This document shows positions 1 to 64,000 of a stretch of DNA of 64,000 nt, piece after piece. Position 1 is the stretch's first letter; each line of letters starts with the position of its first letter. Source of the stretch: Macrostomum lignano (taxonomy: Eukaryota); NCBI GenBank assembly GCA_002269645.1, contig NIVC01003385.1:1-64000 (forward strand), read 5' to 3'. The translations under genes and the position numbers were made by a program. The notes under the pieces were generated by a model that ran no database searches, had not been told where the DNA came from, and saw nothing but the letters and a program-made list of their open reading frames with translations.

Positions 1-5
1 AGATG

Positions 6-43
<38 letters not shown>

Positions 44-44
44 A
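1..44. repeat. (AGAT)n microsatellite, truncated by window edge
   Basis: Direct tetranucleotide repeat. Confidence 0.95.
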
Positions 45-529
45 ATTACTACAATGCAATAGAATACAAATTATCCAAACTGAGAACAGCAAAGGCTCAG
101 TTAATAATGCATAGCAACTCAAAAGGCGTATTTCTGTACTATTGAACTTTCCAGCCGATTGTGAGAAAACAGCCCTGCTTGGACAGACGAAGCCTCTCTT
201 CTGTCCAGGAAAGACGTCGTAAGCATAGAAAATACAGGAAAAACATTTCTGCTACTAGAAGACAAGCACTTCGACTAGAAAGCGCTGCCTGATTCAACAT
301 ACTTGCATCATAATGCAAAAACAACAATCAGGTCTGTTAAAACTAAAAAAACAGATGCAACCAGCAAAACGAAATAGAAAAAAATTTAATTGAGAAAAGA
401 TAGCAAACCTATTTGCTCAATAATCATCGCACAGGTAGAAAGATTCTACGAAGCCTAAGGCTGCAATCTATTCTCTGATGTGTCGCGTAAATAACTTTTG
501 CATAGTTAATGCCTATTGTTTTTTATCCC

Positions 530-1275
530 TAGACACTAAACTACACAAACCCTAGACTTCACAAACCCTAAACTTCACAGCCCCAAAACTTCACAGCCCC
601 TAAACTTCACAGCCCCTAAACTTCACAGACCCTAAACTTCACACACTAAACTTCACAGACCCTAAACTTCACAAACCCTAAACCTCACAAACTCTAAACT
701 TCACAGACACTAAACTTCACAGACCCTAAACTTCACAAACCCTAACCTACACAGACCCTAAACTACACAGACCCTAAACTTCACAGACCCTTAACTTCAC
801 AGACCCTAAACTTCACACACTAAACTTCACAGACCCTAAACTTCACAAACCCTAAACCTCACAAACTCTAAACTTCACAGACACTAAACTTCACAGACCC
901 TAAACTTCACAAACCCTAAACTACACAGACCCTAAACTACACAGACCCTAAACTTCACAGACCCTTAACTTCACAGACGCTAAACTTAAGTCACAGACCC
1001 TAAACATCAGACCCTAAACTTCACAGACCCTAAACTTCACAGACCCTAAACTTCACAAACCCTAAACTTCACAGACCCTAAACATCACAGACCCTAAACT
1101 TCACCAAACCTAAACTTCACAGACCCTAAACATCAGACCCTAAACTTCACAGACCCTAAACTACACAGACCCTAAACTACACAGACCCTAAACTACACAG
1201 ACACTAAACTACACAGGCCCTAAACTCCACAGGCCCTAAACTACACAGACCCAAAACTACACAGACCCTAAACAA
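530..1275. repeat. 16-bp tandem repeat (ACCCTAAACTTCACAG)n just 3' of ChaC
   Basis: About 45 imperfect copies seen directly; each contains CCCTAAA. Confidence 0.95.
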
Positions 1276-1289
1276 CACAGACCGTAAAT

Positions 1290-3485
1290 TTAGGACTGAG
1301 CCATTGTTGCCGATGAGCCATTGTGCTTGCCCAGCAGAAGCAGCACAGCCGCCTCAACCTCGGCCAGATGAGGGTCCAGAGCATCTGGGGCGCCGATATC
1401 GCGCATAGCAGCAGCCAGTCGCAGCACATAATCTGTATTGGGACCGCTGGCTCCCGAAGCGATTGCAACTCGTTCAGCAATGCTTGGCACAGTCTGGGGC
1501 CCTAAATAGTGCCGCTCGCCGCTATTAACATACACACTGGCGGCTAGCGGCTGGCCGGGCCGGTCAGCAGGGTAGAATTGAATTGGCAGCATTCCGTAAC
1601 CGGCTTTCTCGCGTTCGTCCAGGTGGCTGCGGACCCGCGCCACTTCGTCCTCTGCCAGCCGGTAGGCGGCACCCCAGACTCGCTCGCCCGGACTCGGCAC
1701 CAGAGTCACTGTGCGGCCCGGCTGCCAGGTGAAATAGGCACGCTTAATATTCTTAATACTCCAGGTATTCATCCCTTAATTAGTGATCCAATCATCCAGG
1801 TATTAATTCCTAATCAGTGATCCAACCATCCAGGTATTAATTCCTAATCAGTGATCCAATCATCCAGGTATTAATGCCTTAATTAGTGATCCGATCATCC
1901 AGGTATTAATCCCTAATCAGTGATCCTATTATCCAGGTATTAATCCCTAATCAGTGATCCAATCATCCAGGTATTATCCATAATCAGTGATCCAATCATC
2001 CAGGTATCAATCCCTTAATTAGTGATCCAATCATCCAGGTATTAATCCCTTAATTAGTGATCCCATCATCTAGGTATTAATCCCTTAATTAGTGATCCCA
2101 TCATCCAGGTATTAATCCCTTAATTAGTGATCCCATCATCCAGGTATTAATTAATCCCTAATCAGTAATTCAATCATCCAGGTATTAACCCCTTATCAGT
2201 GATCCAATCATCCAGGTATTAATCCCTAATCAGTGATCCTATTATCCAAGGTATTAATCCCTAATCAGTGATCCTATTATCCAGGTATTAATCCCTTAAT
2301 TAGTGATCCCATCATCCAGGTATTAATCCCTTAATTAGTGATCCAATCATCCAGGTATTAATCCCTTAATTAGTGATCCCATCATCCAGGTATTAATTAA
2401 TCCCTAATCAGTAATTCAATCATCCAGGTATTAACCCCTTATCAGTGATCCAATCATCCAGGTATTAATCCCTAATCAGTGATCCTATTATCCAAGGTAT
2501 TAATCCCTAATCAGTGATTCTTTTATTCTAGTATTAATCCCTAATTAGATGTCCCATCATCCAAGGTATTAATCCCTAATTAGTGACCCTATAATCCAAG
2601 GTATTAATCCCTAATCAGTGATCCTATTATCCAGGTAATAATCCCTTAATTAGTGATCCCATCATCTAGGTATTAATCCCTTAATTAGTGATCCCATCAT
2701 CCAGGTATTAATCCCTTAATTAGTGATCCCATCATCCAGGTATTAATTAATCCCTAATCAGTAATTCAATCATCCAGGTATTAACCCTTATCAGTGATCC
2801 AATCATCCAGGTATTAATCCCTAATCAGTGATCCTATTATCCAAGGTATTAATCCCTAATCAGTGATCCTATTATCCAGGTATTAATCCCTTAATTAGTG
2901 ATCCCATCATCCAGGTATTAATCCCTTAATTAGTGATCCCATCATCCAGGTATTAATCCCTTAATTAGTGATCCCATCATCCAGGTATTAATTAATCCCT
3001 AATCAGTAATTCAATCATCCAGGTATTAACCCCTTATCAGTGATCCAATCATCCAGGTATTAATCCCTAATCAGTGAACAGTGATCCTATTATCCAAGGT
3101 ATTAATCCCTAATCAGTGACACTACAATCTAAGGTATTAATTTGCTAATTAGTGACACGATAATCCAATGTATTAATCCCTAATTCGAAATCCCATCCTC
3201 CAGGTATAATAAATCCCTAATTAGAGATCCCATCCTCTAGATATGAATACCTAGTTAGAGATTAGGGATATATTGGTATCATTAAAGCAGTGCAGAAGAT
3301 ACAAACTGAAAATGAAAATGAAACAGAAAATACTAAATCCAAATAACTTACCAAATCAGGAGTTCCTCTATGGTCAGGACTGGACTGCCAGAATCTTCTG
3401 GCATAGTCAAGTACATAGCCATACAGCTTCTCTTCATATGGAAAATCTGCTTTCCACACCAGAGACCATAGCCAAATATCCACAT
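1290..3485 (-). CDS. CHAC: Glutathione-specific gamma-glutamylcyclotransferase (ChaC family); exons 3485-3352 and 1721-1290; apparent 1-nt deletion near 3465
   Basis: Exon 1 reads MWIFGYG[fs][37 protein letters not shown] with GTAAGT donor; exon 2 after CAG acceptor continues in frame [38 protein letters not shown]; these are ChaC signature motifs. Confidence 0.9.
1765..3250. repeat. 34-35-bp tandem repeat (ATCCAGGTATTAATCCCTAATCAGTGATCCAATC-like) filling the ChaC intron
   Basis: About 40 copies with recurring variant blocks. Confidence 0.95.
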
Positions 3486-6400
3486 TCTGGACCACTAAAA
3501 GTATCCAATAAAGTAGAAATTTATTTGAAAACTAACTATTATTTTCTTTTTAGAGCAACTATAAGATTCAAAAAGATAATAAAATATATGCTTAAGTTTT
3601 ATGCCATAAATATAGCTATGGCAATAGGATACTATGGCAGTCTATAATATAGTTGACAGTCATTTTGTCTGCCAACAAAATATTAAAAATGATATCAGTT
3701 TTCATGTGTATATAATATTAAAAGGAAATATCTGGATTGTATATCTTTAAAATACTTTAAAGTAAAGATAACAAAATCATTTTAAAAAAGAACAATTGTA
3801 TCTAAAAATATTATTACCCAAAAGACCCAACCAAATGTGGACTTGACCTATATACTAATGTTTTGTTTATTATGAATAAACTCTGCAACAGGACAGCAAA
3901 TGTGTTATCTAGAGCCCAACTGGGATCCCAATCCCAATCCCAACTTGGTTGGGACCTGCGTGTTTTTTTCAGATTCCTGACCATGTTGGGAATAAGTGTC
4001 AGGAGTTAGGTGGGATTAATAAAAAGTTTTTACATTTTAAGTATACCAAATTGATTTGTTTATTTAGTTTGAGGTTCTTTTGATTTCCTAGAATATGTTT
4101 ATGTAAATGAATCAATTAACTTATTCAAACAAAGTGATTGAAAAACACAATTTTATGCTCAAGGTGTTATTTGATCATCTATAATTATGAGAAAAATCAA
4201 CAAAATGAAAAATATAAAGTTTTGTGCAAAAAATATGACAATAGTCAAATAGAGCAAGGTTGAGACTTGAAATTCACTACACATGTAACTACCAAATTTG
4301 AATCATTCTACTCAATTGCTCAACAAAACTTGACTTGAATAGCCTACTCAGCTTGAACTCCCAAGGTTTGGTCAAGTACTCGACTTGACCAAAACCTGAG
4401 TTTGTCTGGGCTCTATGCTTTAGTAGTACCAACTTATACTAAACTACAACTTAGGCTAATATAGTAGTGGTAATATCACCTACATTAGATAGGGCCTACT
4501 AATAAGAATTAATAAATGTGCCTACTGGCCTATCTATATATTATAGTAATAAATGCACCATTAGCTATCATATACCTAGTTAATAAGCCTGGATGCTGAT
4601 GGTAGACCTTGATCCCAATCCTAACCAATCCTAAGTCCCAACTTTTTGAATTCAATCCTATCCAATCAGATTTTTCCTATCCCAGTTGGGCTCTAGTGTT
4701 ATCACCATTGGATAGGGGTAGGGGTAGGCCAAGGATCACAATAGCCAGCCAATCACAATCATGTTCAACTACAAACTACTCTGCTTTCTGATTCCCTAAC
4801 TGTCTAAAGCACAAAACTTTTTTCAATGGATATTTAAATTAAATATAAAGCTTCTTTGAAATGTTGCAATAAACAAAACTATATATACAAAAAAGACATC
4901 TCACAATAACTCTTTGCATGACTTGCAATATCTCATTATAAAAAAAGCTTTATAAGCTATATAGCTATACTTTACTTTTTCTTTTTAGAAAGTTGTTTTG
5001 TCTACCGGTAGACAAAATGATAATGCACTTATATAATATAGATAGTAGATATAAGCATGCCTACAAAGAATTACTTTAAATTATAGCTTCAAATATGGAA
5101 ATAGTCATACAATTAGGCCTAGTTTTATTTTTTTATAGAAAAAAACAAAAGCGAACAAATTTACATTAAAATGATAAAATAGATCAATAGGATGAAAATA
5201 ACTAGTTAACAATAATTAGTGTAATTAGTGTAAACTCTTGCCTATTTATTGCTTTGCTAGGCCTATTATTATGAATATAGCTATGATATACTATGACAAA
5301 TATAATAAAACATCAGCATTTTTCTTTTAAAAAAAAACATTTTTTCAATCTATTTAATGTAGCAAGTATATAATTTAATGCCGATTGGCAGAAACCATGC
5401 CAACTATTATCAAAGTTTTGGCTATAGATAACAATCAATTTAATAGTTTAGAGTAAAACTTATTATTGTTTTAAAGGGAGAGCTTAGTTTAGTTTATGAT
5501 TTCAATGCTTTAATGTTGCATAGATAAAAATGAAAATAATTTTACAATATATTGCGATAGGCCTAAGTAGTACTTATTTCTAGAATGATAAAACAATTTG
5601 GAGCAATATGCAACCAACTAGAGTAGAGTCTTAAAATACTTCTATTCTATCCCCTTTAAAAGCATTAAATTGTTGCTCTAACAATTAAATTGGTTGTTAG
5701 GCCTATCGATGTCCAAGAATTAGTAGCAGTTTACTGCAAGCTGCAGCTGCTATAGGTCTATGTATATATAGTTTTTTGACTTGCATATTATTAAGTAGAC
5801 TAGATCAAAAATACTATAATATAAAATAATAGCAGCTAAAAACACAAAAAGCTGTTTTTATATTGCAGCTTGAGCTAAAGAAATATATTAATTTAAAAGC
5901 CATAGTTTGCCTATACTCTAAGTATACCTATAGCCAAAACCCAATTATTATTCATTACAGTTACGTTAGCTATAATAATTCATTTCTTAAAATTCAACTC
6001 ATTTCAATGTCAAATGCTAGTTTTGCTTGAACTAAAGCTACTTGGTTTAATTAACTGTATTCAGTTTGAAAATGACTCAGAGCCCCAAACTAATAAAATG
6101 CGTTAGTAGTCTTGCCTTCCACTGTTTTGTAGGCCTATGGCTATAGCCTATAATTAATTTATTTTTTGTTAGTTGTTAAATAATTCATTCAACTTAGATT
6201 TTCTCCGAAACGAAATATTTAAATAATTGTCATTCACGAAAACTTACGATGTCACGAGCAAACTAACCTGCAGAGCTCAAATGTGCTTGTTGTCGTCTGT
6301 ATACGGGTACATATGGATAGTTGATGCCTTCAATGCCAAAGGCAATTTTTTTATTTCGTAATCAGTCTATACTTTAAAAAGTACTTGCGAAGCATGCTAC

Positions 6401-8509
6401 TTATGGCTGTCGTCTGTACTATTTTGACCCTGCAGGGCCAGGCGGTATGCAACCAGGCGGTATGGCTGGTATGCAAACCAGCCATAATACATGTACATGT
6501 GTCTGTAATTGAGTGGCTGCGGCTAGAATCACAGGATTTAGATTTAATTATAGTACTTTTAGTGAGACTAAAGTGTCTTTAACAACGCCTAATGACACTA
6601 TTCATAAAATATAAGAGCACGCAAACCCTTTTTCCTTTGCTTTTACATGTAATTTTAATTTTAGGACCAAAAATTTGAACCGAAAAATTCATGAAAAGTG
6701 AATTATGAAACGATTCGATCCAGTAATTATTTTTTATTCACGAATTTTGTAGAATCGAGCTTGTTAGAGGATCATATAGTTATTAAATTGGATACGTCTC
6801 AGGGCATTATTAAAAATACAATAACGTAAAAATAACGTAATTAAAAATTACTTTATTATATTATAGAGACGTCGCGTAATGCAAAAGTATAACTTCCTTG
6901 TTTATCAATGCCGCATGACGTCGAAGCGGCTGACGATGTTTTCTTCGAAATACGTGTCGATTTGTTGTTAGCTGTAATGTACAACAAAGTAAAGCAATTA
7001 ACCATGAGCAAACGTACTAGATCTAAAATTAAATTGTTAACGTTTTATTTAATGCACGCGGTTTTGCCGTTAAACTATACATGTAATGTACATGTAGAGC
7101 GCACGATATAGCATATAAATTAAAATATTATTTTATTATGTAAGCTACTATACTCTTACTCATGTAATAAACATTTTACGTGCTAAACATACATTCTGCA
7201 GTGTACTGTACGACGTACAGTACATACGAGTAATAAAAGTATTTTAATTGCCTGTAGTTGATCAATACTGGATAACTTACAGTGTACAGAATTTCAGTGG
7301 CTTTCCTTTTCTAGCAGAATCAGGCTGTGGTGCCCATTTATAGCTTTTCAAAATAACAAATTTGCTCCTGCTCCAAAATGGTTCTGCGTGTTCCTGCATA
7401 CATGTAACATATGTACGCACTGTGGGAAAGTTGAATTTACAAGTAGAGTTCTGCGTGTATACAGTGAATTTTCTGTTCTGTTCGCATATAAAGACAACAT
7501 GAAGTGAGTTGTATAGAATTGTTGTTTGAGTGAAACCAGATACCAAAGATGATTTAGGACCCCTAGCTGCAAAACTATAAGATGCAGCATGCAGCGTGCG
7601 CAGCATTTGCTACAATAAGTGTTGATTCGTAACAACGTTAACAGAACTAACAGAAACCAGAAACCTTATATATGCGAAGCAAATTCGATATGGTCTCCCC
7701 AAAAATAGTTCCCTTTAGCCGGCAGAACTTTTCGTCCATTTTGGAGGCAACTACATTCACACCACGCGAGGCTCTCAAATTACAATGATTCATATATGCC
7801 TTTTGCGCTGCCGCAAGCTTGTATACTCGTAATATAGCTATTACTATATAATAACTGATAGGTACTATAGCTGAGATGATGGCAGCTGGATGGCGGGGTG
7901 GGACTTGCTCACCTCAAAGAACTCAGCCTGCACTCAAACAGAATTTTTATACACCCAGAATATAGGGCACATGTGCCGTATAGCATTTAATATTAGCGAT
8001 AAGAGTTCTGCAGCCCACACTGCGGTGCATATTCTACTCATATTCTCTACTTGAATTTCTTCTGTCCTCTTCGCCATGCAACCAAAGCAGCACGCTACTT
8101 CATTCATTCATTCATTCATTCATAATTGCCCCGACTCCATTCAGCTCACTCTGCTCTGCAGTTCCAAATAATAGCCCTGGCTGAGGGGCGGGGTTGGCCG
8201 CCGCAGCCCCCCCTTCCCCAGCAAAAGAAGCTTGGCTCTCGATCGGCTGCTGCTGGGTAAGAAAATCGTCGCTGCCAGCGCTCTCTGAGTGGCCGCGGCT
8301 GCCTTTTTTTGAACGCTGTAAGAAAAGGAACTAGGAGAGCAGAAAAACGTGTAATTTGGTCGACAGAGGCTGGCTAGCGCCTTTTCTTTACAATATTATA
8401 TTCGGTAATTAAGGAGCAATCGGCAACACGCAACTGCTGCGCGTCCCAGTTCAAGCGAACGGCCGACGTCGCAGCTGAGAGAGAAAGAGAGAGAGAGAGG
8501 TTCTGCCGA

Positions 8510-13131
<4,622 letters not shown>

Positions 13132-13929
13132 ATTGCAAATTTATGCAACTACACCTGAAAAATCTGCAATAGGACAGTTTTCATTAATTTTAATTTGCTT
13201 TTGGCATGCTAGATTTAGTTCTCATCAAGTCCAGTTTATTTTGCTGCTCAATGCAATCGCTATAGGTGAGCTATTCATTTCAACTGGAGGCAGGTAAGAA
13301 ACGACTATAATCCCTGTAATCCAGTTTTTATTGCGGCTCGGATAAGGGGCCGGGTTCACCGACACTATGCAAGACCGACATTTAACAAATCCGACATTTT
13401 ACAACCACCTCCATTTTGTGACTATTAAGTCTACGCGTCATTTATGCTTGAATTCATATTTTACTTGATTCCAAGTTTAAACATCAGTATTTAGTGCATC
13501 TTCCAAATTTGTTAAAAATATGCCTAGTAGGCATCTGTTAAAAAATATGGCTACCATATGCATCTGTTGCCATGTATAAAAACTGCTTGCCAAAACTTGC
13601 TTGAGTCATGGGGTTCATTGTTGAGTCCAAATTAGACTATCATTTTTTCTCTGTTCCATTTTTTGCTGACTTAAATTTGTTTCCGAATTTAATTATTAAT
13701 TACAAAACGATTGGTTCTGCAAGGATGTTGAAAAGCTTTTTCATCAACCATGCAATTGAGTATGCGAATGAGAACGGAAGAGACAAGAGTAAAGAATAAT
13801 TCAGTAAGCTGACACCACATGGCATGACAAACGTTACATTATACGAGCTCAGCCGAGACAAAAAGGGTTTCATTTGATAACATAATATGACATGAGAGGA
13901 CATAAGATGAGATGAGGCATGAAATTAGA

Positions 13930-14176
13930 GGAGGAGAGGAGAGGAGAGGAGAGGAGAGGAGAGGAGAGGAGAGGAGAGGAGAGGAGAGGAGAGGAGAGGA
14001 GAGGAGAGGAGAGGAGAGGAGAGGAGAGGAGAGAGAGGAGAGGAGAGGAGAGGAGAGGAGAGGAGAGAGGAGAGGAGAGGAGAGGAGAGGAGAGGAGAGG
14101 AGAGGAGAGGAGAGGAGAGGAGAGGAGAGGAGAGGAGAGGAGAGGAGAGGAGAGGAAAGGGAGGAGAGGAGAGGAG
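13930..14176. repeat. (GAGGA)n pentanucleotide array
   Basis: Direct. Confidence 0.95.
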
Positions 14177-14651
14177 ACAAAATGAGTCGCGCAGCAGCAT
14201 TGAAAAAGTACAGCAAATTGCGTGCCCTATCCACTGTACTTTAAACTGTGACCGTTTGCACACCAGTTCCCGATGAGCAAGAGCTATTAGAATGGAGTGT
14301 TTATTTAAAACAGTGTTTGCAAATTTGGAAGTTTGGAAGGTGTGTGCAAATTTCCATTCAAGAAGCGGATCATTAAACTCAGAAGATTGCCACCGTACAA
14401 AAAATACCAATTCAACATGCCAGAAAGAAAGTGTTAAAAACCCGAGTTATATAATTTTCTCGTCAATCTGAGACAGACCAGCTTGTTTAGCCGCAGAATA
14501 GGACACTGAATGCCAGGCTGAGGTTGCACGACTGAAAGTTGAAAAAATGGAGTTCCAAATTTCTACTTAACAGTAGTAAAACGATGTTTTCTTCTAAAAA
14601 AACGCCGTCAATGCAAACGAATTTGCTGTATTAGGGGTTGGTAAGTTTTTT

Positions 14652-15753
14652 TCACATCAATAACCAGACAAGGAATCCAGCGCATGGCTGCGAGTGTGAT
14701 GAGAGTAGAAAGGAGAGGGAATGGAGGATAAAAGATAAAAGGCATAAGAGGCGAGGGACGGGATAAGAGAAAAAATAGGAAGATAAGAGGATAGAAGAGC
14801 GGAGAGAGGAGAAAGAGAAAAGGTAAAGGGAAAGGGAGGAGATGGGGGAGAGGATAGAAAGGAGAGGGGAGAGAGGAGAGGGGAGAGAGCAGAGGGGAGA
14901 GAGGAGATGGGGGAGCGGAGAGGGGAGAGAGGAGAGAGCAGAGGGAGAGAGTGGAGATGCAGTAGAAGAGAGGAGAGGGAAGAAGAGAAAGAGAATATGG
15001 GAGAGGACGTGAGAGCGGAGGAGAGACAGAGGAGAAGAGAGAGAGGAGGAGAGAGGAGGAGGAGAGAGAGGAGGAGGAGGAGAGAGAGAGGAGGAGAGAG
15101 AGGAGGAGAGAGAGAGAGGAGAGAGAGGAGGAGAGAGAGAGAGAGAGGAGAGAGAGAGGAGGAGAGAGAGATGAGGAGAGAGAGAAGAGGAGAGAGAGAG
15201 ATGAGGAGAGAGAGAGGAGGAGAGAGAGAAGAGGAGAGAGAGAGATGAGAAGAGAGAGAGGAGGAGGGAGAGAAGAGGAGAGAGAGAGAAGGAGAGAGAG
15301 AGGAGGAGAGAGAGAGGAGCACAGAGAGAGGGGGAGAAAAGAGTAGAGAGAGAGAGAAGGAGAGAGAGAGGAGGAGAGAGAGAGAAGGAGAGAGAGAGGA
15401 GGAGAGAGAGAGGAGGAGAGAGAGAGAAGGAGAGAGAGAGGAGGAGAGAGAGAGGAGGAGAGAGAGAGGAGGAGAGAGAGAGGAGGAGAGAGAGAGAGAA
15501 GGAGAGAGAGAGGAGGAGAGAGAGGAGGAGAGAGAGGGGGGGAGAGAAGAGTAGAGAGAGAGAAGGAGAGAGAGAGGAGGAGAGTGAGAGAAGGAGAGAG
15601 AGAGGAGGAGAGAGAGAGGAGGAGAGAGAGAGGGGGAGAGAAGAGGAGAGAGAGAGGAGAGAGAGAGAGGAGGAGAGAGAGAGAGGAGAGAGAGAGGAGG
15701 AGAGAGAGAGGAGGAGAGAGAGAGGGGGGAGAGAAGAGGAGAGAGGGAGAGAG

Positions 15754-15803
<50 letters not shown>

Positions 15804-18800
15804 CTTTGCGGCCCGGAGCTTGCCGGCCCCTGAACTACTCGCAAAAGGCAGGTTGGCATGAAGCTTCATTCAGCAGCTTTACCATAAACAGGCCGATGAT
15901 CACCCAGCAATGAGGATCGCGGCAGAATAGCCCTTAAGAATTTGAACGATCTTCTTGTAGCAGGTCTGCAAAACAATAAAATAAATCGAGATGTACTTTT
16001 TAATGATTACAATGATACCGGCTCAGAGCTGCTACCCAATCACAGCTAGCAGGGTGTGCTAGAGCTCAGAGCGGCTACCCAATCACAGCAGGGCTAGGAC
16101 TGTATATCCTAGACACACAATACTCTTTCATGAGCTCTTACCTGTGTGTGAACTCCGGGGCCATTGTGCGGAGAGAACGGACAGTCCGGATCTTTCATGT
16201 TCGCCACGAGTTCTTTCGGTTTGAGCTTGAAAATCGCCTCCTGTGTGAGAATAGTTTCCGTTAAATTAGTGCTTAGCTTGCATCAGTATAACCATACTGA
16301 TTTTCTGGGATACATTACTCAAGCCAACTAAGATTATACATGCCTGGGGTCGGCAAACTCCGGCCGCGAAGCCTCTATATCCGGTTCTCGGGTCCTTTGG
16401 AAACTTCACAAATAGCAATCGTTTTAGCAGTCTTTGTCTCAAGGGCCAGATGATAGAGGAAAGGAGAGGGAATAGATGATGAGAAATAAATGTAGGAGAT
16501 AAGAGGAGAAATGAGAGACGGGATGAGAGAAGAGATAAGGGATAAGAGAAAAGATAAGATAAGAGAAGGTGAGAGAGAAAGGAGAGGGGAAGAGAAGAGG
16601 GAAAGAAGAGAGAGGAGCTTGGAGAGAGAAGAGAGGAAAGAGGAGAGACGAGGGGGAGAGGGGAGAGGGGAGAGGGGAGAGGGGAGAGAAGAGAGAGGAG
16701 AGAAGAGAGAAGAGAGTGGAAAGATAAGAGAGGAGCGGGGAGAGAGGAGCGGGGAGAGAGGAGCGGGGAGAGAGGAGCGGGGAGAGAGGAGCGGGGAGAG
16801 AGGAGCGGGGAGAGAGGAGCGGGGAGAGAGGAGCGGGGAGAGAGGAGCGGGGAGAGAGGAGCGGGGAGAGAGGAGCGGGGAGAGAGGAGCGGGGAGAGAG
16901 TAGCGGGGAGAGAGGAGCGGGGAGAGAGGAGGAGCAGGGAGAGAGGAGGCGAAAGACGTGGAGAGAAGAGAGCAGAGAAGAGAAAAAGAGCTGAGAAGAG
17001 ACTTAAGCCTTGAGCGAGACAGATTGCTATTGTGAAGTTTCAAAAGACCCGTATAGAGAGGCCTCGTGGGCCAAGTTTGACCCGCGGGCCGGAGTTTGCC
17101 GACCCCTGACGTTACTCGTAGGTCAAGGGCCTCACCTGGTCCTTAAACTGGCAGCACGAGATGGGCGTCAGCAGCACCAGGGTGTCCTCGAAGAACTGTC
17201 GAATAGCCGAGACATTTTTTAAAATGTTCAAGTCTGTGATGTTGAAATCTTTAGGGATCACCAGGCCGTCTGGAATCTTGTCGGGCAAGTTCACATTCGG
17301 GGGCAGCGTGGCTCCGGGCGGGATGCGGTTCCTGCGGGTTCCGGGTGCCGGCTATGTGATAAACTCACCCATGAACCACCCGGGTGTCACTGTTGACTAC
17401 GAGTATAGATTTCATTCACTATGGCAGTCACTCACGAACTCACCAATTCACGATTTAGGGGATGCTTGCTATCTAGGGATGCTTGCTATCTGGGGGATGC
17501 TTGCTATCTGGGGGATGCTTGCTATCTGGGGGATGCTTGCTATCTGGGGGATGCTTGCTATCTGGGGGATGCTTGCTATCTGGGGATGCTTGCTATCTTG
17601 GGGATGCTTGCTATCTGGGGGATGCTTGCTATCTGGGGGATGCTTGCTATCTGGGGGATGCTTGCTATCTGGGGGATGCTTGCTATCTTGGGGATGCTTG
17701 CTATCTTGGGGATGCTTGCTATCTGGGGGATGCTTGCTATCTGGGGGATGCTTGCTATCTGGGGGATGCTTGCTATCTGGGGGATGCTTGCTATCTGGGG
17801 GATGCTTGCTATCTGGGGGATGCTTGCTATCTGGGGGATGCTTGCTATCTGGGGGATGCTTGCTATCTGGGGGATGCTTGCTATCTGGGGGATGCTTGCT
17901 TTTTGGGGGATGCTTGCTTTTTGGGGGATGCTTGATATCTGGGGGGGGGGGATGCTTGCGGACTTGGGGGATGCTTTCGATTTAGAGGGAATGCCTGTTA
18001 TCTTTGTGAGGGCTATATTTTTTGTGTCTGTTTATTACTTTTAGAAGTAAGATTATTACTTTTAGAAGCAAGATTATTACTTTTAGAAGCAAGAGATTCA
18101 TAGCAAGCATCTTTGTCCGTGACAATTTTACTTGAATAAAGTGATTTATAAAACTGAAGAAGCAATTGGTTCTTAAGAAAATGTGCTTTTTTAATGGATT
18201 GCTTGAATAATTTTTGCTCCTTGCTTATTGAGCGCCCCGAAGTGGGGCACTAGATTGCTAGTCACGAAGTCACTCACTACTCAACAACAACAAGATACGC
18301 TGTCTGTTGGTGACAGTCAGGCAGGGCCTCGGACTGCAGGACTGACCTCACAGTACGATCCTAGTGGACGCTGCATGTGGGAACCAGACCAACTACTGAC
18401 AATGCGGAAACTTTGTCACCTGTCATTCGGGCCTCACTACTCAAACCTACTCACTTGAGCTCTTACTCATTCTCTCAGTCATCAAAAAGCCGCACACTCG
18501 CAGGCAACTCACTTTAGCCAGTCTGGCACAGTGCTAGACGAACTCTTCCCGGTATCATCGCTCATGACGCCTTTAAACATGCCGGAAATGCCCGAGCTCT
18601 CGTCTTTAGAGTTGTTTTTGTCCAATTTAAGCAGCTCGGCAAGGCCACGGTTGGAGGATTGCCAACTGGAACTGTTTCGAATGTCGCCGACCTCGCGGGC
18701 GCCGCAACAGCCAAGCTGCAAAGTAATTTTGAGTCAGTAAAAACGGACGAGAATTGTATTGCAACATATTTTTACCAAGGCAAAATTAGCCCCATTGTCC

Positions 18801-19673
18801 CACAGTTGCTCTCCACTAATGTACATATAACCCCAATTTACATTGTACGTATATATCCTACGTGGATTTTAGTAGATAACGCTTTGTTTTCAAATACTTC
18901 AAAAAGACCATGTCGTGCGATTCACGCTAATGACGGCCAGCTATGCATATGCGCATCATGCCTGACGCATGTGTTCGCGCATCATGCCTGACGCATGCAG
19001 AATAACCCGTCGGATTCATTTGGCGCAACTCGCAAGTTGTTTAACTGGTGAAGACTGGTATTCAGCGCTATGCAGAATAACAAATATTAACAAAATACGT
19101 TTACATTTGGAATTCAGTACTTGAAATTTCTAGTAATTTTAGTGAATAGGGGCTGTAGCCTAGTGGTTTGAGCGTCGGACTCACGACTGCAAGGTCGGGG
19201 GTTCGATTCTCGACCCACTCCCCAACAATTTGTGTCCTTGAGCAAGACACTTCGCTCGTAACTCTGCATTGCTTCAGTTCACCCAGCTGTAAAATGGGTG
19301 CCAGCATTAGCTGGGGTAATTGAGGCTGTGTGTGGCGACCCCCCAGTCCTTGGACTGAACAGCCGTACGCAGCCTTCAGATGCGCCGCGCAATAGCGGCC
19401 CATCTGGCCCATTAGGGCAGGTGTAATCAATTATTATTGTTATTATTATTAGTGCACAGAGCTCACCATAACTTGCAGCACATTGATGAACACGGTAACG
19501 AAGGCCCCATCGCTGGCTTTGTTGTTCAGTAGGTCAACAACAGAGTAGAACTTCTTCTCCTGAGCCTCGGCCATTTTGTCCGTCAGCTTTCGGCCAATAA
19601 TTGAATCTTCGTCCAACAGTAGCAGGAAAATGACTACGAACAGAGTCAGCATTAGGCATTGAGCCAAAATGTA
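14652..19673 (-). CDS. Tetraspanin-family protein, TM3-EC2-TM4 part; exons 19673-19467, 18715-18513, 17389-17369, 17331-17136, 16240-16142, 15965-15883, 14687-14652; TM1/TM2 exons not located
   Basis: Joined exons read YILAQCLMLTLFVVIFLLLL (TM3)..FINVLQVM/LGCCGA..PISCCQ..DCPF..TCYKKIVQILKGYSAAILI[fs]WVIIGLFM/PCAGFLVWLLM*; CCG, PxSCC and pre-TM4 Cys are tetraspanin hallmarks; all junctions GT-AG and phase compatible except a 1-nt deficit in the 83-nt exon. Confidence 0.8.
14700..15805. repeat. GA-rich low-complexity array in last tetraspanin intron
   Basis: Direct (GAGAGAGGAG-type units). Confidence 0.9.
16344..17108. mobile_element. Non-autonomous hAT-type element (MITE) with purine-rich interior
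   Basis: Ends CTGGGGTCGGCAAACTCCGGCCGCG / CGCGGGCCGGAGTTTGCCGACCCCTG plus a subterminal inverted match (GAAACTTCACAAATAGCAATC); CAGGGGTCGGCAAAC is a typical hAT/Charlie terminus; no intact 8-bp TSD. Confidence 0.7.
17455..17990. repeat. 18-bp tandem repeat (GGGGATGCTTGCTATCTG)n in tetraspanin intron
   Basis: About 28 copies; explains MLAIWG/GDACYL ORFs. Confidence 0.95.
19149..19450 (+). mobile_element. tRNA-derived SINE
   Basis: tRNA-like head with A box (TAGCCTAGTGG) and B box (GGTTCGATTC), CORE-like segment GTGTCCTTGAGCAAGACACTT..CCCAGCTGTAAAATGGG, (ATT)n tail. Confidence 0.8.
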
Positions 19674-19779
19674 CTGAAATTTGAGTACGGATATTTGTTT
19701 AAATAAATTTTGTAAAATAAAATAAAAGATTTAAAATCATTTTGTATGTGAGTCTAGGTGAAGACACACTGTAAAGTTG

Positions 19780-21472
19780 GGTGAGATCCCTGTAGGGTTG
19801 GGTGAGACCCCTGTAGGGTTGGGTGATAAGTCCCTGTAGGGTTGGATTAGAAGTCCCTGTAGGGTTAGATTAGAAGTCCCGGTAGGGTTGGATTAGAAGT
19901 CTTTGCAGGGTTGGATTAGAAGTCCCTGTAGGGTTGGATTAGAAGTCCCTGTAGAGTTGGATTAGAAATCCCTGTAGGGTTGGATGAAAAGTCCCTATAA
20001 AGTTGGATTAAAAGTCCCTGTAGGGTTGGATTAAAAGTCCCTGTAGGGTTGGGTGATAAGTCCCTGTAGGGTTGGGTGAGACCCCTGTAGGGTTGGGTGA
20101 TAAGTCCCTGTAGAGTTGGATTAGAAGTCCCTGTAGGGTTGGATTAGAAGTCCCTGTAGGGTTGGATTAGAAGTCCCTGTAGGGTTGGATTAGAAGTCCC
20201 TGTAGAGTTGGATTAGAAATCCCTGTAGGGTTGAATGAAAAGTCCGTATAAAGTTGGATAAAAAGTCCCTGTAGGGTTGGGTGATAAGTCCCTGTAGGGT
20301 TGGGTGATAAGTCCCTGTAGGGTTGGGTGAGACCCCTGTAGGGTTGGGTGATAAGTCCCTGTAGGGTTGGATTAGAAGTCCTTGCAGGGTTGGATTAGAA
20401 GTCCCTGTAGGGTTGGATTAGAAGTCCCTGTAGAGTTGGATTAGAAATCCCTGTAGGGTTGGATGAAAAGTCCCTATAAAGTTGGATTAAAAGTCCCTGT
20501 AGGGTTGGATTAAAAGTCCCTGTAGGGTTGGGTGATAAGTCCCTGTAGGGTTGGGTGAGACCCCTGTAGGGTTGGGTGATAAGTCCCTGTAGAGTTGGAT
20601 TAGAAGTCCCTGTAGGGTTGGATTAGAAGTCCCTGTAGGGTTGGATTAGAAGTCCCTGTAGAGTTGGATTAGAAATCCCTGTAGGGTTGAATGAAAAGTC
20701 CGTATAAAGTTGGATTAAAAGTCCCTGTAGGGTTGGGTGATAAGTCCCTGTAGGGTTGGATTAGAAGTCCTTGCAGGGTTGGATTAGAAGTCCCTGTAGG
20801 GTTGGATTAGAAGTCCCTGTAGAGTTGGATTAGAAATCCCTGTAGGGTTGGATGAAAAGTCCCTATAAAGTTGGATTAAAAGTCCCTGTAGGGTTGGATT
20901 AAAAGTCCCTGTAGGGTTGGGTGATAAGTCCCTGTAGGGTTGGGTGAGACCCCTGTAGGGTTGGGTGATAAGTCCCTGTAGAGTTGGATTAGAAGTCCCT
21001 GTAGGGTTGGATTAGAAGTCCCTGTAGGGTTGGATTAGAAGTCCCTGTAGAGTTGGATTAGAAATCCCTGTAGGGTTGAATGAAAAGTCCGTATAAAGTT
21101 GGATTAAAAGTCCCTGTAGGGTTGGGTGATAAGTCCCTGTAGGGTTGGATTAGAAGTCCTTGCAGGGTTGGATTAGAAGTCCCTGTAGGGTTGGATTAGA
21201 AGTCCCTGTAGAGTTGGATTAGAAATCCCTGTAGGGTTGAATGAAAAGTCCGTATAAAGTTGGATTAAAAGTCCCTGTAGGGTTGGGTGATAAGTCCCTG
21301 TAGGGTTGGATTAGAAGTCCTTGCAGGGTTGGATTAGAAGTCCCTGTAGGGTTGGATTAGAAGTCCCTGTAGAGTTGGATTAGAAATCCCTGTAGGGTTG
21401 GATGAAAAGTCCCTATAAAGTTGGATTAAAAGTCCCTGTAGGGTTGGATTAAAAGTCCCTGTAGGGTTGGAT
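19780..21472. repeat. 23-bp tandem repeat (GTCCCTGTAGGGTTGGATTAGAA)n with higher-order variant blocks
   Basis: About 70 copies; variants GTCCTTGCAGGG, GTCCCTATAAAG, ACCCCTGTAGGG recur in ordered blocks. Confidence 0.95.
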
Positions 21473-22202
21473 TAGCAGTCCAACAGTAACATGGTAAACT
21501 ATGGGGTCGAGAAGAGAAGATAGGAGAGAGGAGAGGAGAGAAGAGGAGAGAGGAAACGTGAGATGAGATGAGAGAGAAGAGAAGTCTCTTTTCTGTCTCA
21601 GCTCAAGAAGAGAAGAAAAGAGGAGAGAAGTCTCAAAGGACCGGAGGGCCGGATAGAGAGGCATCGCATGCCGGCGCATGTACGCTCGTAACTAACAGAG
21701 AAATCAACCTGCTTAGAAGACTAAAAACGCAAAGTCTATGGTTCAAATCGGGAGCAAAATAAAGGCGTGTAGCCTCCTCTTGCAGGTAACAGGGCGTTGA
21801 CTATGCACTGTCTATGAAATATTGTTTATTCAGACAGCGTGATTCAGCAGAGAGAACTGGTTCAACAGACGAACAGACGCGGACAGATTGCGAGCAGTCG
21901 GAATTCTGGAAGCAGGTTGCACCCTTCGAACAGGTTGCAAAGCACTTCGGGAGGTCGCCTTCAAAGGTTTTATGGCTGCTACAGAAGAGCAGAGCCACTG
22001 CAGGGAGCGTGATTCACGCGAGAGAAAAGTTGCGGTGCTCCACCAACTTTGCAGTATAACAGCGAGGATATATCAATGTGTCCTGTCTGTAAAGTCCTCT
22101 CTGTCAGGGAATCTGGTGTGAAAACCCTACACTGCCTGCAATGCGAGCCCCCGAGAAGCCGCAGAGGCAACGTTCTGCGTTCTGCCTCGCAGAAGTAAGA
22201 AG

Positions 22203-23530
<1,328 letters not shown>

Positions 23531-23781
23531 GGAGGCTGGCCCAGCAACTGAGGATCTGGGAGGCTGGCCCAGCAACTGAGGATCTGGGAGGCTGGCCCAG
23601 CAACTGAGGATCTGGGAGGCTGGCCCAGCAACTGAGGATCTGGGAGGCTAGCCCAGCAACTGAGGATCTGGGAGGCTGGCCCAGCAACTGCGGATCTGGG
23701 AGGCTGGCCCAGCAACTGAGGATCTGGGAGGCTGGCCCAGCAACTGAGGATCTGGGAGGCTGGCCCAGCAACTGAGGATCT
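23531..23781. repeat. 28-bp tandem repeat (GGGAGGCTGGCCCAGCAACTGAGGATCT)n
   Basis: About 9 copies abutting the AGAT array. Confidence 0.95.
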
Positions 23782-24439
23782 GTTATAATGATTAATTATC
23801 TAAATCAGCCGCGCAAGAGCTCTCAAGCCCTAATCCTTATGCACAGAAGTTTATGCACAGATGTCGCACAACAACTGCAAAGTAACAAGTTTGATTTGAA
23901 TCCAGTCGAATGTGAGCTGACCACTGCGGTGAAAACTGGAACGAGGACAGAAAGCCAGAAAGCGCGTCAAATAAAAACCTGAACGCGGAAAAATTGAAAC
24001 AATAACTGTTACTTTTCAAAACAAGCAAAAGAGAATTACTCCAGTGATAACTACATGAGCAAATATATCAAAGCGTACAGTAGTTATACGTAGCGAAATC
24101 TTTCGGTGGGGTACAATTATAATAAGCATATATACTTGGTAGCAATAATTTAATTGCAAAGCAATCCAACTAAAGTCCAAACATAGCCTATTAATTGAGT
24201 TATTTGGGAAAGCTAAACATAATAAAAATACAACCTTCGTTTTAATAATGCACTCCTGCAGTACAAAACTGGTTATAAATTTTATTCATTATAACAATTC
24301 ATATAATAGTAGCCTTGCATAATATATTGACCTAACCGGTGAATTCCAGGTACATCATAGATTAACCTAACCGGTGAATCCCAGGTATCATAGATTAACC
24401 TAACCATTGAACCACAGGTATCACAAACTATTGGGATAT

Positions 24440-24900
24440 GAGATTATTGGAGAGCTGCTATGAGATTATTGCAAAGCTGCTATGAGATTATAAAAGAGCT
24501 GCTGAGATTATTGAAGAGCTACCATGAGATTATTGAAGAGCTACTATGAGATTATTGAAGAGCTGCTATGAGATTATTGAAGAGCTGCTATGAGACTATT
24601 GAAGAGCTGCTATGAGATTATTAAAAAGCTGCTGAGATTTGAAGAGCTGCTATGAGATTATTTCAAAACTGCTATGAGATTATTGAAGAGCTGCTATGAG
24701 ATTATTTCAAAACTGCTATGAGATTATTGAAGAGCTGCTATGAGATTATTTCAAAACTGCTATGAGATTATTGCAGAGCTGCTATGAGATTATTTCAAAA
24801 CTGCTATGAGATTATTGAAGAGCTGCTATGAGACTATTGAAGAGCTACTATGAGATCATTGAAGAGCTACCATGAGATTATTAAAGAGCTGCTATTAGAT
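24440..24900. repeat. 22-bp tandem repeat (GAAGAGCTGCTATGAGATTATT)n
   Basis: About 20 copies. Confidence 0.93.
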
Positions 24901-24994
24901 TACTGCAAAGCTAATTTAAAAAGTGACCACAGTGCCTACACATGTTTCCCCTATTAACCCACACAGTCCGCAATTTGGGCAGCCCGGCCGATTG

Positions 24995-25770
24995 CCGCCC
25001 GCAGTGCCTTGAGAAAGCCGCCCGCAGTGCCTTGAGAAAGCCGCCCGCAGTGCCTTGAGGAAAGCCGCCCGCAGTGCCTTGAGGAAAGCCGCCCGCAGTG
25101 CCTTGAGAAAGCCGCCCGCAGTGCCTTGAGAAAGCCGCCCGCAGTGCCTTGAGAAAGCCGCCCGCAGTGCCTTGAGGAAAGCCGCCCGCAGTGCCTTGAG
25201 GAAAGCCGCCCGCAGTGCCTTGAGAAAGCCGCCCGCAGTGCCTTGAGGAAAGCCGCCCGCAGTGCCTTGAGAAAGCCGCCCGCAGTGCCTTGAGAAAGCC
25301 GGCCGCAGTGCCTTGAGGAAAGCCGCCCGCAGTGCCTTGAGGAAAGCCGCCCGCAGTGCCTTGAGGAAAGCCGCCCGCAGTGCCTTGAGAAAGCCGCCCG
25401 CAGTGCCTTGAGGAAAGCCGCCCGCAGTGCCTTGAGGAAAGCCGCCCGCAGTGCCTTGAGAAAGCCGCCCGCAGTGCCTTGAAGAAAGCCGCCCGCAGTG
25501 CCTTGAGAAAGCCGCCCGCAGTGCCTTGAGAAAGCCGCCCGCAGTGCCTTGAGAAAGCCGCCCGCAGTGCCTTGAGAAAGCCGGCCGCAGTGCCTTGAGG
25601 AAAGCCGCCCGCAGTGCCTTGAGGAAAGCCGCCCGCAGTGCCTTGAGAAAGCCGCCCGCAGTGCCTTGAAGAAAGCCGCCCGCAGTGCCTTGAGGAAAGC
25701 CGCCCGCAGTGCCTTGAGAAAGCCGCCTGCAGTGCCTTGAGGAAAGCCGCCCGCAGTGCCCTGAGGATTG
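24995..25770. repeat. 23/24-bp GC-rich tandem repeat (GCCGCCCGCAGTGCCTTGAGAAA)n
   Basis: About 33 copies. Confidence 0.95.
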
Positions 25771-26181
25771 CCGCCCGAACGCAACTGGGCGCGAAGTTTT
25801 GAGCAGCCCCTGTATACATGTCTGTTGGAACCGCAGAATTAACATTCTGTTTACTTTATATGATTAAGCGCATGATTATGTGAATGAACATTATTCAAGG
25901 AAAATAGGTAGCGCATGATTATGTGAATGGACATTCTTTAATCTCTATAGTTCTATGACATAAGTAGCTAACATGTAAAGTTAATTCCATTGACCTGTAA
26001 AGGATGAAAATCCACCGTTCTCATAATCAGAGCGGCCTAGGTCTTCTAAAATATCTAAAAGAAGGAAACCGACTACAAAGGTATTAGCAACAAAAAGAAA
26101 GTGCTTTGCAAAAGCAAGAGTTGAAGGAAAACAAATTATGACAATGCTATAATTTATTTGCTACGGAAGCTAGGCTTTTTG

Positions 26182-26261
26182 AATCGGTTGAGCCGTTTTC
26201 GCTAAAATCGATCACACACACAAGCACACACATACAGACAGACCATTTTTAGTATATAGGA
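26182..26261 (+). mobile_element. Helentron/HINE-like terminal fragment (second copy 38250-38329)
   Basis: AATCGGTTGAGCCGTTTTCGCTAAAATCGATCACACACAC..ACAGAC..CATTTTTAGTATATAGG occurs twice; resembles DINE-1/Lep1-type ends. Confidence 0.5.
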
Positions 26262-26280
26262 AGGAAGGAAGGTCGCTGCA

Positions 26281-26560
26281 AAGCAACTCATCCATGACCA
26301 TGTTCCAGAGACCGGGGTATGAACCCCGCCCTGAGGGCCCCTTTTCTAGACATGACAGTGCGGTTCCGGGCCATGGACATCATCTACCGGACAAGGTGAG
26401 GGTGAGTGGCTTTGGATTCCAGTGCTCTGCCAAAGGCCTCAAAGATGACATTCAGATAAGAAACTACTGAGCATGAGCTAGCTCTAGGGTCCTTCAGAGC
26501 TCTCCGTGACCGAGCCATCTGGTCTCTTCACCACAGAGAGTTTAGAAAACACGGTCCGTT
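26281..26560 (-). pseudogene. Non-LTR (LINE) reverse transcriptase fragment
   Basis: Frameshifted RG-PQGGVxxP-LWNMVMDELL, preceded by ALESKATHPHLVR*MMSMARNRTV; typical LINE RT motif. Confidence 0.7.
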
Positions 26561-27636
26561 CGTGAGTGCCTTTACCACGCAGGCTACGGGAAGGAGAGGA
26601 GAGGGGAGAGGAGAGATCGGAGAGTGATAGAGACAAGGATGGAGACAGTGTTTCGAATTCGAAGAGTTGCTGATTTGATTTAATAGCCAGAGAAATTTGC
26701 TTGAGCTGCAGGATTTTCGAATGAAATAAAAACTACATTGCCCACTACGAGTAAAATGGACGCATTGCCAATCCAAACAGCATTGTAGACTGACAGCAGC
26801 CCACTGACGGATGTGTGTTGATCGTCAATATGCTAGAGTTTAAACGCTGCTGTGGACTCTGGCGTCGACCTGAAACTGCGATAGACTTGATCGGCTTAAA
26901 AAAAAGTCAATAAAAAGAAACTTCATGCTTGGATGCATTAGGTAGTCAAATAAATGTAAAATCAAACATATTAACAACGGGTTATTGACATTGCACACGC
27001 AACTCTCTACCAGAGCTCAGTTCCAGAGCAATTAAGATGGCTGTCAGTTTTCCAGCGTTGCCATCCAAAATATCGAAATAAAATGAATGCAGCAAAGTCG
27101 AGAGAGGCAGAAAGCATCGTCACCTGAATTTCCCAGACATCACTGCAGTGGAATCGCTAGCGACTTACGGACAGGAAAGGCAACGAACAACAGAGAAGGC
27201 AAGAATTAATGAGATGCATGATTTTCAGTTTAAAGCGTAATCATAAACAACTGTCTAAGGACTCTGCACTCATAATTTTGAGGTGTTTTTTGCACTTATC
27301 AATATCTCACCCTCTCTCCATCCGACTGGCAAGAGGGTTATCTATAACATAATCCACATACGTCAGCCGAACGTATATGTAGGTGAATATAAAAATACCC
27401 CTTTGTCAGTCGAAAAGTTGCCGGAAGTTGCCGCTCTCCAAGATACTTTTTCACAAAATTTTTCTCGAAAAAAGCACGCTTACTTGGTTAGAAATTCTGC
27501 AGTTTGAAATTGCTGATTCAGTGCTATCAAATTCAATGCTTCCTATCCCGTTAATGTGTTATGCGGTGATACAGTCAGTTCTATATATGAAGATAATATT
27601 GCAGAAACAATTATTTTAGACTCAAAGCATCGCCCA

Positions 27637-28353
27637 ATGCTTGCGCTGCTGCTGCTGCTGCTGAACTGCCAGCTGCTGCAGTCGCAGGCCCTGCCGTGTC
27701 CCGCACCGTTCACCATGCAGGCCAGTCTGTGCCTGTTCGTGAGCACAGCTCACAGCCACAGCTGGTGCTCAGCCAATCGGCAGTGTGCATCGATCGGAGG
27801 CGAGCTCGTTAACTCGAACAGCTCCATCCTGGCGCTGAATCGCAGCGGCATCAGCTCATCCTGCAGCTGCCAGCTGTGGCTCGGACTGAGCGACCTGGCC
27901 GATGAGAGAGGCAACAAGAGAGACGGCTGGCAGAGGGTCAACGGAAACGGCCTCGCTGACCCTCCCTCTGATCTGTTTTACGAATACGAGCCGTCAGGAT
28001 ACGACGAAAACTGCATTCGAATGGACCATCTGGGACTGCTCAGAGACGCCAACTGCAGCCATAACTATGGATTCGCTTGCGAGTACAAGAGCCCCTCTGC
28101 TTACCGGAAGCTCGCCCATTGGAAGAAGGTGTCGTTCAAGAGAGCCACCTACAACACCGAGTACTGCTTCACCGAAGTGCCGCATGTGAGCAGCGCTGTT
28201 GAGTGCGTTGCCGCCGCCATGAGTGACGCCAGCTGCAGACACGTGCTGTACAACAGCAAGCTGCGAGCCTGCCGCCTGCTGCTGTTCACCGACGCTCAGG
28301 TGGAGGCGGAGATCGAGACGAGCGCCGACTGGGTCAAGTTCCGCCTGCTCTGA
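27637..28353 (+). CDS. Secreted C-type lectin domain + PAN/apple domain protein (copy 1), intronless CDS
   Basis: Signal peptide MLALLLLLLNCQLLQSQA; CTLD motifs W..A..QC..IGGEL, LWLGLSD, EPSG, ENC, LRDANC, FACE; C-terminal SAVECVAAAMSDASCRHVLYNSKLRACRLL fits PAN/apple; TTATTTTAG acceptor just upstream of ATG. Confidence 0.88.
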   Translation: MLALLLLLLNCQLLQSQALPCPAPFTMQASLCLFVSTAHSHSWCSANRQCASIGGELVNSNSSILALNRSGISSSCSCQLWLGLSDLADERGNKRDGWQRVNGNGLADPPSDLFYEYEPSGYDENCIRMDHLGLLRDANCSHNYGFACEYKSPSAYRKLAHWKKVSFKRATYNTEYCFTEVPHVSSAVECVAAAMSDASCRHVLYNSKLRACRLLLFTDAQVEAEIETSADWVKFRLL

Positions 28354-29190
28354 TTCGAATGGAAAGAATAACACAGATTTTAAGAAAATGAAAGAAAAGT
28401 TACGCTAAAGTTTCTAACTCTGTTGTCGCGATTTTTATCCAGAAGAAATTCGCTTTGAATGGAATGAGCTTTATAAACTATTTCTTCAAAACCTGAGAAA
28501 CAATCGAGTAAATTTCGAACATCTAAATACACAATGGCATCCCAAAAAACGCATATTTTTTTCATTTTCAGCGTTCATAATTTTATTTCGTTAGCGACAC
28601 TAATCATAGCCTAGCAATAAAATTTGCAAGTTGCACGGACTTGCTTTACTAGTAGTTACGATCCGGTGTATAGATTTTTTCGAATCCATAATGGTAGATT
28701 AAGTCTATGGTTTCAGACTTTGATAATGATCAAGTCTGGACATTCTGATCATAAATAATGATCAGAATTGATCATTATTTAATTCTGAAACCATAGACAT
28801 AATCGCATTATCATATAGACTAGCGTTTTCGGTTGATCATTATGTAACGCCATTAAGCCACGCCATTAAGTAACGCTGCAGTGTCTTCGTGCCATAGATA
28901 TAGGCTCGGCAGTGAGCAGGGTCAAGGGAGCGCAGCTTCCTTGCGGGGCTGTGGGGGCAGAGCCCCCTCTAATCGGACCATAGACAATTTTTTAGAATAC
29001 AGTTCTCTAAAAGAAAAGCTCGACCATGAAGTCTGTTAGGAAGTTAAGAACTAGAAGCAAGAAGCGAGAGAAATCGAATTAAAAATGCCTCATATCAACT
29101 GGAAAAATCTACCGGTCGACAGTTTAGATGGCGTCTCGTCTACTGAAGTAGATTTTCTGAGTGAACTGAGCGCCGTGAACCACAGTTCCG

Positions 29191-29580
29191 ATGAAATTCT
29201 TGGAGATTTTATCGACTACCTGTCTAAAATCGAGACGGCTGATAGAGGCCGCTGCGGTTTCTAGTGTCGAGCTTCCAGAACTATCTGATTTACCCAGTGC
29301 GATGGATGTTGTCGAACTGGAATCACTGCTGAGCACTACACGAGAACACATGTTTCTGTATGGCAAAATGTTCGTGGAGTTTTTAAAGAAGCATGGTGCT
29401 GTGGATGTGAGCGTGATCAGTGACAGTCGCTTGGCCGAATTTTTAAGGTTCTTTTACTTAAGCAGCAAGCTCAAGTTGACATGCGAAGTGTGCAACAGCC
29501 GATGTTTGCCAACTGCCTCTTCGATGGGTGCACGTTCAACTTCTAACAAAGAATATATTGCTCGTACTTATAAGTCTTAA
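29191..29580 (+). pseudogene. Possible Crypton-like (tyrosine recombinase DNA transposon) N-terminal remnant
   Basis: KMFVEFLKKHG..DVSVISDSRLAEFLRFFY resembles the Crypton/DUF3504 N-terminal pattern; no catalytic part seen. Confidence 0.3.
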
Positions 29581-30946
29581 CTGTCGAAAATTAAATACTT
29601 TGGTATTCGTTTGCTTTGCTATATCCTCGATCTGTTTCCTGTTAAAGTTCTTGTTGCTTAAATTAATAAAAACAGTGAATTTCTCGCTCATAATCAATGG
29701 CAATTTATCGTGACTTAACAGCTTCATTACAAAATGCATTAAAAAACGATTGTCTATATGATAATGAGTAATGTTATTATTCAGGGAAGAGGCGAAAGGA
29801 ATAATACTCCGCTTTTGCTGAGACTATAGTTAATTTTCCAAGTATATTTTGATCTTAGTGACTCGCACTCGCGAATACGCTGTACGTATTGCCATAAACA
29901 AAAGTTAGTAAGCCGTTGACGGCTCTTTAGAAGTGAACTAAAAGTTCATCTTGAACTCCAACACGTAACGCTAACCAGCTGCAGTGTAGCAGAAACTCCA
30001 AGTAAATCTTAAAAGCGTCACAAAAATTCGTTAAAGCGCATCTTTTAAGCGATTATATACAGATATATACAGATATATACAGATATACACATAATATAAA
30101 CCTTAGCAAAGAAGAGGCAAAGACAGTCGAGTGTGGCGCAGCAATGAAAGGCGCCCCCAGATCGGTCGACGGTCTTCCATCGTGTATTGTTGCAACTAAT
30201 AAACAGTAGAACTAGCAAGAGAGACTGCGCCGGCACACACACCTAAAGCAAGAATCAAGTCGCAAACCCCTGGACTGTCGAGATATTCAACTATTCTACC
30301 AGGTCAGGTTTCTTCCATAAGCGCCAGTGTATTCAGTACACCCCTGTGCGCCAATCAGCACTGCGCCTCAGTGCAGCTTTGCCAAGCCTCAAAACTTCAT
30401 CAGAACATCGACCACAAGTGCCTGCATCAGCTCTGGCTTCGTTGGTTGGAGCTTCTGAACCTTCAGCAGGTGGCACCAGGTAAGTATGGACACCCTGTTG
30501 CGAATTTCTCTGGTTTCGCTGATCAAGCTTCAACAGTGGGCAAGCCTCAACTGCTGGACATCCTCAGCCAGTCTCTAAAGAATTCAGTAGTCATCCAAAC
30601 GTTATAATATTGTTGTTGTTAAACGGGGTGCCATGCGGCGCGGACCTACCGATCTACCAATGATACGAGAGCGTAATAGGCGTAGGTCAGAAGCGTATGC
30701 TAGCTCGGGCCATCCAAGGACAACTGAAGTTACGTTATCCTTGGGGCCATCTCAACATTGAATTCCTATGGGTTGCCTCACAAAGATGGCAGACTTATAC
30801 GGCGGGATTAGATGCCTTCAAAGGCGAAAATGTTGAGGGTCCTGACTGCGAAGCTGTTTATGATTTGCAAGGCTTGGCACCGCCTACCCACCTTGTGGAC
30901 CTGCTTCGATCTCCTCAGAGACCAACCACAGGCGTACGAGCCTATA

Positions 30947-31360
30947 CTATACCCATCGCACCAGATCAGTTTCGCCATGGCGGGGTACCAACTTCTGGGG
31001 CTCATGCCTTCCAGGTGGCCCTTTTTGGATCCAGCTTCTGAGACACAAGGCCTGACCAGGTGGTCCATTTGCCAGCTCCCATCGCAGGTAGGATCCGCTC
31101 GCCAACTGGTAGGAGAAAACAGGCTGCCTGTCGCCAAGCTTGCTGATGCAGAGGTGATTCTCTAGCACGGCCACCGGGCAAAGCGGGTGTCCGACTTTTA
31201 GCCTTGGAAGCAACACTCGGTGCAGCATCGCGACAAACTGGTCTGTCTTGCTATAACTGACGGAGAGCACAACCGAAAGTGGCGTTAAAAGGCTGAGACG
31301 GAGATCGACGAAGCGGAGACTGGACCGCCGAAACACCCCCCACCAAGCAATCAGGCTCAC
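30947..31360 (-). pseudogene. DIRS-type tyrosine recombinase (partial)
   Basis: FRRSSL first catalytic Arg, SKTDQ, LCPV motifs; C-terminal HxxR/Y motifs not recognisable. Confidence 0.7.
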
Positions 31361-32149
31361 AAGCCAGTAGACTCTATCAGGTTACTGCTCAAATTAAGCA
31401 GGATCCTCACAGACATCTGCAGCTTCCGTCTTAGCCGCTGGCCCATTCTGTTTTGTTAGGTCCTCAGCACCACAGGCTTTGACTTAGCTGGACAGTGCAC
31501 TGACGTGGACACGGACTGTTAAACGATCTCAGGCGGCATTCAACCAGGTGAGCCAGGTAGTTGGGTAAGCACCGACCAGTCGGATCGAGCCGGGTTGGTC
31601 CCGTTCTCGTTGCAGTAACTGCACCAGGACCGGACGGCCGCTGAGATCGGCCCTACGCGAATGCGGTGCGTACGGTATGCTGCGGCGAGGAGGCCGGAGG
31701 CGGCGGCGCCGAGGGTGATCCGAAAATTCCGCAGGGAAAATTTGCACAGAGACATAAAAACTGAAGAATTTAGCAACTCATTAGCAGCATCGGCAAACAG
31801 CTGATAGACACCCTGGAACGTGAAACATCCTAAAAATTCAGCGTCAAAACACGGACAGAGCAACGCAACAAGCTACAGCAACCACATAAGCCGCGAGTCC
31901 TTGGAGACACCTCGTCTCAGAATCCAACACGCCCTATCATTGTTGCACCCGACCCCCGGCCAAGGGTTCGCCCCATCTCAAAACCACAGCCTCCTTGAAA
32001 TTGATGCAGTAATGCTGAAAAACACCATTCGCGCCAGTCTGCCAGACAATGAAGCACCAATCGCAAATTCCATCAACGTCACGGAGCACAGCCGCAGCAC
32101 CTGAAGACGACGAGTCGGTCTCCATGGTAACACAAGCCCTCCGCGAAGT

Positions 32150-33483
32150 CTACAGACCAATACCGATGCAATGCTGCAAAGCCAAACGCCACCAGGAGAG
32201 GTGGTGCACCACAGAGGGGCCAACAATAATCCTGTCATGAGGCCCATTCAGTTTGGCGAAAATGTCGATTTGAGGTCGGAGGAAAACTCTCCCGTGCCGA
32301 ACAACTTGCGACGCCCAGTTCAACATGCCAATCAGCTTCTGTAAACACGACTTTGACAGCTTCTTCTTCGAAGAGCAGAGAGATAAAACGTGCAAAAAAC
32401 TTTGGACCTTGTCGACAGGAAGACATCTGACCGCCAGCCACGCTATCGAATAAAATTCCCAGAAAGGTCATCCGCGTTGTGGGTGGAACAACACTTGCTA
32501 CGATTCAGTGAATACCAGCCGCTCCAGCAGATCGATGAGATGATTGTAGAACATCCAGCAGCACTCTCCAGATCTCCACAAAAGACGAAGTCATCCGTGT
32601 AGGTCTCTATGGCATAGAAACCATGTTTCAACATCATAAAACGCACAGTTTGACTCAGCTCATGAGAGTAGAAAAAAGAAGCCGAAGCCCAAAAGAGCGT
32701 ATAGGTACACAGAATCTGCACAGAACAGTGGCCGATCTGTGATTTGCCGTGTGCTTCTTAAAATCCATCACTTTGAATGTGCCGTGTGCTTCTGAAGCTG
32801 TCTTTACACCATCGAGCACGAACCTGACTCGGTCCTTCGGCATCTCGGTCCCAGCCAGCTCTTCCCGTCAAACCACAAAGACAAGGTCGCTTGGCAATTC
32901 CGTTGAACTCGGGCCCCGTTAGGGAAGTTCCTCCGTGGGGGCACATGACGACCCGGCGGAGGACTTCGAGTCCTGTGTCCCCAAGTCGATAAAGTCGCCA
33001 AACGACAGTGACTCGGGACTGACGTGCCTTAACCGCACAGGCCTTGTCAGTCCAACAACAGACTTCCTTGTCTCCTTGTCTCCGCTTCTGCAAGCATTCG
33101 TTGGTGGTGCCTTTCTTGTCATCTTGACTATGACGCGATGAGCTTCTGTCCTGCTCCAAAGCCTGCCGCTCGAGCTCCTTGGCAATGCAACGGTTCAGGC
33201 AATTTGTCAGCTCATGCTTATTGCCATTAGTAGGCCGAGCCAACCCCCAGTAGCCACAACGGTAGCGGCCTAAATAGACACACGGCGTCAACAACGGACC
33301 CACCACTCCACCACACAGCCAAGACCCAAACAGCCCCCCTCCTTGCACTCTCGCGGACTCGCGAAAACCGATGCAATATAAGAGGTAAAAACGCGTTGCA
33401 TGCACAACTAAGTCAGAATCGCCAATAATGTTCGATTTACTGCGAGCTTGAGAGAAATTAGAAAGGAAGGCACCGCAATCCAC
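32150..33483 (-). pseudogene. DIRS-type reverse transcriptase (fragmented)
   Basis: YTDD catalytic motif and flanking DIRS RT motifs spread over several frames. Confidence 0.85.
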
Positions 33484-34040
33484 AGTTTAAAGACGCTGAT
33501 TTGCAATAGAACTGGTGGACAAGGCAGTTTCCTTGCACACATGTATAGGAGTGATTCCCTTAATCATCAAAGAAGGAACAATGGGCCGGGCATGGGTATG
33601 ACTCAAACGCACTGGAGGACGGGGTGCGCTCGCATTGCAAGAGTGCCCGGCACAATAGCAAAAGAACTGCTGGACAAGAAAGTCAAAAAAGGGATATTGC
33701 TGCTAATTGAAGTCTCAAAGCCAACCATACCAAGTGTAGTGACTGGCTGCTAACTGGCTATTCAGCAGCATTCACTAGCTTTCCCTAAGGGCGCTGTGAT
33801 CCGCTGCACAGTAGCTCGGTCCACCTGATCTAGTGAGAGAGATACCCTGTGCTGGGCCTAAGTGTTTACTGCCCGATGACTCATCGCCTGAGCAGGCGTG
33901 GGCAGCCACACTCAATGTCTTCCCACTCGCACTGAGAGGCGTAGCAGGATGACTCATCACCTGCGCGGAGTGTAATGGCTGCCCAGAGGGAGTAAACAGG
34001 ATGACTCATCCGCCCAAGTTCTATTTTTAGCACAGAAAAG

Positions 34041-34236
34041 CACGTGACTGTGCACGCATGCTGTGCGTGGCCACTGACCTTGAGTCACGCCACTGATGCG
34101 TGACAGGATTGCCTTATTTGGAAGTTGGCCTTGAATCACGCGTCGTTCGCATGATTTCAATGCCCAAATAAGGAAGTTTCACGCGCTCACCGCATGAAAC
34201 TCACGTGACTTTTGGGGGTCCGCTCGTCTATAAATA
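34041..34236 (+). promoter_or_regulatory. Dense promoter module: two CArG boxes, ETS cores, AP-1 site, E-boxes, TATA
   Basis: CACGTG 34041 and 34202; TGAGTCA 34081; CAGGA-TTG-CCTTATTTGG 34104-34121; CCAAATAAGG 34164-34173; TATAAATA 34229-34236. Confidence 0.6.
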
Positions 34237-35141
34237 CGGAGCATCTGCGAGCCATTTTTCTCCAGACTGCGACGTCTCGTGGAGCAACACGGAGCCAAAC
34301 TGCGTCGTCTCGCGGAGCATTGTGGCTGACTCGTGAAGCCTCCTCCGAGCTCTCCTCTCTCATTTCAGGTTTTACAGGTTTTCAGGTTCGAGCAGCATTC
34401 TACTACGACGATCGGCAGTCGAGACATTTTCAGATTTTCCTTTGCTCCGAGCGACTTTGTTATTTTTCTTTCAGGTGACGGATAGACAACTCTGCCGACG
34501 CGTCGAGTCCGCACACCAAGGTGGCAGCAACCCTACCAAGTCGAGGCTAACGTTTTAGGATTATTTTCAGGCAAATCGATAGGTAGTACAACGGTGCTAT
34601 CTAGCTTCTTCAGGAGCAGCGGGTTCTATTTCTAGGAACATCTTCAAGAACCTGAGAAGGAGAAGTTCAGTCTCGGATGCATCAGGTAGCCAAAAGATTT
34701 GTTAAAGTTACCCTTCCACAGCGGATACGATCTAATGGACACAGCAAATGCAACTCTTGCCAGCTCATTTTGAGCAGCTCATGCCTGTTAATACCGGATA
34801 CCGAAACCCCGGATGTGGCGTCTTCCTACACAAATGTGGAAATAAAACTGTTCCCCTAAATCGACTTTGCAAAATTAAGAAGAAACTGGAAAAAGAGAGG
34901 AGAGAGGATTGTATCTGCATCGTCAACGGATTTTCACAGACATTGAGACAGTCAGATCGAGGCACCCAACAGTAGAAGAAAGCGACAAGTGACTGCAGGC
35001 GGAATCAAATTCTTGGAGCAAAAATCGAACAACAAAAAGGCAAGAATCAAACTGCCATTAAATCATATAGAAATGATGAGCATTCCTACGAATTCTCGTG
35101 GCCCGAAATTTACGCTTTTTAGGTTCAGAGAGCATCTCCAA

Positions 35142-35855
35142 ATGCTTGCGCTGCTGCTGCTGCTGAGCTGCCAGCTGCTGCAGTCGCAGGCCCTGCTGTG
35201 TCCCGCACCGTTCACCATGCAGGCCGGTCTGTGCCTGTTCGTGAGCACAGCTCACAGTCACAACTGGTACTCAGCCAATCGGTAGTGCGCATCGATCGGA
35301 GGCGAGCTGCTCAACTCGCAGAGCTCCATCCTGGCACTGAATCGCAGCGGCATCAGCTCATCCTGCAGCTGCCAGCTGTGGCTCGGACTGAGCGACCTGG
35401 CCGATGAGAGAGGCGAGAAGAGAGCCGGCTGGCAAAGGGTCAACGGAAACGGCTTCGCCAGTCCTGAAAGTCTGTTTTACACAAGCGAACCATCCGGAGG
35501 TGCTGATGAAAACTGCATTCGGATGAACGAACTCGGATTGCTCAGAGACGTCTATTGCAACCGTAACTATGGATTCGCTTGCGAGTACAAGGACCCCTCT
35601 GCTTACCGGAAGCTCGCCAACTGGAAGAAGGTGTCGTTCAAGAGAGCCACCTACAACACCGAGTACTGCTTCACCGAAGTGCCGCATGTGAGCAGCGCTG
35701 TTGAGTGCGTTGCAGCCGCCATGAGTGACGCCAGCTGCAGACACGTGCTGTACAACAACAAGCTGCGAGCCTGCCGCCTGCTGCTGTTCACCGACGCTCA
35801 GGTGGAGGCGGAGATCGAGACGAGCGCCGACTGGGTCAAGTTCCGCCTGGTCTGA
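35142..35855 (+). pseudogene. C-type lectin + PAN/apple paralog (copy 2) with in-frame TAG at 35283-35285
   Basis: Co-linear with 27637-28353; CAG (Gln) of copy 1 is TAG here and the frame continues to the normal stop; flanking homology about 34900-36050. Confidence 0.85.
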
Positions 35856-36128
35856 TTCGAACGGAATAAAAACGCACTACAGAGTAGATCGTGGTTCAAT
35901 TGTACTCCCTATGTCCCTTTCGTTCGAATAACTAAGATAAAATATCAAGTTTATCAAAAACCAAGAACTAAGAGCTGCTTTTTAAATGAGCAAAATACCC
36001 CACCCACAAGTTTAATAAACAATGGCATCTCAAAAAGCAGATTTATATTTTGTCATCTTTGGTCACACTTTGATTTCATGCGCAGAGTCGTTAACTGAAA
36101 TATCAATGGATTCATCTATTCCACCGAA

Positions 36129-36969
36129 TTTAAACGGGTCCACCCCAACTGCCAGCCGACAACTGCCAGCCGACAATTGCCAGCCGAGAAAACTGCCAGC
36201 CGGAAAACTGCCAGCCGACAGCTGCCAGCCGAGAAAACTGCCAGCCAGAAAACTGCCAGCCGACAACTGCCAGCCGACAAGTTCTAGCTAATTGAATCTA
36301 CTGTAGCCTACTTATTAGCTAAGTAAAAAGCACGAAACTGTTTAGCCAGCAAAAGGCTTGTGGGGTAGCCTTAACTTTCGCCCTTCCCTTCCCTAGTTTT
36401 TTCAGATTTCCATTAGAAGTATATATGTGAAGGAGAAGGCATTCTGTAATGCCTATTGTAAATATTTCTGTATTGAAAGTTAATTTACATTATTATTTAA
36501 TTTGCGATTGCGATTGCTATATGACGCAATCCTAGATAAGTCTATTAAATTACTTTACTTAAATAAAGCTTTCAAAGAAAGAGCAAAGGCTACCTAAAAT
36601 ACGAAATTTGAATGCCTTCTCCTTCAAATATATACTTCTAATGGAAATCTGAAAAAAAACTAGGGAAGGGAAGGGCGACATTTAAGGCTATACCCCACAA
36701 GCCTTTTGCTAGCCAAACAGTTTCGTGCTTTTTACTTAGCTAATAAGTAGGCTACAGTAGATTCAATTAGCTAGAACTTGTCGGCTGGCAGTTGTCGGCT
36801 GGCAGTTTTCTCGGCTGGCAGTTTTCCGGCTGGCAATTGTCGGCTGGCAGTTGTCGGCTGGCAATTGTCGGCTGGCAGTTGTCGGCTGGCAGTTGTCGGC
36901 TGGCAGTTGTCGGCTGGCAGTTGTCGACTGGCAGTTTTCCGGCTGGCAGTTGGGGTGGACCCGTTTAAA
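36129..36969. mobile_element. Foldback-type non-autonomous DNA transposon with long inverted arms containing 12-bp subrepeats (AACTGCCAGCCG)
   Basis: Arms about 36129-36444 and 36610-36969 are reverse complements; termini CGGGTCCACCCC / GGGGTGGACCCG both flanked by TTTAAA. Confidence 0.85.
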
Positions 36970-37709
36970 CGAATCATTCTTGCTCAGTAGACTCTTGCGC
37001 ATTGCATGTACATGTATTGATGGCTCAATCGACCGTGATTCTGTCGCGAGATTTTTATTCAAGAGGGCCAACTCCCAAGGCACAAAGAGTGTACATGTAC
37101 ATGTCTAGTACTACGCGCCTATGTACTACATTCCTGTACGATGCCTGGCAAAACAGCCATGACCCGAGAGGGCCATGGTCACAGCCCTGATGTCCGTGCG
37201 GTTGAGCTGGGACATCAGGGCGGTTGCCGAAAATAAAGAAAGTGGAAGTAAAAACAGACTGAGGCAAGCGACAAGACAAAGTGACAGGTAGGGCGATCGT
37301 AAATCAAAATCGACCTCAGACAGGTTGACTTCTACATGTAAAACGCAACTTGGCATTGAAAATCCGTCAGCATCAACAGACCTGACGCTTCTGCTGAGCC
37401 AGCTGAGCCAAGTGCTGAGAAGCTGAGACACCATTGATAGGAAATGTGACACGTTTGTCGCCAATGCATGAAATTTCAAATAAAAGCGCGATACGAGCGT
37501 ATAGCAGGTTTAATTCTACGAGAGCAGATTAATGTGAGAGCTTCGTTAACCGGCACCCAAAGTCCAGTCCACGCAGTTTTGGAATCGAAGAAAGCGAAGA
37601 TACGAGCGCGGTTATTTTGAATGAAATTTATTGTTTAAAAGCGGGATTTGACAAACTTTTTTTACCTCAAGGGCCAGATAAAGAATCCAGCTCATTGCCG
37701 CTGGCCAGA

Positions 37710-38150
37710 TGAGAGAATAAAAGGGAGAGAATAGAGGAGAGAAAAAGAGGAGAGGAGATGAAAGATGAGAGAAGATAAAACACGAGAGAAGAAAGGAGAG
37801 AAGAGAGGAGATAAGAGGAGGGGAGAGGGGACTGGAGAAAAGGGAAGAGAAGAGAAGGCGAGAGAGAAGAAGGGGAGAGAGGAGAAGGGAAGAGAGGAGA
37901 AGGGGAGAGAGGAGAAGGGGAGAGAGGAGAAGGGGAGAGAGTAGAAGGGGAGAGAGAAGAAAGGGGAGGGAGGAGAAGGGGAGAGAGGAGAAGGGGAGAG
38001 AGGAGAAGGGAAGAGAGGAGAAGGGGAGAGAGGAGAAGGGGAGAGAGGAGAAGGGGAGAGAGGAGAAGGGGAGAGAGGAGAAGGGGAGAGAGGAGAAGGG
38101 TGGAAAAAGAGGGGAGAAGAGATGAAGAGACGAGAAGGGGAGAGAAGAGA
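37710..38150. repeat. Purine-rich repeat (GGGGAGAGAGGAGAA)n
   Basis: Direct 15-bp units. Confidence 0.9.
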
Positions 38151-38396
38151 GAAGGATAATTTAATCCCTTAAGCATTGAGCAATTTTTTAGCCAAGACAC
38201 ATGTACTGTCACGGGAAAAATTCTGATCAATCAGTGCAAGTTTGAAAAAAATCGGTTGAGCCGTTTTCGCTAAAATCGATCACACACACATGCACATACA
38301 TACAGGCAGACCATTTTTAGTGTATAGGAAAATATAAATTTGAATGCTTTTACGCAAAATCACGCGAATCACGTAAATCACGTGTCTGTGCGCCTT

Positions 38397-38852
38397 ATAA
38401 TATATTTATTTATGGGGTTTAGAATCGCAGGTGAAAGTCAGCCAGGTGCAGTCTGCTGTTTCCAAATGAACCATAATATATTTATTTATGGGGTTTAGAA
38501 TCGCAGGTGAGAGTCAGCCAGGTGCAGTCTGCTGTTTCCAAATGAACCATAATATATTTATTTATGGGGTTTAGAATCGCAGGTGAGAGTCAGCCAGGTG
38601 CAGTCTGCTGTTTCCAAATGAACCATGATATATTTATTTATGGGGTTTAGAATCGCAGGTGAGAGTCAGCCAGGTGCAGTCTGCTGTTTCCAAATGAACC
38701 ATAATATATTTATTTATGGGGTTTAGAATCGCAGGTGAGAGTCAGCCAGGTGCAGTCTGCTGTTTCCAAATGAACCATAATATATTTATTTATGGGGTTT
38801 AGAATCGCAGGTAAGAGTCAGCCAGGTGCAGTCTGCTGTTTCCAAATGAACC
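38397..38852. repeat. 76-bp tandem repeat, 6 near-identical copies, directly 3' of the FReD stop codon
   Basis: Units start at about 38397, 38473, 38549, 38625, 38701, 38777. Confidence 0.95.
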
Positions 38853-38875
38853 CGCGGTATCGGCCCCGATTTATC

Positions 38876-40049
38876 TCAGCTGCATTTGAAGGACAGCCGC
38901 GTTTCGTTCAGACAAACCCAACGCCTGCCCAACGCAGAGCAGAAATCCCAGCATTCCACGCGGCCCAACTGAGCTTGGCTGAAAATGGGAGCATTCGGAT
39001 TAAAGTACGCGCAGTTGTTGAACCACCAGCCTCCCTGTCCTCGGCCTCGTGAGCACGTGTACTTCCTGGACCCGTCGTTGTCTACGTCGATGGTGCTGAA
39101 CTGTGATCCGTTGTGATAGCCGGCAATTCCGTGATAGAGATCGCCACCCGGTTCCATAGGCCCCAGCAGTATCAGCCTGTAGTTCTCGTCCGCTCCGCGC
39201 ACCTGAAAGCCTCTGAAGGTGGCGCTCATAAGAGAGCCGTTGAGTCGGACTCCTTCAAAAATGAATTTGCAGCTGCGGTCCTTAGTCATGGCTGACAGCT
39301 GCTCCAGACCTGCGAGTTCGATTGATCAGGAGCGACTGTGTCTGTGGAATGGGGATGTGTGTCCGGTCTGTGGGATGGGAATGTGTCCTGTCTATGGGAT
39401 GGAAATGTGTCCTGTCTATGGGATGGGAATGTGTCCTGTCTATGAGATGGGAATGTGTCCTGTCTATGGGATGGGAATTTGTCCTGTCTATGGGATGGGA
39501 ATTTGTCCTGTCTATGGGATGGGAATGTGTTCTGTCTATGGGATGGGGATGTGTCCTGTCTATGGGATGGGAATTTGTCCTGTCTATGGGATGGGAATTT
39601 GTCCTGTCTATGGGATGGGAATGTGTCCTGTCTATGGGATGGGAATTTGTCCTGTCTATGGGATGGGAATTTGTCCTGTCTATGGGATGGGAATGTGTCC
39701 TGTCTATGGGATGGGGATGTGTCCTGTCTGTGGGATAGAGATGTGTCCTGTCTTTAGTTTAAAACTAAACTTATTCACTTAGTTTGACTCGGAAATATAC
39801 ACAGGCCATGCACTCACCAATCCAGTAATTTCCGCTGGGATCTCCGAATCCATTCACGTAGCTGGTCCAGTTCTGGGCGAACGAGAGGCTGTTGTCCACG
39901 TGTCGCTGGAAGAGCACAGCTCCGAAGTGATTTAGAGGCCTCTTAAAAAAGTTCATCCTCTTGAGCTCTACGGCAGAGGTCCTTACAGCGTACGTATCAG
40001 TAGGCAACAAGAGGACAAGAAGAAGAAGCTGCGCAATGCAGAGTTGCAT
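38876..40049 (-). CDS. Secreted fibrinogen-related domain (FReD/ficolin-like) protein; exons 40049-39818 and 39309-38876
   Basis: Signal peptide; VLFQRHVDNSLSFAQNWTSYVNGFGDPSGNYWIG/LEQLSAMT..FSTIDVDND..GGWWFNNC are FReD motifs; GTGAGT donor and CAG acceptor in phase. Confidence 0.92.
39340..39752. repeat. 24-bp tandem repeat (GGGATGGGAATGTGTCCTGTCTAT)n in FReD intron
   Basis: About 17 copies. Confidence 0.95.
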
Positions 40050-40558
40050 AATTACTGGGGCTGTTGAAGTTTTAATGCTTATGGAAGCAATTATCTTTTT
40101 TCGAAGTATTATAGGCCTTAAGCTTTGCAGTGTACTACATGTAGACTGCAGATTGTTAAATTAATTTTTAAAGTCATTTTTTATACTTATAACATTTAAA
40201 TTATGTCGGCACGCTTTAAGCAGGAGAACTTCGATACATAAGCAGCTACGTACAGAGTACACTCGCATAAATTGCTTTCTTGGAGCTCCAAACAGAATTT
40301 TTTATTGCCGTATAAATTTAGCTATTTGGCATCAGAACGCAAAACGTATATTCGCTACATGTCTGATTATTTCGAAAATGTAGAATGCAGTGTATGTAGA
40401 AAAATAGAAATAAAAATCAATCACATGCGTTCGTCAATTTAAACAGTAAGAACCAAGCGTTACAAGCTTATATTGCAAATTATTTGAAAGGTGGCCGCTT
40501 GTTTGCGTTGCCGAACGATTGTCGTATAAGCTTCAAATGATCAAAACTCTGAATCTGT

Positions 40559-41294
40559 TGTGACGTTGTCAGTTGAGGTGGCCCCGACAAGGGCCGTTTT
40601 AGCGAAAGCAGTGCCATTCTATAATATTGTTAATTTGATGGTCTCGTACTCTAACGTCTGCTTGTAGTAACGCCCAAGGAATTTTAAACAACATTGCGTG
40701 ACGTTCGTAAAGCCTATGTACAATGCGATCGATAATTTCTGTTTTCAAGTTGGTTTTCGCGCCGGCCAATAGGAAAGCCGCGCATATATTGTATTATGCT
40801 AGCCTAAGATTAAGCTTTTCTCGCGCACCCACCCCCAGCCCGCTCGTTATCAGTGCTGTCTGGCTGGGGCGCCCGGGGTTAGAGGTTTTCCGGCCCGCGC
40901 TCTCTCTCCCCCTCGCTCCGCCACAGTTCTAAGCCACGCCTCTGCCAAGTCTCAGTCGCGCCACCGCCACCGCCAATTCTCGATCACGCCACCGCTACCG
41001 TTTGTACGGGGTTCTTGCTACGAGTAACGCCAGCATACGACTTGCCATCACATCATCGCCACACTGCCTCAGGCTCATCAACTCGCTCTATCGTCTTATC
41101 TTATTGTTGCGCAGCCGCCCAGTGCATTCCTTACGGATTCAGCAAAATACTCAGGCCCATCTCTATTAACTAACCAGACGGATTGATAACTAATGAGCCC
41201 TAACTACCCACTCACACAGGTACAATAAATGAGAACTGCGGCCATCGCCCGCATCATTCGTCACTGATCCCGAGTCTGCCATTTAATCGTCACA
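40559..41294 (+). mobile_element. Solo LTR (736 bp), probably Ty3/Gypsy-type
   Basis: TGTGACG ... CGTCACA inverted termini, 4-bp TSD CTGT on both sides, AATAAA at 41224. Confidence 0.85.
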
Positions 41295-44200
41295 CTGTAG
41301 CACTTAGAAAAGATAATTTGATACTTTCCAGGTTACTCGAAATTCCGTTTTTCTTTAAAATGATGCTACCGAAAATATACTGATAGTCAACATTCATATA
41401 CGAGCATAAGTTTTGTTTTCTGCAGTTCTTATTTCGATTAGTGCTTCCAATGCATTTGCCAATTGATGGGTTTCGACCTTTCGGCCCCCTTGTGAGGAAG
41501 CCTTCGGGCCTCAGGCCTCAGAAATAAATCAATTAGAGTCCTGGCCCCCCACTCCTGTCAGATGGTCAGCCCCATGGTAGCTTGATCGTGTGGCGAGCAG
41601 TCTAGGTCCTATAGCTAAGAGAGGGACAGCGAGAGACAAGCAGGGAGAATTTTGAAGGTAGAAATTAGCTAATCCGCAGACTAAGCTAACTCGCTGCCAC
41701 CAGCCCGTGCGTCCTGGCTCACCACACCGGGACTCTCGAAATCGGGCTTCCGACTAGAAGGGGCTTTGCATTTACCTGCCAACTAGTGTCTTTTTGCTGT
41801 CAATCTCGAAGTCATAGCCGATGATAAGGGACACTGCTGGGACTAGATCGCATTGGCCATGCAGGTACAGAGGGGACTTGTGCAGGGGATTCTTGCAGTG
41901 GCGAGTCTATGGGGTAGCTACATGTACTATTACATTGCTAAATACGAAGAATTGTACTTTTGGCCTTCAACGCGCCAACTAGCCTCTCATAGCGCTGATG
42001 ATAGGCTAACTCGAACTTCAGAGACCGCATGATTCATTACCCCAGCCGCTTGGCGAACCTAGAGTACACAAAGTACATCTCTGGCGCCGTTTTTGCACTA
42101 TTGGCAATTTCGCTAACTGATTTGATAGATTGATCGACTGAGAACCGCCTTGCCATTGGTCCACTGTGACCGGCGCCTACTAGCTTAGCTACTCATCTGA
42201 GCCATCGGCGAACAAAGAAACAAAACCGATAAAAATAACTGTTAGATTTAACCTTCTCCTTTGATCACTTCACACTTCAGATTGAATTGGAGTTTAGACT
42301 ACTAGCAGTATTATTGAATGACTTCTGCCTCAGTAACAGCACTACTGAACAAAATGAGCAAAAGTGTGCGCCTAATTCAGCTACCGAAACAGGGGACAGA
42401 TAGGGGATCACTCAATCAAGCAAGTCTAGGTAGCCTCTCACCCAACCAATCAGAAACTCAACAGCCGGAGACCAGGTAATCCACAGTGACCGAATCGGCT
42501 TGATGCTCTGCAGCTGTAGACTCGGGATGATGCTGTCAGGATCTTCGCTGTTAGCTAGCAGGTGATGCTCTTCACTTGATGTTCGCTGCTGATGACCGGG
42601 GGACTCGTCCTTGATGATGATGGGGGGGGGGAAGTCGCAATCCGGGGATCAAGAAACGACGGTCAGGCTCCGGGAGGTCTCTAGCTAGGCCAAGTTCCCA
42701 GGAGGTTGAGGTCCGAGCGGGCCAAAAACACCGGTTTAAATAGCCGCCAACTGGACCGCAGTTTGTTATAATGGAACACGTCGATTCTGATTGGCTGAGC
42801 CGTTTTGTTAAAATGAGCGTCGAATTTTCTGATTGGTTGGGCTTGTTGCTACCCAGAATCACGTGACCGAGAGATCCTATCAGTTCCCACAGGGTCGTAA
42901 AAAGATGACAGGTGCGGCCATAAATCACTCAAAATCGCAACAAAATGATTTATCACTTTTCGCGTAGGATTGACAGAAATTAATGAAAAAATATACATTA
43001 GAAAGCTCTTATTAAATAGAAAGTGAAGATAATGAAGAGAAATCGCTAATCGCTAATCCCAAAGTACTTTTAGGGGTAAAACGCATAGCTGTCAAAGCTG
43101 TCACACGCTTGAGTGAATCCGAACAATAGGCTCTGACCTCATAAATCTTGATGGCCTGTCAAAATGATGAGAAAAAAGCCACCGCCCGCATCCTCTCAGA
43201 CCATCTGGCGCCCGTCTCAACACTGAGTGAGGCGCAGGTGGCTGTCAGACCAGCTTCGAAAGCGATGATTTATGACCCAAAAAGCAATGCCTATGTTATT
43301 ATGACTACTAGTATGACCAAACATTATATCTAGTATAGATTCTATGACTCTTCGTAGAAAAAGGATAAAAATGCCCATTGCCCACTGTTAGTAGGCTAGC
43401 AAGTTTAGAGCCCATGTGCTAGCGCGGGGTTTGGAAAAAAGTGCGTCCTCATCACTACGTATCGTGCAGAAACTGCAGGGTTTTGGAGGTGAGGTGTGTG
43501 TCAGAGCCAATGCAAATTCAACGCCTATCTAAATGCACTAGAGCTCTTCTAATTGGTCCAGAGTCAATCTGTGAGATATGCATGTAACTCTCATGTAAAT
43601 CTAATTATACATGTAATCAGTGTACACTGTGTCGTACAGAAGCGAGTACAATATAGTACACATATATTAGCGCTTCGCCGTTGTTGTACGCAGAAGCGCG
43701 CCCACCCCGCGCAATGCAGCATTGGTGTACGCAGAATTAACTGTCCATATTAACTGTCCATATATACATCCAAAATTGGCAGAATTAGCGCGCGCCCACC
43801 CACCCCATAACTGTCCATATTACTTGTCCATAATACATCCAAAATTGGCTGAATTAGCGCGCGCCCACCCACCCCATAACTGTACGCGCAGAATTAGCAT
43901 CCAAGAAAATATCCTGTCGCAATTAATTGACGGCCCCCCGCGCGCGCGCATGATGAGTCAGCCAGCCGCTGTAAATCGCTGCTGTCCACACCTCTGCCCT
44001 GCGCGGCTCGCTATAGCTACCTGCAGCAGGGTTACGCAACAACCCGGTCGAGATACAAGGCTAAATTTATAGCCAGACACGTCATCAAGGTCTAAAAACA
44101 CTAACTTCTATGCATGAAATATTCTCGTTTAATAAGATGCCAGGTCAATTTTGTTCAGACAGCAAACTATAAATAAAGAAAATTCGGATTCTCGGCCGTT

Positions 44201-44563
44201 TTCTAAATTCACCAAGTTCAATTAAAAATCATGTGGAAAACGCAGTGTTTGACAAGCAATTTTGCTTGCCAAAGCATGAACTGCCAACAACTTGGAGCAA
44301 GGATTTCAACACGCCTCCAACGCCAGTACCGAAAAAAGGTACAAAATGTTCATTTTTCTGGAATCCTCGATAACGACAACTCCGTAAAAAGCTCGTTATC
44401 GTGTAATTAAAACAAAACTTATTGAGACTCTCGGGTATATAAGCACCAGCCCGGAGCATCTGCAAGCACCCGTACCTGCAAACTTTTCTCGGCTTCTCGG
44501 TAGTTTTCTAAGCTCAAATAACATCCCCACCACTCGTGTGGACAACGCAGTGTTTGACAAGAA

Positions 44564-45061
44564 ATGAGTTGGATTTCCAGAGACTACCTTCTATTATCGA
44601 ACGAGGAAAAAGACGAATATGAGACCTTGAAAAAATCTGCTGACTGGTTGTGCATTTGCCACAGCAAACCGATTTCTGAGCGATTAGTCACCTTCAATGC
44701 CAAGGTCGAGGAAATTGATCAAGGTCCCTACGACAGCCAAGACTACGCAGCAGCCAGGATAAATGAGCAACTACGGGACAAAATGAGGTTCAAAGCTGAT
44801 TTAGCACGAATGGAGAGATTACTGGCTCCGATACTAAGTGAGGAGCATCGCCAAAAATACGTTTTCGGAACCATCAAGATCTGTATAATCCGTCGTGGGA
44901 GGAGCAACAAAAGATTCGGAATTTTTGGCTGCCAAAGCACAAGAGAACCAGGCCGCGAAAGCATGAACTACCATCAACTTGGAGCAAGGATTTTAACACA
45001 CCTCCAACGCCAGCACCCGAAAATAGGAACAAAAGGTTCATTTTTCTGGAATCCTCGATAA
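44564..45061 (+). CDS. Hypothetical protein inside the Polinton-like element (3' half possibly frameshifted)
   Basis: 165-aa ORF after a TATA-containing module; no recognised motif. Confidence 0.45.
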   Translation: MSWISRDYLLLSNEEKDEYETLKKSADWLCICHSKPISERLVTFNAKVEEIDQGPYDSQDYAAARINEQLRDKMRFKADLARMERLLAPILSEEHRQKYVFGTIKICIIRRGRSNKRFGIFGCQSTREPGRESMNYHQLGARILTHLQRQHPKIGTKGSFFWNPR

Positions 45062-45192
45062 CGACAACACCGTAAAAAGCTCGTTATCGTGTAATTAAAA
45101 CAAAACTTATTGAGACTCTCGGGTATATAAGCACCAGCCCGGAGCATCTGCAAGCTCCCGTACCTGCAAATTTTTCTAAACAGACAAGAGAC

Positions 45193-45903
45193 ATGGAGAC
45201 AGTGCAAGACTTCAACGGCGTAAAGCGAGAGCTGCTGGCACTCAAACCGCGAGGCCCGAGCTTCAACGGGGTTGAAACGTTTGACATTGAATATGACGAA
45301 CAGGGACCTCTCTACTTGGCCAATGCGGTCCCTGTTTTGATCGTCAAGGACGTGCGTACTGACAACGAAGGTCGCGAATTCATCATCATTGCACAAAAAC
45401 ACATTGAGAGCTGCATACCCTACACTTTCAACACTGTGGCGGAGCACCTTTCCAGTGAAAGTCTAGCTCTTCTGGGCTACAACCCAGCGTTTGGAGGCGA
45501 CAGTGCAGCGTTTGGGCTGGCTCGCGATTTTAAAATGTACGACCAAAACGGACTGCCTGTAGAGGATTATAAAAACAAGAGCGGCTATTACAGGATTCTG
45601 TTTACTCTCGACACGGCCGTGATTCGAGACGCTGTTTTGACCGCAATGCCAAAAATTCAACAGCTACAGTTTGTCGAAGAAGCCAAACAGGCATTCGACC
45701 GTTGCTATTGGACGCCACCTCCAAAAATCAAGGTAGGCTCCAAGAAAGTAAGCAAGAAAGCAAAGAAACCACCAAAGCTTGTCAAGGAGAAGCAGCCAAA
45801 GGTGCCTAAAAATCAGGCCAGAAAGCGACAGCATCAATCGAAAGTAGTAGCAGCCAACGAATCAAAGAAGCGGCCGAAAGCCCCCAAGAAGGATACGAAG
45901 TAA
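45193..45903 (+). CDS. Putative single-stranded DNA-binding (OB-fold-like) protein with Lys-rich tail
   Basis: 236-aa ORF; YRILFTLDTAVIRD..LTAMPKIQQLQF resembles the last strands of phage/NCLDV-type SSB folds (pattern recall, no search run). Confidence 0.45.
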   Translation: METVQDFNGVKRELLALKPRGPSFNGVETFDIEYDEQGPLYLANAVPVLIVKDVRTDNEGREFIIIAQKHIESCIPYTFNTVAEHLSSESLALLGYNPAFGGDSAAFGLARDFKMYDQNGLPVEDYKNKSGYYRILFTLDTAVIRDAVLTAMPKIQQLQFVEEAKQAFDRCYWTPPPKIKVGSKKVSKKAKKPPKLVKEKQPKVPKNQARKRQHQSKVVAANESKKRPKAPKKDTK

Positions 45904-48296
45904 AGAAAACTGCCGAAAAATCTACTTGCAGAACGTCGAGTGCGTGAATCGAGTGTTTTGCGCGAAATGGAGCCGCATGCCTGACTTGGACTGGGCGAGC
46001 GCACGGACATTTCGCAGACCAAGAGCTCTTATCAATTTGAGGATAGGAAAGTGTACAATAAACTTTTGTCAGCGTTCTTTGTCTGCAATTGTATTCGGTT
46101 GTCGCTCAGTCAACCAAGTTTTGCGTCTTTTTCCTCAATGTAAACCAATTTCTGTTGTTGTTAACTTACCGCGCTGAAGTAGACAGATGGCCAAATTTTT
46201 TCCAAATTGCATACTCAGGGTCCCAATGGGTGAAGTGGGAGTGCGAAGTTTTCAATGGAATAGTAATAAAGTCTCCATTTCGCAATGCTAAATGTTTATT
46301 ATGCGGAAAGAATGGCCGCCTTGTTTTCCTTGGTATACGAAACTTTAAAGAGCTCTGTCAAATGTACGATCATGTGACTAGCGTTTTGTATGTCTAATCC
46401 ATATAGCTATTGCGTAGCTTTACTGTTTAACCACTGTAAATCTGCAATGAAAATGCGCATGGTCTCTAAAATTCTGACCGCTTGGATTTTTTAAAACTGT
46501 CAAAAACTTTTGATTTATTGCCCGGCGGCAGCAGCAATTTTATCGCCCCACCCCTAAGCAACAAAACCCCAACTCGGCACGTTCCACCACGCAGCAACAA
46601 AAGTAATGTGGGGTTGATTGACCCTGTTTTCGATTTTTAACTGTCAAAAATATTTGATTGATGACCCTCTGATAACACAGATCCTGCCGTAGCAGCGATT
46701 GTAAAATTTAAGAAGTTCCACAATCGGTACGTGTCTCCATTGTTTGTTTTGTACCCTTCTCGACACCTAGCAACATCTCCTCACAGGAGCTTTTGGATTT
46801 TTAATGCTGTCACAAATGTTGTGTAACTTTATTGTCAATTACCACTGCACTGAAATTGGTGTACAATCGTAATGCTGCTATGTAACTTGTCTATAAATAT
46901 ATTGTGCATAAATTGCGATGCACTGCAACCAACATCTTTGTGCTAAACAAAATGACAAACGGAATCTCCAGACTATGTTCTTGTCGCGGCGAGCTCGCAG
47001 AGCTCGCCAAAGCCCGTCCCACTCTTCGGCGGGCAATTATTCGAGGTGCAGGCAAGTGAAGAGTTGATTCGGGAGGTGATCAGTCCCCCGAAAACTCCCA
47101 CTTCCAGACACTTAAGCCTGGGAACAAAAATGTAGTGCACTTACTGTTGCGGGCTCCTCTTCTTCGTCGGGCAGGTTCTCCGAGCTCGTTCCTTGTTTCT
47201 TCTTCTTTGTTGCGCGCGTGTTTAGAACTTGCTTCTTCCAATCTTCTTCTCCGGAGGAATCTTCTTGAAGTCTAGAATCGGCCGAAAGTGAGAGCGTAAC
47301 AATAAAATCGACGTCGCAGTATTTCCTCGAGTGCAAATCAACATAGGCCTTAAGCTCAGTAATCAATATCAACGATGCGCCCTTGTAATAAAATCAACTT
47401 TCTGTAATAATCACGAGGACCTCCAAGAAGGGCGTCTTCTTCTAGATCTAACGGAATCGGAGTCGTGTGCTCCTATCGGTTAATCTAGGATAACCAAAAT
47501 CAATCAATCGATAATCCTCTAAGGGTATCGGAATCGGTCCGCAGATCCTATCCAATCCCTTAGGAAAATGGGAGGCCTCAAACTAAATAGACTCAATAAA
47601 ATCAACTGAACGGTAACGGCCGGCAATAATAATCGCTCTCAATAATCAAAATAACGAAGTCTCAAACAAAGCTTTCCAATTGGTGTTTATCTCTTCCTCA
47701 GAGATATAGCCTCGTTGGCTGCTCTTGCAAAGCCCAAGATCTTTGGAGGCTGCTCCGAGTCTGAGATTTTAGCTCGGATTTTGCGTTTGTATTTATACAC
47801 AATTTTTCGGCCTTGAGTCGACCTTGAGCTCAAAACCGGTTTTTTGATGAGTTCACGAAAGGAATTTTATTATTTGACAGGTGAGGTTTTTGAATAGAAA
47901 GGGGTGAGACTTGGGTCACATTCAGGTTAACATTTACCATATTTGGAAGTTCTAAAAATAGATGTCGAGAACCGGTTTTTTTCGAACAATAGCATAGCCA
48001 CTCGCTGTTTGCGTGATATGACTGGTATTACTAAAAATAGAGTATGACACATAGCTATTCTTAAATTTGTGTTCATAATTTTATGTTACTACTTTACACA
48101 GTAGGCTACACAGTAGGCTACTGTGTTTGGAGATCTCTACACAAGGAACTGATTCATTGTCTCTGTGAATTGAGTCACAACGGACTCCGGGGGAAATATT
48201 GACCTTTCTCCGAAACAGTATCTGCGATTAAAGCGATACAGAAGATCGCAGCGTGAATTGGCAGACACAAAATTGTCTATAAATAGGAAGAAGAAT

Positions 48297-48398
48297 ATGC
48301 TTCTCTCGAATCCTCAAGTCGGTGGTTTTCTACCCATCCTTGCATCTGTTGCTGCACCGCTAATATCAAGCCTGTTTGGTGGACTACTCGGTCGCTAA
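48297..48398 (+). CDS. 33-aa adenovirus pX-like / membrane-active core peptide (MLLSNPQVGGFLPILASVAAPLISSLFGGLLGR)
   Basis: Below ORF-track cutoff; TATAAATA at 48278; xGG/F protease-type site followed by hydrophobic amphipathic helix as in adenoviral pX; stop TAA one base before next ATG. Confidence 0.7.
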   Translation: MLLSNPQVGGFLPILASVAAPLISSLFGGLLGR

Positions 48399-48399
48399 A

Positions 48400-49041
48400 A
48401 TGAATAAATACGTTGTTGTGCCAGAAGAAGAATTTAATAGACTGAGTCAAGGCGCACCCCGAGAAATTGCATCTAAAACAGAATATGAAAAACTCATTGA
48501 ATACAACACTCAACTCCAAAATAAACTAATTCAGATCAAGCAAAAGAAGAGTAATCGTTTTCCTGAACGACAACAACGAAATTGGGACATGTTGACAGAA
48601 AGATACCCAAATTTGGAGCTCAACAAGTCGTGGGAAATTGTATTTGATGGAAAAACCTGGCCAGGAAGCAATACTTTCGATCTACTGAAGGAAGATGAAA
48701 GGCGCGACCGCCCAAGCCCAAAATATAGTACCGCTTTTTGGGCCCTGGCTGAAGAGGCAGATATTGCAAAAGCTCTACTAGGACGACACCAACAAGAAGA
48801 AGTCAGCGTGAAAAAAGAAATCGGCACGGATCCGGATCGAGACGATTTTTTAGTCGAGCAAGCAATTGGAACTAGTGATTTCTACAACGACTTCCACAAA
48901 GACCGAGCCAGTGGCCTGAATGAAGTTAAAAAATTTGAAGATCGTGGCAGCGATGCCTACAGGCATGCTTCATACCAACATCGCGAACCAAAGAGGCGGC
49001 AGAAACCAGCAGTAAAATACGAGACGTTAAAAAAACTATAA
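48400..49041 (+). CDS. Conserved Polinton-type hypothetical protein
   Basis: MNKYVVVPEEEF.. and WEIVFDGKTWPGSNTFDLL..P..FW..L resemble an uncharacterised ORF commonly found next to Polinton integrases. Confidence 0.65.
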   Translation: MNKYVVVPEEEFNRLSQGAPREIASKTEYEKLIEYNTQLQNKLIQIKQKKSNRFPERQQRNWDMLTERYPNLELNKSWEIVFDGKTWPGSNTFDLLKEDERRDRPSPKYSTAFWALAEEADIAKALLGRHQQEEVSVKKEIGTDPDRDDFLVEQAIGTSDFYNDFHKDRASGLNEVKKFEDRGSDAYRHASYQHREPKRRQKPAVKYETLKKL

Positions 49042-49178
49042 ATAGAAATCATTTTCATGATTTATAATCTGTTTTTGGATCATGGGTGCTGCAGCTTTAA
49101 CTTCAAAGCTTTGCTCAGACAAACCGTCTGTGGAGTTCAAGTGTAATTACTCATGCTGTGCATCGACTCTAGTTGCGA

Positions 49179-50244
49179 ATGAGGGTGAAAACCGCTCTTC
49201 GGAGAGTGTACGAACAGGGGGATGCCGCTTTTACAAATGCTGCCCGTGTATATCAGGAGGCCAAACGGCTGGCCTCCTCCCTGACGAGACGCCAAACCGA
49301 CGAATGGCTGAAGACCCAATCGAGCTTCACCCGGCACAAGAGGGTTAAAAGAAAATTCCGAACCGGAAAAGTAATGTCAGGAGGCTTCATGGAAACTGTG
49401 CAAGCGGATTTGATGGACATGTCACGATACGAACAATGGAATGATGGTCATCGATATTCTGGTTGCAATTGACGTGCTTAGTAAATTGGCTTTTTGTCAG
49501 CCAATAAAATTGAAAAGCGACACTCCAAAGGCTTTTGAAAGCATGATCATAGACTTCCCTATTAAGCCTTTATATCTACGCGTTGATCGAGGTACCGAGT
49601 TTTAAAACAATCGCATGCAGAACTTACTGAAAGCCAACAGTATCAAAATGTACAGCACAAACTCTGTATACAAGGCAAATATGGCTGAAAGGTTGATTAG
49701 AACTCTCCGAAAACGTTTAGCTCGCTACTTTAAGCACAAAAACACGTGGCGCTGGATCGACTATTTGCCAATATTGGTTAAAAGTTACAACAACACAGTA
49801 CACTCTACTATTGACATGAAACCTTCGAGTGTCGGTCTGCACAACCAAAAAGAATTGTGGGAAAAGCTCTACCAGGATCCTGAATATGATGAACCAGTTT
49901 ACCAAAAAGGGGACTTTGTCAGAATTTCAAAATCTCGTCGAGCCTTTGACAAGGAAGCATACGATATGTACAGCGAAGAAGTTTACGTTGTGTCTCAAGT
50001 ATGCCCGGGACCACCTCATTTTTATCGCATTTCCGACCTATCTGGAGAACAAATCGAGGGTCGATTCTACTATAATGAACTTTCAAAGACGGTTCGACCG
50101 GACCGCTTTGTTATAGACAAAATTCTGCGTCGCAATGTCGTCATCAATGGTGTCGCTCATCATTTCGTTAGTTGGCGCGGCTATCCCGAGTCGTTCAATG
50201 CATTTGTACCAGTTGAGGAAGTTATAAATATAAGACAAGGATGA
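49179..50244 (+). pseudogene. Retroviral-type (rve) DDE integrase with C-terminal chromodomain; frameshift near 49455 and TAA at 49603-49605
   Basis: QADLMDM (D), ILVAIDVLSK, VDRGTEF (D), MAERLIRTL (E); chromodomain FVIDKILRR..HFVSWRGYPESFNAFVP; reading needs a +1 shift at CGATATTCTG and passes an in-frame stop. Confidence 0.92.
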
Positions 50245-50278
50245 ACACACGCACAGTCGAAACGTGTGGTATATTACA

Positions 50279-51442
50279 ATGCATCTTTTCCTACCTAGCA
50301 ATGCGTGCGTTGAGCACTATCCTGAGAATAATTCGGCACATTATGACATTAATTTGCCCGACACCCTCCACTTTCCGAATCATGAAGTCTGCATCGAACG
50401 GATCTACTTTTGTAAAGAATTCAAAACCGTCCCCGATAATCGAATGGTTGATGTCCTGACCAACACTCCCGAGGATGAAGTGATCGATATTGAGGTTAGA
50501 GAAAAACCCGCCTCCACGTATAAGCAATTTGCGTCGGTTTCTCTCCCCGCGGGGCTATCAACAGCTAACGAAGTGGTTGATGCGATCATTGCCGCTCTAA
50601 AATATGAGCAATACAATAATGCGATGATTTGCATTGAGCGTTCACAGGAAGGCCAAATTTCGATTGTGAACAAATCATGGTATGGTGCGAACATTAGGCT
50701 GTCCAGTAATGTGCGCAGCATGTTTAAAAAGGTCGATGACGCTGGAAATAAATCAAATATCGAAGGAACGAGTTTTTTATTAAACCCAAGAATTTCTTTA
50801 GTATTCGCTATAGAATTGGAATCCTCCTCCTCCATAGAGAGTCCCATGACTCTAACGTTTGAAAAAAGTGTCTGGCCTAGTAGAACGTCACTGCGGATTG
50901 CTAAAGGATTCTACCGCACGCCCGATGGGCTCTTAAATTATGTTAATGGAGCGCTTTGGAGCGTCGTTTCAAAGCTCCCAATAAGTCCAGCAACGAGAGT
51001 GGATGCATTCAGCTACAACCCTTTTCTGAACCGGTGTGAGTACAAACCCATTGAAAACATTTTATTTGAAATTGGTGAGCTTGCTGCCATTCTCGGCTTT
51101 CGCGAAGATGATTCTTTTAATGAAACTCCAAAGACCGCTAAACGACCAATCGATTTAACAAATGGTGTACAAACTATGTACATCTATTCAAACATTGTCG
51201 ACTCTGCCATTGTTGGAGACGTCAAAGTCGCCCTGCTTGGTGCAATTCCTTTGAATGAAAAGGTATACGGTGAACGAGAGTACTACGAGTTTGTCAATCT
51301 ATCATACTTACCGTTGGTGAAGCACCCATTTACTCGTAAAACCATTGAGGTGCAAATCTGTGACGATATGGGCAAGCTAATGGATCGGATTCTTCTTGGT
51401 AAAACTGTTTTATCGATCAACATTCGTGAAATTAAGCTATAA
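50279..51442 (+). CDS. Minor capsid protein (penton-like single jelly-roll)
   Basis: LFLPSN..YPENNSAHYDINLP N-terminus and MYIYSNIVDSAIVGDVKVALL..YLPL..IEVQICDDMG C-terminus typical of Polinton mCP; open frame from 50264. Confidence 0.85.
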   Translation: MHLFLPSNACVEHYPENNSAHYDINLPDTLHFPNHEVCIERIYFCKEFKTVPDNRMVDVLTNTPEDEVIDIEVREKPASTYKQFASVSLPAGLSTANEVVDAIIAALKYEQYNNAMICIERSQEGQISIVNKSWYGANIRLSSNVRSMFKKVDDAGNKSNIEGTSFLLNPRISLVFAIELESSSSIESPMTLTFEKSVWPSRTSLRIAKGFYRTPDGLLNYVNGALWSVVSKLPISPATRVDAFSYNPFLNRCEYKPIENILFEIGELAAILGFREDDSFNETPKTAKRPIDLTNGVQTMYIYSNIVDSAIVGDVKVALLGAIPLNEKVYGEREYYEFVNLSYLPLVKHPFTRKTIEVQICDDMGKLMDRILLGKTVLSINIREIKL

Positions 51443-51486
51443 ATAAAGAAGTTTTCACGAATTAAAGACCGCAATTCATCAGCAAT

Positions 51487-51834
51487 ATGCCTTCAATCTT
51501 GATCGGAGGAGCACTGTTTGGCAGCATTGCCCGATTTGCCCTGCCAATTTTAAAGAGTTTTGGCAAAAATATTCTTCGCCACGGAACACGAGCCCTAGCT
51601 ACAACAGTTAGCGACACACTCGATCAAGGCGGGAACTTGAAAGAAGCAGCATTGCGCAACTCTGTCCGGGCAGCTAAAGATGCTTTCAAAGACACAGTCA
51701 CACAACGAGGTAGCGGCGGTGGTCAAAGGCGTAGAAAGAAGACTAACAAAAAAACTAGAAAAAGACTCCAACATTCTGATATTTTTGACTCTATAAATAA
51801 AAAAACCCGCGTCAATAATCGATCTGCCTATTAG
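51487..51834 (+). CDS. Basic core protein (pVII-like)
   Basis: LIGG/A and QRGSG protease-type motifs, amphipathic FGSIARFALPILK, Arg/Lys-rich tail ending DIFD. Confidence 0.75.
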   Translation: MPSILIGGALFGSIARFALPILKSFGKNILRHGTRALATTVSDTLDQGGNLKEAALRNSVRAAKDAFKDTVTQRGSGGGQRRRKKTNKKTRKRLQHSDIFDSINKKTRVNNRSAY

Positions 51835-51865
51835 AGCACCACTCTAAGCCGCTGTTGAAAGAAAA

Positions 51866-53149
51866 ATGACTGAGTGCCTGTGTACAAAGTCGGAATTCGA
51901 GCTATTTGCTCCTCGAGCACACAAAATTGCTGCAATTAGCGCCACCACTGAAGAAGTTCACCCTGTTGCTAGTGTTGAAAATGCCAGCGTGGTCGAATTT
52001 AGGATTGTTGGTGGTGAGACGTTTATCGATCTTAACGACATTGACCTCGAGATTAAGGCCCGCGTTAGGCAATCTAATGGCACAAATCTTGCTGCTGATT
52101 CGAATGTTGCGCCGGTCAATTACGTCCTTGAAAGCATGTTTAAAAACGTCACGTTGACAATCAACGGGACCCACGTAGAGTCGAGCAATAACAACCACGC
52201 TTACAAGGCCTATATTCGCACGTGTTTGAATTACGGACACGATTCAAAAACCAACCAACTGAGAATGATGGGCTACGCAAAGGACGCTGGAGGACAAATG
52301 GCTGTGGTTGGAAATCCTGGTTTTGTAGCCCGCAAGGCGATGGCGGCAAACTCACGCACCTTTCACCTTTATGGACCTCTTAGTTTAGACTTTTTTGTTA
52401 CCAACGACCGAATGCTGTTGCCATACACTGATATGGTAATTACGCTAACTATGCACAATTCCGGCTTCGTTTTGGAAAACCACGCGGACGGGGTTGAGGC
52501 GCGGCTGGTACTCGAGAGTGCCAGACTACATGTGCGCCGCGTCAAGGCAAACCCCCAATTGGCATTGGAGATTGAAGAACAACTAGGCAAACAGAATGCA
52601 ATCTATCCGATTGAGCGACTTGTTGTGCACAATACTTCAGTGGCTGGCGGTGTTCGGGACATGTCAATCAACAATATATTTCCTGAACAAAAGCCTAAAC
52701 TGGTGATTGTTGGCATGGTAAACAGCGGCGCGTACAACGGTGTGGCTACACATAACCCGTTTAATTTTGAGCCATTTGGAGCCGACAGTGTGGCTCTGTA
52801 TAAGGACGGAGTCAGTCTGTGTGGACAACCGTTTACTCCTCGATTCGGTGTTCATAACTATGCTCGCGAGTATGCTATGTTACTAAAAAGCCTAGGAAAA
52901 ATGAATCGGGACCTGGATATTGACGTATCATATTCCGACTATGGAGCTGGCTACTGCTTCTTCGCCTGGAATCTCATGCCCGACATGGAGCTGGGTGGGC
53001 ATAGCATGCCTCGCGAGCAAGGGAATCTGACGCTACAAATAAAGTTTTCTGCTGCCTTAACCGCAGGAATCAACGTGTTGGTGTTTGGCTACTTCGACAG
53101 TACTGTGCAAATCACTCGCGGTCGTCAGGTTATTCTAGACTACGTGTAG
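51866..53149 (+). CDS. Major capsid protein (double jelly-roll, Polinton/adintovirus hexon-like)
   Basis: 427-aa intact ORF; CTKSEFELF, VEFRIVG..FIDL, YKAYIRTCLNY, LHVRRVK, YPIER, PKLVIVG, NPFNF, GYCFFAWNLMPD, GNLTLQIKF motifs of Polinton MCP. Confidence 0.93.
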   Translation: MTECLCTKSEFELFAPRAHKIAAISATTEEVHPVASVENASVVEFRIVGGETFIDLNDIDLEIKARVRQSNGTNLAADSNVAPVNYVLESMFKNVTLTINGTHVESSNNNHAYKAYIRTCLNYGHDSKTNQLRMMGYAKDAGGQMAVVGNPGFVARKAMAANSRTFHLYGPLSLDFFVTNDRMLLPYTDMVITLTMHNSGFVLENHADGVEARLVLESARLHVRRVKANPQLALEIEEQLGKQNAIYPIERLVVHNTSVAGGVRDMSINNIFPEQKPKLVIVGMVNSGAYNGVATHNPFNFEPFGADSVALYKDGVSLCGQPFTPRFGVHNYAREYAMLLKSLGKMNRDLDIDVSYSDYGAGYCFFAWNLMPDMELGGHSMPREQGNLTLQIKFSAALTAGINVLVFGYFDSTVQITRGRQVILDYV

Positions 53150-53205
53150 AAACAAACAACTCTTTTTTATTCCCAAATAACGGCCATACGAGTATTCATG
53201 CCGAT

Positions 53206-53361
53206 ATGAATAGTCTAGATATATTAGAACGTCTAATACTACCTGTCCCTGTTCGAGTAACACCAGTTGACAGGATTCCGCAGCCTGTTTATCCTGCAAT
53301 GACACCCACCTCTGACACCCACCTCACCTCCAAAACCCTGCAGTTTCTGCACGATACGTAG
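53206..53361 (+). pseudogene. N-terminal stub of probable adenain-like cysteine protease fused to right TIR sequence
   Basis: MNSLDILERL..VRVTPVDRIPQPVYPA resembles Polinton protease N-termini (MNTxQI..L..GVxPxDxLP..PA); the frame then runs into the TIR, no His/Cys catalytic motifs. Confidence 0.55.
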
Positions 53362-55379
53362 TCTCATCACAATGATGGTCACAACTGCATAATCATTAAC
53401 TGTTTGCTAATCGTTAACTACGAGCTATAATTTATAGCTTGTCAAAATTTAACGCATTTTTTCGCATTTAACCCATTATTGTTACAACCTAAACAAACCA
53501 AACGAGAGCTAATTTTTCAAGTGACTGTGTAGAATAGAATTTAATATAATATTTTTATGTATATTTTGAACTTGGCAGTTGCGAAAACATATGAATTTGA
53601 TGACACATAGGCACAGGAATTCAGGAAATGTTAGGTCAATTGAAACAAGCGAAGTTATACGGGCTTATAACTTTAGACGAATCCTATGAGAGAGAATTTT
53701 GCTCTAGCCTCAGCAACCCCTAACTCCGGCTTCGACAACTTTGTCGATGGTCCATCCAAGTGGGTCCTCTGGTTGCTTAATGGATCGATCAACCAGAGAA
53801 TAGGGAGAGAGGAAGTGCAAGTCAGCGCACATGTAAAGAGCATTTTGGAGCGACAGAGATCAGAAACTGAGAAACTTTGGCAATAAACAGAGTCAGTTAT
53901 TTACAGTCACGCGGGGCGGCAAAGTTTACACTGCAAAATCTATGCGACGGCTACTATACTCATGTAAAATCAATCGATTACCCGAACCTAATCGACTGCA
54001 ACGTCGGAGTGGATGTACAGCAGAGCCTATACTCTATACATGTAGTAGATGCTTATGCCTTAGGAAGCATTTCTCTGCCTTTCCATCGATCACTCAAACA
54101 GTATGCGGCATTGTGGTAGTTGAGTGGCGGTGCGCCGGTGTCCATGGAGCAACCAGAAGCGCCAGCAGTTGCATCAGGGGCGCCAGCAGTCGCAGCAGAG
54201 ACGCCCGGCATCACAGATTTCGTGCAAAACAGTTTTACTACCCCCTACTGTCTAGTCTTTGGTGGGCGCTGAAAATCTTTATGGGGTACGGGCCAGTGGC
54301 GGGATGGGTGTCGCGCATGTAGGAGATGTCAGGCTTTGGGGACCTCGGCGTCAGTGGGGGCGCCATAAACCCGGTAAAAATTTTCTTTAAACATTTTTAG
54401 TTAGGGATTTACGGAAAAATTACCAATTCATAACCGAAATTGGGCGGGGGGGGGGCGGCCCCAAATCGATCCGCCCTTGGCGATCACCTTATATGGACTT
54501 CTAAGTTCTAAATCAAGCAAGTAGGTGCACGTGCACTGTCCGAGGTCACCCGACGACAACCGGCTAGCCGGGCCAAAAGCTTACAAAATCATCGGGCTAA
54601 CCGGCAGGAAAGCGCGCTCTCGAGCTCTCGCTTCTCCCGGCTAGACGGGCCCAAAGCGCGCTCCCATACAATCAAATGGGAGTGTATCAATTGAAAGCTT
54701 TTAACGGGTGTTTAATAACAATTTGCAGTAGAAAAATCGACGTTTGTTAATATTAATTCGCTTGTATGTAATTTGAAAACAAAATTTACAGGAATGAGCT
54801 AGGGTTCCTGTGTTCAACGTTCAACAAAAGCTTTTAAGGCATATTTGTTGTGCTAGTGCTACTGTGCATTGCTGTGCTGGCCTATGCACTAGACTAAACA
54901 AGTGAAGGCTTCGTGTACAAGATAAATGAAAGGAGCTTTTCTTAAATTTCTTGTGCATTATTATGTGATTGCTTAAGTAATTTTGTTCTATAGTTTAAAG
55001 CCTGTCACGTGTCAGTTAATTAATAATACAGGCATTTGAAATATAAATGTAGGTTACAGCAGCTTACTGTAACTTATAAGCTGCTTTTATTCAATTATAA
55101 AAAGGCTTCAATTCAATTAAATTCTATTTATTTAGCTATAGCCCTATGTATGTAGGAAAGCCTATTGAGCACTAAGCCTTGGCCTAGCTTATTGACTTGG
55201 TCTTAGGCCTAATGAATAGATTTAGCTAACTTACTAGATAAAAGCCTTAAAATTTTTGTTTTTTTCTATCTATCTACTTTATGTATACCAATAGGCCTAG
55301 ACTAAATAACAAACTATAAAACTAAGCCTACAATATTTTATATCAAATGCCTGATGTTTGACTTATTTTCCTTTCCTTA

Positions 55380-57270
55380 GTTCCCCTCTCCCCTAACCTT
55401 GGATTTCCTCCTTCTAACCCTAGCTTCTCTCCCCTGACCACTGGCTTCTCTCCCCCTGACCACTGGCTTCTCTCCCCCTGACCCCTCCCTGGCTTCCCTC
55501 TATCCTAACCCTTGGCTTCCCTCCCTTGACCTTGGCTTCCCTCCCCCTGACCCTGGCTTCTCTCCTTACTGACCCCTGATTTCCCTCCCCTGACCCTGGC
55601 TTCTCTTCCCTTGACCCTGGCTTCTTTCCTCCCCTGACCCTGGCTTCTCTCTTCCCCTGACCCTGGCTTCTCTCCTCCCCTGACCCTGGCTTCCTTCCCC
55701 TAACCCTGGCTTCTCTCCCCTTGACCCTGGCTTCTCTCCACTTGGCCCTGGCTTCTGTCCCCCTGACCCTGGCTTCCCTTCCCTGATCCTGGCTTCCCTC
55801 CCTTGACCCTGGCTTCTCTCCTCCCCTGAACCTGGCTTCTCTCCCCTGACCCTGGCTTCTTTCTGCCTCGCCTGGTTTTTCTCCTTATTGACCCCTGGCT
55901 TCTCTCCCCCTGACCCTGGCTTCCCTCCCTTGACTCTAGCTTTTCTCCCCCTGACCCTGGCTTCCCTCCCTTGACTCTAGCTTTTCTCCCCTGACCCTGG
56001 CTTCTCTCCGCCTGGCCTTGGCTTTCCTCCCTTGACCCTGGCTTCTCTCCCCTGACCCTGGCTTCCCTCCCCTTACCCTGGCTTCTCTCCCCCTGACCCT
56101 TGCTTCTCTCCGCCTGGCCTGGCTTTTCTCCTTACTGACCCTGGCTTCTCTCTCCCTGACCCTGGCTTTCCTCCCTTGACCCTGGCTTCTCTCCCCCTGA
56201 CCCTGGCTTCCTCCCCTTACCCTGGCTTCCTCCCCTGACCCTTGCTTCTCTCCGCCTGACCTGGCTTTTCTCCTTACTGACCCCTGGCTTCTCTCTCCCT
56301 GACCCTGGCTTCCCTCCCCTGACCCTGGCTTCTCTCCCTGGCCTTGGCTTCCCTCCCTTGACCCTGGCTTCTCTCCCCTGACCCTCGCTTCCTTCCTCTG
56401 ACCCTGGCTTCTCTCCTCCCCTGACCCTAGCTTCTCTCCCCTGACCCTGGCTTCCTTCTCCTGACCCTGGCTTCTCTCCTCTTCTGACCCTAGCTTCTCT
56501 CCCCTGACCCTGGCTTCCTTCCCCTGACCCTGGCTTCCTTCCCTTGACCCTGGCTTCCCTCCCTTGACCCTGGCTTCTCTCCACTTGGCCCTGGCTTCTC
56601 TCCCCTGACCCTGGCTTCCCTCCCGACCCTGGCTTCCTCCCTCCCTGGCTTCTCTCCCCTGACCCTGGCTTCCTCCCTGACCCTGGCTTCCCTTACTGAC
56701 CCTGGCTTCCTCCCTCCTGACCCTGGCTTCTCTCCTCCCCTGACCCTGGCTTCTCTCCCTCCTGACCCTGGCTTCTCTCCTCCCCTGACCCTGGCTTCTC
56801 TCTCCCTGACCCTGGCTTCCCTCCCCTGACCCTGGTTTCTCTCCCCCTGACCTTGGCTTCCCTCCCTTGACCCTGACTTCTCTCCTCCCCTGACCCTGGC
56901 TTTTCTCCTTGACCCTGACTTCTCTCTCCCTGACCCTGGCTTTTCTCCCTGACCCTGGCTTCCTCTCCCCTGACCCTGGCTTCCTCCCCTGACCCTGGCT
57001 TCCTCCCCTGACCCTGGCTTCCCTCCCCTGACCCTGGCTTCCCTCCCCTGACCCTGGCTTCCCTCCCCTGACCCTGGCTTCCCTCCCCTGACCCTGGCTT
57101 CCCTCTTTACTGACCCCTGGCTTCTCTTTCCCTAACCCTGGCTTCCCTCCCCTGACCCTGGCTTCCCTCCCCTGACCCTGGCTTCCCTCCCTCTTGACCC
57201 CTGGATTCCCTCCCTCCTGACCCCTGTTTCCTTCCCTCTTGACCCATGGCTCCCTCTCTCCTGACCCCTC
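55380..57270. repeat. About 20-bp pyrimidine-rich satellite (CCCCTGACCCTGGCTTCTCT)n
   Basis: About 90 imperfect copies; inverted copy begins near 63765. Confidence 0.95.
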
Positions 57271-60200
57271 TTGACCCGTAACTTCTGCCCTCTTGCTCTG
57301 ACGTCTGCTGTCTGCTCTACCTTGCTACTTTGCCCCCTGCTTTTCCGTCCTCTGGTTTTCTGCCCCCTGCTCTGCCCCCGCTGCTTTGCTCCCTGCTGTC
57401 TGCTTTTCCGTCCTCTGGTTTTCTGCCCCCTGCTCTGCCCCCGCTGCTTTGCTCCCTGCTGTCTGCTCTACCCTGCTTCTCCGCCCTCTGCTAAAGTAGT
57501 CTCGTATTAGTACCAAGCAGCACAGCTTATTGAAAGCACATTCTTCCTTCAGAAAAAGCTACCGGTGAAGCCCAGCTGCTGTACCATTGGCACCTTTGCT
57601 TTTGCCTCTGGTGCGATTGGCCTAGCAACAAACAAGCAGCTGTTCACCCACAAAAGCTATCCAAGCGCGAGCTTTCTACTATGTGTGCACACTGAGCTGA
57701 AATTAGTTTGTAAGTACCGCCACTATGAGCTCTGATACGCTGACATCTGGTGCAACCGTTACGGCCGGGTCTGCCGCTGGTTCCGCTTAAGCAGCCGCCT
57801 CAAACATCGCTGCTGCAGCCGAAACTGAAGCTGGCTCCGCCAAAGCTATTTTTTAATTCTTTAATATATGTCGTCAATTCTTTTAACATTGAGATCACCG
57901 AATTCTGTTAATACATGTTCAGATCTTGTAAAGCTCAACAAAAGCACCCATTTGTCATCGCCCTTTTCCAATATTGCTACTCGCATTACTCCCTGTGCAA
58001 TGGGAGCCACACTCGACGTTTTTAGTGTCGTGTTTTTAGGTTGTTTATGGGTGGATTTTCTATTTGTAAAAGCATTTTTTCGAGTCAATGCAGTTTGTAA
58101 CATCGGAGCTTCATATATTTTTGCTGTGATTTCTGAGAGACATTTTTTCGAGACGATACTGCTCTGTGACAGGGTGGTGTTCAACGTGTGCCATTTTAAT
58201 TCAATCCTTGATCACAAAGCTCAGAGCAAGTGCCACTAGACTTCAGTGTCAGGCTTTCAGTTTAAGCAAATAATCCAAAATAATTTCGGCTGTACCATTG
58301 TGGACCAACAATGACCAACCCCTTATACTGTCAAAATCCTGTTGTTTTTACAGGTTCTTATATTTCTACAAGGAACTGACAGGTGTTTTTTGTTGTTACC
58401 GCCAGTTAATTTTTTAAACATTACTGCTCTTCATGAAGACGCGTGCAAAAAATACAGATATAAACTTTCATGTTACATACAGTTATGACCAGGAGCTTTC
58501 CGATTTTAGTTGGTCATATAATTTTGTCGAAAACTTGGTTTTGTGTTTCTGGAGTATTTCCTAAATAGCATGCGCTCCGCAAAATTTTGTTGATTTAGCT
58601 TTACACTCCAGAAGTAAATTTTTCTCAGTGAACTCATATTTTATTTCGCTCTTAGTGGTGCAGCTTAAGCATGTTTCGAATGCTCCCAGCAAGCTGCCGA
58701 GAGTTCCTGCACTGGCAAGAAAGGACGCTGCCTTGGTGTAGGGCGCTGAAGTGAACAAAAGTGCGCTCGATCGTCAGCGGTGCACATTTGCTGCATGGGC
58801 ATTCAGTTTTGTGCTGAGCGGTGACGTACGCTTTTTTGAGGGGTCTGCAGTCCAGGCGGCGTCATGAAGGAGGGAGTGGGTGCTCCTGCTTCTGAGAAGC
58901 CCTCAGAGTACTCTGGAGTGAGAGTTCTGCTTCTCACATTCGATGTAGTTGAATAGTCCCCGCATGCTGGAATATGCACTGTGCCCTTTGACAACCATTG
59001 TTATATAAGGTCTTGGTTGCAAGCTTGGTGCTCCTGAATAGACCATGAAATGTCTGTTAATGGTGTATTAGTAAAAGTGCTCAAGAGAGAAATCTTCATG
59101 CGATTCTGATGAGCGCTCACCCTGGTGGGCCATGGGTATTCCGGCTATAGTGGTTGCATGGAGCAAACCTGAGGCAGGGGTCTAGCAAGGAAGACTCACT
59201 TATTGTGTATTAAAAATTTACGCATATTCATACATGTAGGGTCGAATTGGGCTTCAGCAACGCAGGGAAAGCGGCAAAATAAGGGCGGGGGCTCGCAGCA
59301 GTCTACTGATTCAGTCGGACTGCTAGTCTGGGGAGCTGTCAAAACAGCCGATGCGCGGTGCACCAGCTGCCGATGCTGCTTCAGTCGCCTACCAACCTGT
59401 TCGCGCTGCCAGGAGCGAACTACAAATTAAGTTTTCGGCTAGATCCAAGTCATGTGACGAAACCCGGGGGCTGCCTGAGAATATCTGTAAACCTCTGGGC
59501 TCTAGCGCTGAAAATTACCAGCCTCCATGCATGCCTCACATGGACTTCTCCACCTCTGGATGCTGTTTTGTAGCTGACGTTGCGGTCAAGTTTCAATTAT
59601 CTCGACAGCGCGGGCCCGCGGGTTGTAATTGTTTGCCGAAGGGCGTAGCCGCCTCTGCAGTCACTTATGCAGGAGTACACCCGAAAAACTCGACACTACT
59701 AGAAATGGCACGTACATGTAACACCCTAATGGACTCTATGCGAGGAGGCATACAAGGGACGGTTTACTTGTAGTCAGTGCTGGAATCTGGAAATGAGGAA
59801 TGTAAAGACTTTTGCATAAGGGGGATCTTTAGTTGGTGGGCGACTCTATAGGAAATGAAGCTGGGGTTCCCGGCGGGGACCGCGGTGGTTCGGCCTCGCG
59901 GGAAAACAAACAATAATAAAACAAATTTGTATCACCGCGCCGGCCTGGTGCGTCCAAGCGACCTGTTGCGCCGTCGGCGACTCCCAGCTGGCAGGCCACA
60001 TCATCCGCGCCGAATCGTACTGGCCAAAGCAGGTGCAGGAGGTGCTGCTGCTGACGCTGCAGGCACCGGCCCTACCGGCGGGGACAGGCGCGCACTCGGC
60101 GTTTCGACTCGACTAGCTGCCTGCTGGCTGATGCTGGCGCCCCGGAGCCGGCGGCGTGGCGTTCATTCGCGACCTGGCTTTGAGGCGCGCCGTGTGACGC

Positions 60201-61554
60201 TAACTGCGTATTCTGTTGTTGTTGTTCTGGTACGTGGCGGCTATGCCTTTTGGCGTGTACCTATAAAAAACCCGGATCAGCCGCTAGTTTTGTTCAGGGG
60301 AGCTTGACCACTAATCAAGCATACTCTATCAACAGCTGAGAGTGTTCAACTAAATTACAGCAGGATGCATACTATAGAGGGCGAGTTCTAGGGAGTCTTC
60401 ACTGGAATCAATGTATAATCGCTTGTACTTCTTCGTACGTACGTATGGTCAAGTCACTTGGCTATTATTCTGTTACATGTAATTTCTAGCTCATGTAACT
60501 GTATATATGATGTATGGGATGTACGTATATGATACATGTGTAGATCACAGTTTGTGAGTTCCACAAGTCATAAATAATGTTACCAATATGGCATGATAAA
60601 CATGGCCATGTACATGTATGCGCCTTATTTGTAGGTAGAAACTGTGTTCAGGTATATTCTATTGTATGTCAATACATTTTGCACTTACATGTATAGTCGT
60701 AGAGTTCACGTCCTGGAAAGCAATTACTCGTAGCACACGTGCATGAAGCTGTGATTCTTATTTTAAAGAAGATTCTTAACTAAATTTCTTAACAGTCCAG
60801 AGGTGCACGCACTAAATTCAGGGAACGGCAGGAGTCGCATGCGGACGTCCGTTCTGTCTTCCGTGTACTTCCATGTATACGTATTAATATAAGAAATTCC
60901 ATTGAAGCCATTCAGAATCGCTTCCGTACTTTATTGGTGCCCTCTCAAGTGCTAATGACCCCTCCTCGCTACGCCCCAACATTGGCACCTACACAGAACA
61001 CACTAACACCTACCTCATTTTTTAATGAGTTGCATAGCGCTATGCGTGATGAAGTACTGTACGAGTAACGCAAGTTACCATCGATAATAATCTCAAAATT
61101 CTATCCCTTTTCTAACAGCCCGAAATACATGAACTCGATCCAATATATCGACGAGCTACAGTGTATAGTGCATGTGTATCGATTTATACCACTTTCTAGA
61201 ATGTATCCTATTGTACACCACACCACTCAACACCCACCACACCACCTTACTCAATGCAGGTACATTATATCGCAGAAGTCACATAAGCGCTGGAAGAAAT
61301 ATTTATTAAATTGTTAGAAATCGACAGTAACTCGTACATGTACAAGGGTACATACGTAATTGTATGTGGCGCTTTCATCAATAAGGCTTTTTAGCATGTC
61401 CAAGTTTTTTAAACAAACGAACTAAAACAAGTTTATTAGAGCATACTTAAGGTCTTAAAAATAGCGTCACACAGCTATATTCCCCTAGTACAGGAAGTTC
61501 CCAAAGCACTTCTCTGGCTAGAGTTGGCGCCAGAGGAACTCGCTAAGATGGGAC

Positions 61555-61920
61555 TCAAAAAAGGTCGTCACTAGCGCCATGCTGGCTGCAAAACTTCGCC
61601 TTCACGAGTGCCCAGGTGCCTTCGATGTTGTTTGTGGACACAGTTGGATCGTTCGGATCAACGAAATGCAGACGGTGATTGACAAACACCTGGGGAAGCG
61701 CACTATATACCTGCCAGCCGTCAGTTAAAATGCGTGTCCCAGGCAACACACTGCTGAATAATCTGACTCAGCAGAACGGTTGGGTACTTGTACCATCATG
61801 CATTTGCGTGTACCTTGCTCGACCATCCCAAGCACCCAGTGGCCCTCGCGGTATGCTCCCTGGTGGTATTTGCGATGAAAAAATTGGACTCATCCACTTC
61901 AACTTCTCTTCCGTTTATTG
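61555..61920 (-). pseudogene. Merlin / IS1595-family DDE transposase remnant
   Basis: VEVDES[fs]RKYHQG..HWVLGMVEQGTRKCMMVQVPNRS[fs]IIQQCVLPGTRILTDGWQVY..VNHRLHFVDP..TNNIEGTWALVK. Confidence 0.85.
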
Positions 61921-62289
61921 GCTTTTTATTGCAAACAAAAAAGAACAATTATTTCTCAGTTTTTGTACAACATATACTTTATTTTTCTCGCTCATCGCAC
62001 ATTCCATTGTCAGCTACTAGTATTTTCTCTTTGTCGTTTGTCAAAAAATGGCACAATTCAGGTACACTAAATGGCACACTATAATAAAAAACGAGAAAAG
62101 AACACGGACAATTCGATTTAACAATTCCAAAAGACTTAGCAACAGCCGCAAAAACGAACGTACCACGACGTGAACACCTACAAGTCAACTTATGATTTTT
62201 TGACCAAAATATAAAATACGCAGAAGGTACAAGTTGTCAGTTCAGCCACACTGTTAGAGCGCGACGACAGTCCTTTGGTCAAACCTCTC

Positions 62290-63085
62290 AGCTCTCAACT
62301 TCCGCCACCTTCCCGCTCTCAGCTCATGCCACCTTCCCGCTCTCAGCTCATGCCACCTTCCCGCTCTCAGCTCATGCCACCTTCCCGCTCTCAGCTCCCG
62401 CCACCTTCCCGCTCTCAGCTCCCGCCACCTTCCCGCTCTCAGCTCCCGCCACCTTCCCGCTCTCAGCTCCCGCCACCTTCCCGCTCTCAGCTCATGCCAC
62501 CTTCCCGCTCTCAGCTCCCGCCACCTTCCCGCTCTCAGCTCCCGCCACCTTCCCGCTCTCAGCTCATGCCACCTTCCCGCTCTCAGCTCCCGCCACCTTC
62601 CCGCTCTCAGCTCATGCCACCTTCCCGCTCTCAGCTCCCGCCACCTTCCCGCTCTCAGCTCCCGCCACCTTCCCGCTCTCAGCTCATGCCACCTTCCCGC
62701 TCTCAGCTCCCGCCACCTTCCCGCTCTCAGCTCCCGCCACCTTCCCGCTCTCAGCTCCCGCCACCTTCCCGCTCTCAGCTCATGCCACCTTCCCGCTCTC
62801 AGCTCCCGCCACCTTCCCGCTCTCAGCTCCCGCCACCTTCCCGCTCTCAGCTCATGCCACCTTCCCGCTCTCAGCTCCCGCCACCTTCCCGCTCTCAGCT
62901 CCGCCACCTTCCCGCTCTCAGCTCATGCCACCTTCCCGCTCTCAGCTCCCGCCACCTTCCCGCTCTCAGCTCATGCCACCTTCCCGCTCTCAGCTCCCGC
63001 CTCACCTTCCCGCTCTCAGCTCCCGCCACCTTCCCGCTCTCAGCTCCCGCCACCTTCCCGCTCTCAGCTCCCGCCACCTGCCAGC
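62290..63085. repeat. 24-bp tandem repeat (CCCGCCACCTTCCCGCTCTCAGCT / CATG variant)
   Basis: About 33 copies, two alternating variants. Confidence 0.95.
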
Positions 63086-64000
63086 TCCTGCCAAAATTAG
63101 ATATGGCTTGTCAATGTATGGCTTTTGTGTTATGGCTATTGGTGACTTGTGAAACCTCACTAACGGTGATCGGAAGTACTAATGCGTGTATATGTGCATG
63201 CATAGAGTACATGAGCAAGAAACTAACAAGTTATGGATAAAAGTAGAGCAAGGGTAAAAGGTACAGATAAACAAAGTTAAAAAAATTGACTGTAAATAAA
63301 GCTAACATGAACTGTCAATGATACGAATTTCCATTTGCTGACAGCTCAAGACAAAATGCTTTCAACGACCGTTCCATTCTGAGCTAACTTTGATACGATC
63401 ACCGCATTGCTGAAGATTTTGGTACGCTTTGCACCGACTGTAGCGTTCGAGGCGGCTGTTCGAGCAGAACCAGTGGCAGTCCCGGCCGCAGCAGCGTTGT
63501 TCGAGACGGTGACCAAAGCAAAGGTGCCAATGGTACAGCAGCTGGGCTTCACCGGTAGCTTTTTCTGAAGGAAGAATATGCTTTCAATAAGCTGTGCTGC
63601 TTGGTACTAATACGAGACTACTTTAGCAGAGGCGGAGAAGCAGGGTAGAGCAGATAGCAGGGAGGGCAGAGCAGGAAGCAAAGCCGTGCGGACAGAGCAG
63701 AGGGCAGAAAACCAGGAGGCAGACCAGGGGGGAAAGAGCAAGGAGGCAGAGCCACTGGTCAGGAGTGAGGGAAGCCAGGGTCAGGGAGAGAGAAGCCAGG
63801 GGTCAGTAAGGAGAAAAGCCAGGCCAGGCGGAGAGAAGCCAGGGTCAGGGGGAGAGAAGCTAGGGTCAAGAGAGGGAAGCCAGGGTCAGGGGAGAGAAGC
63901 CAGGGTCAAGGGAGGAAAGCTAGAGTCAAGGGAGGGAAGCCAGGGTCAGGGGAAGAGAAGCCAGGGTCAGGGGAGGAGAGAAGCCAGGGTCAAGGAGGGA

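Follow-up and report, generated by a model that had tools for sequence, protein, structure and literature searches.

The window analysed here is a stretch of 64,000 nucleotides of the Macrostomum lignano genome (contig NIVC01003385.1, positions 1 to 64,000). It contains an element bounded by an inverted repeat, 43454-43506 and 53310-53362, in which 52 of 53 bases are identical. An earlier note, made from the sequence alone, had described 53-bp TIRs, a perfect 6-bp TSD and a run of genes for a pX-like peptide, a conserved ORF, an integrase, a penton, a pVII-like core protein and an MCP. The ends, both flanks and the gene run were each found to be present (Table 1). The virion genes were also described as intact, and this does not hold, as the integrase is broken, the 118-aa ORF is split by an insert and the protease is cut to 31 codons.

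Table 1. Features of the element (positions within the window).
Feature	Position	Strand	Remarks
Left TSD, CTCATC	43448..43453	.	Adjoins left TIR directly
Terminal 31 bp (ACTAC...TTTT)	43454..43484	+	Bases 1-27 hypervariable among copies, common to polymerase-only elements
Left TIR	43454..43997	+	About 550-600 bp in full copies
Internal direct repeat	44268..45177	+	Units 44268-44489 / 44955-45177; also in sister copies
ORF, 165 aa	44564..45061	+	170-178 aa in sisters; 62% to A2
236-aa ORF, lysine-rich tail	45193..45903	+	70% to A2; neither Pfam nor atlas match
~380-bp piece	46438..46819	-	About 80% identical to non-coding region upstream of B1 pPolB
118-aa ORF, 5' part ('pX-like' gene)	46952..47056	+	C-terminus of the whole 118-aa product amphipathic
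Dispersed repeat, 1085 bp, solo-LTR-like	47057..48141	.	TG...CA ends, 4-bp TSD CAAG; within 118-aa ORF
118-aa ORF, 3' part	48146..48398	+	The pX-like peptide of the earlier note
Conserved 213-aa ORF	48400..49041	+	52% to A2
rve integrase with chromodomain	49179..50244	+	Frameshift ~49455, stop 49603-49605; 355 aa in sisters
Probable minor capsid (penton) protein, 387 aa	50279..51442	+	Open frame
Basic core-like protein, 115 aa	51487..51834	+	Short deletion relative to 122 aa in sisters
Double-jelly-roll MCP	51866..53149	+	Fold prediction
Adenain-like protease, first 31 codons	53206..53298	+	Remnant at deletion edge
Right TIR stump, 53 bp	53310..53362	-	Remainder of ~600-bp TIR
Right TSD, CTCATC	53363..53368	.	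Adjoins right TIR stump directly

Ten ORFs of the window were compared with Pfam and none gave a significant match; a substitute replicase (helicase, AEP or PolA) was likewise not found among the window ORFs by Pfam. The integrase of a sister copy matches PF00665 (E 2.5e-8). The MCP is predicted to fold as a double jelly roll (DJR; pLDDT 88.8) that matches the MCPs of PBCV-1, iridovirus and Sputnik (E ~1e-16). Sequence searches of PDB gave no match for the MCP or the protease. Three MCPs that are 77-79% identical occur in public assemblies, where context is lacking. The putative penton ORF has no Pfam match and is weakly similar (28%, local) to its counterpart in a monopartite element on contig C4948. 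The family's protease (a weak Peptidase_C48 match, E 0.06) and ATPase are 34-40% identical to those of C4948. The ATPase has Walker A/B motifs and the protease H-D-Q-C motifs, and the 115-aa basic protein is a putative pVII-like core protein. An atlas search gave no usable match for the 236-aa and 213-aa ORFs, and IMG/VR yielded no relative. No further large ORF was found in related copies, in which three small ORFs remain without annotation.

Sister copies of the element are ~10.1 kb in length, have ~600-bp TIRs and encode both the protease and the packaging ATPase. A right-end deletion of ~1.7 kb in the window copy took away the protease after codon 31, together with the ATPase and the inner part of the right TIR. 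The Walker-A ATPase was correctly noted as absent, with no Walker-A motif in any frame. Among 23 two-ended copies of this lineage (A1), 22 possess the ATPase and the window copy is the sole exception. As the sister copies encode both enzymes, losing them was a one-off event, so packaging enzymes are not borrowed by the element. The deletion is otherwise seen only on contig C3715, which shares the insertion, the junction and the right flank (99.5% over 1673 bp); the two contigs are one locus assembled twice. It is likely that the right-hand 1.7 kb was lost after insertion and that the window copy is now a fossil. The 1085-bp insert could not be tied to a full LTR element. The element in the window is a damaged copy of a capsid-and-integrase half, here named segment A.

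The earlier note had also reported no pPolB, and tblastn with 14 pPolB ORFs of the same genome revealed no remnant in the window. pPolB was found in 0 of 29 stretches with A1 TIRs and in 0 of 31 A elements. A post-insertion deletion, as first proposed, accounts for the protease and ATPase and not for pPolB, whose absence is family-wide and old; therefore, the polymerase must act in trans. The same genome contains elements of ~9.5 kb, segment B, that possess pPolB (PF03175, E 2.5e-27) and lack capsid, integrase and ATPase. Their ends have the terminal 31 bp in common with A, and they are flanked by 6-bp TSDs. Outside of the ends, A and B have almost no sequence in common. The terminal 31 bp likely serves as replication origin and integrase end, of which we infer the origin role. 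pPolB is seemingly spliced, with GTAAGT donors at corresponding places in the two lineages B1 and B2. Many B elements encode a PC4-like accessory protein (Foldseek E 2e-3), and B copies differ in their accessory genes. The ~380-bp B1-like piece in the window copy is missing in most A1 copies and is held by the window's sub-lineage. It could be the scar of a once-joined parent.

A census of one genome was made from 100 stretches picked by TIR, MCP or pPolB matches, with three redundant loci. There were 90 two-ended elements: 31 capsid-only (A), 22 polymerase-only (B), 37 with neither (C) and none with both. Perfect TSDs with distinct flanks were found in 82 of the 90, where a few TSD calls lie in low-complexity sequence or allow one extra ACT triplet. 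Perfect 6-bp TSDs are also found on the elements without integrase (B, 21 of 22; C, 34 of 37). Median sizes are 10.2 and 10.5 kb for A, 9.5 kb for B2 and, insertion-bearing copies included, 10.4 kb for B1. Even the most widely spaced TIR pairs examined (14-18 kb) enclosed insertions or duplications and never both modules. Genome-wide, there are at least 62 MCP matches (at least 59% identity; a lower bound, with 98 of 538 candidates scored) and 111 pPolB positions (last-exon search, 147 of 147 scored). These have three contigs in common, and the nearest pair is 46.8 kb apart. In the distant family on C4948, which served as positive control, a span of 13.3 kb accommodates pPolB, ATPase, integrase, MCP and protease together.

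The same split is seen in a second A/B pair (MCP 88% and pPolB 65% identical), which has its own terminal motif and keeps protease and ATPase in A2. The terminal 27-mers of A1 have a median of 3.5 differences to the nearest terminus in B1 and 14 in B2, and those of A2 have 3 in B2 and 13 in B1. The two pools contain 238 and 191 termini (control 0), those listed being the first 100 of each pool. The putative 27-bp origin is variable at 18 of 27 positions. A terminal hairpin (flip/flop) was considered as the cause of this variability and rejected, as three termini had no common fold (z -2.0 to +0.8). The inner TIR of B2 resembles that of A1, and TIR types that belong to different segments are combined in chimeras (the second element of C150, C19, C89, C356, C816 and C1705). 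Between A1 and A2, dN is far under dS in all 10 genes (dN/dS values of 0.067/1.85 for MCP, 0.128/1.28 for integrase and 0.081/1.48 for ATPase), and between B1 and B2 pPolB has a dN of 0.29-0.30 and a dS of 1.8-1.9. By these estimates both halves are under purifying selection. The synonymous divergence of A and B appears similar (dS ~1.8), as a rough value from single copy pairs of two lineages, and the two can be called of the same depth only roughly because dS ~1.8 is close to saturation.

Many of the C elements are near-perfect palindromes of ~9.3 kb. They are comparable with snap-back defective viral genomes or MITE-like non-autonomous elements. Like these, they have cognate ends and TSDs and the queried genes are absent; their interiors differ, being families of their own and mostly not fragments of A or B. 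C as a third gene-bearing segment was not supported: the queried genes were not found and no C1-C2 protein match was convincing, though small or spliced genes may be present. Two others, C558 and C538, are TIR shells that hold retrotransposons.

A and B are probably the two segments of one Polinton, with capsid, integrase, protease and ATPase on A (~10 kb) and pPolB on B (~9.5 kb), present as two apparently co-diverged lineages. A further step can be put forward only tentatively, as something short of probable: a multipartite DJR dsDNA animal virus with separately packaged segments, a capsid of ~10-kb capacity, germ-line integration, two co-diverged species, its own palindromic defectives and a shuffled 27-bp origin cassette. 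The host is likely the flatworm Macrostomum, and we infer complementation between segments and the formation of particles. Replication by the protein-primed polymerase of B, with the PC4-like single-strand binding protein, would begin on any cognate segment at its ACTAC terminus, and both segments would be copied in trans by strand displacement. The A integrase would insert A, B and C elements alike. With the capsid, ATPase and protease that A encodes, segments of 9-10.5 kb would be packaged, perhaps singly. Where segments replicate together, template switching or heteroduplex repair may exchange TIRs and the terminal 27 bp between them, and the C elements may be snap-back defective or satellite genomes.

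It is also conceivable, and in our view unlikely, that B is a pPolB replicon lacking a capsid and that A, a virus without a polymerase, makes use of it, with B integrated by the integrase of A and not packaged as an obligate segment. The scarcity of common sequence beyond the ends and the variable accessory genes of B would fit such cooperation, and mobile replicase modules have been proposed for this virus group (10.64898/2026.10.13.758929). However, the gene contents of A and B complement each other exactly, the termini are specific to each pair, divergence is matched and sizes are similar, all of which points to long co-transmission, and purifying selection on virion genes would imply spread in particles, with B travelling too. 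Still less likely are complementary deletion derivatives, for which the real helper would be a full-length parent missing from the assembly. A monopartite parent that is rare or unassembled is compatible with the MCP and terminus searches, which give lower bounds, and the B1-like piece and the TIR types common to segments are in keeping with one. The same split would be needed twice (A1/B1 and A2/B2), while none of the 90 elements, nor the 14-18 kb TIR pairs, held both modules.

As one alternative, the earlier note had proposed a satellite that contributes capsid and core proteins while a helper Polinton provides the enzymes of replication and packaging, for which polymerase, ATPase and protease would all have to come from a complete Polinton. 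The state of the window copy, with no pPolB or ATPase and a protease stump, suggested this, and complete Polintons are present in the genome. It is very improbable given the ATPase in nearly all A1 copies and both enzymes in A2; moreover, the MCP of the complete Polinton that was examined is only 30% identical, and the ACTAC terminus was not found in the stretch of it that was analysed. A polymerase from elsewhere remains from that proposal, and borrowed packaging enzymes and a full Polinton as partner do not. An assembly artefact behind the split or the window deletion is hardly credible. In its favour, the assembly is redundant, none of the public-run contigs listed bridges junction 53297/53310, and the sequence of two runs goes on into the protease there. 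Against it, TSDs are perfect with distinct flanks in 82 of the 90 elements, the junction is on two contigs, and reads that run on into the protease are expected from sister copies. If the window junction alone were an artefact, the two-segment reading would be untouched.

The proposed two-segment Polinton resembles known Polintons/Mavericks in its DJR MCP, rve integrase with chromodomain, Ulp1/adenain-like protease, packaging ATPase, pPolB, long TIRs and 6-bp TSD (PMC8097293 and PMC11296320). It differs in that two TIR-bounded elements divide the genes, one with pPolB and the other with the virion/integrase module. Its ends, 5'-ACTAC...GTAGT-3', are the reverse of the Polinton motif 5'-(AGT)2//(ACT)2-3' given in PMC8097293, and its pPolB is apparently spliced, whereas intact vertebrate Maverick ORFs are described as intronless in that paper. 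Bidnaviruses and Drosophila Vesanto virus are likewise segmented animal DNA viruses with a Polinton-derived pPolB and matching segment termini (PMC8502044, PMC8363768 and PMC11161782). They are ssDNA viruses of parvovirid derivation, whereas here there is a DJR capsid and all segments integrate with TSDs. Their capsid is non-DJR and they are not known to encode an integrase. Polinton-like viruses (PLV) and Tlr1 possess a capsid without pPolB, and transpovirons a replicase without capsid (PMC11161782). PLV and Tlr1 have their own substitute replicase, whereas none was found for segment A, which has a partner with cognate ends; transpovirons depend on giant viruses. Yeast linear killer plasmid pairs likewise consist of two linear replicons, of which one assists its partner (PMC13348850). 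Unlike the present segments as proposed, they form no particles. These plasmids are cytoplasmic and are not known to integrate, and each has pPolB.

No description of a bipartite Polinton, or of any in Macrostomum, was found in the literature searched, which took in neither Repbase nor most subscription journals and supplements. pPolB-plus-TIR loci without integrase have been reported in C. elegans while tracing Polinton remnants. Polintons are defined by the presence of polymerase and integrase in the same element, and survey filters follow this definition, asking for a 20-kb span with either the full set of five core genes (PMC10748475) or pPolB together with integrase (10.1101/2024.01.15.575659). 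Under such filters, a split Polinton would be overlooked or classed as debris. If the two-segment Polinton is real, genome segmentation would have evolved within the adenovirus/Polinton lineage, and some 200 integrated copies (429 termini) would have been left in the genome of a flatworm that is probably a laboratory species. The origin of segmented genomes, segment ratios and the behaviour of defective genomes would become testable, as would the recognition of a variable origin (18 of 27 positions) by a protein-primed polymerase. The split form may also be a route for replicase turnover across this virus group.

The ends of the window element were confirmed as the earlier note had described them. 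Its inverted repeats of 53 bp match at 52 of 53 bases, and CTCATC directly adjoins both ends as the TSD. The note's reading that pPolB and a Walker A motif are absent also stands, as neither a pPolB remnant nor a Walker A motif was found within the element. Its virion genes had been called intact, but the copy as a whole is damaged: the integrase has a frameshift near 49455 and a stop at 49603-49605, a dispersed repeat of 1085 bp, flanked by a 4-bp TSD, splits a 118-aa ORF, and the protease is reduced to a stump of 31 codons that adjoins the right end. The reading frame taken for a pX-like peptide is present, but it is the 3' half of the interrupted 118-aa ORF. The window copy is a fossil. Satellites and microsatellites are abundant in the remaining window sequence.

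Features of the window and their positions
Feature	Position	Description
Element	43454-53362	Inverted repeat at both ends
MCP	51866-53149	Double jelly roll fold; related to F54H12.2-like proteins, which we take to be Polinton MCPs
Left flank of element	42500-43453	High-copy repeat in its own right
Host ORF	27517-28353	Presumably resembles C-type lectin
Exon	10836-11480	Presumably resembles SH3/SH2 domains

The same genome was searched with the DNA of the window element, and the best 14 of 897 candidates were scored. Thirteen of these extended to elements of about 10.1 kb with TIRs of about 600 bp. An ATPase lies 3' of the MCP in 12 of the 13, contrary to the proposal that packaging enzymes are borrowed; an insertion breaks up the thirteenth. 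Searching the genome for the TIR pattern yielded 73 matches; 27 were paired, and their span had a median of 10,151 bp and a maximum of 14,363 bp. Elements with capsid, integrase, protease and ATPase genes are termed A elements, and A1 is the lineage that includes the window copy. Single A1 genes tested are open in 7 to 16 of 21 A1 copies, and pPolB was found in none of 29 A1-TIR stretches tested. Contig C3715 matches the window in its insertion, deletion junction and right flank, so the two are one locus and the loss of protease and ATPase was therefore a one-off. The window deletion junction is bridged by none of the listed contigs from public runs. A deletion derivative accounts for the missing protease and ATPase at this single locus, but not for pPolB, which is missing family-wide.

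The first 31 bases of the window element also open elements with another inner TIR, many of which are 9.5-10.8 kb long with pPolB as the only large gene. None of these B elements (lineage B1) in the census stretches contains MCP, penton, integrase, ATPase or protease. Their pPolB shares 95-98% identity with UniRef entries that are labelled Macrostomum lignano, and from these sequences Macrostomum lignano is likely the host of the family. The pPolB appears to be split by spliceosomal introns (extracted stretches L209-L210 of contig C1300, L203-L204, and L219-L220). In B1 the LNS and DTDS motif codons are each directly followed by a GTAAGT donor; in B2, a second polymerase lineage, this holds for the LNS codon. 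In some B elements a PC4-like ORF lies on the other strand, although the match is weak (E 2e-3). This putative ssDNA-binding ORF (L211:9499-10000; L238:3090-3881) was found in 11 of 11 two-ended B2 elements and 3 of 11 from B1.

A census was made of 100 stretches picked from TIR, MCP or pPolB searches; 90 were two-ended (three being redundant loci) and 10 were missing an end. The two-ended elements comprise 31 A, 22 B, and 37 without the queried genes (C elements), and A and B modules occur together in none of the 90. Perfect 6-bp TSDs flank 82 of the 90; among B elements the figure is 21 of 22 and among C elements 34 of 37. Genome-wide, MCP and pPolB lie at least 46.8 kb apart among the matches listed (62 MCP matches and 111 pPolB positions). 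The searches (MCP, best 98 of 538 candidates scored; pPolB last exon, 147 of 147) give lower bounds from one redundant assembly. Contig C4948 served as the control: within 13.3 kb it encodes ATPase, integrase, MCP and protease as well as a pPolB of 1454 aa. It was the one additional family checked and is monopartite. Many further pPolB families are present genome-wide (best 91 of 974 candidates scored), and further MCP families at 31-33% identity are present among the matches listed.

The MCP search, as scored, also gave a lineage at 87-88% identity (A2), and the pPolB search gave one at about 65% (B2). Ten A2 loci keep the A1 gene order without pPolB, and three more agree with them; six B2 loci have pPolB and lack all A genes. 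A Fic-domain ORF (L189:5130-5906, E 7e-14) is found in A2 and missing from A1. The first bases are ACTACTA in A2 and B2 and ACTAC[G/A]TA in A1 and B1. Nearest-terminus distances are 3-3.5 inside a pair and 13-14 between pairs. Terminus patterns of the A1/B1 set (pool 1) and the A2/B2 set (pool 2) matched 238 and 191 genomic sites, the first 100 of each being listed, and controls matched 0.

For natural copies of A1 and A2, dN is well below dS in all ten genes (dS 1.3-2.4 or saturated; MCP dN/dS values 0.067/1.85). For pPolB of B1 and B2, dN is 0.29-0.30 and dS 1.8-1.9, and the comparison of A and B divergence is one of dS near saturation. Identity within lineages is high (MCP genes 96-99.8%, pPolB 92.5-98%), so the insertions are recent. 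The MCP tree places A1 and A2 in one clade with three public proteins of unknown genomic context; this clade has full support and excludes the monopartite C4948.

Bases 1-27 of the termini (43454-43480 in the window) are hypervariable, with mean pairwise differences of 7.3 in A1 (21 copies) and 10.1 in A2 (8 copies); for bases 28-54 these are 0.1 and 0.0. There are 55 distinct 27-mers in 65 pool-1 ends, 103 of 153 column pairs of the terminal 27-mers fail the four-gamete test, and 69 of 87 elements have the same sequence at both ends. A hairpin was not supported as the cause of this variability; three termini share no fold. Chimeric TIRs are also present, and with the hypervariable, recombined 27-mers they point to joint replication of A, B and C. 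ACT triplets repeated at some element ends fit slide-back priming.

Some C elements (L229 of C657, L104 of C301, L244 of C436, L245, and L247) are near-perfect, whole-length palindromes of about 9.3 kb; they end in cognate termini, have 6-bp TSDs and form one family in each pool. They yielded no genes and fit snap-back defective genomes. A B2-type TIR shell with a TSD (L248, contig C558) contains two tandem Gypsy-like LTR retrotransposon copies, which may be a nested insertion or cargo. In L060, L061, and L099-L100 (C356/C1588, C996) the flanks are inverted too and there is no TSD; these may be foldback duplications or assembly artefacts.

The pPolB of B would replicate all cognate-ended molecules in trans. 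According to excerpts of one source (PMC11161782), the terminal protein used in protein-primed initiation is part of Polinton pPolB itself. The A integrase would insert A, B and C molecules, because B and C have TSDs yet lack an integrase. A would also package molecules of 9-10.5 kb. Purifying selection on virion genes has been read, in an excerpt, as spread via particles (PMC8097293).

No precedent for a bipartite Polinton was found in the literature searched, which lies outside Repbase, most subscription journals and supplements. Polinton surveys, in the excerpts available, demand co-location within 20 kb (PMC10748475; 10.1101/2024.01.15.575659), and 10 pPolB-plus-TIR loci without integrase are noted in part of the second. 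Non-autonomous Polintons were not found in anole, according to an excerpt (PMC3014272). Mobile replicases are discussed in a 2026 preprint (10.64898/2026.10.13.758929), in which one section and searches for terms revealed no segmented genome. The window sub-lineage carries a 380-bp B1-like piece, which may be a remnant of a parent element or the result of a later exchange. A and B together agree gene by gene with a Polinton, but single elements never match the pPolB-plus-integrase definition, as excerpted (PMC11296320). Their matching-ends layout is like that of two ssDNA systems, bidnaviruses (PMC8502044) and Vesanto virus (PMC8363768), as described in parts of those sources. Judged from sequence, the family exposed by the window copy is probably a bipartite Polinton that exists in two lineages whose A and B parts may have co-diverged.
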